From IMG/VR virus record IMGVR_UViG_3300012206_000001, positions 4,884 through 68,883 of that record: a stretch of DNA of 64,000 bases. One strand, 5' to 3'. Below, one piece after another: positions 1 to 64,000 of this stretch. Under the pieces are notes generated by a model that was not told the DNA's origin, made no database searches, and saw nothing but the letters and a program-made list of their open reading frames with translations. The translations under genes and the position numbers were made by a program. Each line of letters starts with the position of its first letter. The stretch's first letter is position 1. Origin of the DNA: a virus.

Positions 1-784
1 CGGGCACCTGCCCTCCCGGCGCCGGACCTCCCGCTCGACCATCGCGCGTATCCACTCGCTGGCGGACGCCTTCCCGTCACGGGCGGCTACGTGCTTCGCG
101 GCCCGGGCCAGGTCTGCCGGGAACCGGATGTTCACCGGCTCGCCCAGCTTCGGCGGCGGGATGTCAGCCACAGCCGGCCTCCCCGGGCAGGACGCCAGCG
201 ACGGTCCCGGTGACGCTGGCCAGGGTGCACTGCCGACACAGCGGGTCGCCGTCCCGGGCCTCCGCCGGCACCCACAGCTCGTCAGCGCCCATCAGCAGGC
301 CGCACAGGGTCTGCCCTACGGTCGGCTCGCCTGCACCGTCCTGGCCGGGACCTGACGCCGGATCGCGGCGGTGCAGGGCGGTCAGGGCGTACCGGGCCGG
401 GGCCACCCAGGTGCTCATCCGGACTCCAGCTGGCTACCGCAGGTAACGCACAGGAACGCCACGATCCCGCCCGCGGCCGATTCGACAGGAACCGTCTCGG
501 TGTGCCTGCACAGGCCCTTGACGTACCGCCGCTCCCGGTCGCCGATCGCCGTGACCTCGTGCCAGTCCCATCGCGGATCCGGGAACTCAGCGGTCACAGC
601 TGCCCCCCGATGATGTCCACGTCGGCCAGCAGCGCCGAGGCCCGGGCCGGCGGCCGCGCCTCGTCCTGCCCGGCCAGGAGCCCGTCGAGCAGGTCCAGGT
701 CCTGCTGCCGGAAATGCCCGTAGCCGCGTTCGATGGCGGGCAGCTCCCAGTTCAGGGGCTTGCGGCCGTTCAGCCAGGTGCCGT

Positions 785-1282
785 TCACGCGGCACTCTCC
801 GGGTTCAGCGGAGGTGGCCAGCTTGCTGCCTGGCAGATGCAAGAAGGCCAAGGCTGCGGCGACGTGAACGGGATATTGCCGGCCCATTTCCAGTGGCCCA
901 GCCGCTTGCCGAAGACCATGGCTTTTATCCCGTGGCGATCGTAATTCCACCACTGAAGGGCCACGGTGGCATCTGGCTTGGTCAGCCATGTCATGGACAT
1001 GCGGGACAGTAGCTCATCGATTCTGGCGATGCGCGCCGCGTGGTCCTCTTCCGGCGCGCAGTCCAGATGTGACACCGGTTTAACTTCGACATACCAGGTC
1101 GGAGACTCAGGCTCGGCGCTGTACCGGAAATCCGGCAGCCATTGGCCGCCTGGGCCGGCGAAGACTATGGGCTCGTACTCCCACTTCCAGCCGCGCTGGT
1201 CCAGCCAGGATGCATAGTCCGCTTCGAGCCGCGAGCGCATGACAACGCCTGCATATGCCGTTTTGCGTGCACGGATTGCCAT
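785..1282 (-). CDS. PD-(D/E)XK-family nuclease
   Basis: MRSRLEA..WEYEP...WLPDF...YVEVKP motif; start trimmed to ATG 1282. Confidence 0.75.
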   Translation of the reverse strand: MAIRARKTAYAGVVMRSRLEADYASWLDQRGWKWEYEPIVFAGPGGQWLPDFRYSAEPESPTWYVEVKPVSHLDCAPEEDHAARIARIDELLSRMSMTWLTKPDATVALQWWNYDRHGIKAMVFGKRLGHWKWAGNIPFTSPQPWPSCICQAASWPPPLNPESAA

Positions 1283-1590
1283 CACGCTGCGCCTCCTTCG
1301 TGCCGGTGCTCGAGCAGTTCCCGCGCCGCCGCGGCGCCGCGCTTCTCCGTGCCGGGTTCGGGGTAGTCGCGGCGCAGCGGGCTGGCCGCGGCCCGTTTCA
1401 GGTCCCACGGGGACCCGTCCGGGGTGCGCATCAGCCGGATGGTCTCGGCCAGGGTGCGGTCCCAGGTCCACCCGGCCTGCCGGGCGGCGAGCAGGGCGCC
1501 GGCGAGGATGTCGCGGTCCCAGGCGGGACGCATGGCGGCGGCGAGGTCGGCGAGCTCGCCCGGGGCGGCCTGGATCTCGGGTTCGGTCAT
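1282..1590 (-). CDS. hypothetical phage protein
   Basis: Stop/start overlaps with both neighbours; high GC3. Confidence 0.6.
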   Translation of the reverse strand: MTEPEIQAAPGELADLAAAMRPAWDRDILAGALLAARQAGWTWDRTLAETIRLMRTPDGSPWDLKRAAASPLRRDYPEPGTEKRGAAAARELLEHRHEGGAA

Positions 1591-2084
1591 GATGCTTTCG
1601 CCTCTCGGTACATGTGCTTCAGGCGCCGCGCGGCCCAGCCGGCGCAGATGTCAGCCGGGGTCCCGTCAGCCTTGTACGGCTTCCCGTCGTGCAGCGGCGG
1701 GTCGTAGTCGGCGGGATGGCCGGGTACCTCCGCGCCGGACGGGTGGACCCACTTCACGGGGTGCCGGATGCCCTGGTGGCAGGCGAACATGTCGCCCGCC
1801 GCCACCATCGCGTCGAGCGATTCCGGGTCGCCCTGGTAGCCGTCCTCGCCGCGCCGCTCGGGCGAGCCCGGCCGGTAGGCGCAGTCGGCGCACATCCTGG
1901 CGCGCAGGCCCATCTCGCCGGGCGTGAGCGGCTGCTGCGCGAGGTCGTAGACGGGTTCCCAGCAGGTGCAGCGATACGGGCCGTAGACGACCGCGCCCCA
2001 GCAGCACAAGCCGCCGCCCGCGTCGGGCAGGTCGGGCGGCTGGGTGTCGCATCCGGGGATGGTCCGGCCGAAGTTCACGGTCAC
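1587..2084 (-). CDS. Cys-rich hypothetical phage protein
   Basis: MCADCAYRPGSPE...FACHQG...CAGW; coupled overlaps. Confidence 0.6.
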   Translation of the reverse strand: MTVNFGRTIPGCDTQPPDLPDAGGGLCCWGAVVYGPYRCTCWEPVYDLAQQPLTPGEMGLRARMCADCAYRPGSPERRGEDGYQGDPESLDAMVAAGDMFACHQGIRHPVKWVHPSGAEVPGHPADYDPPLHDGKPYKADGTPADICAGWAARRLKHMYREAKAS

Positions 2085-2371
2085 AGCGGGCAGTTCTCCT
2101 TCGCGTGGCCGCGGTGGCCGCATCGTTCGCAGATGCGGAGCCGCCTGCCGATCCGGCCGGCCCTGTATGCGGGTGCCCGGTTGTCGGCGATGGCCAGGTG
2201 CCTGGCGTAGATGACGGCGGCGTCGGAGGCGACGAAGCTGGTACAGGGCCCGCCGAGCGCGGCGAACAGGGCCAGGTCGCCCTCATCGGTTCCGGCGGCG
2301 TGCTGGTGGGCGCGCCCGGGCTGGCCGCAGCGTCCGCATGCCTCGATGGCCTGCTGTCTCGCGGCGTCCAT
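2081..2371 (-). CDS. small zinc-finger protein
   Basis: CGRC and CERCGHRGH..C knuckles; coupled overlaps. Confidence 0.55.
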   Translation of the reverse strand: MDAARQQAIEACGRCGQPGRAHQHAAGTDEGDLALFAALGGPCTSFVASDAAVIYARHLAIADNRAPAYRAGRIGRRLRICERCGHRGHAKENCPL

Positions 2372-2709
2372 CACGACGCCTCGATGGCCAGCGTGTCGCC
2401 GGACATGGCGGCCCGGCGGTGGCACGTGCAGCTGCACCAGCTCCACACGCAGTCGCGGCAGTTCCGCCCGCGGCACGCGTCGCTGTGCGGCAGGGCGCCC
2501 GCGTTCTTCCGGTCGACCAGTACGCGGATATCCGATGCGGCGACGAACGGGCGTGACCTGGCTATCTCGGCTACGGCGGCGCGGCAGCTGGCGAGGTCCA
2601 GGTCGCCGAGCAGGTCATGCCACGCGTCGGGGGTGCGGCTGTCGATCTTCTGCTGCGGGCAGCAGGCCGCGATGTAACGGACGAGGATAACAGTTTCCGC
2701 TGGCGTCAT
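2371..2709 (-). CDS. replicative helicase loader/inhibitor-like protein
   Basis: MTPAET...DAWHDLLGDL...AV..IAR..PF....DI; directly downstream of the replication initiator. Confidence 0.6.
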   Translation of the reverse strand: MTPAETVILVRYIAACCPQQKIDSRTPDAWHDLLGDLDLASCRAAVAEIARSRPFVAASDIRVLVDRKNAGALPHSDACRGRNCRDCVWSWCSCTCHRRAAMSGDTLAIEAS

Positions 2710-3593
2710 TTCCTGCCTTCTTTCGCAATGGCGCGTTTCATCGCCGCGCCGAATAGCTCGTCCGTTTCCGCCTGGCGGCTGCTTCCCGGCTTGCGGCTTG
2801 CCTGAAGGCGCAGCTGATCGTATTTCTCGCGCAATTTCGGCATCGACAGGATGTTGGACCGCCAGAATTCGCTGTCCTGGCACCAGTCAATTGCTGTAGT
2901 TACCTGCTGCTCGGTGCGGCCGTCACGGTCGAGCATCAGCCGGGCTGAATCGCGCCAGCGTTTCGTGATTGCCGGCCGTTTGGAGCCGTTGGCTTCGATG
3001 CGGTCGGCGAGGTGGGCGCAGAGGCGCTCGACGTCGGCTCGCGCCGGTTTCGCCGGCACGTCTTTAACCTGTACCTCATCTATACCTGTACTGGTTATAA
3101 ACACGTCTGAAGTCTCAAACCCCGCAGGATCTGCGGGGTTTCCGGGGCTTGCACGCTCTGAGCTGCCGTTATAACTCTCAAAGGGTGCAGATCCTGCGGG
3201 GTTTGGAGGGTCGGCGAAACCCCGCAGATCCTGCGGGGTTTCGGTAAACCCCGCAGGATCTGCGGGGTTACTCGCCGGTATGGGTGCAGATCCTGCGGGG
3301 TTTCCGGGCTCAAACCCCGCAGGATCTGCGGGGTTTACCATGGTCGCCCGGTACCGCGTCCGGCGCCCCCGGCCGCCGCCGTGGCATGCCTCCAGCTCAC
3401 CGAAGCCGACGAGTTCCTTCACGGCAGTCTGCACCGTGCGCTCCCCCAGACGGCATTTAGAAGCCAATTCCAAAGCGCTCATCTCAGCCTCTCCGCCCTT
3501 GTCTGCCTTGTGCGCGATGGCCAGCAGGACGATGAGGGAGCCATTGACAGCGCGCGAATGCTTCCACACCCAGTCGATGACATTTTGCGCCAC
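2706..3593 (-). CDS. phage replication initiator (lambda O-like architecture)
   Basis: N-terminal wHTH, central repeat linker, C-terminal FWRSNILSMPKLREKYDQL motif. Confidence 0.8.
   Translation of the reverse strand: MAQNVIDWVWKHSRAVNGSLIVLLAIAHKADKGGEAEMSALELASKCRLGERTVQTAVKELVGFGELEACHGGGRGRRTRYRATMVNPADPAGFEPGNPAGSAPIPASNPADPAGFTETPQDLRGFADPPNPAGSAPFESYNGSSERASPGNPADPAGFETSDVFITSTGIDEVQVKDVPAKPARADVERLCAHLADRIEANGSKRPAITKRWRDSARLMLDRDGRTEQQVTTAIDWCQDSEFWRSNILSMPKLREKYDQLRLQASRKPGSSRQAETDELFGAAMKRAIAKEGRK
3117..3336. repeat. six palindromic iterons, candidate replication origin
   Basis: AAACCCCGCAG-GAT/ATC-CTGCGGGGTTT and GGGTGCAGATCCTGCGGGGTTT copies near 3117, 3183, 3217, 3247, 3283, 3312. 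Confidence 0.8.
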
Positions 3594-4016
3594 TCCTCAT
3601 TCCTGTCTCCTCGGCCGGCCAGTAATCCAGGGCGGCATGCGTTGTGCGCGGCATGCCAGCGCGCCCGTCCTACGCCGCGCCGCCGCCGGGGGGCGGCCTG
3701 CGGATCATGCCAGGCCCGGGCTGCCTGGCCGCGGGCCTGACCCGCGCCCGCCGCCTGGCCGCGCCGTGCGCGCCCTGCGCGGCTTTCACCCGCTGGCGCC
3801 ACTGCTGGCCGGTGGTGCCGGCGGGGGGCGCGTCGTCCGTGGGCGCGCCTCCCGCCGGGTCTCTGGGCGGGCACCCCCGGGCCGCTCCAGGCGGGGGGGA
3901 TAGTCCTGGAGCGGTACCCGGGGGCTGGCTCCTCCTCGGCGCGGGGAGCGGGGGAGCTTGCGCCGGGGAGGAGGGAATCCCCTCGTCAGGGGAAAGTTCA
4001 GATGCCGGCCTCGTGC

Positions 4017-4649
4017 TCATGCGACAGCCTCCGCCCCGCTCTGGCTCACGCGTCGTGAAGCCTCGGCCAGCACGAGTGCCGTGACCCAGGAATGAAGGTC
4101 GGTATCGTCCTCTACGGAAAGGCGCAGGGCGATTTCGGCCACATCGCGCGGCATCTTGATGCGAACCGATTCATTCTGCTTGCGCTTCTGCCTATCCTTA
4201 TCCTGCTGGCAGGCCCTGCATTGACGGTGGCCCTTAGGCGTTACCAGGGTATTCTTGTCATCGTACGGATGCTGCTTCGGGCAGTGGGTCTTGCGCAGGT
4301 TTACTGCCACGAAGTTATTTCCCCGCCGGGTATTCTCTGCATTCGTGACGGGTTCCAGATGCCCAGGCCAGCAGCATGCTCTGGATACGCAGCCCCAGGC
4401 CTCCACGTGGTCGAGCTGCAGCTTGTCCGGGACGGACTCCGCGAGGAGCGTATAGACAAGCCGGTGAATGCGCCACAATCTTCCGTGCCAGCGAAAGAAG
4501 CCGTAGCCCCTCTTAGGGCAGCGATATCCCTGCCAGTCCCAGCAGCCTGTAACCGGGTTGACGGTTATTTTCGCGGCTATGTTTGCCGGAAGGTCGGTTA
4601 CGTGAAATTCGCGAGGCGGCCGGGTTCCTGCCGGAGGGGAGGTGCTCAA
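4017..4649 (-). CDS. HNH endonuclease
   Basis: GCWDWQG...GYG..HRLVY...LDH...HLEPVTNAENTRRG...THCPKQH; lower GC than neighbours. Confidence 0.85.
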   Translation of the reverse strand: MSTSPPAGTRPPREFHVTDLPANIAAKITVNPVTGCWDWQGYRCPKRGYGFFRWHGRLWRIHRLVYTLLAESVPDKLQLDHVEAWGCVSRACCWPGHLEPVTNAENTRRGNNFVAVNLRKTHCPKQHPYDDKNTLVTPKGHRQCRACQQDKDRQKRKQNESVRIKMPRDVAEIALRLSVEDDTDLHSWVTALVLAEASRRVSQSGAEAVA

Positions 4650-6019
4650 TGTCCTGCTCCCTTCTGCTTGCTGCCCGGCCAGGCGGGCTCACCCGGGCCG
4701 TAGCGGCACAGCAGCTCGTTCCACGCCACGGTTTCCCCCCAGGTCAGCGGGGTGCCGTCGCGGGGCAGCCCGGCCGGGGTGCGGGTCCGCCGCGGCAGGG
4801 GCCGGCGGGCACGCCGCAGGCCGCGCAGGCCGCGGAGCGCCCGGGGCAGCGCCCAGGCGAGGATCCCGGCGCAGCAGGCCACGGTGACGGCGAAAGCCCA
4901 TTCTGGGAGGGTCATTCCCGGCCTCCCTCGTCGTGGCTGCCGTCCTGGTGCCTGGCGAGGATGGCGAGGCGGGCGAGCAGGTTCAGGGCCAGGGCGAACC
5001 CGGCGGTGAGGCCGGCGGCGAAGAACCCTGCGGCGAGGCCTATGAGGGCGGTCACGGCCGCCTCCGCCTGTTCAGCCAGGTTTCCGCCCGGTCCGCTATC
5101 CAGCCGATGCCGGTCGCGGCGGTGAGCAGGAGCACCAGGGTGACGGCGACGACGGCCCAGAACGCCAGGTCGGGCGTCACGGGGCATCGCCGGCTTTTGC
5201 GTCTAGCGGCGGGCATCCGGGGCAGCGCCATTTGTCGCCGTCGCTGGTCCAGCCGATTTCCTCTGTGCTGGTCTCGGCCAGGTCCCGGGTTTGCCAGGCG
5301 GTGAACTCGTCGTAGTCGGCGCGCTCGCCGCAGCCGTCGCAGACGGCGAACCAGTACGGCTCGCTCTTAATCGGCATGGTGCCTCGTCTCGGTGCCGGGG
5401 GTCATGAGGGCCGTCCCCGGGCCGCGTAGGCGGGTTCGGGTGCCTGCTGTTTCCATCCGGACTGGATGGTGCGGAGGTCCCGCGCCTCATCGGGAGTCAG
5501 GAGTTCCCCGTCGGCGGGTGCCTTGCGGTGCAGCAGGCAGCGGATCCGGAAGCGGGCCCGGCAGATCAGCTCAGCCATCACGTGCCTCACCCTCGCGCGT
5601 GAGCCATCCGGCCAGCCCCGCGACGGCCCGGTCCTGCTGCTGCTGCGCTTCCCAGCACGCGGAGACGAGCAGCAGGGCGAGTTCCCCGGCCTGGGACAGG
5701 GTGAGCCGCCAGGTCATGCCCGGGCAGCCGACTGTGACCGTGTCGTGGTCGATGCCGATTCTCAGCGGCAGCTCGGCGATCCCGTCGTCGACCTGGCCGA
5801 TGGTGCGCACGCGCGGGTCACCCATCGCCGCCGCCTCCGTCCTGCTCGCGCCCGGCAGGCAGGGTCATGTGCTCGCGCGCCCCGGCCAGCATCACGTCGC
5901 CGTAGGCACTGCCCAGCTTGTACGCGAGCTCGGCTTTCCCGTCCTCGGTCAGCTGCGCGTCCTCGATGCTGCTCAGGCCCATCATGATGAGGCCGATCTC
6001 GGTCTGGTCGACGTTGAGT

Positions 6020-7270
6020 TCAGGCATCGCTGCCGCCGCCCTGCTCGCGCCCGTTCATGTATTCGATGAGCTTGCTGCGGTCGCCGCCGAACCCGCCGAG
6101 GGTGTCAGTGAGCTTGCGGGCCTCGGTGAAGGACAGGTCCTTGCTGGAGGTGAGCGCCCGCCCGGTGATGGTCTCGGCGATCTTGAGTTTCTGGTCGCGG
6201 TCTTTCTCGCCGAATCCGAGGCCGCCGAGGGTGATGTGCAGGCTGGTGAGCTGGTCGCCGCTGGCCGACCCGGGCTGGTCTTCGGCGGGGACTTCTAGTT
6301 TTGCCCCCTCATCTGAGGGGGATCCCGCGGGCGCGGCAGGACCGCTGGCCGGCGTTTCGTCCGGTACCGCGCCCGCGGGACGTTCAGGGGCGGGCCGGCG
6401 CGTGCGCGGCTTCCGCGCTCCGGCGGGTTCTTGTCCTGCCCCCTCATCTGAGGGCGTTTCCGCTGCCGGGTCGTCGACGATCTCGGCCTCGACGATCTCG
6501 TGCGCGGGCAGGGGGCCCATCGGCGGAGGCGGCAGGTACGTGAAGCCGGCCTCTGCGTGCGTCACCGAGCCCGCCGAGGCCGGGGCCATGTGGTTCACCG
6601 TGCGATACTCGGCCGAGGTCGGCACGTACGGCTCCAGCGCCCGCAGCACGGTCTTCTTGAACATGGCGGGTTCCCACTGCTGCCAGGGTGAGTCGGACCG
6701 GTCTGAGCCGCGTGAGGCCTTCTTGTGCTCCATGATCTCGGCGCGGCCCATCCGCACGACCTGGGAGCACTGGCCGGACGCGAGGATGGCGTAGGCGTAC
6801 GCGCCGCGTATCGGGCCGCGGCCGGCCTCGGGGGCGAAGTCGTCGTACTCGTGCAGCGGCGGGGTGTTCTCCCCGCGCGGGACGTACCGGTCGGCCTTGC
6901 GGACGACCTGGGCGACGACGGAGGAGACGCCGCCGGCGCGGAACATCCGCTCGATGATGCCCTTGTAGCCCTCGATGCCGGTGACCTCATTGCCGAAGGG
7001 GACGAGGTAGTAGTCGTCGGTATCGGGTTCGTGGCCGAGGCGGGCGCACTCGAGGAGGGCGTACAGCAGGGACTGGGGGCTGGCGATGGCGGCGGCGGCG
7101 AGCTTGTCGTCGCGGCGGAGCGCGCCCTGGGTGACGCGGATGATGGCGGAGGGCTTGACGTGGGTGGCGGCGGCCATGGCGATGTCGTCCTGCTGGCGGC
7201 GAAGCCAGGTGACGAGCTGGTCGGCCTTGTCGCGCCTGGCGACAGCGCCGGTGACGGTCTGTGCGGTCAT
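6020..7270 (-). CDS. recT: RecT single-strand annealing protein
   Basis: YYLVPF..GYKGIIE..FRAG, SPWQQWEPAMFKKTVLR; adjacent to YqaJ. Confidence 0.9.
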   Translation of the reverse strand: MTAQTVTGAVARRDKADQLVTWLRRQQDDIAMAAATHVKPSAIIRVTQGALRRDDKLAAAAIASPQSLLYALLECARLGHEPDTDDYYLVPFGNEVTGIEGYKGIIERMFRAGGVSSVVAQVVRKADRYVPRGENTPPLHEYDDFAPEAGRGPIRGAYAYAILASGQCSQVVRMGRAEIMEHKKASRGSDRSDSPWQQWEPAMFKKTVLRALEPYVPTSAEYRTVNHMAPASAGSVTHAEAGFTYLPPPPMGPLPAHEIVEAEIVDDPAAETPSDEGAGQEPAGARKPRTRRPAPERPAGAVPDETPASGPAAPAGSPSDEGAKLEVPAEDQPGSASGDQLTSLHITLGGLGFGEKDRDQKLKIAETITGRALTSSKDLSFTEARKLTDTLGGFGGDRSKLIEYMNGREQGGGSDA

Positions 7271-8376
7271 GCGGTGTCCTTCTTGGTCTTGGCGGGGAGC
7301 AGCTTGGTGACGTCCTTCGTGACCGTGCACGCGGCTGCGGCCTCCGGGTAGCCGGCGCGGAGGGCGGTGGTGCTGATGCGCTGATTCGGGTAGACGCTGC
7401 GGGTGGCGACGACCTCGTCCGTGCCTGCCTCGACGGCGCGGCGGCCGGTGCCGATCGCGGCGAGCATCCGGTTGGTCATCAGTTCCTTGCGCTGCCCGGC
7501 TTGCGCGGCGCGGCGGACGGCCGCGCGGTAGGAGATGGCGAGCCTGCGGCCGACGGTGACGTCGCGCTGCTCGATGCCGGGGTGCAGGTGCTTCAGCGCG
7601 GCGGTGGTCTGCGGACGCCAGTCCACGTCGGGTGCGCGGCCGTCCCTGATGTCATCGCAGAAGCATTCGGCTGTGTCCCGCATGATCTTGAGGTCGGCTT
7701 CCGCGTCGGCGTCCATGGCCAGCTCGTAGACGCGGAGCTTCCAGGACCGCATCATCAGGCAGGCGACGTAGGCGCTGGTGACGCCGAGGACGTCCATCTG
7801 CCACAGGACCTGGCACCGGTAGTGGACGGGGATCTGGCCGGTGCTGTCGTCGCCCCACTGGTCGTCGCCGCCCGCGTCGGTCTTGGTCTCCAGCACGGCG
7901 ATGAGGCCAGGCCCGGTCTGGCTGGGGCAGGTCGGGCATTGCTCGCAGCACGGCCCGCAGTCGTTTGTGTCGCAGCACGGGGCCATGCCGCTCTCATTGC
8001 CGTACCCGGGCTTGTGGAACTCGCAGCACTGGTAGTCCGCGAGGACCGTATTGTCCCCGATCAGCCGGTCGGGGGTCGCCATCTGCCACGGGCGGTCCGG
8101 GTGCCGGTACAGCCTGCGCCCATCGCCGGTCAGGGCGAACTCCGGGTGCAGGCGGCCGAACCGGTCCGCGATGTAGGGCTCGAGGACGCGGCCGCGTTCC
8201 ATCGCGTCAGTGTCCTCGACGTCGGGCAGCTCGCCGCGCTTGCGGTGGTAGAGCGCGTACGGCGAGTCGTACGGGGACAGGCCCATCACGACGGCGATCT
8301 CGCTGGCCGTGACGCCGTGCCGCCTGGCCTCGAGCCACTCGGCCTCGCTGCCGGTCTCGATCAGGACGGCGGTCAC
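7267..8376 (-). CDS. YqaJ-like viral recombinase exonuclease
   Basis: EWLEARRHGVTASEIA..G.SPY, ATPDR, LETKT, YRCQVLWQMDV. Confidence 0.9.
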   Translation of the reverse strand: MTAVLIETGSEAEWLEARRHGVTASEIAVVMGLSPYDSPYALYHRKRGELPDVEDTDAMERGRVLEPYIADRFGRLHPEFALTGDGRRLYRHPDRPWQMATPDRLIGDNTVLADYQCCEFHKPGYGNESGMAPCCDTNDCGPCCEQCPTCPSQTGPGLIAVLETKTDAGGDDQWGDDSTGQIPVHYRCQVLWQMDVLGVTSAYVACLMMRSWKLRVYELAMDADAEADLKIMRDTAECFCDDIRDGRAPDVDWRPQTTAALKHLHPGIEQRDVTVGRRLAISYRAAVRRAAQAGQRKELMTNRMLAAIGTGRRAVEAGTDEVVATRSVYPNQRISTTALRAGYPEAAAACTVTKDVTKLLPAKTKKDTA

Positions 8377-8755
8377 CGGCCTGCCTCCTGGATGGCCTTG
8401 TCGCAGGCCCTGATGGCCTGCAGGTGCGCCCGGCGGGCCGCGGCGGCCTGCTCCCGCCACTGCCGCATGTGCTCGCAGTCGGGCATGGCGCGGGCGATCG
8501 TGTCGTATGCCTGCCAGGCCGCCTTGCGGGCGGCCTCGAGCCCGGCGAGGGCGGCCAGCGCCCTGGCGCGCTCGATCTCGGCGTTCAGCGCGCGGTGCCG
8601 CTCGCGTGCCGCCAGCACCTCCGGCGGTTCCAGCTCGCCTCCCCCGTATACGTACGGCTTGAACGGCGCCGCGTCGCTGGCCCGCGCCATGGCGGACCTG
8701 TTGTCCTCACCGCCGGCAAGCAGCGGCTGATCCTGGTAGCGGTGCGGCAGGCCGG

Positions 8756-9007
8756 TCATGGCTGCCTCGCGGGGTGCGGGTGGATCCATCCGGCGCCGGG
8801 GATGTGCCGCCAGTCCATGGGGCAGGCGAGTGTCTGCGTGAGCGTGGCGGCGGCCTGCTGGGTGCACGTGCACCGGGCGGGTTCGCCGGGCCAGGGTGCC
8901 TGCGGCGGCTGCCAGGGCATGTCGGCGAGCTCCCGGTACCATTCCCACCCGGGGCTGGCGTCCGGCATGACGTCCTCGAACGCGCGGTCCTGGTGCAGCG
9001 CGGTCAT
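8756..9007 (-). CDS. small hypothetical protein (paralog of 9004-9204)
   Basis: WPGEPARCTCT...GWIH; coupled overlaps. Confidence 0.5.
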   Translation of the reverse strand: MTALHQDRAFEDVMPDASPGWEWYRELADMPWQPPQAPWPGEPARCTCTQQAAATLTQTLACPMDWRHIPGAGWIHPHPARQP

Positions 9008-9204
9008 CGCGCACCTGCCCCGGCCAGGGCCGGCACCTGACGGCGGCGGCGCCCGGTGAGGACGTGAACCCAGCCGATGCCAGGCACGTACCCCCACCGC
9101 TCCGGGCAGCCGAGCGTCTCCTTGATCGTGGCCACGACCATCCGGGTGCACGTGCAGGTCTCCGGCTCGCCCGGCCAGGCTGGCCAGCGTCCTGGGGCGG
9201 TCAC
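9004..9204 (-). CDS. small hypothetical protein
   Basis: WPGEPETCTCT...GWVH. Confidence 0.5.
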   Translation of the reverse strand: MTAPGRWPAWPGEPETCTCTRMVVATIKETLGCPERWGYVPGIGWVHVLTGRRRRQVPALAGAGAR

Positions 9205-9715
9205 GTCGGGCCTCCGCAGAGCAGGGCGGTGGCCTCGCGGCAGATCTCGCGGACGGTGGACCGGGCGGCGAGGGTGTCGCCGCGGCGGCGGGCGTGCTCG
9301 GCGTCGTCGATGCGGCCTTCGTGCCCGGCGGCCTCCAGGATGGCGACTTTGAGCCGCAGGTAGGTGAGGGCGGCGTGGAGGCGGGCGGCGGCGCGGTCCT
9401 CGGCGCCGGGCCGCTCGCCGGTGGTGACGGACACGACGGTCAGCTGCGGCGGCGGCGCGGGCCAGGGGTGCACGCCGGGGGGGGTGTAGCGGGGCTGGCC
9501 GCGGAGCCGGGCCAGCGGCTCGGTGTCCTGGCCGGAGGCGGCCGGGGCGGGCAGCTCGTACGTGGCGCCGTCCCAGGCGGGCTGCGGGACCCTCGCGATG
9601 ACCTCGGTGACGGCCTCGGTGTCGCGGAAGTCGCCGGTGAAGGCGGGGGCGGTGCGCAGCAGCCGGGATCCGGCGGGCTGCCGCGCCGCGGCCCTGCGGG
9701 GGCGCCAGCGGGCGC

Positions 9716-10003
9716 TCATCGCGGGTCTCCTTCCAGAAATTCGACCCACGAAGCAGCCATCGCGGCGACCTGGATCAGCTCCTTGACGAGCTCGTCGCGG
9801 CGTCCTTCGCCGACCCCGGGGCCGCCCTGGTCGTAGGTGAGCTCGTGGGCGACCTCGCCGACTTCCTCGACGAGGATGGCGAGCCGGTCGCCGCTGGAGT
9901 AGTGCGGGCTGAGCATTGAGTGCTCGCCGTGGCGCAGGTGCGCCCGGGTCGCCTCTGCCTGGATCGCGGTCAGGGTCAGGTCCGACAGCACTAGATCGCT
10001 CAT
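9716..10003 (-). CDS. MazG-like nucleotide pyrophosphohydrolase
   Basis: LVEEVGEVA...ELIQVAAMA motif. Confidence 0.75.
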   Translation of the reverse strand: MSDLVLSDLTLTAIQAEATRAHLRHGEHSMLSPHYSSGDRLAILVEEVGEVAHELTYDQGGPGVGEGRRDELVKELIQVAAMAASWVEFLEGDPR

Positions 10004-10398
10004 TCCGCCGCCTCGCCCTCTTCTGGTTCGGCGGGCAGCCGGACCCATTCGGTGACCTCGGTGACGGTGGTGCCTGTGACGCGCCTCTCGGCGACGGAGG
10101 CGGCCGGGGTCCTGATGGCGAGTGTCAGGGCGCCGGGCAGGGTGGCCGTGAGGACGTAGAGGCCGGATTCGTCGGGTTCGGGTTCGGGGGTGAAGGTGAC
10201 GCCGAGCGCGCTGGCGAGCGCGGTCTCGGCGTCCGCGAGGGCCTTCGGCGCCTGCGGGCCGACCGTGACGATGTAGAAGCTGGCGTACCCGGCACTGATG
10301 TACGGCAGGGGCAGGCCGGGGTGCGCTTCGACGGCGCCGAGGATGGCGCGGGCGGCGGCGAGCCACGCGGCGCGGGGCTCATGCTCCGGGGTGGTCAT
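10000..10398 (-). CDS. hypothetical phage protein
   Basis: RBS GAAAGGGA upstream; high GC3; coupled to MazG-like gene. Confidence 0.6.
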   Translation of the reverse strand: MTTPEHEPRAAWLAAARAILGAVEAHPGLPLPYISAGYASFYIVTVGPQAPKALADAETALASALGVTFTPEPEPDESGLYVLTATLPGALTLAIRTPAASVAERRVTGTTVTEVTEWVRLPAEPEEGEAAE

Positions 10399-10492
10399 TT
10401 GCGGTTGTCCCTTTCTGGCGGTTGTTATGCTGTGCTTCAGCGGTTTGTCCCGCTGCGCGCCCCTCCTGGTACCGGAGGGGCGCTTTTTCGTG

Positions 10493-10852
10493 CTAGGCGG
10501 CCTTCGGCGCAGGCGTCCTGCGCGGGACGTGCATGCCCGCGGAGTAGGGAAGGCCGCCCGGGTTCACGCACCCCTCGCCGGGTCCGGCGCCGCAGGCCGG
10601 GCAGCGCTTTGCTATCGGCTCCTCGCTGTCGTCTTCCATGTCGCTGATATCGGAGGGCTTGACGTCGAGGGCGCGGGCGATCTGCCGGAGGAACGCGTGG
10701 CTGGTGGGCGGCTTGCGGGGGCCGCACATGACCCAGATGGACTCGCGGTGGCGGCCCAGCTTGCGGGCGAAGTCGGTGACCGTGTAGCCGCGTTCCCTGA
10801 TGAGCGCGCGGATCGCGGGGCCGTCGGGGAGGGCGGTCGGGACTGGGGGCAT
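10493..10852 (-). CDS. Cro-like HTH regulator
   Basis: XRE-type HTH (IRALIRERGYTVTDFARKLG...IARALDV); first gene of the leftward operon. Confidence 0.75.
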   Translation of the reverse strand: MPPVPTALPDGPAIRALIRERGYTVTDFARKLGRHRESIWVMCGPRKPPTSHAFLRQIARALDVKPSDISDMEDDSEEPIAKRCPACGAGPGEGCVNPGGLPYSAGMHVPRRTPAPKAA

Positions 10853-10889
10853 GTGCACGACAGTAGGAGACAGATGGAGATCTCGTCAA
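10853..10889 (-). promoter_or_regulatory. leaderless sigma70-type promoter for cro-like gene
   Basis: TTGACG-N18-TACTGT-N7-ATG on minus strand. Confidence 0.6.
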
Positions 10890-10992
10890 GTATGACCCGG
10901 AAGTAATTTCGCTGCCCGAAGCTGGCCGCATATCCAGTAGGTCAAGTAAGACCAGCGTTATCCTGGTAATCTGCCGGTACCCGCAAAGGCCG

Positions 10993-11670
10993 TTGCGGGT
11001 ACTTGACGGAACCTGGCAGTGCGGCGACAGTCAGATACGGGGCGGGGCAAACCCCATGATCCAGGGAGCAGCGGTGGCAGCTGAATCCGGTAAGGGCCGG
11101 TCCGTAATCCGGGTCGAGGACACGGCACGGAAACTTACGGCCGAGCTTCTCCAGCGGCGGAGATCCGACCTCGGCTACGGGGGCCGGCGGCGGCGCGCAT
11201 TCGCCCGGGCCCGCGGCATCAACGACCGGCTCCTCACCGATGTCGAGACTGCGGCGCCGGGCAGGAGCTTCCTGATGTCGAGCGTCCAGGACCTCGCGCG
11301 TGCCTACAGCGTCACCTACGAGTCACTCGCCGCGGTCCTGAAGGGCAAGGCGGGTGAGCTGGTCCCGGCGGAGCCACCGCGTGCTGCCCCGGCGGCGGAC
11401 GCGGGGTGGCTGCCGCCGCTCCCCGATGCGGCGATTGCCGCGGCCCGCCCGTACGCCGACCTGATCTGGGAGCGGCTGCACGAACTGGCCGGCCAGGGTG
11501 TCGCCGGCCCGGACGGCGCGGAGCTCTTCGGCGCAGGCACCCCGGACGCCGGCACGTGGGATGCCATCACGCAGCGGTGGCCGCTGCGGGCCTGCGTGTG
11601 GATGATGGCCGACCTGCACCGCCGCGAGGCCGCCCCGGGGAACGGCGCCAGGCGGGCAGCACCGGCTTAA
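10993..11670 (+). CDS. putative immunity repressor (HTH); true start probably downstream
   Basis: Divergent from cro-like gene; FARARGINDRLLTDVE...LARAY XRE-like segment. Confidence 0.55.
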   Translation: MRVLDGTWQCGDSQIRGGANPMIQGAAVAAESGKGRSVIRVEDTARKLTAELLQRRRSDLGYGGRRRRAFARARGINDRLLTDVETAAPGRSFLMSSVQDLARAYSVTYESLAAVLKGKAGELVPAEPPRAAPAADAGWLPPLPDAAIAAARPYADLIWERLHELAGQGVAGPDGAELFGAGTPDAGTWDAITQRWPLRACVWMMADLHRREAAPGNGARRAAPA

Positions 11671-12078
11671 CCGCGGCTTAACCTCCCCGCTTAGTTCGCC
11701 CCGTTTTGCCCGGATATCCGGGTAACTATCCGGCCACGACCCGCAGGTAACGGGATGGTAACTTGCGGGGAATGCGTATCGTCGGGTAAGAATCGTTGCC
11801 TGCGATAGGGCACGCCCGGGCTGGGGGGATCTGGCCCTGCCGGGGCCTGAGGGAGGGACGCGCGCATGCCCGGAACCGGGACGGCGGCGGCATCGGACCT
11901 GCGCGGCGAGGCGGCGGCGGCCGACCGGCTCGCGTGGGAGCAGGAGATCGCCGAGCAGCGGGCGGCCCGGGAGTATGACCGGGGGTTCGCCGCGGGCCTG
12001 GCCGCGCGCCGCGTCCCCCGGCCGCGCCGGGCCGGGCCGCGGCCCCGCTGGCCCCGCGCCGTCAGCGGCTAGGCGTCG

Positions 12079-12282
12079 CTACTGCGGCAGGTCGAACTCC
12101 CCGCGCTTGGCACCGGCCAGGAAGCACTCCCACTCGTACCCGGTGAAGCCGAGCACGGGTCCGGTGCCGCCGTCCTTCGTGTCGCGGACGCCGATCCGGC
12201 CGCCATGGAACGCGACCTCGACACAGCCGTGGTCGCCGCTGACCTCGGACTTGAACCAGTGCGCGTCATCCCATTCGCTCAT
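12079..12282 (-). CDS. DUF397 (BldB-like) protein
   Basis: WFKS...CVEVA...IGVRDTKD..GPVL.FT..EW..FLAG. Confidence 0.9.
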   Translation of the reverse strand: MSEWDDAHWFKSEVSGDHGCVEVAFHGGRIGVRDTKDGGTGPVLGFTGYEWECFLAGAKRGEFDLPQ

Positions 12283-12854
12283 GCTGCGTACTTCCTCTCG
12301 GTGATGTTGTGCTCTGCCACGTACTGAGCTAGGGGGACCGAGTAGAACATCAGCTCAGTCCTGATGTGCGAATGAAAGCGGACTAGCCGGGGGCTGCGCT
12401 CGAACTCCACTCGCGAGACGGCCCCGGAGTCGTCGTAGATCAGCTGGGCGGTCGCCGTGGTGTCGAACTGCCAGAAGTCGCCGGGAATAGCCAGGTCCAG
12501 GCTCAGTCGCTCCGCGATGGCCCGGCTGAGGATCCGCACGTCCTCGCCAGCCTCCACGTTGGCCGGATAGACGTGCAGTAGCTCGAACCGGACGTAGTCG
12601 CTGACCGGCTCAGTGACGACGTGAACGCGCTGCATGATGCGCCCGGACGCGCGGACATCCCGGACGAGCCGCTTCCATGGCTCGCGCCAGGCCAGGTCGG
12701 CCGGCTCCCCGGCGAGGAACCGGGCGTAGGGCTCGTGCTCGTTCGGCGCGTCGTAGTAGTCCAGGGTCTCCAGCCGGAATACCCGGTGCCGGAACAGGCT
12801 GTCGAAGTCCTGCACTAGCTGCTCAAAGCTAATCACGGTGTTCTGAGTGACCAT
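12279..12854 (-). CDS. DUF6879-like protein
   Basis: FRLETLDYY...RVHVVTEPVSDYVRFE...AGEDVRIL...DFWQFD. Confidence 0.8.
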   Translation of the reverse strand: MVTQNTVISFEQLVQDFDSLFRHRVFRLETLDYYDAPNEHEPYARFLAGEPADLAWREPWKRLVRDVRASGRIMQRVHVVTEPVSDYVRFELLHVYPANVEAGEDVRILSRAIAERLSLDLAIPGDFWQFDTTATAQLIYDDSGAVSRVEFERSPRLVRFHSHIRTELMFYSVPLAQYVAEHNITERKYAA

Positions 12855-12934
12855 GACACTAGGGTAGTCCGTGACCTGACTCCGTACCAGTCGTAGACTG
12901 CATTAAGAGTGCATTAGCTCCCGGAGGGACTCGC

Positions 12935-13771
12935 ATGAGCCAGCCGCCCAGCCCGTCGCAGCAGCGGCTCATCTCCATCCTGCGGGGCCTGCGCGCCGGG
13001 GCCGGGCTGACCACCTACCAGCTCGCGGAGCGGCTCGGCTGGAGCCAGAGCCGGGTCACCAGGATCGAGAACGGCATCATCCAGGCGAGTGCCGATGACG
13101 CCGACGCGTGGGCCGAGGCGACCGGGGCCGATCCCGGCACCCGCGAGGACCTGGCCGCGCTGGCTTACTCGGCGTGGAACGAGGTCAGGTCGTGGCGCGT
13201 ATCGCACCGCGGCGGCCTGGCCGCCCGCCAGCGCGAGATGGGACAGCTAGAGCATCGCGCAGCCGAGATCGGCCAGTTCCAGCCGGAGGCCATCCCCGGC
13301 CTGCTCCAGAGCGAGAGCTATGCCCGCCGCGTCCTGGCGTTCGCGGACGTGACGGACAAGGGCGGCATCGACGGAGCCGCCAAGGCACGCATGAAGCGGC
13401 AGGCCATCCTCCGCGAACCGGGCCGCGTTTTCGACTTCGTGCTCGGAGAGGGCGCGCTGCGCTGGCGGCCGGGGCCGCGGGAGCTGATGGAGGAGCAGCT
13501 CGGTCACCTGCTCGCAGCCGCCGCGCTGCCGTCTGTCTCGCTTAGCATCATCCCGTTCGATCGCGAGGCCGTCACGGCTTACCAGCACGCGTTCACGATC
13601 TACCGCATCCCGGACGCCCCTACCGTCTTGGTGGAGTTCTTCCACGGCGAGACCTTCCCGTCCATCCCGGCCGAGATCGAGCTGTACGAGCGCCTGTTCG
13701 CCGTGCTCAAGGATTCTGCGCTGCATGGCGGCGAGGCGCTGGCCTTCGCCCGCGCCGTCATCCTCGGCTAA
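12935..13771 (+). CDS. XRE HTH + DUF5753 (WhiJ/Scr1-like) regulator
   Basis: N-terminal HTH; IPGLLQSESYAR, RQAIL, EGALRW, QLGHL motifs. Confidence 0.9.
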   Translation: MSQPPSPSQQRLISILRGLRAGAGLTTYQLAERLGWSQSRVTRIENGIIQASADDADAWAEATGADPGTREDLAALAYSAWNEVRSWRVSHRGGLAARQREMGQLEHRAAEIGQFQPEAIPGLLQSESYARRVLAFADVTDKGGIDGAAKARMKRQAILREPGRVFDFVLGEGALRWRPGPRELMEEQLGHLLAAAALPSVSLSIIPFDREAVTAYQHAFTIYRIPDAPTVLVEFFHGETFPSIPAEIELYERLFAVLKDSALHGGEALAFARAVILG

Positions 13772-13780
13772 CTCCCCTCA

Positions 13781-13809
13781 TTGACTCCAGGCTAATTCAG
13801 ACTTAGCAT
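13781..13809 (+). promoter_or_regulatory. sigma70-type promoter of the xis-traB module
   Basis: TTGACT-N17-TAGCAT. Confidence 0.6.
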
Positions 13810-13851
13810 CAGAATGAGCATCAGGCTCACCTGAGATGATCTGGAGCCGCC

Positions 13852-14136
13852 ATGACGACCGGGCTTCGCCCAGCCGCACCGAGCCGCAAGAAGGACAACC
13901 GGCTCTTGCTGCCACTCCGCGAGGTTGCCGAGATGCTCGGCGTGTCCCGATCCACTATCGTCCGCGCTTACCAGGCGGGCGAGTTCCCGGCAGTCAAGTT
14001 CCGGGGGACCTACCGCGTGCCGCGCCGGTTCGTCGACGACTTCCTCGCTGCCGCCGTCCCCGGCCGGCTCGTGGTCGTGGAGGAGTACGCAGCCGAGTGG
14101 ACCGCCCGCAACATGATCCCTGAGGCGGTGGCCTAG
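13852..14136 (+). CDS. excisionase-family HTH protein
   Basis: LLPLREVAEMLGVSRSTIVR...GEFPAVKF..TYRVP. Confidence 0.8.
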   Translation: MTTGLRPAAPSRKKDNRLLLPLREVAEMLGVSRSTIVRAYQAGEFPAVKFRGTYRVPRRFVDDFLAAAVPGRLVVVEEYAAEWTARNMIPEAVA

Positions 14137-14628
14137 ATGCCCCTCGCCCGGACAGGAGGCCGCTATGGCCAGGAACCCCGAACCCGCCGATGACCGTGAC
14201 GAGCTGCCCGAACTGGCCGCGACCCCGGACGGCACCCGGCACGCCGGATGCGGCCAGCCGTGGATCTACTGCTTCTGCGGCATCCCCCGCCCGAACGGCC
14301 CCCGCTGACCAGGCCCCCGCCGCGCGCGACGAAAGCGGGCCCGGTGCGCTGCGAACGCCCGGACCCGCTCAAAGCCATGCCATCCGTAGCCCTACAGAAA
14401 GGCCGGCAGATGCCCAACGTACCACCCGCCCCCGTCACGGACCCCAGCCGCCGCCCGGCGAGTCTCACCCCGCCGCGCCCGCCGGCGTACCTGTCCCCGG
14501 AGGACCGCCGGTGGCTCGCCGACCTGGAGGAGCAGGCTGTCCTGCGCGGACTGCCGCCGCTGCCGCGCGGGTGAGGGTTCCCGCCGGGGCGGCCGCTTCC
14601 CCTCCGCCCCGGCGGGAACGGATTCCGC

Positions 14629-15072
14629 ATGGCAGCTGCTGAACGCTGGCTGCCGGTCCCAGACTGGGAAGACGCCTTCGAGGTCTCCAGCCTCGGGCGG
14701 GTCCGCAGTGTCCGGGTCCTGTCCCTCCAGCGGCACCCGGACGGCTACCCGCAGGTCACGCTGCGCCGCGGCGGCCGGACTCAGCTCGCCGCCGTTCACC
14801 GCCTGGTCATGCTCGCGTTCGCCGGGCCGCCGCCGCTGGATGAGGACGGCAAGCCCATGGAGGTGCTGCACCGGAACGGGAAGCCGGGCGACCCGGGGAG
14901 ACGGAACCTCCGGTACGGGACCAAGCCAGAGAACAGGGCTGACCGGGAAAGGCACCGCAGGGGCCGGACGGGTAAACGGAAGAGGAAACAGGGGGGAACA
15001 GGTGAACTAGACGGAACAGGGTTCCTGTCTGATGATCCTGCTGTTCCTGTTTCACGGCGGGCGGCCTCATGA
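14629..15072 (+). CDS. NUMOD4-HNH endonuclease
   Basis: ERWLPVPDWE..FEVSSLGRVRS, VHRLVMLAF, HRNG...NLRYGT..EN. Confidence 0.85.
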   Translation: MAAAERWLPVPDWEDAFEVSSLGRVRSVRVLSLQRHPDGYPQVTLRRGGRTQLAAVHRLVMLAFAGPPPLDEDGKPMEVLHRNGKPGDPGRRNLRYGTKPENRADRERHRRGRTGKRKRKQGGTGELDGTGFLSDDPAVPVSRRAAS

Positions 15073-16874
15073 CCGGTGTCGTGATCATCTTCGCCCTCAT
15101 CCCGCTGATCGCCCTGTGGGGCGTGCTGGAGACCGGCCGCCGCCGGTTCCGCGCGCACGGGTTCGTCATCCTGGCGTGGCGCTTCCTGACCGGGCACCCC
15201 TGGCACGGCAAGCCGGTCACCGACGCGGGCTGGCTGCGGCCCGGCAGGCGGGCGCTGACCAGGACCGGGCACGCGTCCCGGTTCCACCACCGGCCGCGGT
15301 GGCAGCGGGCCGGCTGGCGCGCCGGCAGCGTGCTCGTCATCGTCCTGGCCGGCTATGGCCTGGTGATCGCGCGGACGCTCACCCTGGCCGCCCTGGCCCT
15401 GGCCGCCGCCGCGCTGGCCGTCCTGGGGTGCCTGCGGCTATGGCGGGCGGTCCGCCGCCGCAGGCACCGCCGCACCTGGATCGACCCGCTGCACGTCGCG
15501 CTCGCGCCGCTGGCCGGGATCCCGCTGCCGAACCCGCCGGGATCCTGGCTCGCCATCGAGCCCGACCGCAGCAAGGCAGTGCTGTCGCTGCCGCCCGGGT
15601 ACAACGATGACGCGCGGCAGCGTGACAAGCTCGCAGCCACGGCCGCCGCCAAGCTCGGGCTCGAGCAGCCGGAGATCCGCTGGCGCCTGGCCGGGCCGGA
15701 GCCGACGCTGACCCTGCTCCAGTCCGAGCCCCCGCCCGCCCTGGTGACATACGCCGACGTCGCCGATGCGGTGGACCGGGCCGGGCCGGATGAGATCGTA
15801 ACGGGCATCGGCAAGAAAGGCGCCATCGTCAAGGCATCCCTGGCGCTGGATTCCCCGCACTTCGCCATCAACATGGGCACGGGCGGCGGCAAGAGCACCC
15901 TGGCCGCGTTCTGGCTGATGCAGGAGCTGCGCCGCGGTGCCTTCGCCATGGTGCTGGATTCCAAGTGGTTCTCCCACCCGTGGCTGTTCAAGGATGAGGA
16001 CGGCGAGTATTCCCCGCTGCCGAACGTCGCCTACCTGTCGACCCCGGCGCAGATGCACGCCGGGATGATGTGGCTCGGCGGCGAGCTGAACTACCGTAAC
16101 GAGGTCGCCAGGCGGGCGGTGGACGCATCGGGCCGGCTGCGCGGGAGCGTCGGCCCGCGGCTGATCATCCTCGCCGAGGAACTCAACTTCGCCACGCCGC
16201 AGCTCAGGCAGTACTGGGCGGATATCCGCGAGCCGTCGGACGTGAAGAAGTCCCCGGCGCTGACCTCGTTCGGCGCGGTGGCGTTCGCCGGGCGGGCGGT
16301 GAGGATGCACCTGATCCTGATCGGGCAGATGCTGACCGCTGACGTGACGGGTAGCCGGGACTCATCGGTCAAGGAGAACATCGGCGTCACGGCGATGGCC
16401 CGCTACGGGGCACCGGGCTGGGCGACGGCGGTGGGGAGGAACGTGCCGATGCCGCCGTCCCCGAGCGTCCTGGGCCGCGTCCAGCTGGTGACGGCGGGCG
16501 GCGTCCGGGAGACGCAGGCGCCGCGGGCAGACATGCTGCTGTACCGGCAGCTGGCGGTATCCGGGATGGTCACGCGATGCCCGGCCGGGATGCCCGGCGC
16601 GGCCCGGCTGCCGTTTGAAACAGGCCGGCCCGCATCTCTGGCGCCCGGCCCTGACCAGGGCACGGAACAGTTTCAGCCTGTTTCCGGGCCGCCTCCTGTT
16701 TCACTGTCCGAGGCGGTCGGCATGGGTATCCTGCGCGGTCATCTCGCCGCGATCCGGACGGCCAGGCACCGGGATGAGAACTTCCCGGAACCGGTCGGCA
16801 AGCGCGGCCTGGCGCACGTCTACGACCCGGTCGCGCTCGCCGGCTGGCAGGACGCCAGGGAGGTGGCCCGGTGA
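15069..16874 (+). CDS. TraB-like FtsK/SpoIIIE DNA translocase
   Basis: N-terminal TM segments, Walker A GTGGGKST, Walker B-like LIILAEELN, GRAVRMHLILIGQ, C-terminal wHTH-like end. Confidence 0.8.
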   Translation: MTGVVIIFALIPLIALWGVLETGRRRFRAHGFVILAWRFLTGHPWHGKPVTDAGWLRPGRRALTRTGHASRFHHRPRWQRAGWRAGSVLVIVLAGYGLVIARTLTLAALALAAAALAVLGCLRLWRAVRRRRHRRTWIDPLHVALAPLAGIPLPNPPGSWLAIEPDRSKAVLSLPPGYNDDARQRDKLAATAAAKLGLEQPEIRWRLAGPEPTLTLLQSEPPPALVTYADVADAVDRAGPDEIVTGIGKKGAIVKASLALDSPHFAINMGTGGGKSTLAAFWLMQELRRGAFAMVLDSKWFSHPWLFKDEDGEYSPLPNVAYLSTPAQMHAGMMWLGGELNYRNEVARRAVDASGRLRGSVGPRLIILAEELNFATPQLRQYWADIREPSDVKKSPALTSFGAVAFAGRAVRMHLILIGQMLTADVTGSRDSSVKENIGVTAMARYGAPGWATAVGRNVPMPPSPSVLGRVQLVTAGGVRETQAPRADMLLYRQLAVSGMVTRCPAGMPGAARLPFETGRPASLAPGPDQGTEQFQPVSGPPPVSLSEAVGMGILRGHLAAIRTARHRDENFPEPVGKRGLAHVYDPVALAGWQDAREVAR

Positions 16875-17146
16875 CCGGCTGGCTATTCCTCATCCTCGCC
16901 GCGGGCGCCGCAGCGGCGGTCCTGGCCGTCCGCGCCCGGTTCCTGCCCTGGGGGCCATGCCCGCGGTGCACCCGCAAGGGCCGCGGCAAGACGGGCCGCG
17001 GCCTGGGGTCCGGCGGCCAGGCGTGGAGCAGGTGCGGGCGGTGCGACGGCAGCGGCGAGCGGATCAGGCCGCTCGCGCTGATGTGGCCGCAGCACCGGGA
17101 GACGGCCCGCAAGCGTAAGCGGGAACGAGATAGGAGCAGGCGATGA
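16871..17146 (+). CDS. membrane-anchored DnaJ-type zinc-finger protein
   Basis: TM segment then CPRC..KG and CGRCDGSG. Confidence 0.65.
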   Translation: MTGWLFLILAAGAAAAVLAVRARFLPWGPCPRCTRKGRGKTGRGLGSGGQAWSRCGRCDGSGERIRPLALMWPQHRETARKRKRERDRSRR

Positions 17147-17150
17147 GCGG

Positions 17151-17681
17151 ATGCGGATGCCAGGTGCGGCGCTGGCAGTGTCCTGGCTGCGGCTGCGAGA
17201 ACGACAGCAGCCCGTGCGGCTGCGGATGCCACGGCGGGAGCCGCACGGGAGGTACCAGGTGAAGGACGGCACGCATCATCACGGGCCGCTGGCCGGGCTC
17301 ACCGCGGGGACCGCGAGCATCTTGCTGTGCTTTGGCGTGCTCGCGCTGGCCTGGCACCGCGTGGCCGGGCAGGTCAGCGCGGGTATCACGGTGCTGGTGT
17401 ACGTGGTGGTCACCGGGGTGTGCGGGCTGGTGCTGGCCGCGCTGTTCTACGTGGTGCTGTGGCTGCGGCACCGGGTCCGCTACCCGGAGGCCCTGGCTCC
17501 CCGGCAGGCAGCCCTAGCCGAAGTCCTGGACGCGGAGCCCGTCCCGCAGGTCATCGCCGCCGCGGAGCCGCTCGCGATCGAGCCGCCCCGCGTGTACCTG
17601 AACGTGACACCTGACGAACTCGCCGCCATCATCCGCACCGCGATCCCCGGAACAGCCGGGGACATCACCGGAGGGAAATGA
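17151..17681 (+). CDS. membrane protein (start probably GTG near 17259)
   Basis: Two hydrophobic segments; within transfer module. Confidence 0.55.
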   Translation: MRMPGAALAVSWLRLRERQQPVRLRMPRREPHGRYQVKDGTHHHGPLAGLTAGTASILLCFGVLALAWHRVAGQVSAGITVLVYVVVTGVCGLVLAALFYVVLWLRHRVRYPEALAPRQAALAEVLDAEPVPQVIAAAEPLAIEPPRVYLNVTPDELAAIIRTAIPGTAGDITGGK

Positions 17682-17856
17682 TCATGGGACGCAAGGATGA
17701 CGAGGACGCCATGGCCCGCACAGCGAAACTGCTCCTGGAACGGCTGCCGCGCGAGGTGCGGACCGCGGTCAGGAACGACCTGGGCGAGCGCGGCGAGATC
17801 GGCAAGGTCAATGAGGCGATCCGGCGCGCCGGGCGCCTGGAGAAGGGCAGGTAGGC

Positions 17857-18663
17857 TTGACGTCCGCGAACGGGCATGCCCCGCCGGCGCTTCCCGCCCT
17901 GGCGCCGTTCACGGTGCCCCGGTCCGGGCCCGCGGCCGCCTGGCCGCAGCAGGACGGCCATGGCCAGCCCCGGACGATCCCGGACGATCCCGGGCGCCGC
18001 CGGCGCGCCATCGACGGCGACACGGCCATCCGCGTCCTGGCCGCCGCCGTCGTCCTGGCCGTCGCCGCGTTCGCCGCCATAGTGTCGTACTCCCATATTT
18101 TCGAGCTCGGCCGCCAGCATCATCAGGACGGCGCCGCGGCGCGGCTGCTGCCGCTGTCGGTCGACGGCCTCATCGCCGCCGCGTCGCTCGTCATGCTCCA
18201 CGCCGCCCGCAAGCGGATCGCGGTGCCGTTCCTGGCGCGTGCCATGCTGGCGCTCGGCGTCGGCGCCACCGTCGCCGCGAATGTCGGGTACGGGCTGCCG
18301 TTCGGCTGGCTGGCCGCTGTCGTGTCGGCGTGGCCGGCCGCCGCGTTCGTGGGCAGCGTGGAGATGGCGGTCAGGTTCGTGATCGACGCCCGCACGGCCG
18401 CCGCGCCAGCGACAGGCGACGCGACACCGGCTGCGACATGTGACGGCACGCCACGCGACATCCAAAGCGGCACCAGGCCCGCCGCCGCCACGGCGGAACC
18501 AGCGCGCCAGCCGCGACATGGAGCACGCTCAGGCAGCGACAGGGTGCGCGACATCCTGGCGCGCGACCCGGGCCTGCCCCCGCCCGATGTCGCGGCGGAG
18601 ACGGGCATGTCGGTGCGCCAGGTTCAGCGCGTGAAGCGAGAGATGAACGGAGCAGCAAAGTGA
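17857..18663 (+). CDS. DUF2637 membrane protein with C-terminal HTH (Spd-like)
   Basis: AAIVSYSHI...LLPLSVDGLI...ATVAANV...SAWPA; C-terminal VAAETGMSVRQVQR. Confidence 0.8.
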   Translation: MTSANGHAPPALPALAPFTVPRSGPAAAWPQQDGHGQPRTIPDDPGRRRRAIDGDTAIRVLAAAVVLAVAAFAAIVSYSHIFELGRQHHQDGAAARLLPLSVDGLIAAASLVMLHAARKRIAVPFLARAMLALGVGATVAANVGYGLPFGWLAAVVSAWPAAAFVGSVEMAVRFVIDARTAAAPATGDATPAATCDGTPRDIQSGTRPAAATAEPARQPRHGARSGSDRVRDILARDPGLPPPDVAAETGMSVRQVQRVKREMNGAAK

Positions 18664-18948
18664 GCACACCGGATCCTGGCCTGACGCTGAAGTGGAGCTG
18701 CACCAACTCGAAGCTGCGCCGGGTGACCCTGGACATCTGCGAGCCGTGCGTCGAGGGCGCGGGCGGCGAGTGCCACACGCCGGGCTGCGCGTTCTGGATG
18801 CGGCGCGCTCCGGAGAGGCCGTTCTTCGCCGCGATGAGCGACCAGGAGTTCGGCGAACGCTACGGCTGACCTGGAACCACTAAGGTTAGGTCCAGGCCGC
18901 TCGGCCGCCACCCGCCCCCGCTCACCCCCCCAGATCGGTGACGTCTTC

Positions 18949-19116
18949 GTGCTGTCCGCTCACGCGTGGCTTATTACCGGCCTGGTCCTGCTGCCGCTGC
19001 TGATCTGGGTGCCGCTGTGGCTGGGTGACGCGGGCCGGGAGCCGCGGAACGAGGTCACCCAGGAGCAGCCCGGCGACCAGGACGGCGGGGACCAGGACAC
19101 GCCGCTGGCCGCGTGA
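18949..19116 (+). CDS. small single-pass membrane protein (not in ORF track)
   Basis: GTG start; MLSAHAWLITGLVLLPLLIWVPLWLG plus acidic tail, 55 aa. Confidence 0.45.
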   Translation: MLSAHAWLITGLVLLPLLIWVPLWLGDAGREPRNEVTQEQPGDQDGGDQDTPLAA

Positions 19117-19140
19117 GCCAGGCTCCCGGGCATGCGGAAA

Positions 19141-19176
19141 CCGGCCCGGGGGCGTGATGCCTCCCGGGCCGGCCGG
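19141..19176 (-). terminator. GC-rich hairpin between convergent operons
   Basis: CCGGCCCGGG..CCCGGGCCGG stem; short T run on minus strand. Confidence 0.5.
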
Positions 19177-19214
19177 TAATGTGACTCTCTGGTAACCTGC
19201 CCTGACCTGGGAAC

Positions 19215-19784
19215 CTAAAAGCGGGTAACAAAACATGAACCGTCCGGCGGGTTACGCCCCTTGCGCTCCCATCCTCGGGTGAGGATCCACGCCGACCAGT
19301 CACCCGGCTGGCATGTCCGGTCCGCCGCGGGGCCGGGCAGTCCCGCCCTGGCGTAGGCGTAGGCGGCGAGCGAGCTGCACACGACGTGGCCGGGGACGGT
19401 GCCGTTCCAGCTGGGGAGCCACGCCGTGTCCAGGTGGAGGTCTGCTTCGGCGTCGGCGGCGATGGCGGCCCAGTCGTACGGGCTGCCGATCATGGCGGCC
19501 ATCACCTTGCAGACGGCGGAGCGCTGGGCGGCGGTCTTGGGCTGGGCGGCGTTGGAGATCGTCCACGGTGATCTCAGGTAGGCGCGGGCGTCCCGCCATC
19601 CGGCGCCGCCGGGCCGCCCCTCCATGGCCCATACGGTGCCGTGCGCGTCGGTATGGTCGATCACGGCGGCATGGTTGGCCAGGTTCGGGGCGTCCCGCAG
19701 CGCGGCGCCGAGCCGGATCATGGTGCCGGCCAGACCGCCGGAGCGGACCAGGATCACGTCGCCGGGCAGCACAGCGGCGCCCAT
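19215..19784 (-). CDS. permuted papain-like (YiiX/C92) amidase, lysis module
   Basis: PGDVILVR, NHAA, PYDW, VCSSLAAYAY: His precedes Cys. Confidence 0.75.
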   Translation of the reverse strand: MGAAVLPGDVILVRSGGLAGTMIRLGAALRDAPNLANHAAVIDHTDAHGTVWAMEGRPGGAGWRDARAYLRSPWTISNAAQPKTAAQRSAVCKVMAAMIGSPYDWAAIAADAEADLHLDTAWLPSWNGTVPGHVVCSSLAAYAYARAGLPGPAADRTCQPGDWSAWILTRGWERKGRNPPDGSCFVTRF

Positions 19785-20560
19785 CAGCCGGCCCAGAGCC
19801 TGGTGCCCTTGGGCAGCGGCGTGTCCGGGGGCAGCGTCCCGCCCGTGACGCCGTTGATCCACCCGGCGAGGTCGTCGTGGAATGTGCCGTAGTGCACCGC
19901 TGTCATGCGCAGCAGCGCGCTGGCCGGGTACCCGAGTTTCCTGGCGAGCTGGGCGAGGCTGGACTGCCCGGCGGTGACGTACTCGCCGCGGAATCCCTGC
20001 GCCGGGTGCGCGGGCGGGCCGCCGGAGACGGCGGCGAGCCAGTCCGCGCTGAACACGGACACGTCGTAGGTGCCGGCGTTGCGGTACTGGACGCCGATGA
20101 CGGGGAACGGGCCGCCGGCGAACTGGACGAGAGCCGCGGCCTCGGCCTCGGTCAGGCCCCAGTTGGCGATCCACAGGCCGGGACCCTGCGTGATGCCCCC
20201 GGCGATGAGGGCGTTGACGACGGTGGTGACGGCGGACAGGGACATGTAGATGGCGGGGTGCCGCTGCCCGGGCCGCTTGCCTGACGCGTAGTTGGCGGCG
20301 GCGGCCTCGGACCAGCGGGCGACGTCGGCGGGGTGGGCTGCGCCCTGCTCCACGTCGAGGATGTCGGCGGTGGTGTCGGTGGCGCCGGGGTCCTGGCAGA
20401 TGCGGACCGCGCCAGGATGGGCAGCCCAGTCCGCCGGGGTCCACGGGACGATGCCGGTGCCGGTCGAATACCCGGCGGCCTGCCCGCGGGGCAGGTGCCC
20501 GATGTTGGCGTGGATGGCATCAAAGACGGGTGTCGTGGCGATCGTCAAACCTGCCTCCAA
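19784..20560 (-). CDS. endolysin, GH25/DUF1906-like muramidase
   Basis: DILDVEQG, PAIY, LWIANW, GVQY, YDVSVF. Confidence 0.65.
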   Translation of the reverse strand: MEAGLTIATTPVFDAIHANIGHLPRGQAAGYSTGTGIVPWTPADWAAHPGAVRICQDPGATDTTADILDVEQGAAHPADVARWSEAAAANYASGKRPGQRHPAIYMSLSAVTTVVNALIAGGITQGPGLWIANWGLTEAEAAALVQFAGGPFPVIGVQYRNAGTYDVSVFSADWLAAVSGGPPAHPAQGFRGEYVTAGQSSLAQLARKLGYPASALLRMTAVHYGTFHDDLAGWINGVTGGTLPPDTPLPKGTRLWAG

Positions 20561-20859
20561 ATGTGGCCTTCGTCGAGGTAGCCGTGCCAGCTGTCATCGC
20601 TCTGCCCGGTCGTGTCGCCTGCCAGCAGGTTGCTGATGCTCGGCCGGATTTCCAGCGAGCCGTCCGGGCACTCGCGGAAGGTGTGCGGCGGGCTGCATAC
20701 ATGGTTGACGCCCCGCGCCCGGAGCGGCGCATCAGGATCGCGGGCGTTGGGCTTGAGGTAGAACACGGCGGGCAGGTCACCGGTCATCCCGACATGGGGG
20801 CCGAAGTAGTCACCCGGCCGCTCGATCTCGCCGAAGGACCGGACGCGCCGCCCGATCAT
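20545..20859 (-). CDS. DUF6527-like protein
   Basis: DGSLEIRPSI...WHGYLDEG.W. Confidence 0.55.
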   Translation of the reverse strand: MIGRRVRSFGEIERPGDYFGPHVGMTGDLPAVFYLKPNARDPDAPLRARGVNHVCSPPHTFRECPDGSLEIRPSISNLLAGDTTGQSDDSWHGYLDEGHIWRQV

Positions 20860-20936
20860 CAGATGCCGGCTCCCGCCGCGGCCGAGGGCGGTGGCGGCCC
20901 GGCCGCGGCGGGAGGAACAGGGGGCTGGCGCACGCC

Positions 20937-21110
20937 TCAGGGGCTCTGGCAGGACGCCGGCCGGGCGTCTGCCGCGCCGGTGCACTGACCAGAACTGCCG
21001 GCCCCGTTCCCGCCGTTGGTGGGCGGCGACGGGTTAGCGGACGCCGCGGCGGCGGTGCCGGCGATGAGCCCGGCGGCGAGGATGGCCGCCGTGACTGCCT
21101 TCTTGATCAT
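20937..21110 (-). CDS. small secreted peptide
   Basis: RBS GAAGGAAGG; signal peptide MIKKAVTAAILAAGLIAGTAAAASA; two Cys in the mature part. Confidence 0.6.
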   Translation of the reverse strand: MIKKAVTAAILAAGLIAGTAAAASANPSPPTNGGNGAGSSGQCTGAADARPASCQSP

Positions 21111-21295
21111 GGTTCCTTCCTTCCGGGTTGGGGATCTATCACCTTGACCGTGGAGGACGCTGGCGCCGCTGCGGGTGGCGGCGCCGGGGCGTGGGCCGGG
21201 CCGGTGACGTGCCGCCGGACGGCGATGACGCCGCCGATGGCGCTGACCAGCCCGGTGGCGGCGGTGACCAGCGCGGCCAGTTCTGTCGTGCTCAT
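21107..21295 (-). CDS. holin-like small membrane protein
   Basis: Single TM; position in lysis cassette; RBS GAGGAGG. Confidence 0.5.
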   Translation of the reverse strand: MSTTELAALVTAATGLVSAIGGVIAVRRHVTGPAHAPAPPPAAAPASSTVKVIDPQPGRKEP

Positions 21296-21509
21296 GGCGG
21301 GCCTCCTCAGCTGACCGGGGCACCCATCAGCGCGCGCTTGATCCGGCCCGGCAGCTTCTTCTGCAGGTCAGGCGGCCAGAACCTGGGGTCGATGTGCCGG
21401 CCGCAGAGGGGCGTCTCGCGGCCGTCGGCCTTGATCACGACGGCCGCCGTCTCACGGCATTCCCGGTTTTGCTCGTGGTAGATGCAGACGCTCATCCCAG
21501 TTCTCCTTT

Positions 21510-21913
21510 TCAGCTGACCGGCAACTTAAAGAAAGCAGCCCACTTCACGAACGACGGCGCGGGCGGCGGCAGCGTCCCGGGGCATCCCAGGCCGCGCCAG
21601 GAGACCCGCGCGTCGGAGACGATCTGCACCGCCAGCAGCGTCGCCTTGCGGGTGACCGGGTTGACGGAGATGGGGAGGTCCGCCAGGTGGGCGTAGAACC
21701 CGCATGCGCTGCGCTCCGCGTGCCGGACGCGGTGGACCTGCTGGGTGGTGTAGATCAGGTTCGCGGCGCCGATGACGGCGGTGACGGCGAACAGGACGAC
21801 GAGGGACCAGGCGAGCCGGCGGCTGGCCCGCCGGGCGCCCTCGGTGATGTACGGTTCGCTCGTCATCGCGACGTGGAGCCTCTCGCCGCTCTCCCCCGCC
21901 TCGTCAGCGCTCA
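21510..21913 (-). CDS. membrane protein, lysis cassette
   Basis: TM LAWSLVVLFAVTAVIGAANLIY; two Cys. Confidence 0.55.
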
Positions 21914-22179
21914 CCGGATGGCCCCTGTGAGGTAGGCGATTGCGGTAGCCCATGCGGCGGCGTCGGCGGCGAGGAAGAGGATTTCACGCCGAATCCGGAC
22001 AGGATCTTGCCCGCGTGGAAGCCCGCCCCGATGCCGGTCATGGCCAGCCCGGCGGCGATGACCGCGTCGTCGGGGGACGCCGCGGCGAACACCTCGGCCA
22101 GGATGATCGCCAGGCCCCCGAACGTGAGGAAAACATCTTTCCAGAGGCTCCATATCGCCTGGGTCAGCCATCGGCTCAC
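21904..22179 (-). CDS. two-TM membrane protein (holin candidate)
   Basis: Two hydrophobic helices; position in lysis cassette. Confidence 0.55.
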   Translation of the reverse strand: MSRWLTQAIWSLWKDVFLTFGGLAIILAEVFAAASPDDAVIAAGLAMTGIGAGFHAGKILSGFGVKSSSSPPTPPHGLPQSPTSQGPSGER

Positions 22180-22487
22180 TGTCCCCCTGCTCTCCCGCTC
22201 TGAGGGCTACTCACGTGCATGTGCATCCGCATGTGCCGTCAGCGTGTGCGTTTCCACCGCGGCGGCGGTTCCCGGCCGGCCCGCAGCCACCTGGCCCGCC
22301 ACGCGTCGTCCCGCCGGTCGCAGCGCACCGGGCAGGCGGCTGCGCAGGCTGCCGTCCCGCACTTGCTTCCGGGTCTCGCCGGTGTCCGGGTCGATCGCGT
22401 CCAGCCAGGCCGTGGCGCGTTCCCACGGCCCGCGGTACCGGACGGCGAACAGCAGCCGCCAGTGCGGGTCGTCACCGCCTGGCATGC

Positions 22488-25400
22488 CTAGTTTCCGAGC
22501 CGTTCGAACAGCGACCCGCGGCAGGTCAGGGTCTGTCCCGTCTGAGCGGAACCCCACCCGCCGAATATCCCCAGGGTGTTGCTGACCGTGGTGTCCCAGG
22601 TGATGTTCGTGGAGTCGCCGAGTCCGCTGTACCCGTTGCTGGCGCCGCTGCTGGTGTGGATGACCAGGTTGAACGTGCCTGACCCGCTGGGGCCGGTATT
22701 GCCCACCAGGAAGCTTCCCTCGGCCCGGAAGTACACGTTGGCGTTGGACTGCGCGGAGACGGGGATGGCGGCCTGGGCGTTGCCGCCGGACAGGTTCATC
22801 GACAGCTGCGTCTGGGTGGCTGACCCGAAGTGGCCGTCGCCCCAGGCGGTGACCCGGTACAGGGTGCCGGCCTGCGCGTCGCCCGCGGGGATGGCCCATG
22901 CCTTGGTGAGCGCGCTGAACCCGCTGCCGGTGACGGTGTGCGGGGTGTTGTCGGCCTGGGACGAGGACAGCGGCGCGGCGTACCCGGCGGGGGTCTGCAG
23001 CATCATCCGGCCCTGGGTGGAGCCGATCAGGGATGACTGCTGGGTGTACGGGCCGCCCGGGGAGGTGGCGGTGGAGACGATGAGGCTGCCGTCGCGGACG
23101 CTGGTGGCGAACCAGGTGCCGCCGGTCAGGGTGTAGCTGGTGCGGCCGGCGAGGGCGAGGTTCCCGAACGCGTCGGTGTAGTTCGCGCTGGTGTCTGAGC
23201 CGGTGAGGTTCCCCGCGGCGGGGGTGCCGGAGTAGAGCAGGAGGCGGGCGCCGGTGATGTCGGTGGCGTTGACGATGCCGGCGACGACGATGCCGGAGGC
23301 GAGCAGGGCCGCGGTGATCGTCCCGGCGGCGATATTGCCGGCCACGATGGTCCCGGCCCGGATCAGCGCCGAGGTGATCGTCCCGGCCTGGATGGTGGCG
23401 GTGCCGTCGAACAGGACCGGCATCCACGCGGACCCAGACCACTGGGAGATCAGCCCGGTCGCTGACGCGATCCACATGTCGTTCAGGTTCGGCGTGGCGG
23501 GGGCGGTGGCGGAGATGGTGACGGCGTTCCCGCCGAGGGTGCGGATGGTGATCCCGGAGTTCAGCATGGCCGGGGTGATCGACCCGTCGGGGATGACCGA
23601 TCCCCCGGCGCCCGGCGCCTGCGAGGTGGTGACGCTGCCGCCGGGCAGCTGCGCGAGCTGGACGGTGCCCGGCGAGAATCCCGTCTCCCACGGCGTCTCG
23701 GGGACCGAGTTGAACTCGAACGTCCACTGTTTCGGGCCGAGTGTCTCGGAGTACCCCTGGACCAGCTGTCTCGCCGTGGCGGGGCCGCCGTACGCGGGCA
23801 TGTTCGTGATCTGGAAGTAGTCGCCGGGCCGCAGCGCGGGGACGGCGGCGAAGTACGCGGCGTTCTGGGCGCGGACCATTTTCAGGGTGACGACGGGGAG
23901 CCGGATCTCATCGACGGTGCCGAGGTTCAGGAGCCAGTTCGCGATGCCGGGCATCTGGCTGTCGTCGGCGGCGCTCACGGTCCGGGTGTAGGCGTAGCCG
24001 TTGCCGACCCCCGCCGACGGGTTGAGCACCGACATGGCCCCGGCGGTGAGGATGGCGCCCTGGGTGTACCCGGTCCAGTTGGTGACGGTGATGTTGTTCC
24101 GGGTGAGCTGGGCGTCGAAGACGGGGGCGAGGGCGGGGTCCAGCAGCCCGGCGGTGTAGGGGAGCACGACGGCGGCGGCCTGGTTTGCCATGGAGGCGCT
24201 GGACCGGTAGCCGAGGCCGAACTGGCTGCGGGATTCGAACAGCAGCCCGCAGTCGGTGTCCTCGATCATCTGCAGGAGGCCGGCGAGGGTGTCGTCGACC
24301 TGCGGGCCCATCGGCGCCGTGGCGCCCGGCGCGCCGATCGTCTCGGCCGCGATGCCCATCTCGGCGCACAGCCGGGTGAACCGGTCCATGGCCCGCTCGC
24401 CCAGGTACCCGTTCAGCGGCCACTGCGAGTTCACCAAGGTCGGCGGGGTGCCGTAGAACACCGCCACGTGCCCCACGGCGGTGTCCATCAGGGCATTCGC
24501 GCGGCTGATTTTCACCGCGGAGACGGCACCCACCGTCGCGGAGGTCAGCGTGCCGGATATCGTCTCGGTGACCGACCCGGATCCCGGCTTGATGATGGAC
24601 AGCGCGAACAGCACGTTCCCGCCGCTGGGTGCCAGCTCGCAGGACACCAGGTACGGCTGGCCCTTCACGCTGGTGGTGGTGGTCCCGGACGCGATCACGG
24701 TGCCGCCGGAGTTGCGGAGCTGGATCAGCAGCGTCCCGTTGTAGTTGAGGTACACCTCGAATTTCGCCACGGTCCCCGCCGAGTCGACCTCGGCCAGGTT
24801 CCAGTTCGTCGTGCCGCTGGCACTGTCCCCGGCGGCGGGGACGGACAGCAGGAACCGGGTGAAATTGTTCGTCGCGGTCCCCCCGGCGGGCACGGTGAAC
24901 GTGACCGCCGCCGCGTTCAGCTGCACGACCGCGTCGCTGCCCTTGAAATCGGAGTTCGCGGCCAGGGACAGGCCCGAACCTGTGGCCGCGAACGCCCAGG
25001 TCGCCGCGGGCGTGCCCGCGGCTGACGCGAACGGGATGAGCCCCGTGGACCCGGTGCCGTCCTCGCACGGCCAGTACGCCCGCGGGGCGGCTGTTCCCGT
25101 CTGGTTCGCGTAGTGGCGGCGGAACGCGGAGCCCAGCGTGGTGATCAGCTGCGACATCCGCTGCCATATCCCCGCCGCGGTGATGTCGCAGTAGATGTCG
25201 CGCCCGGAGACATCCCATTTCGGCGGCCAGTCGGTGACCTCGCCGCAGAACCGGTACCCGGTGTAGGCGGCGCCTGTGACGGACTGGGAGCTGACCGACA
25301 GCCGCAGCTGCACATTCCGGGTGATGAACGGATACCAGGCGCCGGCCGTGTTCTTCGGGGTGAAGCGGCCGTCGCGGTTGTCCAGGGTCAGGGTCAGCTG

Positions 25401-28400
25401 CGCGGCCTGCAGCGTGGACGTCCAGTCGGGGCGGCCCATGCTCGTGATCTGCACCGGGTTCCGCTGGTACAGGTACGCGGAGACGTCCGTCCAGGTGCCG
25501 CCCAGCAGCAGCTCGGCCTTGACGCCGAGGGGCCTGGCGGGGAAGACGGGCGGCCCGGCGGGCGTGCCGGCCAGCCCGGTGGCGGACGGGGTGACCGTGA
25601 CCCCGGTCGACGGGGCGCCCGCGCCGCCCCGCGTCCCGGCGGCGGACGGGGTGACCGTGACCCCGGTGGTCCGGGTAACCGCGATCCGCGGGGTTCCGGC
25701 GGCGGAGTGACCGATCGTGACACCCGTGGAGGGGCTGCCGGAGAACACGACCGTCGGCGGGCTGTACGCGGCGACGGCACCCTGCCAGGCCACCGAATCA
25801 CCCAGGGTCCAGGTGAAGTTCTGCGCCGAGCCGGTCAGCGCGTCCGCCGCGGCGAAGCAGGCGAAGATGTTGCCGTCAGTGTCGCGGAACTCCTCGGCCT
25901 GCAGCGCGGACCCGGTGAAGGTGATGGTCTCCGGGCTCAGGCTGCTGAAGTCAACGAACCCGCCGAACACCACGCCGCCCGCCGCCGCCGGGGTGGCGCT
26001 GCCTGTCGACGCGGATGTGCTGCCCGCGCTGGACGCGGTGTTCGTCGCGTCGGGCGGGCCGGCTTTCATCCCGATGTACTCGATGCCGCCGCCCTGGATG
26101 GTGCGGGACGAGCTGTCGGTGACGGTGACCGTGTAAGCCCCGGACGCCGGGAGGGTGATGTTGTTAGCCCGGTAGATGAAGGCGCCGTATCCGCTGGTGC
26201 CACCGGTGGTATTGCTGGCGTCCAGCGTGTACGTGACCGGCGTGGTGCCGTTATCCACTACGGACGTGGGCTGCAATGCCGGCGCCCCGGACTGGACGAA
26301 CAGCAAGATGGAGCTGCCGGCGGCAGGATTGGCCGGCCAGGTGATCGTGCAGGACGTGCCGGACCCGCCGGCGACCTGGCCCAGGTTGCTGACCTGCCCC
26401 CGGCCGATCGAGCCGCCGCCCTTGGACCCGGCGGCGGACGGGGTTATCGTGATGCCCGTCGACGCGCTGCCGGACGGGGAGCCCGCGGGGACGGTCGCGG
26501 TGAAGATGGCCGCCACCCCGGCGTAGGAACCGGTTTGCGTCACGATGGCCCGGCGGGTCCAGACCAGGCCGAGCCCGGAGCTGTCGGTGATAGTGATATT
26601 GGACGCCGCGGTGCCCTGGCAGGACGACATGACGACCGCGGCCAGCACCGCCCCGCCGGGCGGCGTGAAACTGGCGGTGACCAGGGGGCTGGCCAGCCCG
26701 GTCACCACCGCCGGGGTGGACGCGTCGATCAGGGGCGAGCCGGACGCTTTCAGCTCGTACGCGACGATGTCGTTCCAGTCGTTAGGCGCCGTCGAGCAGC
26801 CCGCCGTGACCGGGGTCCCGGCCGTCACGGTGCCCGTGTATTTTCCTTCCGCGTACGTGTACGCGGTCCCGATCGCCCCGGTATCGGTGATCGAGTTGGA
26901 CGCCGCCGCCGTCAGCGCCACCGTGTTCCGCTCGAACACGCCGAACAGGATGAGCGACCCGCTGGCGGCCGGGGTGACCGTCACCGTGTCGGCCGCCGGG
27001 CCGAACGCCTGCAGCTGCCCGGATCCCCCGCCCGCCTCCGTCACCCCGGTGACGGCGAAGACTTTCAGCGCGCCGCCGTCGCCGAAATTATCAACCGACG
27101 CGGTGACCGTCATCGGCACCCCGCCGCCGCCCGCCGAGGTGGTGGTGAATGCCTGGTCGGCGCCGTGCGTGGTGCCGAACGAGTTCGTCGCGTTCAGCCG
27201 GTAATGGTAGGTCTGGGAGGCGGTCAGCCCGGCCAGGCTGTAGCTCTCGCCGACGGCCGCCGACCCGGACCCGGCCGACCCTGCCACCGCCGGGACCGCG
27301 GTGCCGTACCCGGTGGTGGTGCCGTACTCGAACTGGTACGTCGTGGCCGCGGTCCGCGGGTTGACCGTCCCGTTCAGGACCGCCGCCGTGGCCGCCACCC
27401 CGGTCGCCGCGGACGTGATGACCGTGGGCGCCCCCGGGGTGGACGCGAACGCCGCGCTGTACGCGTTCAGGGTCAGCGGGTAGGAGGAGGACAGCGGGAT
27501 GATGCCGTCGGTGGCCGAGTCGAAATAGCAGTGGAACGCGACGTTGTTGGCGGCGACCCACGCCGCGATGCCCTGGATGTAGTACGGGTCGTCGCCGAGG
27601 CCGCCGCTGGTCCCGCCGAGCTGGGTGCCCCACTCGCCCAGCGCGAGGGGCTTGCTGTGCGAGTGCGCGAAATTCGTGATGTCGGTCAGCCCGTACGCCT
27701 GCCCGAACAGGGAAGTGGTGGTCGCCGCTGACGGGGCGGGCTGGGTGCCGTTGGCGAACGCGTCGTAGGCGTCGATCCCGATGATGTCAACGTAGGCGTC
27801 GCCGGGGTAGTAGTCGGCGAACGGGACCCCGGCCACGACCGCGTTGGGGCACCAGCAGAACAGGAAGTTCGCGCCGGCGACCGCGCGCATCGCGGTGACC
27901 TCCTGCGCGAAGGTCTGTGCCCACAGGTTCCGCATCTGGACCGTGCCGCCGCCGGGGGCGGTGCCGCCGATCGAGTCGATGTTCCAGTTGCCGTTGCATT
28001 CCAGGCCCATGCGGATGACCGAGGAGCCCAGCCCGTTCGCCACCAGGTTGGCCGCCAGCGCTGTCGCGTGGCTGTTGAACGCCCCGGCGGCCCCGTTCGT
28101 CTCCCAGGTCAGCGGGTCGCTCATCGACCCGCCCGCAGTGGACAGCAGGTTGTAGGAGACGATCAGCTGCCGGTTCGACGGGTCAGCCGCCACCCACGCC
28201 GTGTACCCCTGCGACGGGTCATTCGCGAACCAGGGCTGCTCCCAGTCGGTCCAGGTCGGGACGTTGGTGTTGAACACTTCCAGGCAGCTGAACGTCACCC
28301 CGGTGGCCGTCTGCGCCGCCGCCAGGTTCGTCATCGCCACGCTGCCCGCCCCGGCCAGGACATACAGGGCAGGCGTCTTTGAGTTCGCCGAGATCAGCGG

Positions 28401-28403
28401 CAT
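22488..28403 (-). CDS. giant minor tail protein with N-terminal GH26-like glycoside hydrolase
   Basis: IRMGLECNGNW, YYPGDAYVDIIGIDAYD, KPLALGEWG; FN3-like segment; WTDVSAY...LTLDNRDGRFTP minor-tail motif; ITAALIxAG fibre repeats. Confidence 0.8.
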   Translation of the reverse strand: MPLISANSKTPALYVLAGAGSVAMTNLAAAQTATGVTFSCLEVFNTNVPTWTDWEQPWFANDPSQGYTAWVAADPSNRQLIVSYNLLSTAGGSMSDPLTWETNGAAGAFNSHATALAANLVANGLGSSVIRMGLECNGNWNIDSIGGTAPGGGTVQMRNLWAQTFAQEVTAMRAVAGANFLFCWCPNAVVAGVPFADYYPGDAYVDIIGIDAYDAFANGTQPAPSAATTTSLFGQAYGLTDITNFAHSHSKPLALGEWGTQLGGTSGGLGDDPYYIQGIAAWVAANNVAFHCYFDSATDGIIPLSSSYPLTLNAYSAAFASTPGAPTVITSAATGVAATAAVLNGTVNPRTAATTYQFEYGTTTGYGTAVPAVAGSAGSGSAAVGESYSLAGLTASQTYHYRLNATNSFGTTHGADQAFTTTSAGGGGVPMTVTASVDNFGDGGALKVFAVTGVTEAGGGSGQLQAFGPAADTVTVTPAASGSLILFGVFERNTVALTAAASNSITDTGAIGTAYTYAEGKYTGTVTAGTPVTAGCSTAPNDWNDIVAYELKASGSPLIDASTPAVVTGLASPLVTASFTPPGGAVLAAVVMSSCQGTAASNITITDSSGLGLVWTRRAIVTQTGSYAGVAAIFTATVPAGSPSGSASTGITITPSAAGSKGGGSIGRGQVSNLGQVAGGSGTSCTITWPANPAAGSSILLFVQSGAPALQPTSVVDNGTTPVTYTLDASNTTGGTSGYGAFIYRANNITLPASGAYTVTVTDSSSRTIQGGGIEYIGMKAGPPDATNTASSAGSTSASTGSATPAAAGGVVFGGFVDFSSLSPETITFTGSALQAEEFRDTDGNIFACFAAADALTGSAQNFTWTLGDSVAWQGAVAAYSPPTVVFSGSPSTGVTIGHSAAGTPRIAVTRTTGVTVTPSAAGTRGGAGAPSTGVTVTPSATGLAGTPAGPPVFPARPLGVKAELLLGGTWTDVSAYLYQRNPVQITSMGRPDWTSTLQAAQLTLTLDNRDGRFTPKNTAGAWYPFITRNVQLRLSVSSQSVTGAAYTGYRFCGEVTDWPPKWDVSGRDIYCDITAAGIWQRMSQLITTLGSAFRRHYANQTGTAAPRAYWPCEDGTGSTGLIPFASAAGTPAATWAFAATGSGLSLAANSDFKGSDAVVQLNAAAVTFTVPAGGTATNNFTRFLLSVPAAGDSASGTTNWNLAEVDSAGTVAKFEVYLNYNGTLLIQLRNSGGTVIASGTTTTSVKGQPYLVSCELAPSGGNVLFALSIIKPGSGSVTETISGTLTSATVGAVSAVKISRANALMDTAVGHVAVFYGTPPTLVNSQWPLNGYLGERAMDRFTRLCAEMGIAAETIGAPGATAPMGPQVDDTLAGLLQMIEDTDCGLLFESRSQFGLGYRSSASMANQAAAVVLPYTAGLLDPALAPVFDAQLTRNNITVTNWTGYTQGAILTAGAMSVLNPSAGVGNGYAYTRTVSAADDSQMPGIANWLLNLGTVDEIRLPVVTLKMVRAQNAAYFAAVPALRPGDYFQITNMPAYGGPATARQLVQGYSETLGPKQWTFEFNSVPETPWETGFSPGTVQLAQLPGGSVTTSQAPGAGGSVIPDGSITPAMLNSGITIRTLGGNAVTISATAPATPNLNDMWIASATGLISQWSGSAWMPVLFDGTATIQAGTITSALIRAGTIVAGNIAAGTITAALLASGIVVAGIVNATDITGARLLLYSGTPAAGNLTGSDTSANYTDAFGNLALAGRTSYTLTGGTWFATSVRDGSLIVSTATSPGGPYTQQSSLIGSTQGRMMLQTPAGYAAPLSSSQADNTPHTVTGSGFSALTKAWAIPAGDAQAGTLYRVTAWGDGHFGSATQTQLSMNLSGGNAQAAIPVSAQSNANVYFRAEGSFLVGNTGPSGSGTFNLVIHTSSGASNGYSGLGDSTNITWDTTVSNTLGIFGGWGSAQTGQTLTCRGSLFERLGN

Positions 28404-28441
28404 CCGGGACCTTCCCGCCAGGAGGGCTGCGCGGCTACTTG

Positions 28442-28723
28442 TTAGCTTGTGATGTACGCGTCCATCTGAACCGTCGAACCAGCGAGAGAACAAACATACA
28501 GGTAGGTGTTCGCAAGCAGGCTGATTACCGGAGTCGTCTCACCCGGAAAGAGGGGGATGCTTCCCCCGGCACCATCGACACCGATAGAACTAGAATAGCC
28601 AAACCATACTAGGTCCGTATTGGTGCTCCTGCTTTTAAGGACCACGGCTACGTCGGTGGAGAAATGGCCCCAGCCACCTGCGGTAGTACCGTTGGCGGTG
28701 ACGGTTTGAAAGGCCGTGGACAT
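28442..28723 (-). CDS. small beta-rich protein, low GC
   Basis: Open frame with RBS GAGGGGAA; GC lower than neighbours. Confidence 0.55.
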   Translation of the reverse strand: MSTAFQTVTANGTTAGGWGHFSTDVAVVLKSRSTNTDLVWFGYSSSIGVDGAGGSIPLFPGETTPVISLLANTYLYVCSLAGSTVQMDAYITS

Positions 28724-28766
28724 TTTATTCCCCTCTGTTTATGGTATTTTGCCATATCCGGTTAGC

Positions 28767-29135
28767 TTAGGCGGCAGTAAGTGTGGGCGTCAGGAGGTAA
28801 GTTCCGGCAGAAGAATAGGTCTGCGAGGCGGGGAGAAGCCCCCCGTCGTAATAGGTCACCCCGGAGATGGCGTCCCAGATGCCCCAGTGGGTGATGGTGG
28901 TCGAGGCGGGCACGTTGATGGTGACCTGCGAGCCGGTGACCGCCCCGGCGGAGGGAGCCCCCCAGGTGGTGGCCACCCGCGCGTAGGTGCCGCCGGCCAC
29001 CTCGTTCGCCCCGGTCGTGCCGGGGGTGGCCGTGTGCAGGCTGATGAAGTGAGCGTTCTTCTGGTTGGTGCCGACGCCGACCAGGGAGCTGAGCGTCTGG
29101 TTCAGCTCGGCGACGGTGGCGGAGAATGCGGACAA
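28767..29135 (-). CDS. small tail-associated virion protein
   Basis: SLHTATPGTTGANEVAGGTYARVA...ITHWGIWDA motif. Confidence 0.7.
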   Translation of the reverse strand: MSAFSATVAELNQTLSSLVGVGTNQKNAHFISLHTATPGTTGANEVAGGTYARVATTWGAPSAGAVTGSQVTINVPASTTITHWGIWDAISGVTYYDGGLLPASQTYSSAGTYLLTPTLTAA

Positions 29136-29242
29136 TACGATTACCTCTTTCTCTTCAGATATAATCGCAGGCAGGAACGCGAACGGGCCCGGCGGTGTGT
29201 CCAGCACCGTGACCCGGGCCCTGACCGAGAGGAACCTCGGCT

Positions 29243-29896
29243 ATGAGCAAGTCTGCCACCCCCTGCGCCGTGTGCGACCAGCCAACACGAGCCGAGACTG
29301 GCGTCTGTCAGCGAACCGCTGAATGCAGGACTGAACACCGACGTCGTTACCGGCAGGCCAAACCCGAGGCCGAGCGTGAACGGGGCCGTCGACGCCGACA
29401 GAACAACCCTGAAGGGGTACGTCGCGCGAAAGCCCGACACTACGCAGCTCACCGTGAACAGGTAAAAGAACGTGTCCGCACGTGGCAAACCGCCAATGCT
29501 GCCGAGATCAGTGCACGGAGGAGCGACGACCGCGTGAGAAATCCAGAATATTATCGCGTCCAGGACCTGCGGCTAAAGCACGGGATGCGACCCCGGGACT
29601 GGGCCGCGCTGTATGAAGCGCAAGCCGGCCTTTGCTACCTCTGCGGCGGTGAACTCGATATGGTAAAAAGCAAGGCGATTGCAGTTGACCATGACCATAG
29701 ATGCTGCCCCACCAGCAAGTCCTGCATGATCTGCCGACGCGGGCTCGCCTGCTCAAACTGCAATCTAGCGATCGGCATGGTATATGAAGACCCAGCCCGG
29801 CTCAGGCGCATAGCAGACGCACTGGAGGCCGCGCAACTGGAAGTCAACCGACGTCGAGCTGCCGTTGGCCAGATAGTAACGCTTTTTGATCAATGA
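29243..29896 (+). CDS. endonuclease VII-family homing endonuclease
   Basis: QAGLCYLC...VDHDH...RGLACSNCNLAIG. Confidence 0.85.
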   Translation: MSKSATPCAVCDQPTRAETGVCQRTAECRTEHRRRYRQAKPEAERERGRRRRQNNPEGVRRAKARHYAAHREQVKERVRTWQTANAAEISARRSDDRVRNPEYYRVQDLRLKHGMRPRDWAALYEAQAGLCYLCGGELDMVKSKAIAVDHDHRCCPTSKSCMICRRGLACSNCNLAIGMVYEDPARLRRIADALEAAQLEVNRRRAAVGQIVTLFDQ

Positions 29897-39292: not shown

Positions 39293-39859
39293 ATGCCTAA
39301 ACGGTATCGATATAGACCGTCCCGCCCGCCCGCCGAGCGCTTCTGGCCGAAGGTCAACAAGAACGGCCCGGTCCCGGCATACCGTCCCGAACTCGGCCCG
39401 TGCTGGCTGTGGCTGGGCTACTGCCGGGACGGCCGTTACCCGTGGATGTACTACGAGGGTCGCCCTCTTGCGGCGTACCGGGTGGCCTACATCCTGCTTG
39501 TCGGCCCGATCCCCGAAGGGCTGCACCTGGATCACCTGTGCCGCGTCACATCGTGCGTGAATCCGGCTCACCTGGAACCTGTCACCCAGCAGGAGAACAA
39601 CCGGAGAGCCTTCGAGGCGATCACACATTGCCCGCAGGATCATGAGTACACGCCTGAGAACACCGGCCGGTACCGTAATGGCGGCAGGTACTGCCGCATC
39701 TGCAGCCGGGTAAAGGCCGCCCGCGGCAGAAGATCAATAGCGCAACGGAAGTGTGAGCATTGCGGCCAGCCCTACAAACCCGGCGACTACCGGCAGCGCT
39801 TCTGCAGCCGCGTCTGCTCACGACAGGCTCAGCTGGTCAGACAAAAGCTTCCGAGATAA
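39293..39859 (+). CDS. HNH endonuclease, leaderless
   Basis: RFWPKV..CWLW..LDHLCRVTSCVNPAHLEPVTQQEN; TAACAT-N6-ATG. Confidence 0.85.
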   Translation: MPKRYRYRPSRPPAERFWPKVNKNGPVPAYRPELGPCWLWLGYCRDGRYPWMYYEGRPLAAYRVAYILLVGPIPEGLHLDHLCRVTSCVNPAHLEPVTQQENNRRAFEAITHCPQDHEYTPENTGRYRNGGRYCRICSRVKAARGRRSIAQRKCEHCGQPYKPGDYRQRFCSRVCSRQAQLVRQKLPR

Positions 39860-40733
39860 AGGGCACGCCTCCGAGTGAGCCGTTGAGGAGCTCGGCGGCC
39901 CGGTTCGGGATGGCGAAACCGAATCCTGGCGGGGTCACCATCTCCCCGCCTCCCATGGGCATGGCGGCGGGGCCGCGCTGGGCGTCCCAGAGATTCTGCA
40001 GGACGATCCGGGCGAAGCTATTGAACGCCGCCGGAACGCTAGTGCCCCACCCGGCGACGTAGGTGACGTACACCTCGGGCAGCCAGGCGAAGAACGGCCC
40101 GTAGAACGGGAAGCCGAGCGGCCTGCGGATGAGTCCCGCGTTGACGTCGAGTTTCAGGCCGCCGCTGATGTCGATCGGGGCCCCGCCGGCGCCGGTGACC
40201 TGGGTGACGGAGACCAGGGGCCGCTGCCGGACGGCGATCACGGTCTGCCCGGACAGCAGCTCGGCGCGCTCGGCAGTGATGACCCGGTTGACCAGGGGGC
40301 CGCCGGTGGCCTTCTCCAGGCTGGACTCGATCGTGGCGATCCAGGACTGGATCTCGCTGTCGAACGTCGTGGTGGCCTGCGGGATGTTCAGGGTGTCCTT
40401 CGCGTCGCCCAGCGGCAGGACCGCGGTCTCGAACGGGTCGAACACGTCAAAGTCGCCGAAGGCGACGCCTGCGCCGGTTCCGGTGGTCGTGGCGGCCCAC
40501 TGGTAGTGCCCGGTGACGGTGAGATCGGCTGCCGGGATGTCCTGGTGGTACAGGCCGAGGCCGTCATGGGCGGGGGCGCTGTAGGTTCCGGTGGTGAGCA
40601 TGGTGCCGTCGGCCTGGGCCAGCTTGACGACGATGACGGGCGTGCTGTCGACGAGGCTGTACGTGCCGTCCGCGTTGCGCTGCCTGACCGTGACCGGGAT
40701 GGTGACTGGCTGGCCGGCCGGATAGCGAGACAC
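39837..40733 (-). CDS. head-tail adaptor with N-terminal Ig-like extension
   Basis: LGDAKDTLNI...VYVTYVAGW...VP...LW.AQRG. Confidence 0.75.
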   Translation of the reverse strand: MSRYPAGQPVTIPVTVRQRNADGTYSLVDSTPVIVVKLAQADGTMLTTGTYSAPAHDGLGLYHQDIPAADLTVTGHYQWAATTTGTGAGVAFGDFDVFDPFETAVLPLGDAKDTLNIPQATTTFDSEIQSWIATIESSLEKATGGPLVNRVITAERAELLSGQTVIAVRQRPLVSVTQVTGAGGAPIDISGGLKLDVNAGLIRRPLGFPFYGPFFAWLPEVYVTYVAGWGTSVPAAFNSFARIVLQNLWDAQRGPAAMPMGGGEMVTPPGFGFAIPNRAAELLNGSLGGVPFISEAFV

Positions 40734-40790
40734 CTGTCACCGCCCTTTATTGTGACCCGTTATCCGTTTGGCTACGGGTAGACTTTCGAT

Positions 40791-41399
40791 ATGGGAGCGA
40801 ACGGATCAAAACGGCAACTCACGGGTGAGACATTCGGCCGCTGGACGGTTACCGCACCCGCTGCTAGCCGTCGCCAGCCCGGCGGCCAGATGGCTGCCTA
40901 CTGGTTTTGCCGCTGCGAATGCGGCACGGAACGCGAAGTCTGTGCAGGCAATCTCCTGAACGGCCTCTCAACAAGTTGCGGGTGCCGCAACCGCGAGGTG
41001 ACTGCCGAGCGCGTCCGCGTGATGGCCAGCACCCACGGAATGTCACACGATCCCGAATACCGCCCGGCATACATCTCCTGGTGCGCGATGCGCCAGAGAG
41101 TCAATGACGTGAACCGCCCCGGTCGCGAGCGTTACGGCGGCCGCGGTATCACGATCTGCCCCCAGTGGGACGACTTCGCGGTCTTCCTCGCCGACATGGG
41201 GCCACGGCCGGCGGGTAAGACCCTGGACCGCTGGCCCGACAACGATGGTCCGTACTCGCCAGAGAACTGCCGCTGGGCTACGCCAACTGAACAGGCGAAC
41301 AACCGCCGGTCACGTTTGAGGGACGGCCGCGTCCGGCTAACTAACGCGGAGGTCCAGCGGCGCTACAGGGAACGCAAGCGAGCCCAGGCAGCGGACTAG
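40791..41399 (+). CDS. HNH-like homing endonuclease, leaderless
   Basis: [54 protein letters not shown]; TAGACT-N6-ATG. Confidence 0.85.
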
Positions 41400-41423
41400 C
41401 TGGGGCACCCTGGGGGTACCGGC

Positions 41424-42572
41424 TCAACTCGGCCCTCCCGTCCGCTGGTCGGTGGCTGTGAGCGTCCCGGACGCCGCCGTGGCGGCCGTCAGCGCGCTGC
41501 TGGCTCCCGCCGCGGTCAGGACGGCGCCGGGGACGTCTGCGGCGGTCAGGGCGCCGACGGTGAACGGCGGCGGGGGCGGGATGAACGGCGCGCCGCTGAT
41601 GACCGTGGTCGTGGGCGGCGGCCGGAGCTGGGTCATCACCACGACCGGCCGCGGCGTCGTCAGGACCGGCGGGTCGGCGAGCGTGTTACGCAGGATGACC
41701 GGAGGCTGCGCCGCGGCCAGCTTGACGGCGGCAGCGACGATGACCGGCTGCGGCGTGGCCGCCGCCGCTGCGGCGGGTGCGGCAGGGTTCGCCGAGATGA
41801 CCGCCGCCTGCGGTTTCCCCCAGCCGGTGACCGCCGTGGCCAGGACCACCACGGGCGCCGATGTCGTCAGGACCGGGGCGTCGGCGAAGGAGCCGCGGGA
41901 GATGACCGCCGGTCCGGGCGGCACTGCGGGAGGCTGCCGCCACATGACCAGCGGCGCCGGGGTGGCCGTAGCAGGGGTGAACGGCGCCGAGGAGACCAGC
42001 GGCGGCCCCGGCCTGCCGAAACCGGGCGTAGCCGCGGGCCCGGTGACCAGCGGCGCCGGGGTGGTCAGGACCGGGGCGTCGGCCAGGGAGGACCGGGAGG
42101 TGAGCGCCTGCTGCGGCGGTACGGCTGGCGGCTGCGCCGCGATGACGACGGCCGCCGGGGCGGCCTGCGCGGGCGCCGCGGCGCTGACGGCCGGCGCGGC
42201 GGTGATGACCGCAGGTCCCGGCTGCCCCCACCGGGGAGTGGCGGCGGCCGGGATGACCGCCGGCGCCGGGGTCGCGAGGTCCTGCAGCGACGACCGGGCG
42301 GTCAGGCCGGCCGGCGGCTGCCCGAACCCCGGCGTGGCCGCGGCCTGGATGACGTGCGGCGCCGGGGTCGTCAGGACCGGCGCGTCCTGCAGGCTGTTCC
42401 GGCTGATGACCGCGGGGACCGGGATGCCCTGCCCGGCGGTGACCGCGAACGCCAGCCGGTCCCGCGCCCCGGAGATGACGACCGGGCCCCGCTTGAGCAG
42501 GTCCGGCGGGTCGGCCAGGCTCCCGCGGGAGATGACCGCCGGGGCGGGCTGGCCGCGGCCGAGCTGTGCCAC
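41424..42572 (-). CDS. Pro/Ala/Thr-rich repetitive (mucin-like) virion protein
   Basis: Repeats of PAVISRxSLAD(A)PVLTTPAPxV. Confidence 0.65.
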   Translation of the reverse strand: MAQLGRGQPAPAVISRGSLADPPDLLKRGPVVISGARDRLAFAVTAGQGIPVPAVISRNSLQDAPVLTTPAPHVIQAAATPGFGQPPAGLTARSSLQDLATPAPAVIPAAATPRWGQPGPAVITAAPAVSAAAPAQAAPAAVVIAAQPPAVPPQQALTSRSSLADAPVLTTPAPLVTGPAATPGFGRPGPPLVSSAPFTPATATPAPLVMWRQPPAVPPGPAVISRGSFADAPVLTTSAPVVVLATAVTGWGKPQAAVISANPAAPAAAAAATPQPVIVAAAVKLAAAQPPVILRNTLADPPVLTTPRPVVVMTQLRPPPTTTVISGAPFIPPPPPFTVGALTAADVPGAVLTAAGASSALTAATAASGTLTATDQRTGGPS

Positions 42573-42589
42573 GGCCGCCTCCTAGCCGG

Positions 42590-42871
42590 TCAGGTCAGCG
42601 TGCCCAGCAGGTAGCCCGGCTGCCCGCACGCCTTCAGCCGGTAGGCCACCTGCCGGTTGGCGCCGTCGATCACCAGCGTCTTCCCGTCCAGACTCACGTC
42701 CGGGTGGCTTCCGCCCGCGCGGATCTGCCGGATCAGGCCCTCGCTGATCGCCACGACCGGGTCGGCGCGCTCCACGAACACCCGGCCGTCCGGGTCCTGC
42801 GGGCTGCGGATGACGTGCAGCAGGCACTGCCCCGGACCCGGCGTGGCGACCTCGCGGATCAGCTCAGCCAC
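42590..42871 (-). CDS. hypothetical protein (paralog of 56860-57156)
   Basis: ERADP..ISEGL...I.GANRQV shared with the paralog. Confidence 0.6.
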   Translation of the reverse strand: MAELIREVATPGPGQCLLHVIRSPQDPDGRVFVERADPVVAISEGLIRQIRAGGSHPDVSLDGKTLVIDGANRQVAYRLKACGQPGYLLGTLT

Positions 42872-42877
42872 GCCGCG

Positions 42878-43369
42878 CTAGCACCTTTCTGCCCAGAAAG
42901 TCGCCGTGCAGTTCACCGCGGCGGGCGCGTTGCAGCGCATCGTGACGCCCGCCGACACGGGCGTGTCGTGGGTGGACCCGAGCGGCCAGTCGTAGATCAC
43001 CAGGCCGCCGTTCGGGGTCAGCGTCCACCGGTCATAGGACGACAGGATCGTCGGCTCCGTCGTGGAGTTGTAGAACCCGGTGAACCCCGCCGCGATCGCG
43101 CGGCCGTACACCTGGGTGATGCTGCTGTTGCCGTTGCTGTTGGCCGTGCCCGGCGTCGAGTTCGACGCCAGGGTGTTGTCGCACATCTCCACCATCACCG
43201 GCACCGCCGACGCGGTCACCCCGTCGAACCCGACCCGGATCTTGGTCAGGTCGATGCCGAAGGTCGCCGGGGCGATGAGCGTCAGGACCGACTTCACCAC
43301 ACCCGCGGACAGGGGGACGCCGGCGGTTCCCGCGACGCCTGTCGTGATGCTGTATCCGGCCTTGGCCAT
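42878..43369 (-). CDS. putative virion protein
   Basis: Beta-rich, Thr/Gly-rich; RBS GGAAAGGGG. Confidence 0.6.
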   Translation of the reverse strand: MAKAGYSITTGVAGTAGVPLSAGVVKSVLTLIAPATFGIDLTKIRVGFDGVTASAVPVMVEMCDNTLASNSTPGTANSNGNSSITQVYGRAIAAGFTGFYNSTTEPTILSSYDRWTLTPNGGLVIYDWPLGSTHDTPVSAGVTMRCNAPAAVNCTATFWAERC

Positions 43370-43388
43370 CGCTGGCCCCTTTCCGTTG

Positions 43389-44138
43389 TTACCAGTTGGC
43401 TGCCTGCATGACCGCTGCCTGCGGGACCACCAGGACCACCGGCCGCACCGCCGCCGCCACCTCGGTCACGCCGATCGCGAAGTCCATCGCGTCGAGCGTC
43501 GCCAGGGCCGCGGTCCCGACCGTGCAGGTGGCCCCGCCCGGCGCGGTCAGCCCGGTACCCCAGCCCATGCCGTAGACGCCGCCGTTCCCGGACAGCGTGG
43601 GGCACGGTGACGGCCAGTTAGCCAGCCCGGCGGGCGCGGTGGCGATCAGTTCCGTGCCGGACAGCGCCGCGTTCTGCCCGCCGTACCCGAAGATGGTCAG
43701 GTCACCCGCGCCGGGGGCCGGGGACAGGGTGGCGTCGGGCAGCGCCGCCGTGTACGTCGCCTGGGTGTGCAAGGTGTAGGTCACCGTGCCGGCGCCGGCC
43801 GTCGAGCGGATGACGATCAGGTCGAACTCAGCCCAGGTGTTCGCGCCGAACGTGACCGCGAACGTCGAATCGCTGGTCGCCGAGCCGGGTGCCCCGGCGG
43901 CGACCCGGTACCCCGTCCAGAGCTTGTCGTGGCCGGCGTTCCCGCCGCCGGACGCCTGATTCGACAGGGCGGTGAACCCGGCGACCGAGCAGGTGGTGGC
44001 CGCGCCGCCGGTGGTGTTGTTGATGGCGACGGCGATGAAGTCGCCGCCCTGCACCCCGGCCGGGAGGGTGACCGTCCCCGTGGTGGCGCCGTTGACCGTG
44101 TTACCGGCGGCCTGCCTGCCGACGAACGACCAGGACAC
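43389..44138 (-). CDS. putative virion protein
   Basis: TLPAGVQGGDFIAVAI motif typical of phage tail/accessory proteins. Confidence 0.6.
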   Translation of the reverse strand: MSWSFVGRQAAGNTVNGATTGTVTLPAGVQGGDFIAVAINNTTGGAATTCSVAGFTALSNQASGGGNAGHDKLWTGYRVAAGAPGSATSDSTFAVTFGANTWAEFDLIVIRSTAGAGTVTYTLHTQATYTAALPDATLSPAPGAGDLTIFGYGGQNAALSGTELIATAPAGLANWPSPCPTLSGNGGVYGMGWGTGLTAPGGATCTVGTAALATLDAMDFAIGVTEVAAAVRPVVLVVPQAAVMQAANW

Positions 44139-44151
44139 CGGCGCCCCGCTC

Positions 44152-44700
44152 TCAGGTCAGCATCGTCGTCTTCATGTGCCCGGCCCGGCGTTTGCGCAGC
44201 ACGGCCAGGCCGTACCTGTACGTGATCTCCTCCACGTCACCGTCCCGCCTCAGCAGCGGCAGCAGCCCCGCCACCGCGGTCAGCATCGAGTCGTCGTAAC
44301 CCGGCCAGCCCAGGGCCACCATCCAGTCCTCGACCACGTAGAAGCCGCCCGGGGCCACCAGCGGCCACAGCAACCCGAACGTCGCCGCGGTGAGCTTCCC
44401 GTCGTGGGACGCGTCGTCGACGACCAGGTCCCACGCCAGGCTGTAATTGCCGAGCAGGACGAACAGGCCCGGGTCATCCTGGCGGGCATGTATTTCTATA
44501 CAGCCCTCGGGCCACCGGCACCCCGGGTTCACGTCGACCCCGGCGACCGTGCCGGCGGGGAACAGGGCCTGGAACAGGTCCAGGCCGTGACCATCCTGCA
44601 CCCCCACCTCGCACACCCTTGCGGCCGGGCCGAGCTCCGCGGCGATCCGCAGATACGCCGGGAGGTACCCGTGGGTGACCTTGTCGGTCGCGAACCTCAC
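44152..44700 (-). CDS. class I SAM-dependent methyltransferase
   Basis: TDKVTHGY, EVGVQDG, DLVVDDASH, PGGFYVVED: resembles sugar O-methyltransferases. Confidence 0.8.
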   Translation of the reverse strand: MRFATDKVTHGYLPAYLRIAAELGPAARVCEVGVQDGHGLDLFQALFPAGTVAGVDVNPGCRWPEGCIEIHARQDDPGLFVLLGNYSLAWDLVVDDASHDGKLTAATFGLLWPLVAPGGFYVVEDWMVALGWPGYDDSMLTAVAGLLPLLRRDGDVEEITYRYGLAVLRKRRAGHMKTTMLT

Positions 44701-44886
44701 GCGAGCTTCCCCAGCCGCGCCAGCCCGGCCGCGTGCCAGTCATAGCCCTCGCCGCCGCGTTTCAGCTCCCGGACCGCGTACCTGATCTCTTTCTCCAGGT
44801 AGCACAGGCGGCACAGCCACAAGGCCGGGGACTTATCCATCCGGCCGCACGGGCACGGCTCGGTAGCATCCCAGATGCTCATCTGA

Positions 44887-45453
44887 TCACCGGGGCGGGC
44901 CGGGCTCGACGGCGGCCAGGCCCTCCGCCATCCCCGCCTCCACCCACCCCTGCGCCGGCTTGCGGGCCAGCAGGAACACCCCCGGCGACGCCGGATCCGG
45001 GTCCGGCTCCAGGCGGAGCACCTGCAGGCCGCACGCCGCCGCGACCGCGGCCATATGATCCACCGAGTACCGCCAGCAGTCCACCGGGTGCGGGTGGAAC
45101 GGGAACCCCTCGCTGCGGGTCGTCAGCAGCAGCAGCCCCCCCGGCGCCAGGATCCGGGCCATGCCCGTGACCGCGCCGCGCCAGTCCAGGGCATGCTCCA
45201 GCATCTCCAGGCACACCACCACATCCGCGCTGTCGTAGCCGAGGACCCAGGGAAGCCGCTCCGCCGGCAGCGGCAGGTCCACCCCCGGGCCGTCCCGCTC
45301 ATCGGTCCCCAGGTACCGCGCCGGGCCCATCGCCGTGATCACGTCCCGGACGCTGCCGTTGACGTTGTACGCGCCGACTTCCACGACCCGCCGGCCCTTG
45401 ACATCCGCCTCGGACAGGGCCGTCGAGCCGAACTCGTACGCGGACGGGTGCAC
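44887..45453 (-). CDS. class I SAM-dependent methyltransferase
   Basis: VVEVGAYNVNGS, GPGVD, CLEMLEH, LAPGG, FPFHPHPVDCWRY. Confidence 0.85.
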   Translation of the reverse strand: MHPSAYEFGSTALSEADVKGRRVVEVGAYNVNGSVRDVITAMGPARYLGTDERDGPGVDLPLPAERLPWVLGYDSADVVVCLEMLEHALDWRGAVTGMARILAPGGLLLLTTRSEGFPFHPHPVDCWRYSVDHMAAVAAACGLQVLRLEPDPDPASPGVFLLARKPAQGWVEAGMAEGLAAVEPGPPR

Positions 45454-45669
45454 TCAGGTGCCCTTGCCGGACGCCGGCTTCGCCGCGGGCCTGGCGGGCG
45501 CGGGCTTCGCCTCCGGCTCGTCGGGGACCTCGGCGATGACCAGCCGCCACGGCACATCCGGCGGCAGCTCACGGTCCTCCGCGAACTGATCGCCCGGCGC
45601 GTACAGCACCTCACCGCCCGGGCCGTGAACCGGATGGGTGACCTCCTTGACGATCCTGCGCGCCATCAT
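45454..45669 (-). CDS. small head-associated protein
   Basis: RBS GGGAG; Pro/Lys-rich tail. Confidence 0.5.
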   Translation of the reverse strand: MMARRIVKEVTHPVHGPGGEVLYAPGDQFAEDRELPPDVPWRLVIAEVPDEPEAKPAPARPAAKPASGKGT

Positions 45670-45703
45670 CGTCTCCCTGCCGGTAGCTAGTTAGCATTGG
45701 TGC

Positions 45704-45928
45704 ATGCCCTTGACCGCTGAGCAGCGCCGCATCCGCGCCCGCAACGCCGCCGACGCCCGCCACCATCCCGGCGCCGATCCCGAAGATCTCGAACGGGAGC
45801 GCACCGACCGCGCGATCGACGAGATCGTCAAACGCGCACCGCGGATGACCGATGAGCAGGCTAAGCGCATCGCGCGCATCTTCAAATATGCGGACCCGCG
45901 GATACTTTCCGCGCCAGATAGTGACTGA
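45704..45928 (+). CDS. small hypothetical moron, leaderless
   Basis: TAGCAT-N6-ATG; convergent with the glycosyltransferase. Confidence 0.6.
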   Translation: MPLTAEQRRIRARNAADARHHPGADPEDLERERTDRAIDEIVKRAPRMTDEQAKRIARIFKYADPRILSAPDSD

Positions 45929-47536
45929 TCAGCGAGCCGCGGCCTCATAGGCTTTCTCCCAGCGCACCCAGTGCTCCTGGATCGTGTACCCGGCCGCCAG
46001 CGCCCTGGCCTTCGCGCCCATCTCCTCCCGCGCCGCCGCATCGTTGATCAGCTCGGTCAGCCGGGCCTGCCACTGCTCCGGGGTGCGGACCAGGTACCCC
46101 GTCTCCCCGTCCCGGACGAACTCGCGGTACGGCTCGGAGTCCTGCGCCACGACCGGGATCCCCCGGGCGGCCGCCTCCAAACATTTCAAATACGATTTCG
46201 ATTTATTAAAAGGGATGTCCGCCAGGGGCGCGATCGCGATGTCGAAGTCGATGGCCTTGTAGTAGTCACCGACGTCATCCGCCCAGGGAGTGAACCGGCA
46301 CCGGGACCGCAGCCAGGGTGCCTTGATCCACTGCATCGGCGAATAGTCCACCCCGATCCAGTGCATGTCCACATCCGGGTGCGCGTCGAGGACGTCGCGG
46401 AGCGGGTCCTGGATGACGCACAGGTCGATCAGGTGCGACGTGCCGCCCTGCCACCCGATGGTCACCCGGTCCCTGCGCTTGCGCGGCATCTCCAGCAGCC
46501 CCGCCTTCACGTAATTCGGCAGCACCACGATATTGGAATTGAACGGGGCGTACAGGTCCGCCAGGTACGGCGTGGACACGGTCACCATCTCCGCGCGGCG
46601 CAGGCAGTACCGCACCGACTCCGCCGCCCGCGGGTCCGTGGTGAACGGCAGGTTCGACGTGTCCGTGGTGATCAGGTCATCATCGGTCTCATGCACCCGG
46701 GCGACGTGCCCGCCGAGCCGGTCGAACAGCCGCGTTCCCAGCGCGAACGTCGGCCGCTGGAACACCAGCACGTCGATGTCCTCCACGTCCGCCGGGGTCG
46801 GGTGCGGCAGCCTGGCGCCCGGCGCCGGTATGCCGAACACGTGCCGCGAGTTCGCGGTCAGGTGCCTGAACGGCTGGTACAGCCGGTGGTACCCGGACCC
46901 GTCCGCCTGGTAGGGCATCCCGACGATCGTCAGCGTCCGGTCCGCGGCCCCGCCCGCCGCGGCGGGGCCGGGGACGATGCCCCACGCCAGGTGACCGGTG
47001 ACCCCGGCGACCCCGAAGGCGTCCGCGACCTCCGTCACCCCCCACCCGGGGTGGCCCGTCGCCTCGCCCCGCCCGTAGTCGTGGAACGCCACCCACCCGC
47101 CCGGCCGGACCAGCGGCAGGACGAGCGTCAGATCCGCCGCCACCGCCGCCGCGTCATGCTGCGCGTCCAGGAACACCCCGTCGAACAGCCGCCCCTCCCG
47201 GGCCAGGGCGGGCAGCACGTCCTCGAACCGGCCCCGCCGCGCATCGACCTTGGCCGCGACCCCGTACCGGGCCAGGTTTCCCCGGTACGCGTCCCACGTC
47301 CCCGCCTCGCCCAGGCCAGCGTCCCGGTCCCAGTCCGCCGTCCCCGCATCCCCCCGGTGCCAGTCCACCGACGTGACCCGCCGGGCCGCCTGCGCCAGGA
47401 CCACCGTGGAGAACCCGAACCACGCCCCCAGCTCGAGCACGTCACCGCCCCGCGCCAGGGTCGCCAGCCGGGCCGCCTCCTCCGCCGTCACCCCCGTCGG
47501 GATGTCATCCGGGACCGTCACGGTCATCCCCGCCAT
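45929..47536 (-). CDS. methyltransferase-glycosyltransferase (GT4-like) fusion
   Basis: VLELGAWFGFST...FLDAQH...GGWVAFHDY, then ETDDDL, DIAIAPL..FNKSKSYLKCLEAAARGIPVVA. Confidence 0.85.
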   Translation of the reverse strand: MAGMTVTVPDDIPTGVTAEEAARLATLARGGDVLELGAWFGFSTVVLAQAARRVTSVDWHRGDAGTADWDRDAGLGEAGTWDAYRGNLARYGVAAKVDARRGRFEDVLPALAREGRLFDGVFLDAQHDAAAVAADLTLVLPLVRPGGWVAFHDYGRGEATGHPGWGVTEVADAFGVAGVTGHLAWGIVPGPAAAGGAADRTLTIVGMPYQADGSGYHRLYQPFRHLTANSRHVFGIPAPGARLPHPTPADVEDIDVLVFQRPTFALGTRLFDRLGGHVARVHETDDDLITTDTSNLPFTTDPRAAESVRYCLRRAEMVTVSTPYLADLYAPFNSNIVVLPNYVKAGLLEMPRKRRDRVTIGWQGGTSHLIDLCVIQDPLRDVLDAHPDVDMHWIGVDYSPMQWIKAPWLRSRCRFTPWADDVGDYYKAIDFDIAIAPLADIPFNKSKSYLKCLEAAARGIPVVAQDSEPYREFVRDGETGYLVRTPEQWQARLTELINDAAAREEMGAKARALAAGYTIQEHWVRWEKAYEAAAR

Positions 47537-47821
47537 CAGGTGGTGCTCCGGTCAGGCGGCGGCGGCGCATCCGGCATCTGCGTCGACGGCGCCCCCGCCG
47601 GATCCCCCGCAGGATTACCCTGCCCGGAGATGTTCGCCAGGTAATGATCCTGCCGCTGCTGCGCCGCCGCCTCCCCCGCCGCGTGCACCGCCCCCGCATC
47701 CTGCTCGCTCACTGAGCTTCGCCCTTTCTCGCAGAATGGCCGCACCCGGAGGTGACGGCCATCCCGCAGGATTCCTCTTGCTTCTGGAGTAAAACCAGGA
47801 CCGGCTTATCTCAGCAGGTCA

Positions 47822-48679
47822 TCAGCCGACCGTGAGTAGCCGGAATGCGTTGGTGGAACTTACACCTGAGCCACTCCGCCAATAATAGAACCAGCCTTGC
47901 TGCCCCTTGGGCGCTCCGGTGGAGCTGTCTTTGATCATGGGCTCGAACAGCATGCTGACCCCGATGCGGTCCGCGATGATGAAGTGGTCCCACGCGCCGA
48001 AGATGAGGGCGGCGGACCCGGTGCCGGTGGCGGCGGTGCCGGTGGTGCCGGTGGCGGTGGTGACCGACGGGGATTCCTCGATGACGTGGTTGAGGAGCCG
48101 GGACGGGGTGCCATCGCCGAGCGTCGCCCAGAACGAGGATCCGGCGCCGGACGGGGACAGGCCCCGGACCTTGTTGATGGTGCCGATGTTCCCGACGAAC
48201 CCCACGGAGGGGTTGAGCCGGAACCGGGGGCCGAGCGCGGCCTCGAGGTTGTAGATGTCCTGGGCGACGTACGGGCCGCCGGGAGTGCCCAGGACGACCC
48301 GCTGCGCGGTGCCCAGGCTGAACGCGATCCCGGACGGCGCCCCGGCGTTCAGCGCGGTCCCCCCGGTCCCCGCGGCGAAGTTCTGCTCCTCCAGGATGTC
48401 CTTGCCGTCCTGCAGCAGGCGGGGGAGCTGGTCAGCGAAGTTGGTGTCCTCGTTCGCCTCGAGACTCCCGTAGATCCACGCGGCGGCCTTCTTCACCCCG
48501 ATCTGGATCTGCCCGACGCCGGAATAGGCGGCGGTGGAGGCGCTGGCGGCCTCGTCGAGGTAGGCGGCCTGCACCCCGGCCGAGTTGACCCCCTGCCACG
48601 CGTTCGTCGTCGTCTGCTTCACGCTGGCCAGACGGCGGTACGGGTTCGTCGTCCCGTCCGTGGTGAGCACGATGGTTGG
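47822..48679 (-). CDS. major capsid protein, exon 2
   Basis: PTIVLT...NPYRRLA...LIFGAW..FIIADRIG...GWFYYWR..AFRLL HK97-fold C-terminus. Confidence 0.9.
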   Translation of the reverse strand, partial: PTIVLTTDGTTNPYRRLASVKQTTTNAWQGVNSAGVQAAYLDEAASASTAAYSGVGQIQIGVKKAAAWIYGSLEANEDTNFADQLPRLLQDGKDILEEQNFAAGTGGTALNAGAPSGIAFSLGTAQRVVLGTPGGPYVAQDIYNLEAALGPRFRLNPSVGFVGNIGTINKVRGLSPSGAGSSFWATLGDGTPSRLLNHVIEESPSVTTATGTTGTAATGTGSAALIFGAWDHFIIADRIGVSMLFEPMIKDSSTGAPKGQQGWFYYWRSGSGVSSTNAFRLLTVG

Positions 48680-49646
48680 CGCTTTGTTACTCACGCCCAG
48701 GCAGGGCGCGGGGCTGGTCATTTCTGCCAGCCTCTCCGCGTCTCCGCGGAGGCCAGACTATATCTTTATCCCACTTGTGCCGTTTTGAACTGCTCCGCCA
48801 GGCCGGCCAGCGCCCGGAGGGTTCCGGGGTTCTCGTCTACCATGCCAAGCGCCAGGTTGCACCGATAGCACAGCAGCGCCCGGACCTGGCCGGACTTGTG
48901 GCAGTGGTCGATGCACCAGTTCTTGCGCCCTGGCTGGTCCGTCCCGCATCCTGCGCAGCGACCGCCCTGGCTGGCCAGGAGCCGGTCATGCTCCTCCTGG
49001 GTTAGCCCGTACCTGCGGAGCCGTCGCCGTTCTTCGATATCGCGGCTGCGCTCGCGGCGGTCAGCCCGGCAGTTGTCACAGACCGCCAGGCCGGGTTTGC
49101 GGACCGTCTCGGAGAGGGCGGCCTGGCACTTATGGCAGCGCCTGACGCCTGTCCGGTCCCGGCTCCGGGCCACATCCCGGGCGGCCCTGCATTCTGGGCA
49201 GTAGCGGGGCAGCGGACCTGCCCGGCGTACCTGAATGCGTGCCCCGCAGGACTCGCATTTGGTATCCGGGCGTTGCGGCCGGGGCTCGTAGTGGCGCTTG
49301 GCCCTTTCGCGGCTCAGGTGACGGCGCCACTGGATCTGGCATTCCATCTTGCAGGTCTTGTCGACCTGCCGTCGCGGGGTGAACATCTCCCCGCAGATTA
49401 CGCACTCTCGGTCCGGCACGAACCAAGAGTACAGGATGACTGGAAGTGGGATATCCCGTACATAGTCGTTGAACCTTCTTGTCGGGGCGGACCCAGGCAA
49501 GCTCGGCTGCTGATTATCCCTACCGGCCGCTTCTCAAACCGTCGCGCTCACGCTTTCGCGTCACGCTGTGGTGCGACCGTCTATCAGGACGTTCCAGCAA
49601 TTCTCGGGATTTTCACTAGCACCTTACGGTGCTAGGCGACCATTTG
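48680..49646 (-). ncRNA. group I self-splicing intron (967 nt) in the capsid gene
   Basis: P1 with U-G at the splice site; P GAAUUGCUGGAA, Q AAUCAGCAG, R GUUCAACGACUA, S AAGAUAUAGUC; P3, P7, P8 pairings; terminal G; splicing restores FTLD-PTIV in frame. Confidence 0.93.
48766..49419 (-). CDS. intron-encoded endonuclease VII-type homing endonuclease (P8 loop)
   Basis: RYGLT...QGGRCAGC...IDHCH..GQVRALLC.RCN.ALG; TACTCT-N6-GTG. Confidence 0.88.
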   Translation of the reverse strand: MPDRECVICGEMFTPRRQVDKTCKMECQIQWRRHLSRERAKRHYEPRPQRPDTKCESCGARIQVRRAGPLPRYCPECRAARDVARSRDRTGVRRCHKCQAALSETVRKPGLAVCDNCRADRRERSRDIEERRRLRRYGLTQEEHDRLLASQGGRCAGCGTDQPGRKNWCIDHCHKSGQVRALLCYRCNLALGMVDENPGTLRALAGLAEQFKTAQVG

Positions 49647-50249
49647 ATCGAGCGTGAAAGGAACCATGTAGCCGCCCTGGGCCAGTACCAGCGACAGCGC
49701 CCCGGCGGCACGCTGCACGCCCTCCCCCAGCGGGTCGTTGAGGTAGTCGCGGAACGCCTCGTAATACTCGTCGTTGCCGAACATCAGGATGTGCCGGGCG
49801 ATCTTCGGGTCCGAGGTGGCCTTGCGAGTGGATTCCTCCGCGAACTCGTCAGCCAGCCGCCCGGCCCGGTTGCAGTATTCCACCGCGGTCTGCGCGCGGG
49901 CGACCATGTCGCTGCCGGTGACCAGGTGCCGCTTGACCTGGTCCAGGTCGCCGAACGGGTCCGGGCGCATCATGAACTGCGGGGAGCGCCCCTCCCACCG
50001 GCCGGGCCCGCCGCCGCCGTCACCGGGTTCGCGGTTGGCCGGGTCGGCGGCAGCCTTGCGGATCAGCTCCAGCTCCTCCATCCGCGATACGATCTTCGCC
50101 CGGTCCTCGTCGAGTTCCTTCCACCGGGACACCAGCGTGTCCCGCATGTTGCCGTCCTTGTCCTCGGTGGTGTCCGGGTCCGAGGCGATCCGCTCCAGTT
50201 CCTCGTGGATCGTGTTCTGCTCGCGGATGATGTCATCCAGGGTTGCCAT
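49647..50249 (-). CDS. major capsid protein, exon 1
   Basis: Coiled-coil delta-like N-terminus ending GGYMVPFTLD; follows the protease gene. Confidence 0.88.
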
Positions 50250-50252
50250 TTG

Positions 50253-51748
50253 CTACCACTGACTCCTCAGGGGTCCGATACCGGTCTCGCGGCACATCTC
50301 CTCGATGCGGAGCGCGAGCAGCCGGTGGGCGTGATACCGGGGAGTCGAGGTCACGTCTTCGGGCGTGCCGCCGGCGGCATCCCCCTCCATTGCGGGGGTG
50401 CTCTCCTCGTCCTCGGGCAGGTCAAGTTCAAGGTCCCCGGCCGTGCCGGGCAGGGCCATGCGGACGCCGAGGAACTCAGCCCCGGTGTACGCGCCGTACA
50501 GGACCGGGCCGTACTCCCGCAGCCCCAGGGCCATCCGCCGCACCGTCTGCAGCACCCCGTTGCGGCCGCGGTACTTGTCACCCGGGCCACGGAGCTCCGG
50601 GTCGGACCGGTGGATCCCGCCGACGAAGGACTGCCCGGTGATGCGGCCCTCCCGGATGTCGTCGAGGATCTCCTCGGCGAAAGGCTTCTTCGCGTACTCG
50701 GTGCGGGTCAGCAGCCCCCGCCCGTCAGGGCGGATGTCGAGCGCCTTGCCGATGGGCCGCTGGAACTCCGGGGCGGGGACGCCCTCCATCGTCTTGCCGT
50801 GGTTGAACAGGACGCGGACCGCGCCGCCGAACCCGCCGCGGGACCGGGCGATCTTCGCGAGGACCGCGTCGAACGCCGACCGGTCGATGACCTCCGTGTA
50901 GTGGCCTTGGGCGTCGTGGATCTCGGCGGGCTCGTCGAACACGGTGGCGTACGCCTCGACGACCCGGCCGGAGGGTTCCCCGTCGGCCGCGCGCATGACC
51001 CGGATGTCATCCAGCGGGTAGTAGCGGAAGATCTCACCCGCGGCGCGCGCGGCGCTGCCGCCGCTGCGGGCCTTGCCCGCCAGCTTGCCGAACGCGGCCT
51101 TGCCGTACCGCTTCCGCCCGATGTACGCGGCGAGCGCACCCGGGTCCGTCGCGCCCTTCGCGGCCAGCGACGACTTCAGCTTCGCGAACCGCGCGCCGGT
51201 GCCGAGCTTCGGCGCGGCGCGGGACGCCTGCTCCCCGGCGGCCGGGGTCATGCCCATGGCCTTCTCCGCGGCCTCCATGTGGGACACGCCGAGGCCGGTC
51301 AGGTCCGGCAGGTCGGAATGGTCGCCGTCCCAGGAGCTGTCCAGGCCGTCGGCGTCGTAATCGCCGGATGCCGGTGTCGTCACTGCGGACCTCCTGGTCG
51401 ATTGCTTCTCCATGGCCGCGTGCGTGGCCGGCCAGATGCCCAGCGCGGCGTGATGACGCTCAGCGCAGAACCCCTTCGCCCGCTCCGGGTCCATGTGCGC
51501 CTCGTCCACCGCCAGCCGGACGCAGCGGTCAAAGTCCCCGCCCTCCGGCGGATCAGCTCCTCCTCAGACGGGGCGTCCGGAGACAGCGCGGCGACGTCGC
51601 GCCACAGCCGTTCCATCGCCGATGTCACCGGCTCCGGCAGGCCGGCGCAATCGCCCAGTGCCTCGAGCAGGGCAATGACAGATGCGTTGAACTTCTGGAT
51701 CTGCGGCAGGTCCGCGATGCGGACGTCCACCGTGACGGTCTCAGCCAT
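50253..51748 (-). CDS. HK97-type prohead protease with N-terminal extension; frame break near 51545
   Basis: VEAYATVFD, EVIDRSAF, VLFNHG, GQSF, LREYGPV..AY; GDFDRCV...AKGFCA segment upstream. Confidence 0.8.
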
Positions 51749-53174
51749 GACTGGCTCCGTTCATGTCCCTGCGCACCGACGCCGGCCGCATCCCCGGTCT
51801 TGTTGAGTTTCCGCCGTCACCTGGTGAAACAGTCCCGGCCGGAATCCGCAGCTGGCTGCCTTCCGGCAGCGGCGGGACGCCCGGGCCGCTGCCCGGCGGC
51901 TGCGGGACCAGGTGCTGCGACGTCTGCGGCTGCGGCGCCGCCGCGGCCGGGTCCACCTCGAGCTGCGACACGTCGTTCGCCAGCACCGCCTTCACCGCGG
52001 AATCGAACGTGGACCCGGCGTTGCGGTACGTCAGGACCGCCTGCGCGTGGATCAGCGACATCTGCGCGCGTTCCTGCTCACCTTCCTGCAATGCCGCGAT
52101 GTCGGCCGTGTCGAACCACAGGCGCACCGCCCCGGCATCCACGTCGTTGCCGGGGGTGAGCTTCTGCAGCGCCCCGCAGAACGACCGCCACTGCGGCCGG
52201 CCGAACAGGTCCGCGAACTTCCGCATGCTCTCCTGGTAGCCGCGGCCCGCCCCGCGCAAAGGTTCCAGGCCCACGATCACGCCCGGCACGTTCCCCGCGG
52301 CCAGCACCCGCTCCGCCCCGGCGGCCTGCACCCCGGAGAAATCCATCTGCGCCAGGTTCGACCCGATGATCGTCGCGTCAGCGCCGCTGTCGAGCACCAG
52401 CGTCCCGCCGGCGCCCTCCGGGCCGCCGTACCGGGCGTTCACCCGCTCCCGGATCGCATCGATCGTGCCCGGCGCCAGCCTCTGCGCGTACTTCAGCAGC
52501 AGGTTAGGGCTGGCATGATGCTCCAGGTAGCGGATCTTGTACGTGGTCATCCCGCTGTCCGCCTGCACGTCCCGTATCACCGGGGTCAGCCACGACATGC
52601 CCCGGAACTCCGCGGCGGGATCAGGCAGCGGATGCCAGTGCACGACCTCACGGGCCAGCGCGAACTGCGGCTCCCCGTACTCCGGCTCCAGCTGCCTCGG
52701 CGGGGAATAGTCATAGCCGATCACCTGCCGGTAATGGCCGCCGCGCGGCGCGGACACGATCCGGGAGATGATCGTCACCCACTCCGGCCGCCACCTGACG
52801 AGGCGGTCACCCGCATCCCACAAGAAGAAATTCCCCGCCAGCGACACGTCCTGCTCCGCGCGGACCAGCAGCTCCCCCTCGGTGCCATCCGGCCACGGAT
52901 GCTGCAGGACCCCCAACCGCGCGTCGGTGAACAGCTTCTTGTCCGCGACCCGCTGGAACGAGAACCGGCATTCACTGACCAGGACCATCCTGGCCAGGAT
53001 CGCGGAGAACACGGCCCCGTTGGTGCCGTACGCCTGCTGGGCGGCCGACGCCACGCCCGGCAGGATCGCCTCCCTGTCCGGGCTGCCGTACGTCGTCGTC
53101 AGGACCGCCGCGCCGCTAGCCTGGCCCTCCCAGTAGCCGGCGTCACGGCGGATCAGCCGGTCAATCAGCCGCAT
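51741..53174 (-). CDS. portal protein (HK97-like)
   Basis: LAGNFF, FRGMSWL, TLVLDSGAD, AAGNVP. Confidence 0.9.
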   Translation of the reverse strand: MRLIDRLIRRDAGYWEGQASGAAVLTTTYGSPDREAILPGVASAAQQAYGTNGAVFSAILARMVLVSECRFSFQRVADKKLFTDARLGVLQHPWPDGTEGELLVRAEQDVSLAGNFFLWDAGDRLVRWRPEWVTIISRIVSAPRGGHYRQVIGYDYSPPRQLEPEYGEPQFALAREVVHWHPLPDPAAEFRGMSWLTPVIRDVQADSGMTTYKIRYLEHHASPNLLLKYAQRLAPGTIDAIRERVNARYGGPEGAGGTLVLDSGADATIIGSNLAQMDFSGVQAAGAERVLAAGNVPGVIVGLEPLRGAGRGYQESMRKFADLFGRPQWRSFCGALQKLTPGNDVDAGAVRLWFDTADIAALQEGEQERAQMSLIHAQAVLTYRNAGSTFDSAVKAVLANDVSQLEVDPAAAAPQPQTSQHLVPQPPGSGPGVPPLPEGSQLRIPAGTVSPGDGGNSTRPGMRPASVRRDMNGASHG

Positions 53175-53360
53175 GCGCACCGCACCAGTTGCAGTACCGG
53201 CCGCCTAGCCGCTGCCGGAACCAGTGCCGCCCGCAGCGGTGCAGCGCGCGCATGGCCGTCCCGTAAACGCGCGAGTAGATCCACGCGTACTGGCCGTAGG
53301 GCGCGCCGTCCTCGCGGCGGAAGCTCTTCAGGTGACTGAATGCCAGCCTCGTTGCCGCGT

Positions 53361-53678
53361 TCACGACGCCCGCCGCCCCCGCTCCAGGATCTGCGCCAGC
53401 GTCGGCGGCTCATGCGCCGACGGCACCCGCCCCGCCCCGTCATCCCGCTGCAGGCCCAGCCACACCGCGAACCCGGACTCGCCGATCAGCACCAGCCCCA
53501 GGCACCAGCGGCCCACCAGCGCGCCGCCGCCCAGCATCCCCAGCGCGCCGGCGATCACCAGCACCGCCGACGTCAGCGCATGCCGGGACCGGGCCGCGCG
53601 CTGCCGGGCCGACGCCAGCCGGGCACGCCACTGCGCCGCCACCGCACGCCACACCACCCGCTCGACGGACAGGCGCAT
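53361..53678 (-). CDS. small membrane protein between terminase and portal
   Basis: Two hydrophobic segments; typical position. Confidence 0.55.
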   Translation of the reverse strand: MRLSVERVVWRAVAAQWRARLASARQRAARSRHALTSAVLVIAGALGMLGGGALVGRWCLGLVLIGESGFAVWLGLQRDDGAGRVPSAHEPPTLAQILERGRRAS

Positions 53679-53791
53679 GAGTTACCCTCCAGGTCTGGCC
53701 AGAGTTCGCGTCAGGGTTGGGCGGCTCGCAGCAAACGCCGGTTAGAGTCCGCTCCATGGATGCTGGCGCGTAGGCACTCGGCGGATTCTGG

Positions 53792-54295
53792 TCAGACCAC
53801 ATACACGCTGGGGCTGCTGACCTCTTCCCATCTCAAATAGGCCCAGACCGCGAACTCGGACGCCGTCAGCGGCGACTGATCCGTCACCACCCGACGCTCC
53901 AGCGCCCGCCCGCCCGCCAGCGCCCGCTGCTGGGCGCCTCGGACGGCGGCGGTGAGTTCCGGCTGATTGAAATGCCGCAGGTGCCCCGTCGCCGCGAGAT
54001 CCATGAATTCGCCATGGCTTACCGCCACGTCCTCCGCGCCCAGCCGCTTCACGATGATCCCCAGCTCACCCAGCTGATGGCACAACGTCGACGACTGCGA
54101 CCTCGGATCCAGCGCCACCTCCACCGGGTCATCCGCCACGTACAGCGCATCCATCACCGTCGGCGCCACCGGCGGCGGCCCGTGCCACACCACCTTCACC
54201 GCCATCCGCCCCGGACCCTCACGCCACGCCTTCGCGATCGCGCACCGCGACCGGTCCTCGGAAATCTCCATCCCGAACGCGCATTCGCCGCTCAC
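53792..54295 (-). CDS. terL: terminase large subunit nuclease domain as a separate gene
   Basis: AFGMEISEDRS, LRHFNQPELTAAV.GA..R, DQSPLTA; own RBS AGGAGG and GTG. Confidence 0.8.
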   Translation of the reverse strand: MSGECAFGMEISEDRSRCAIAKAWREGPGRMAVKVVWHGPPPVAPTVMDALYVADDPVEVALDPRSQSSTLCHQLGELGIIVKRLGAEDVAVSHGEFMDLAATGHLRHFNQPELTAAVRGAQQRALAGGRALERRVVTDQSPLTASEFAVWAYLRWEEVSSPSVYVV

Positions 54296-54322
54296 GGCAG
54301 CAGGGCCTCCTAAACTGCGGAC

Positions 54323-54633
54323 ATGAGCCGAACTGTGCTGTTCGCCGGCGGCCCGCTGCACGGCACGACGCTGACGACCGATGACCACACGAGGGCCGTA
54401 TGCGCCCTTGAGCCGCCCGAGATTTCCCTTGACCCGTTCAGCCCCCGTTCAATCCGTACGAGGAGCCCCGGCAGGTGACCTACAACCTGTCCAGGTTCGC
54501 GATGTGCGGACGCATCATCTGGGTCGGACACCTCGGCACCGAGCCGGACGAGGACCTCGCGTTCGAGGTGCTGACCAGCGACGGCGCCAAGCAAGCGTCC
54601 TACGTACCTGCCCCGGTTCAGGCCCCGGCGTAG
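54323..54633 (+). CDS. hypothetical moron within terL, with one-base frameshift at ~54444
   Basis: TAAACT-N6-ATG; MSRTVLFAGGPLHG continues in a shifted frame to TAG 54631. Confidence 0.55.
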
Positions 54634-54649
54634 ACGCACGGACGCGCGC

Positions 54650-55573
54650 TCACCCGTAGCCCAGCGTCTCCCATGTCTGCTGCGAGATAACCTCCCAGCC
54701 CGGCCTGGCCACCTCCGGCCACTGGCACAGGTACGCACGGCGGAACTCCGCCAGCGGCATGGTCCCGAAGTCAGCGCGAACCGTCTCCTCGGTCACCGTG
54801 ATCCCCAGCGCGGGCATGCACCCGTACCAGGTCGCCAGGTCACCCGGGTCCGCGTCATCCGGCGCCGAGTACCCGATATAGGCGGCCGTGTCGGTAGCGC
54901 CGAGCTCGGCCATCGCCCGGCCGTCCTCGACCTTGCCGCGGAAATACGCGGAGAACTCCGTCCCGGCCGTGGAGACCACCCACAGCTGCGCGCCCTCGCG
55001 GGTCATCATCGCCGGCTTGACGGCCTGCTCGATCGTGTCGTCGCGCTGAGCCCAGGCCTCGTCGATCACCGCCAGGTCCAGCGTGTCGCCGTGATCGGAC
55101 GTCTGGGTCCCCGACGCGAGCATCAGCATAGACCCGTTCGCGAACAGGAACGCCTCGGACCCGTAGGCCTTGCGGACGTCGACCAGCTTCCGCAGGCCGC
55201 GGGACCGGCGGATCCGCGGCCACCACACGTCGAGCATCCGGCGGCGGCCGGCTAGCCGGGTCTGCGCCGAGTAGGCGATCATCGTGCCCGGCTTCTCAAT
55301 GCCCCGGGTCAGCATCAGCGACAAGATGGACACGCTCTTGCCCTGCTGCCGCGGCTCCTCCACGACCACCTGCCGGAAGGCGGGCCTGCCGCCGCGCTGC
55401 TCAGTGCCGGTGGCGATGATCTGCCGCTGGTGGGGCATCAGCCCGTCGAACCCGAGCGCTGTCGCGGTCCACGCGACCTTCCCCGCCAGGTGCGGCCGGC
55501 CGGGAGTCGCCGGGGTCGCCCACCTAGGCCTGGCTGAACCCGGCGAGAAACTCCGCGAGCTCACCGTCCACAC
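54650..55573 (-). CDS. terL: terminase large subunit ATPase domain
   Basis: LMPHQ, PRQQGKS, LAVIDEAW, QLWVVSTAGT, FRRAYLCQW. Confidence 0.9.
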   Translation of the reverse strand: MWTVSSRSFSPGSARPRWATPATPGRPHLAGKVAWTATALGFDGLMPHQRQIIATGTEQRGGRPAFRQVVVEEPRQQGKSVSILSLMLTRGIEKPGTMIAYSAQTRLAGRRRMLDVWWPRIRRSRGLRKLVDVRKAYGSEAFLFANGSMLMLASGTQTSDHGDTLDLAVIDEAWAQRDDTIEQAVKPAMMTREGAQLWVVSTAGTEFSAYFRGKVEDGRAMAELGATDTAAYIGYSAPDDADPGDLATWYGCMPALGITVTEETVRADFGTMPLAEFRRAYLCQWPEVARPGWEVISQQTWETLGYG

Positions 55574-55835
55574 TCCCGGCAGGTGCCATCAGCGCCTGCA
55601 GCGTCATCCTCAGCTCCCTCGCCAGCAGCGAATTACCCGGGTCGGCCCCGTATGCCGCCGTGAGCTGCCCCGCCAGCAGCCGCAGGCCCGCCGCGGGGTC
55701 AGTCACCGGGACGGCCGTCCCGGTCACGGCCGGATCCGCGCGGAGCACCGCGCACCGCTTGCACAGCGAATGGTCGCCCGCCTTATGCGCCCGGGCCCGG
55801 CGGACCCGGAGAGCCCCGGAATCCGCCAAAATCAC
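55524..55835 (-). CDS. terS: terminase small subunit
   Basis: Directly upstream of terL; RAHKAGDHSLC...LARELRMTL. Confidence 0.65.
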   Translation of the reverse strand: MILADSGALRVRRARAHKAGDHSLCKRCAVLRADPAVTGTAVPVTDPAAGLRLLAGQLTAAYGADPGNSLLARELRMTLQALMAPAGSVDGELAEFLAGFSQA

Positions 55836-55968
55836 CCTCCGTAACGTTACGGGTTACCGGCCAGTACGCGCGGATGGCTGCGAGAGTCGGCTGACCGATG
55901 GTCGCTGGAGAAGCGATCCAGGTCAAGGCATTAATTCGAACAGCCTGACCATCCTGGATGGTCGGCGG

Positions 55969-56784
55969 TCACCAGTCCCGGGCCGCACGCTCAGTCGCAC
56001 GCCGGAAAGCAGCGACCGTCTGTGACCACCGTCTGTCCGCTGCTATCTGTCCCGGCGTGCTGCGCAGCTGGCGATGGTCACCTTCCGCGCGATAGGCCAC
56101 GACCGCGGCGTCCGCCTGCTCGCGGGTCATGCCCTTGCGCGCGACCAGGTGATTAGCGGCCAGCCTCGCCAGCTGGCAGGCCCGTGCCGGGCACACCTCT
56201 CGCCGCTGCTGGTTCGTGCCGTGCGCTATGCCGAGTTCGCCGCAGTACCGACAGGTGTAGTACGTCACTGCCGAGCGTGGTGCGTACGGCTCGGCCGCAT
56301 GCCGTGGCTTCGGCAGTGGTTTCGGCTTAGCTGCGCGGCTGCTACCCGATGGCCCGTAGATCCGCCGCCGTATCGCCACGCCGCAGGGGCGGCTGCAGGT
56401 GCGCTGCCCGCTGTAACCCGGATGGTAGTGCGCGCCGCATATCTCGCACTTACGGGACTTGCGGCCGTTCACCTTGCCGCAGACAGGGCAGGTGACGTCA
56501 TGGCCCACGCCGGGCCGGGGCAGGCTCAGCGGCCGGAGCTGGTTACCGAGCCTGGCGCCGGCGGCGCGGTTGCAGGACTGGTGCGCTAGGACGGCAGGCC
56601 CGGCCGTGCCGCCGAGCGCGCGGTCAACGACGTGGTCGCGGTCGAGCTTCTGCCACTTGTACATGGGCTGGCCGCACCGCCAGCACGGGTCGCCGTCACG
56701 GTGCAGGGCAAGGAGGCGTTTCCTGTCAGCGGCGTGGGCAGCGCCGAGCCCGCGTTGCTCAGTGGTGCCCCGGTAACGTGCCAT
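55969..56784 (-). CDS. packaging-associated HNH endonuclease with zinc-finger extension
   Basis: TTEQRGLG..H, CWRCG, LDRDHV, AHQSCNRAAG; adjacent to terS. Confidence 0.8.
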   Translation of the reverse strand: MARYRGTTEQRGLGAAHAADRKRLLALHRDGDPCWRCGQPMYKWQKLDRDHVVDRALGGTAGPAVLAHQSCNRAAGARLGNQLRPLSLPRPGVGHDVTCPVCGKVNGRKSRKCEICGAHYHPGYSGQRTCSRPCGVAIRRRIYGPSGSSRAAKPKPLPKPRHAAEPYAPRSAVTYYTCRYCGELGIAHGTNQQRREVCPARACQLARLAANHLVARKGMTREQADAAVVAYRAEGDHRQLRSTPGQIAADRRWSQTVAAFRRATERAARDW

Positions 56785-57783
56785 GGTTCAGTATATTCGC
56801 AGGTCAGCCATGGTACGTGCCCACCGCTGGTAGTCCCGCCGGGTGCGCGCCATGGCCGCTCAGCTAACCTGCCGGTTGGCGCCGCTGATCTTCAGGACAG
56901 CGCCGGTGAGGAATCGTGATGGCCATTCAGGTGGCATGCATCCAGATATGTCCAGCTGCGCGTTCAGCGCGAGAGCCTCCGTGCCGTCGGCGATGGTGCC
57001 GTGCACGGCGATGGCCTCCAGCAGCCCGTCGCTGATCAGGATGCGCGGGTCTGCGCGCTCAATCCAGATGCTGTCCCCGACGCGGTGGACGATGAACTCG
57101 CCGTCCGGCAGGTCCGCTGGCGGCGGCATCCCATCGGTGACGACGAGCTCAGCCATGGTCAGTCAGCCGCCGCCAGTCCCGGAGCGCACCATGGCGCGTC
57201 CATCCCTTGCCGCACCTGCTCACGCCCTCCGGCCACGAGAGGGGCTCGGCCAGGTAGCCGTTGAAGTAGTTGCGCACTGCCCGCCAGTTGCCGTTCCCGG
57301 CCTGCCGGAACGGGTACCGCAGGGCACGGAGCAGCCGGCGGGCGCGGCGCGGCCGGTGCGCACCATGGGCGAACTGGCGCAGGTCCCGCCAGAGTCCGAC
57401 CGGGTAGACATCCACCTCAGCCATGGGTCAGTGCACGCTGACGCGGACGTGCCCGGCCCGCAGGACGGCGATGGCCAGGACGGCGAGCACGCCGATCAGC
57501 CAGATCAGCCAGCGCGGCACGGTTGCCTCCTCCTCAGAACAGCAGGGTCTCGGTCCCGGCTGCCCGGGTCTCGACGCAGACGAGATCCCAGCCGCCGCCG
57601 GCCTTGATCTCTTCCGCTGCGTCGCTGGCGTCAACGGATTCCCAGCCGCGGCCGGTGAGCCGGTACCAGCCGGGCTCGCGGACGGTGCCGCTGACCCGCT
57701 CAACCATGGTCAGTCCTCTCCGGCTGTCTCCGCTTGAGGGCAGTGCTGTCGCATGCGGTTTATGCTAACTGCTCTTACGTAAT

Positions 57784-58413
57784 TCATCCAGGAACGCGCC
57801 AAGCGCCGCCCGTACGCCTCATCCCGTCCCATGGCGAGGGAGCGGCAGCTGGTTCCGGCTCAAGGCTCTCAAGCTGCCTGACAGCCTCAGGGTGCGTCAG
57901 GTACAGCTTGCCGTGAGCATGGCGCATGTTCTCCATCCACGTGACGAGCTCAAGGTTGGCGCGGCGGTTGTCCCACTTGAGCCGGTTGCGGTGATTGATC
58001 TGGACGCCGTGCGGGATCTGGCCTTCGGCGGCTATCCAGATGACCCGGTGCGCGGCGACCTTCTCCGGGCCTACCTCGACGTAGCCGTAAAGGTCCAGGG
58101 TGAGGGTCTCGGCCCTGGTGCCGTCCGGCCAGTGCAGCGTCCCGGCCTCAGGGTCGGCGATGATCAGGCCGCGGCCGAGCAGCGCGGAGGCTATCCAGTC
58201 ATTGTCAGTGAACTGCTTGGGGGTGCGGGCGGCTTCGGCGGCGTGCACGCGCATGATGGCGTCGTGGTCGTACAGGTGCGCCGGGCGGCCTGCCCTGCCG
58301 GTGCGCTGGAAGCCGAGCGGCGGAATGCCTGCTATGACGATGAGCACGGCCACCTGCCGTTCGGTCACGGAGGGGTCCAGAGTGGCGGCAGCCTCGCGCC
58401 TAGTCACTTCCAC
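57784..58413 (-). CDS. HTH-like domain fused to HNH endonuclease
   Basis: AHRVIW..G.IP...INHRN..K.DNR..NLELVT..EN; TAAAAT-N7-GTG. Confidence 0.8.
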   Translation of the reverse strand: MEVTRREAAATLDPSVTERQVAVLIVIAGIPPLGFQRTGRAGRPAHLYDHDAIMRVHAAEAARTPKQFTDNDWIASALLGRGLIIADPEAGTLHWPDGTRAETLTLDLYGYVEVGPEKVAAHRVIWIAAEGQIPHGVQINHRNRLKWDNRRANLELVTWMENMRHAHGKLYLTHPEAVRQLESLEPEPAAAPSPWDGMRRTGGAWRVPG

Positions 58414-58452
58414 GGTTGCTATTTTAGCAGGTGGTACCCGTTTTTGAGGTAA

Positions 58453-58665
58453 TTACCGGCACATGAACGGGGTTAGCGCGGCGTGCAGCCGCATGAGGTC
58501 AGCGGAATCGTAGGCCGGCACCGGGCGTCCTGGCTTGCCGGTGCGCCGCCAATCGTCGGGCTGCCAGCCGAGGGCGCGGACGATGGCGCGGAGCTGGGCC
58601 TCGGTCACCGGCGGGTCGAGCACCTGCGCGGCCTCGGCGAGGGTGAGCGCGACCGCCGCAGGCAT
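58453..58665 (-). CDS. small DNA-binding (MerR/Xis-like) protein
   Basis: LTLAEAAQVL...GRP...YD; paralogous to the N-terminus of 57784-58413. Confidence 0.6.
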   Translation of the reverse strand: MPAAVALTLAEAAQVLDPPVTEAQLRAIVRALGWQPDDWRRTGKPGRPVPAYDSADLMRLHAALTPFMCR

Positions 58666-59245
58666 GACGCCTATGGTGCCGCAGGCGGCTCACGAGACGG
58701 GAATCGTTCACGGCGTCACCATGGCAGGGTCAGCCACGCCGCGATGATGAACAGGAGGATGAGGATGAGGATAAGCAGGAGGATGGACCCGACCGCGGCG
58801 AGCACCACCAGGACGCTGAGCACGTCAAAGATCATATGGCCGCCCGATGTGGCAGCCGGGATGCCCGCACCCGCACGGCAGGACAGGGGCCCGCACCGGG
58901 CCCCGGCACAGGTGCCCGAACACCAGCGGATCGCACAGGCACCCGCACGGGCGGCGCACCTCCGCCGCCGGCTCCGGGGCGGCCACGACAGGCGGCCCGA
59001 ACGGCCACGACGGCGTCATGGCGCCCTCTCGAATCCGTAGCGCCCCGCCAGCTCCGGCAGCTCGGCCGCCTTCAGCCCATGGCAGGCGATGTACAGGCGG
59101 GGAACGAGCCAGCAGCCGTCCGGCGTCCTGACGGCTACCGCGAGATCCAGGCCGGCCGTGACGCTCCTGAATGCGGCGGCAGCCTGCGCGGCCATGAGGT
59201 GCCTGCCGCCGCACGGGCAGCCCTCGAATTCCGTCAGGAGCCCGC

Positions 59246-64000: not shown

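What the first reader, a model, noticed from the sequence alone, without database searches (positions are those of the whole stretch)
48680..49646. Group I intron with EndoVII homing endonuclease in the major capsid gene
Seen: a full catalytic core with P1 CGAU^C/GGUCG, P3 AUCCCG/CGGGAU, P7 GACUA/UAGUC, P8 AUCCCACUU/AAGUGGGAU enclosing the ORF, and a terminal G. Splicing gives a 486-aa capsid protein. Established: phage group I introns are mostly in DNA-metabolism genes with HNH or GIY-YIG nucleases. A capsid host gene, an EndoVII-type nuclease and an internal leaderless promoter are less usual.
Basis: partly seen in the sequence, partly recalled or inferred. Interest (0 to 1): 0.75.

Follow-up and report, generated by a model that had tools for sequence, protein, structure and literature searches.

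The report
Mobile group I intron splitting capsid gene
A self-splicing group I intron that carries its own DNA-cutting "homing" enzyme interrupts the major capsid gene of an uncultivated soil phage; it is almost certainly real, but it is a new member of known kinds, not a new kind.

Summary
On the minus strand, 49646..48680 (967 nt) is a group I intron. It splits an HK97-type major capsid gene between ...PFTLD and PTIVL.... Removing it gives a 486-aa protein that aligns without a gap at the junction to 34 of 34 uninterrupted homologues.

Rfam's group I model matches in two pieces on either side of the internal ORF, 32.6 and 23.1 bits. Five ORF-less relatives score 68-85 bits, above the 50-bit threshold. 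In 11 related introns, 97.3% of pair cells form standard pairs, against 29-42% when the pairing is slid. 36 pairs show compensatory changes, including the splice-site helix P1.

The ORF lies in P8. It encodes a 217-aa protein with three CxxC...CxxC modules and an intact endonuclease VII ("DHHRN") nuclease domain.

The closest capsid relative (95% identical) has no intron. A capsid only 49% identical carries a 92%-identical intron. That pattern is what homing would produce.

The novelty is modest. Capsid-gene introns (LittleE, Tuc2009) and intron-encoded EndoVII-type nucleases are already published. What is new is a family that occupies four sites in capsid genes. Splicing, cleavage and the leaderless promoter are inferred, not shown.

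The parts
49647..50249 (-). Capsid gene exon 1 (201 codons, ends ...PFTLD; last base is U). It encodes the N-terminal part of the protein.
   Evidence: ORF list. tblastn of this exon finds its homologue directly upstream of the exon-2 homologue in 74 of 79 loci. If unspliced, the frame runs 4 codons into the intron to TAG at 49634-49632.
48680..49646 (-). Group I intron, 967 nt.
   Evidence: RF00028 matches in two pieces. Covariation in 11 relatives. The junction alignment has no gap. ORF-less relatives pass Rfam's gathering score.
47822..48679 (-). Capsid gene exon 2 (285 codons plus stop, begins PTIVLTTDG).
   Evidence: Pfam PF05065 Phage_capsid, E 3.2e-23. tblastn similarity to phage capsids starts exactly at residue 15 of the naive ORF, which is the exon-2 start.
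49637..49650 (-). P1: 5' exon CGAU plus intron C pair with the internal guide GGUCG. The U.G wobble is at 49647/49640.
   Evidence: U.G is kept in 11 of 11 relatives. Exon position -2 covaries with the guide (G-C in 6, A-U in 5).
49616..49635 (-). P2 hairpin (8 bp, GUAA loop).
   Evidence: MFE fold. 6 of 7 counted pairs show compensatory changes.
49473..49599 (-). P4-P5 (with a long P5 extension) and P6/P6a domain.
   Evidence: Rfam alignment, MFE fold. P4 is invariant; P5ext and P6a have compensatory changes.
49444..49467 (-). P7 5' strand (49467-49463), P3 3' strand (49458-49453) and P8 5' strand (49452-49444).
48766..49419 (-). Homing endonuclease ORF in the P8 loop. GTG start at 49419; 217 aa; TAA at 48768-48766 overlaps the P8 3' strand. 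It has three CxxC...CxxC modules followed by an endonuclease VII domain (about 49029-48811).
   Evidence: Pfam PF02945, E 7.5e-19. PHROGs 'endonuclease VII'. Profile match to T4 endonuclease VII 1e7d, E 3.5e-9. The GTG start is conserved in 5 of 5, and in L105 a stop lies one codon upstream. Catalytic residues are invariant in 6 of 6.
49426..49431 (-). TACTCT, a possible -10 element (TANNNT) 6 nt upstream of the GTG. This is inferred only.
   Evidence: TGTAYTCTT followed by 5-6 further nt (so 6-7 nt between the TAYTCT hexamer and the GTG) is kept in 5 of 5 ORF-bearing relatives. TANNNT consensus from PMC3898074 (passages). Not detected by the sigma-70 scan.
48756..48776 (-). P8 3' strand (48776-48768), J8/7 AAGAUAUAGUC, and P7 3' strand (48760-48756).
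   Evidence: Second RF00028 match, 23.1 bits, model positions 219-251. P7 is invariant in 11 of 11. 7 of 9 P8 pairs show compensatory changes.
48680..48751 (-). P9 (GAGA loop), P9.1 (GAAA loop), P9.2 and the 3' tail GAGUAACAAAGCG ending in the terminal G (48680).
   Evidence: MFE fold z -4.11. Compensatory changes in 4 of 7 P9 pairs and 6 of 7 P9.2 pairs. The terminal G is kept in 11 of 11.
50253..53180 (-). Context: portal gene (53180..51741) and prohead protease gene (51509..50253) directly upstream of the capsid gene.
   Evidence: Pfam PF04860, E 9.4e-23, and PF04586, E 5.7e-9.

Best explanation
The 967-nt insert is a mobile group I intron in the major capsid gene of a complete, uncultivated, high-G+C soil phage (68.9 kb, direct terminal repeats).

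Proposed mechanism:
1. The late capsid transcript folds into the P1-P9.2 ribozyme.
2. An external guanosine bound at P7 attacks after the U of the P1 U.G pair (49647).
3. The terminal G (48680) then takes its place, and the exons are ligated. This restores the conserved ...LD-PTI... motif and a 486-aa capsid precursor.
4. The P8 loop carries a 217-aa endonuclease with three zinc-binding CxxC modules for DNA recognition and an endonuclease VII / DHHRN His-Me nuclease.
5. During co-infection this enzyme cuts intron-less capsid alleles near the insertion site. Repair from the intron-bearing copy then copies the intron and its flanking codons (GAT|CCA) into the recipient.

Shown here: the sequence anatomy, the conserved fold with covariation, the exact restoration of the reading frame, intact catalytic residues, and a distribution of intron-plus, ORF-less and intron-less alleles that fits homing.

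Inferred: splicing itself, endonuclease activity and target, and expression of the ORF from a leaderless GTG transcript.
For: RNA model. RF00028 matches 49660..49440 (32.6 bits, E 3.7e-6) and 48768..48736 (23.1 bits, E 0.0028), in the right order and flanking the ORF. Five ORF-less relatives that are 84-95% identical in the 5' core score 68.4-85 bits against a 50-bit threshold.

Covariation (11 sequences, 94 pairs, 15 helices).
- 97.3% of cells are paired, against 29.3-42.0% when the 3' partners are slid.
- 36 pairs change on both sides, against 2-7 when slid. 0 of 500 shuffles reach this.
- The P1 U.G pair is kept in 11 of 11. Exon position -2 covaries with the guide sequence (6 G-C, 5 A-U).

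Reading frame. The spliced product aligns with 34 of 34 uninterrupted 500-552-aa homologues with no gap at LD|PTI. Of 79 related loci holding both halves, 74 are uninterrupted. Four are interrupted at the same site and one 24 nt upstream.

Horizontal movement. The nearest capsid (L002; 95% and 91% aa identity for the two exons) lacks the intron. L042's capsid is 49% identical in exon 2, yet its intron core is 92% identical and carries a homologous ORF.

Flanking codons. All 5 of 5 intron-bearing alleles at this site read CTCGAT|CCAAC. Of 74 intron-less alleles, 64 use GAC and 10 use GAT.

Endonuclease. PF02945, E 7.5e-19. Profile match to T4 endonuclease VII residues 7-71, E 3.5e-9. The CxxC, D-H-x-H, R and CxxC-N residues are invariant in 6 of 6.

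Independent DNA. A 1700-nt contig from another study's soil run covers 48551..50249 with 0 differences.

Gene context. Portal, protease, then capsid.
Against: - No hit reaches Rfam's gathering score in the window itself.
- The energy z-score of the 5' fold is weak (-1.72).
- P10 is at most 1 bp by inspection.
- No RNA run holds the locus, so splicing is unobserved.
- No sigma-70-type promoter or terminator was detected in 48600-49750.
- The 11 aligned introns are related, so the shuffle control overstates independence. The slid control is the fairer one.
- Endonuclease activity and its target site are untested.
- The structure model is a loose chain of modules (pTM 0.38), and Foldseek finds nothing at E <= 0.001.
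Confidence: 0.92

Rival explanations
1. The intron is real and splices, but it is no longer mobile in this phage. The ORF would then be an inactive relic, or would act only as a splicing helper (maturase).
For: Relatives show all stages of ORF loss. L005, L140 and L123 have no ORF, and L183 keeps only the ORF's 3' end. ORF-less forms co-occur in the same soil runs (joints 48772->49448 and 48776->49444). No cleavage data exist.
Against: The window ORF is intact. All catalytic and zinc-binding residues are invariant across 6 homologues. Five same-sense ORFs stay open at 58-63% aa identity, which implies purifying selection. The intron core is 92% identical in a capsid only 49% identical, which argues for recent transfer.
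Confidence: 0.15
2. There is no splicing. A free-standing endonuclease gene has split the capsid gene into two separately translated pieces ('genes in pieces'): a 205-aa N-terminal protein, and a 299-aa protein starting at ATG 48721.
For: Both flanking ORFs are open, and the downstream one has an in-frame ATG at 48721. Gene callers would annotate three genes here.
Against: The insert has a complete, covarying group I core. Relatives of 294-304 nt with no coding capacity interrupt the same motif. The break falls inside the most conserved motif, LD|PTI. The 14 residues from ATG 48721 to the junction have no counterpart in homologues, whose similarity starts at residue 15.
Confidence: 0.03
3. Assembly artefact: a chimeric contig joined an unrelated intron and endonuclease into a capsid gene.
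For: The record is a metagenome assembly. Relatives with and without the intron co-occur in the same soils.
Against: A contig from a different study spans both junctions with 0 differences. Five other loci from other samples are interrupted in the same motif: four at the identical site and L014 24 nt upstream. The insert is bounded precisely by a U and a G, and the frame is kept.
Confidence: 0.01

Closest known systems
Group I intron in the major capsid gene gp13 of mycobacteriophage LittleE (Pope et al. 2013, PMC3706429; record JF937101)
   Same: Both sit in an actinophage-type capsid gene that follows the prohead protease gene (portal-protease-capsid in the window). Both insert in the same conserved stretch: LittleE at GG|Y, the window 8 codons downstream at LD|PT. 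They share the P9.1 motif GGCAGAAAUGACC and a GAGUAACAA 3' tail. The exon ends in U and the intron in G. LittleE scores 30.7 bits on RF00028, about the same as the window. In both, methyltransferase and glycosyltransferase genes follow the capsid gene. Splicing of LittleE was shown by RT-PCR and N-terminal sequencing.
   Different: The P3-P8 core is different, with about 43-52% identity between LittleE and three ORF-less relatives of the window intron (L005, L140, L123; the window copy itself was not aligned). No blastn match was found in the phage collection. LittleE's endonuclease is of LAGLIDADG type, on the opposite strand, downstream of P9.1. The window's is of EndoVII type, on the sense strand, in P8. 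The insertion site also differs.
[quoted passage not shown]
   Same: The Endo VII catalytic motif is C-terminal, with CxxC, D-H-x-H, R and CxxC-N all present. The gene is encoded inside a group I intron.
   Different: The host gene is a capsid gene, not a DNA polymerase or psbA neighbour. The N-terminal part has three CxxC...CxxC modules. Of 795 phage records that match the protein, 0 cover 80% or more of it. The host is a high-G+C soil phage. The paper's supplementary list of 313 proteins could not be read, so an actinophage member there cannot be excluded.
Rfam RF00028 Intron_gpI
   Same: P1-P9 topology. The conserved J6/7-P7 (GGUUCAACGACUA) and J8/7 (AAGAUAUAGUC) align to the model. ORF-less relatives score 68-85 bits.
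   Different: The window copy is split by the ORF and scores 32.6 + 23.1 bits in two hits. No P7.1/P7.2 is present. The subgroup (IA/IB/IC) was not assigned, because no tool for that was available.
Phage T4 endonuclease VII (gp49), PDB 1e7d, and restriction enzyme Hpy99I, 3fc3
   Same: The nuclease domain is homologous: E 3.5e-9 over T4 residues 7-71, and E 3.2e-6 to Hpy99I.
   Different: T4 gp49 is a Holliday-junction resolvase whose motif is N-terminal. Here the motif is C-terminal, behind zinc modules, and the gene sits in an intron. That is the arrangement the F-CphI paper assigns to its 'endonuclease clade'.
Capsid-gene intron of lactococcal phage Tuc2009
   Same: A group I intron in a capsid subunit gene. 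This is known to me only as cited in the Introduction of PMC3706429.
   Different: Its host is a low-G+C bacterium. The original paper was not read and no sequence comparison was made.

Membership tests
Group I intron (Rfam RF00028) | Score at or above the curated gathering threshold (50 bits) | tested here: inconclusive
   Window: 0 hits at gathering. There are two collinear partial hits of 32.6 and 23.1 bits, split by the 670-nt ORF. ORF-less relatives 84-95% identical in the 5' core score 85, 82.8, 80.4, 72.5 and 68.4 bits. The ORF-deleted window sequence could not be submitted.
Group I intron (Rfam RF00028) | P1 with a U.G wobble at the 5' splice site, formed with an internal guide sequence | tested here: met
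   U49647.G49640. U.G is kept in 11 of 11 relatives, and the neighbouring pair covaries with the exon (6 G-C, 5 A-U).
Group I intron (Rfam RF00028) | [quoted passage not shown] | tested here: met
   G48680; invariant in 11 of 11 aligned introns.
Group I intron (Rfam RF00028) | Catalytic core: P3-P7 pseudoknot, P4-P6 domain, P8, and conserved J8/7 | tested here: met
   All helices are located. 97.3% of cells are paired and 36 pairs are compensatory. J8/7 AAGAUAUAGUC aligns to model positions 219-251.
Group I intron (Rfam RF00028) | Removal restores an uninterrupted, conserved host reading frame | tested here: met
   486 aa, with no gap at the junction against 34 of 34 homologues. 74 of 79 related loci are uninterrupted at this point.
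Group I intron (Rfam RF00028) | Guanosine-dependent self-splicing | not testable with these tools
   No RNA run holds the locus. This needs an in vitro assay.
Endonuclease VII / DHHRN homing endonuclease family (Pfam PF02945; PMC6083498) | Pfam Endonuclease_7 domain above the curated cut-off | tested here: met
   67.9 bits against a cut-off of 23.6; E 7.5e-19.
Endonuclease VII / DHHRN homing endonuclease family (Pfam PF02945; PMC6083498) | Conserved CxxC, D-H-x-H, R and CxxC-N residues (T4 C23/C26, D40, H41, H43, R54, C58/C61, N62) | tested here: met
   C155, C158, D171, H172, H174, R180, C184, C187 and N188 are invariant in 6 of 6. They align to the T4 motif. The residue roles come from PMC6083498.
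Endonuclease VII / DHHRN homing endonuclease family (Pfam PF02945; PMC6083498) | Site-specific cleavage of the intron-less allele | not testable with these tools
   There is only indirect support: the intron is shared at 92% identity between capsids about 49% identical.
HK97-type major capsid protein (Pfam PF05065) | Phage_capsid domain, and a position after the portal and prohead protease genes | tested here: met
   Exon 2: 83 bits, E 3.2e-23. Protease PF04586 and portal PF04860 lie directly upstream.

The most novel reading that the evidence does not exclude
The window's intron belongs to an undescribed lineage of group I introns specialised on capsid genes of soil actinophage-like viruses. 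The lineage moves between at least four sites of the capsid gene: three within the GG-Y-x-V-P-x-x-L-D-P-T motif, and one about 70 codons downstream. It does so by changing its internal guide sequence, and it has acquired EndoVII-type endonuclease genes in P8 at least twice, once sense and once antisense. It shares parts with the LittleE intron type. Its endonuclease may also act as a weapon, cutting the essential capsid gene of intron-less co-infecting relatives. That would be interference competition of the kind reported for the PhiPA3 intron endonuclease (PMC11620839; abstract seen in a search listing only).
Probability: 0.3. Interest if true: 0.6.

Novelty: new member of a known kind. Interest (0 to 1): 0.35.

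Why it matters
For annotation: gene callers will report three genes here, namely a 205-aa 'hypothetical' protein, an 'endonuclease VII', and a 299-aa truncated capsid. The true capsid is 486 aa. Rfam at its default threshold also misses the intron.

For biology: the locus and its relatives give a natural series in one gene family. The series contains intron with endonuclease, intron with an endonuclease remnant, ORF-less intron, and empty site. Guide-sequence changes track four insertion sites. This is a compact system for studying how group I introns retarget and cycle. It would also allow a test of whether cutting a rival's capsid gene gives a competitive advantage.

It extends the one experimentally proven actinophage capsid intron (LittleE) to a much wider, uncultivated soil group.

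Tried and rejected
- Rfam at gathering threshold on the window: nothing.
- blastn of the whole capsid/intron region against 50,697 phage records: no match.
- Searching viral contigs with the single endonuclease protein: first attempt failed on a frame error of mine. The corrected attempt found no relative.
Only 12 of its loci (9 new, 3 already held under other ids) proved related by blastn.
- Sigma-70 promoter/terminator scan of 48600-49750: 0 and 0.
- Sequencing runs: no RNA holder listed, so splicing could not be observed.
- DNA-contig joints 48673->49688 and 48622->49731 look like intron-less relatives, but they have unknown letters between the sides and come from other strains, so they count as weak.
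- Earlier scan notes: none for this genome.
- Structure of the endonuclease: pLDDT 80.5 but pTM 0.38. Foldseek against the PDB gave no match at E <= 0.001. The best weak rows were Hpy99I and T4 endonuclease VII. The N-terminal modules remain 'zinc-ribbon-like' by sequence pattern only.
- Intein considered and rejected: in-frame stop after 4 codons, and an RNA core is present.
- Group II intron considered and rejected: no such Rfam hit, and the group I core is complete.
- Subgroup assignment (IA/IB/IC) was not attempted for lack of a tool.
- Literature searches found no paper describing an EndoVII-type endonuclease inside a capsid-gene intron. This covers only the held library. The supplementary tables of PMC6083498 were not readable.
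Full report
**What the window is.** The window is bases 4884-68883 of a 68,883-bp IMG/VR virus record with direct terminal repeats, rated 100% complete. G+C is about 0.69-0.77 around the locus and falls to 0.58-0.61 over the 5' ribozyme core. All genes discussed here lie on the minus strand, in this order:
- portal (53180..51741, PF04860);
- prohead protease (51509..50253, PF04586);
- the interrupted capsid gene;
- a methyltransferase-glycosyltransferase fusion (47536..45929).

**Checking the observation.** A plain ORF list shows three ORFs where one capsid gene is expected:
- 50249..49632: 205 aa, no Pfam hit.
- 49500..48766: 244 aa from a TTG, PF02945 Endonuclease_7, E 7.5e-19.
- 48721..47822: 299 aa, PF05065 Phage_capsid, E 3.2e-23.

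Their coordinates are listed under 'parts'.

Exon 1 ends ...CUCGAU at 49647. The intron runs 49646..48680 and ends in G. Exon 2 starts CCAACC at 48679. Both exons are in phase 0. Left unspliced, the exon-1 frame stops 4 codons into the intron.

**Is it a group I intron?**
- *Rfam.* At its gathering threshold Rfam finds nothing in the window. With E-value reporting, RF00028 matches 49660..49440 (32.6 bits, E 3.7e-6; P1 through P3') and 48768..48736 (23.1 bits, E 0.0028; J8/7, P7' and P9). These are the two halves of the model, on either side of the ORF in P8. The first half is also the only group I hit in a scan of the whole window (E 1.6e-4).
- *Folding.* An unconstrained MFE fold of the 5' half returns P1, P2, P3, P4, P5, a long P5 extension and P6. 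Its energy z-score is only -1.72. The 3' part folds into three hairpins, P9, P9.1 and P9.2, with z -4.11.
- *Not resolved.* P10 is at most one base pair by inspection. No P7.1/P7.2 is present. I did not assign a subgroup.

**Does removal restore the gene?** A search with exon 2 among longer proteins returned 36 capsid homologues of 500-1214 aa. The computed spliced product aligned to 34 of them (P0007 and P0036, both protease fusions, were left out). None of the 34 has a gap at the junction. The junction falls inside the best-conserved motif, (Y/F)(L/M)(L/V)P(Y/F)x(L)D|P(T/S)(I/V)(I/V)L. tblastn against cultured phages starts its match at residue 15 of the naive 299-aa ORF, which is exactly the exon-2 start.

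**Relatives at the same locus.** A profile of the capsid family retrieved 80 IMG/VR loci, the best 80 of 322. Of these, 79 hold both halves of the gene:
- 74 are uninterrupted. These include L002, the closest relative (95% and 91% aa identity in exons 2 and 1), whose junction reads CTCGAC|CCCACC.
- 5 are interrupted:

| Locus | Insert | Nature |
|---|---|---|
| L005 | 302 nt | Same intron, no ORF, same LD\|PT site |
| L013 | 419 nt | Same intron, a different small insert in P8, same site |
| L042 | 975 nt | Same intron, with a homologous ORF, same site |
| L080 | 270 nt | Same site, but a different core |
| L014 | 271 nt | Intron 24 nt upstream, at GG\|Y |

**Further relatives from a core-motif scan.** A 15-nt core motif scan plus blastn added more members:

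| Loci | Intron length | Exon context |
|---|---|---|
| L095, L105, L123, L140, L183 | 975, 980, 304, 294, 362 nt | ...VPV\|(F/L)IDP...; the exon ends CCGGU |
| L107 | 972 nt | GGYLV\|PFTLDP |
| L106 and L156 | 942 nt (L106; L156 matched, borders not refined) | ...FIPYS-I-ELGMD..., about 70 codons further into a PF05065 capsid |

So this intron type occupies four sites, and every host gene examined is a capsid gene.

**Covariation.** I aligned 11 introns with 8 nt of 5' exon and 6 nt of 3' exon (A3). The structure tested came from the window's MFE folds, with P7 and P8 added by hand. Results:
- 94 pairs in 15 helices; 97.3% of cells form standard pairs, against 29.3-42.0% when the 3' partners are slid by 1-3 columns.
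- 36 pairs change on both sides, against 2-7 when slid. 0 of 500 shuffles reach the observed values for 4 of 5 measures (6 of 500 for the fifth).
- In P1 the U.G pair is kept in 11 of 11. The exon base at -2 (A or G) covaries with the guide sequence (U or C): 5 A-U and 6 G-C. The guide sequence therefore tracks the insertion site.
- P4 and P7 are invariant, so they carry no covariation information. P2, P8, P9 and P9.2 carry most of the compensatory changes.

The sequences are related to each other, so the slid control is the more honest of the two controls.

Five ORF-less relatives pass Rfam's gathering score: L013 85.0, L005 82.8, L123 80.4, L183 72.5 and L140 68.4 bits. L080 and L014 do not.

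**The ORF.**
- *Start codon.* A GTG at 49419 begins the conserved protein in 5 of 5 same-sense relatives. In L105 a stop codon lies one codon upstream. In L042 the upstream frame is broken by an indel.
- *Conservation.* The 217-aa product shares 58-63% identity with the four same-sense homologues.
- *Architecture.* Three CxxC...CxxC modules are followed by the endonuclease VII domain.
- *Catalytic residues.* C155, C158, D171, H172, H174, R180, C184, C187 and N188 are invariant in 6 of 6. They align with the T4 endonuclease VII catalytic domain (1e7d residues 7-71, E 3.5e-9; Hpy99I, E 3.2e-6). These are the residues that define the 'DHHRN' family (PMC6083498, passages read).
- *Stop codon.* The stop overlaps the P8 3' strand. 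In three relatives the ORF reads on into J8/7.
- *Second acquisition.* L106 carries a different EndoVII-type ORF (37% identity) on the opposite strand of the same P8 loop.
- *Decay.* L183 keeps only the last ~50 nt of the ORF.
- *Cultured phages.* 795 records match the nuclease domain, but 0 cover 80% or more of the protein. PHROG phrog_1035 does span residues 14-212 (E 9.6e-10).
- *Structure model.* Confident locally (pLDDT 80.5) but not globally (pTM 0.38). Foldseek gave no match at E <= 0.001.

**Signs of mobility (inference).**
- The intron core is better conserved than its hosts. L042's intron is 92% identical while its capsid exon 2 is 49% identical. The figures for L005 are 94% against 78% (exon 2) and 52% (exon 1).
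- The nearest capsid, L002, is empty.
- All 5 intron-bearing alleles at this site have CTCGAT|CCAAC. Of 74 empty alleles, 64 use GAC and 10 use GAT. This fits either co-conversion or the need for the U.G pair.
- In soil DNA runs from other studies, one contig spans the whole intron and both junctions with 0 differences. Other contigs show the ORF-less form (joints 48772->49448 and 48776->49444) and loose ends that match the L005-type relative.

**The promoter claim.** TACTCT lies at 49431-49426, 6 nt before the GTG. TGTAYTCTT followed by 5-6 further nt, then the GTG, is kept in 5 of 5 ORF-bearing relatives, and no Shine-Dalgarno sequence lies at a usable distance. In Mycobacterium tuberculosis a TANNNT -10 motif is centred 7-12 bp upstream of 73% of primary transcription starts, with no -35 consensus (PMC3898074, passages read). 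Leaderless GTG initiation has also been suggested for the LittleE intron ORF (PMC11855218, passage read). The E. coli-type scan finds nothing. TANNNT carries little information, and the five sequences are related to each other. The claim is plausible but unproven.

**Comparison with what is known.**
- *LittleE gp13 intron.* Its splicing was shown by RT-PCR and N-terminal sequencing (PMC3706429, passages read). It sits at GG|Y, the same site as L014 and 8 codons upstream of the window's site.
- *Core.* LittleE's core resembles those of L014 and L080 (60-69% identity among the three). It is about 43-52% identical to three ORF-less relatives of the window intron (L005, L140, L123; the window copy was not in that alignment).
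- *Shared parts.* LittleE and the window type share the P9.1 motif and the 3' tail.
- *Endonuclease.* LittleE's is of LAGLIDADG type and antisense.
- *Other precedents.* That paper also cites a capsid-gene intron in phage Tuc2009. Intron-encoded EndoVII-motif endonucleases are known from DNA-polymerase introns.

Each component of the finding is therefore already known. Four literature searches found no description of this combination or of this family. The library is partial, and supplementary tables were closed.

**Verdict.** This is a genuine, probably mobile, group I intron, and a new member of known kinds. The added value is the family-level picture: four capsid sites with a matching guide sequence, two endonuclease acquisitions, ORF decay, and empty alleles. 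Interest 0.35.

Noticed in passing
L080:3231-3500: A 270-nt intron at the same LD|PT site. Its P1-P2 region and 3' tail are nearly those of the window type, but its P3-P8 core resembles LittleE and L014 (62-69% identity). It looks like a recombinant between two intron types. It does not reach Rfam's gathering score.
   Followed up: partly
L014:3206-3476: A 271-nt LittleE-like intron inserted at GG|Y, 24 nt upstream of the window's site. This is the same codon position as the proven LittleE gp13 intron. The host capsid is 69% identical to the window's.
   Followed up: partly
L106:1971-2912 (also L156): The same intron type at a second capsid site (...FIPYS-I-ELGMD...). It carries a different EndoVII-type ORF (214 aa, 37% identical) on the antisense strand of P8. 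This points to an independent endonuclease acquisition.
   Followed up: partly
L183:3954-4315: A 362-nt intron that retains only the 3' end of the endonuclease ORF, a snapshot of ORF decay.
   Followed up: no
L132 (about 5870-6800 and 9200-9640) and L142 (about 4070-4940): More distant relatives of the intron core (70-78% identity) occur several times in tandem within about 1-3 kb on two large viral contigs (95.7 kb and 101 kb). Three of the copies pass Rfam's gathering score. The host genes were not examined.
   Followed up: no
window 45929-47536 (-): A 535-aa methyltransferase (PF13578) plus group-1 glycosyltransferase fusion directly downstream of the capsid gene. LittleE likewise has glycosyltransferase and methyltransferase genes right after its capsid gene. 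This may indicate capsid glycosylation.
   Followed up: partly
window 3215-3272: A ~55-nt palindromic hairpin that matches a microRNA model (mir-3155) on both strands, at E 9e-4 and 5e-3, far below the gathering score. It is almost certainly just an inverted repeat.
   Followed up: no
L013:548-966: The same intron with an unrelated ~120-nt insert in P8 instead of the endonuclease ORF. The insert contains a GC-rich inverted repeat.
   Followed up: no
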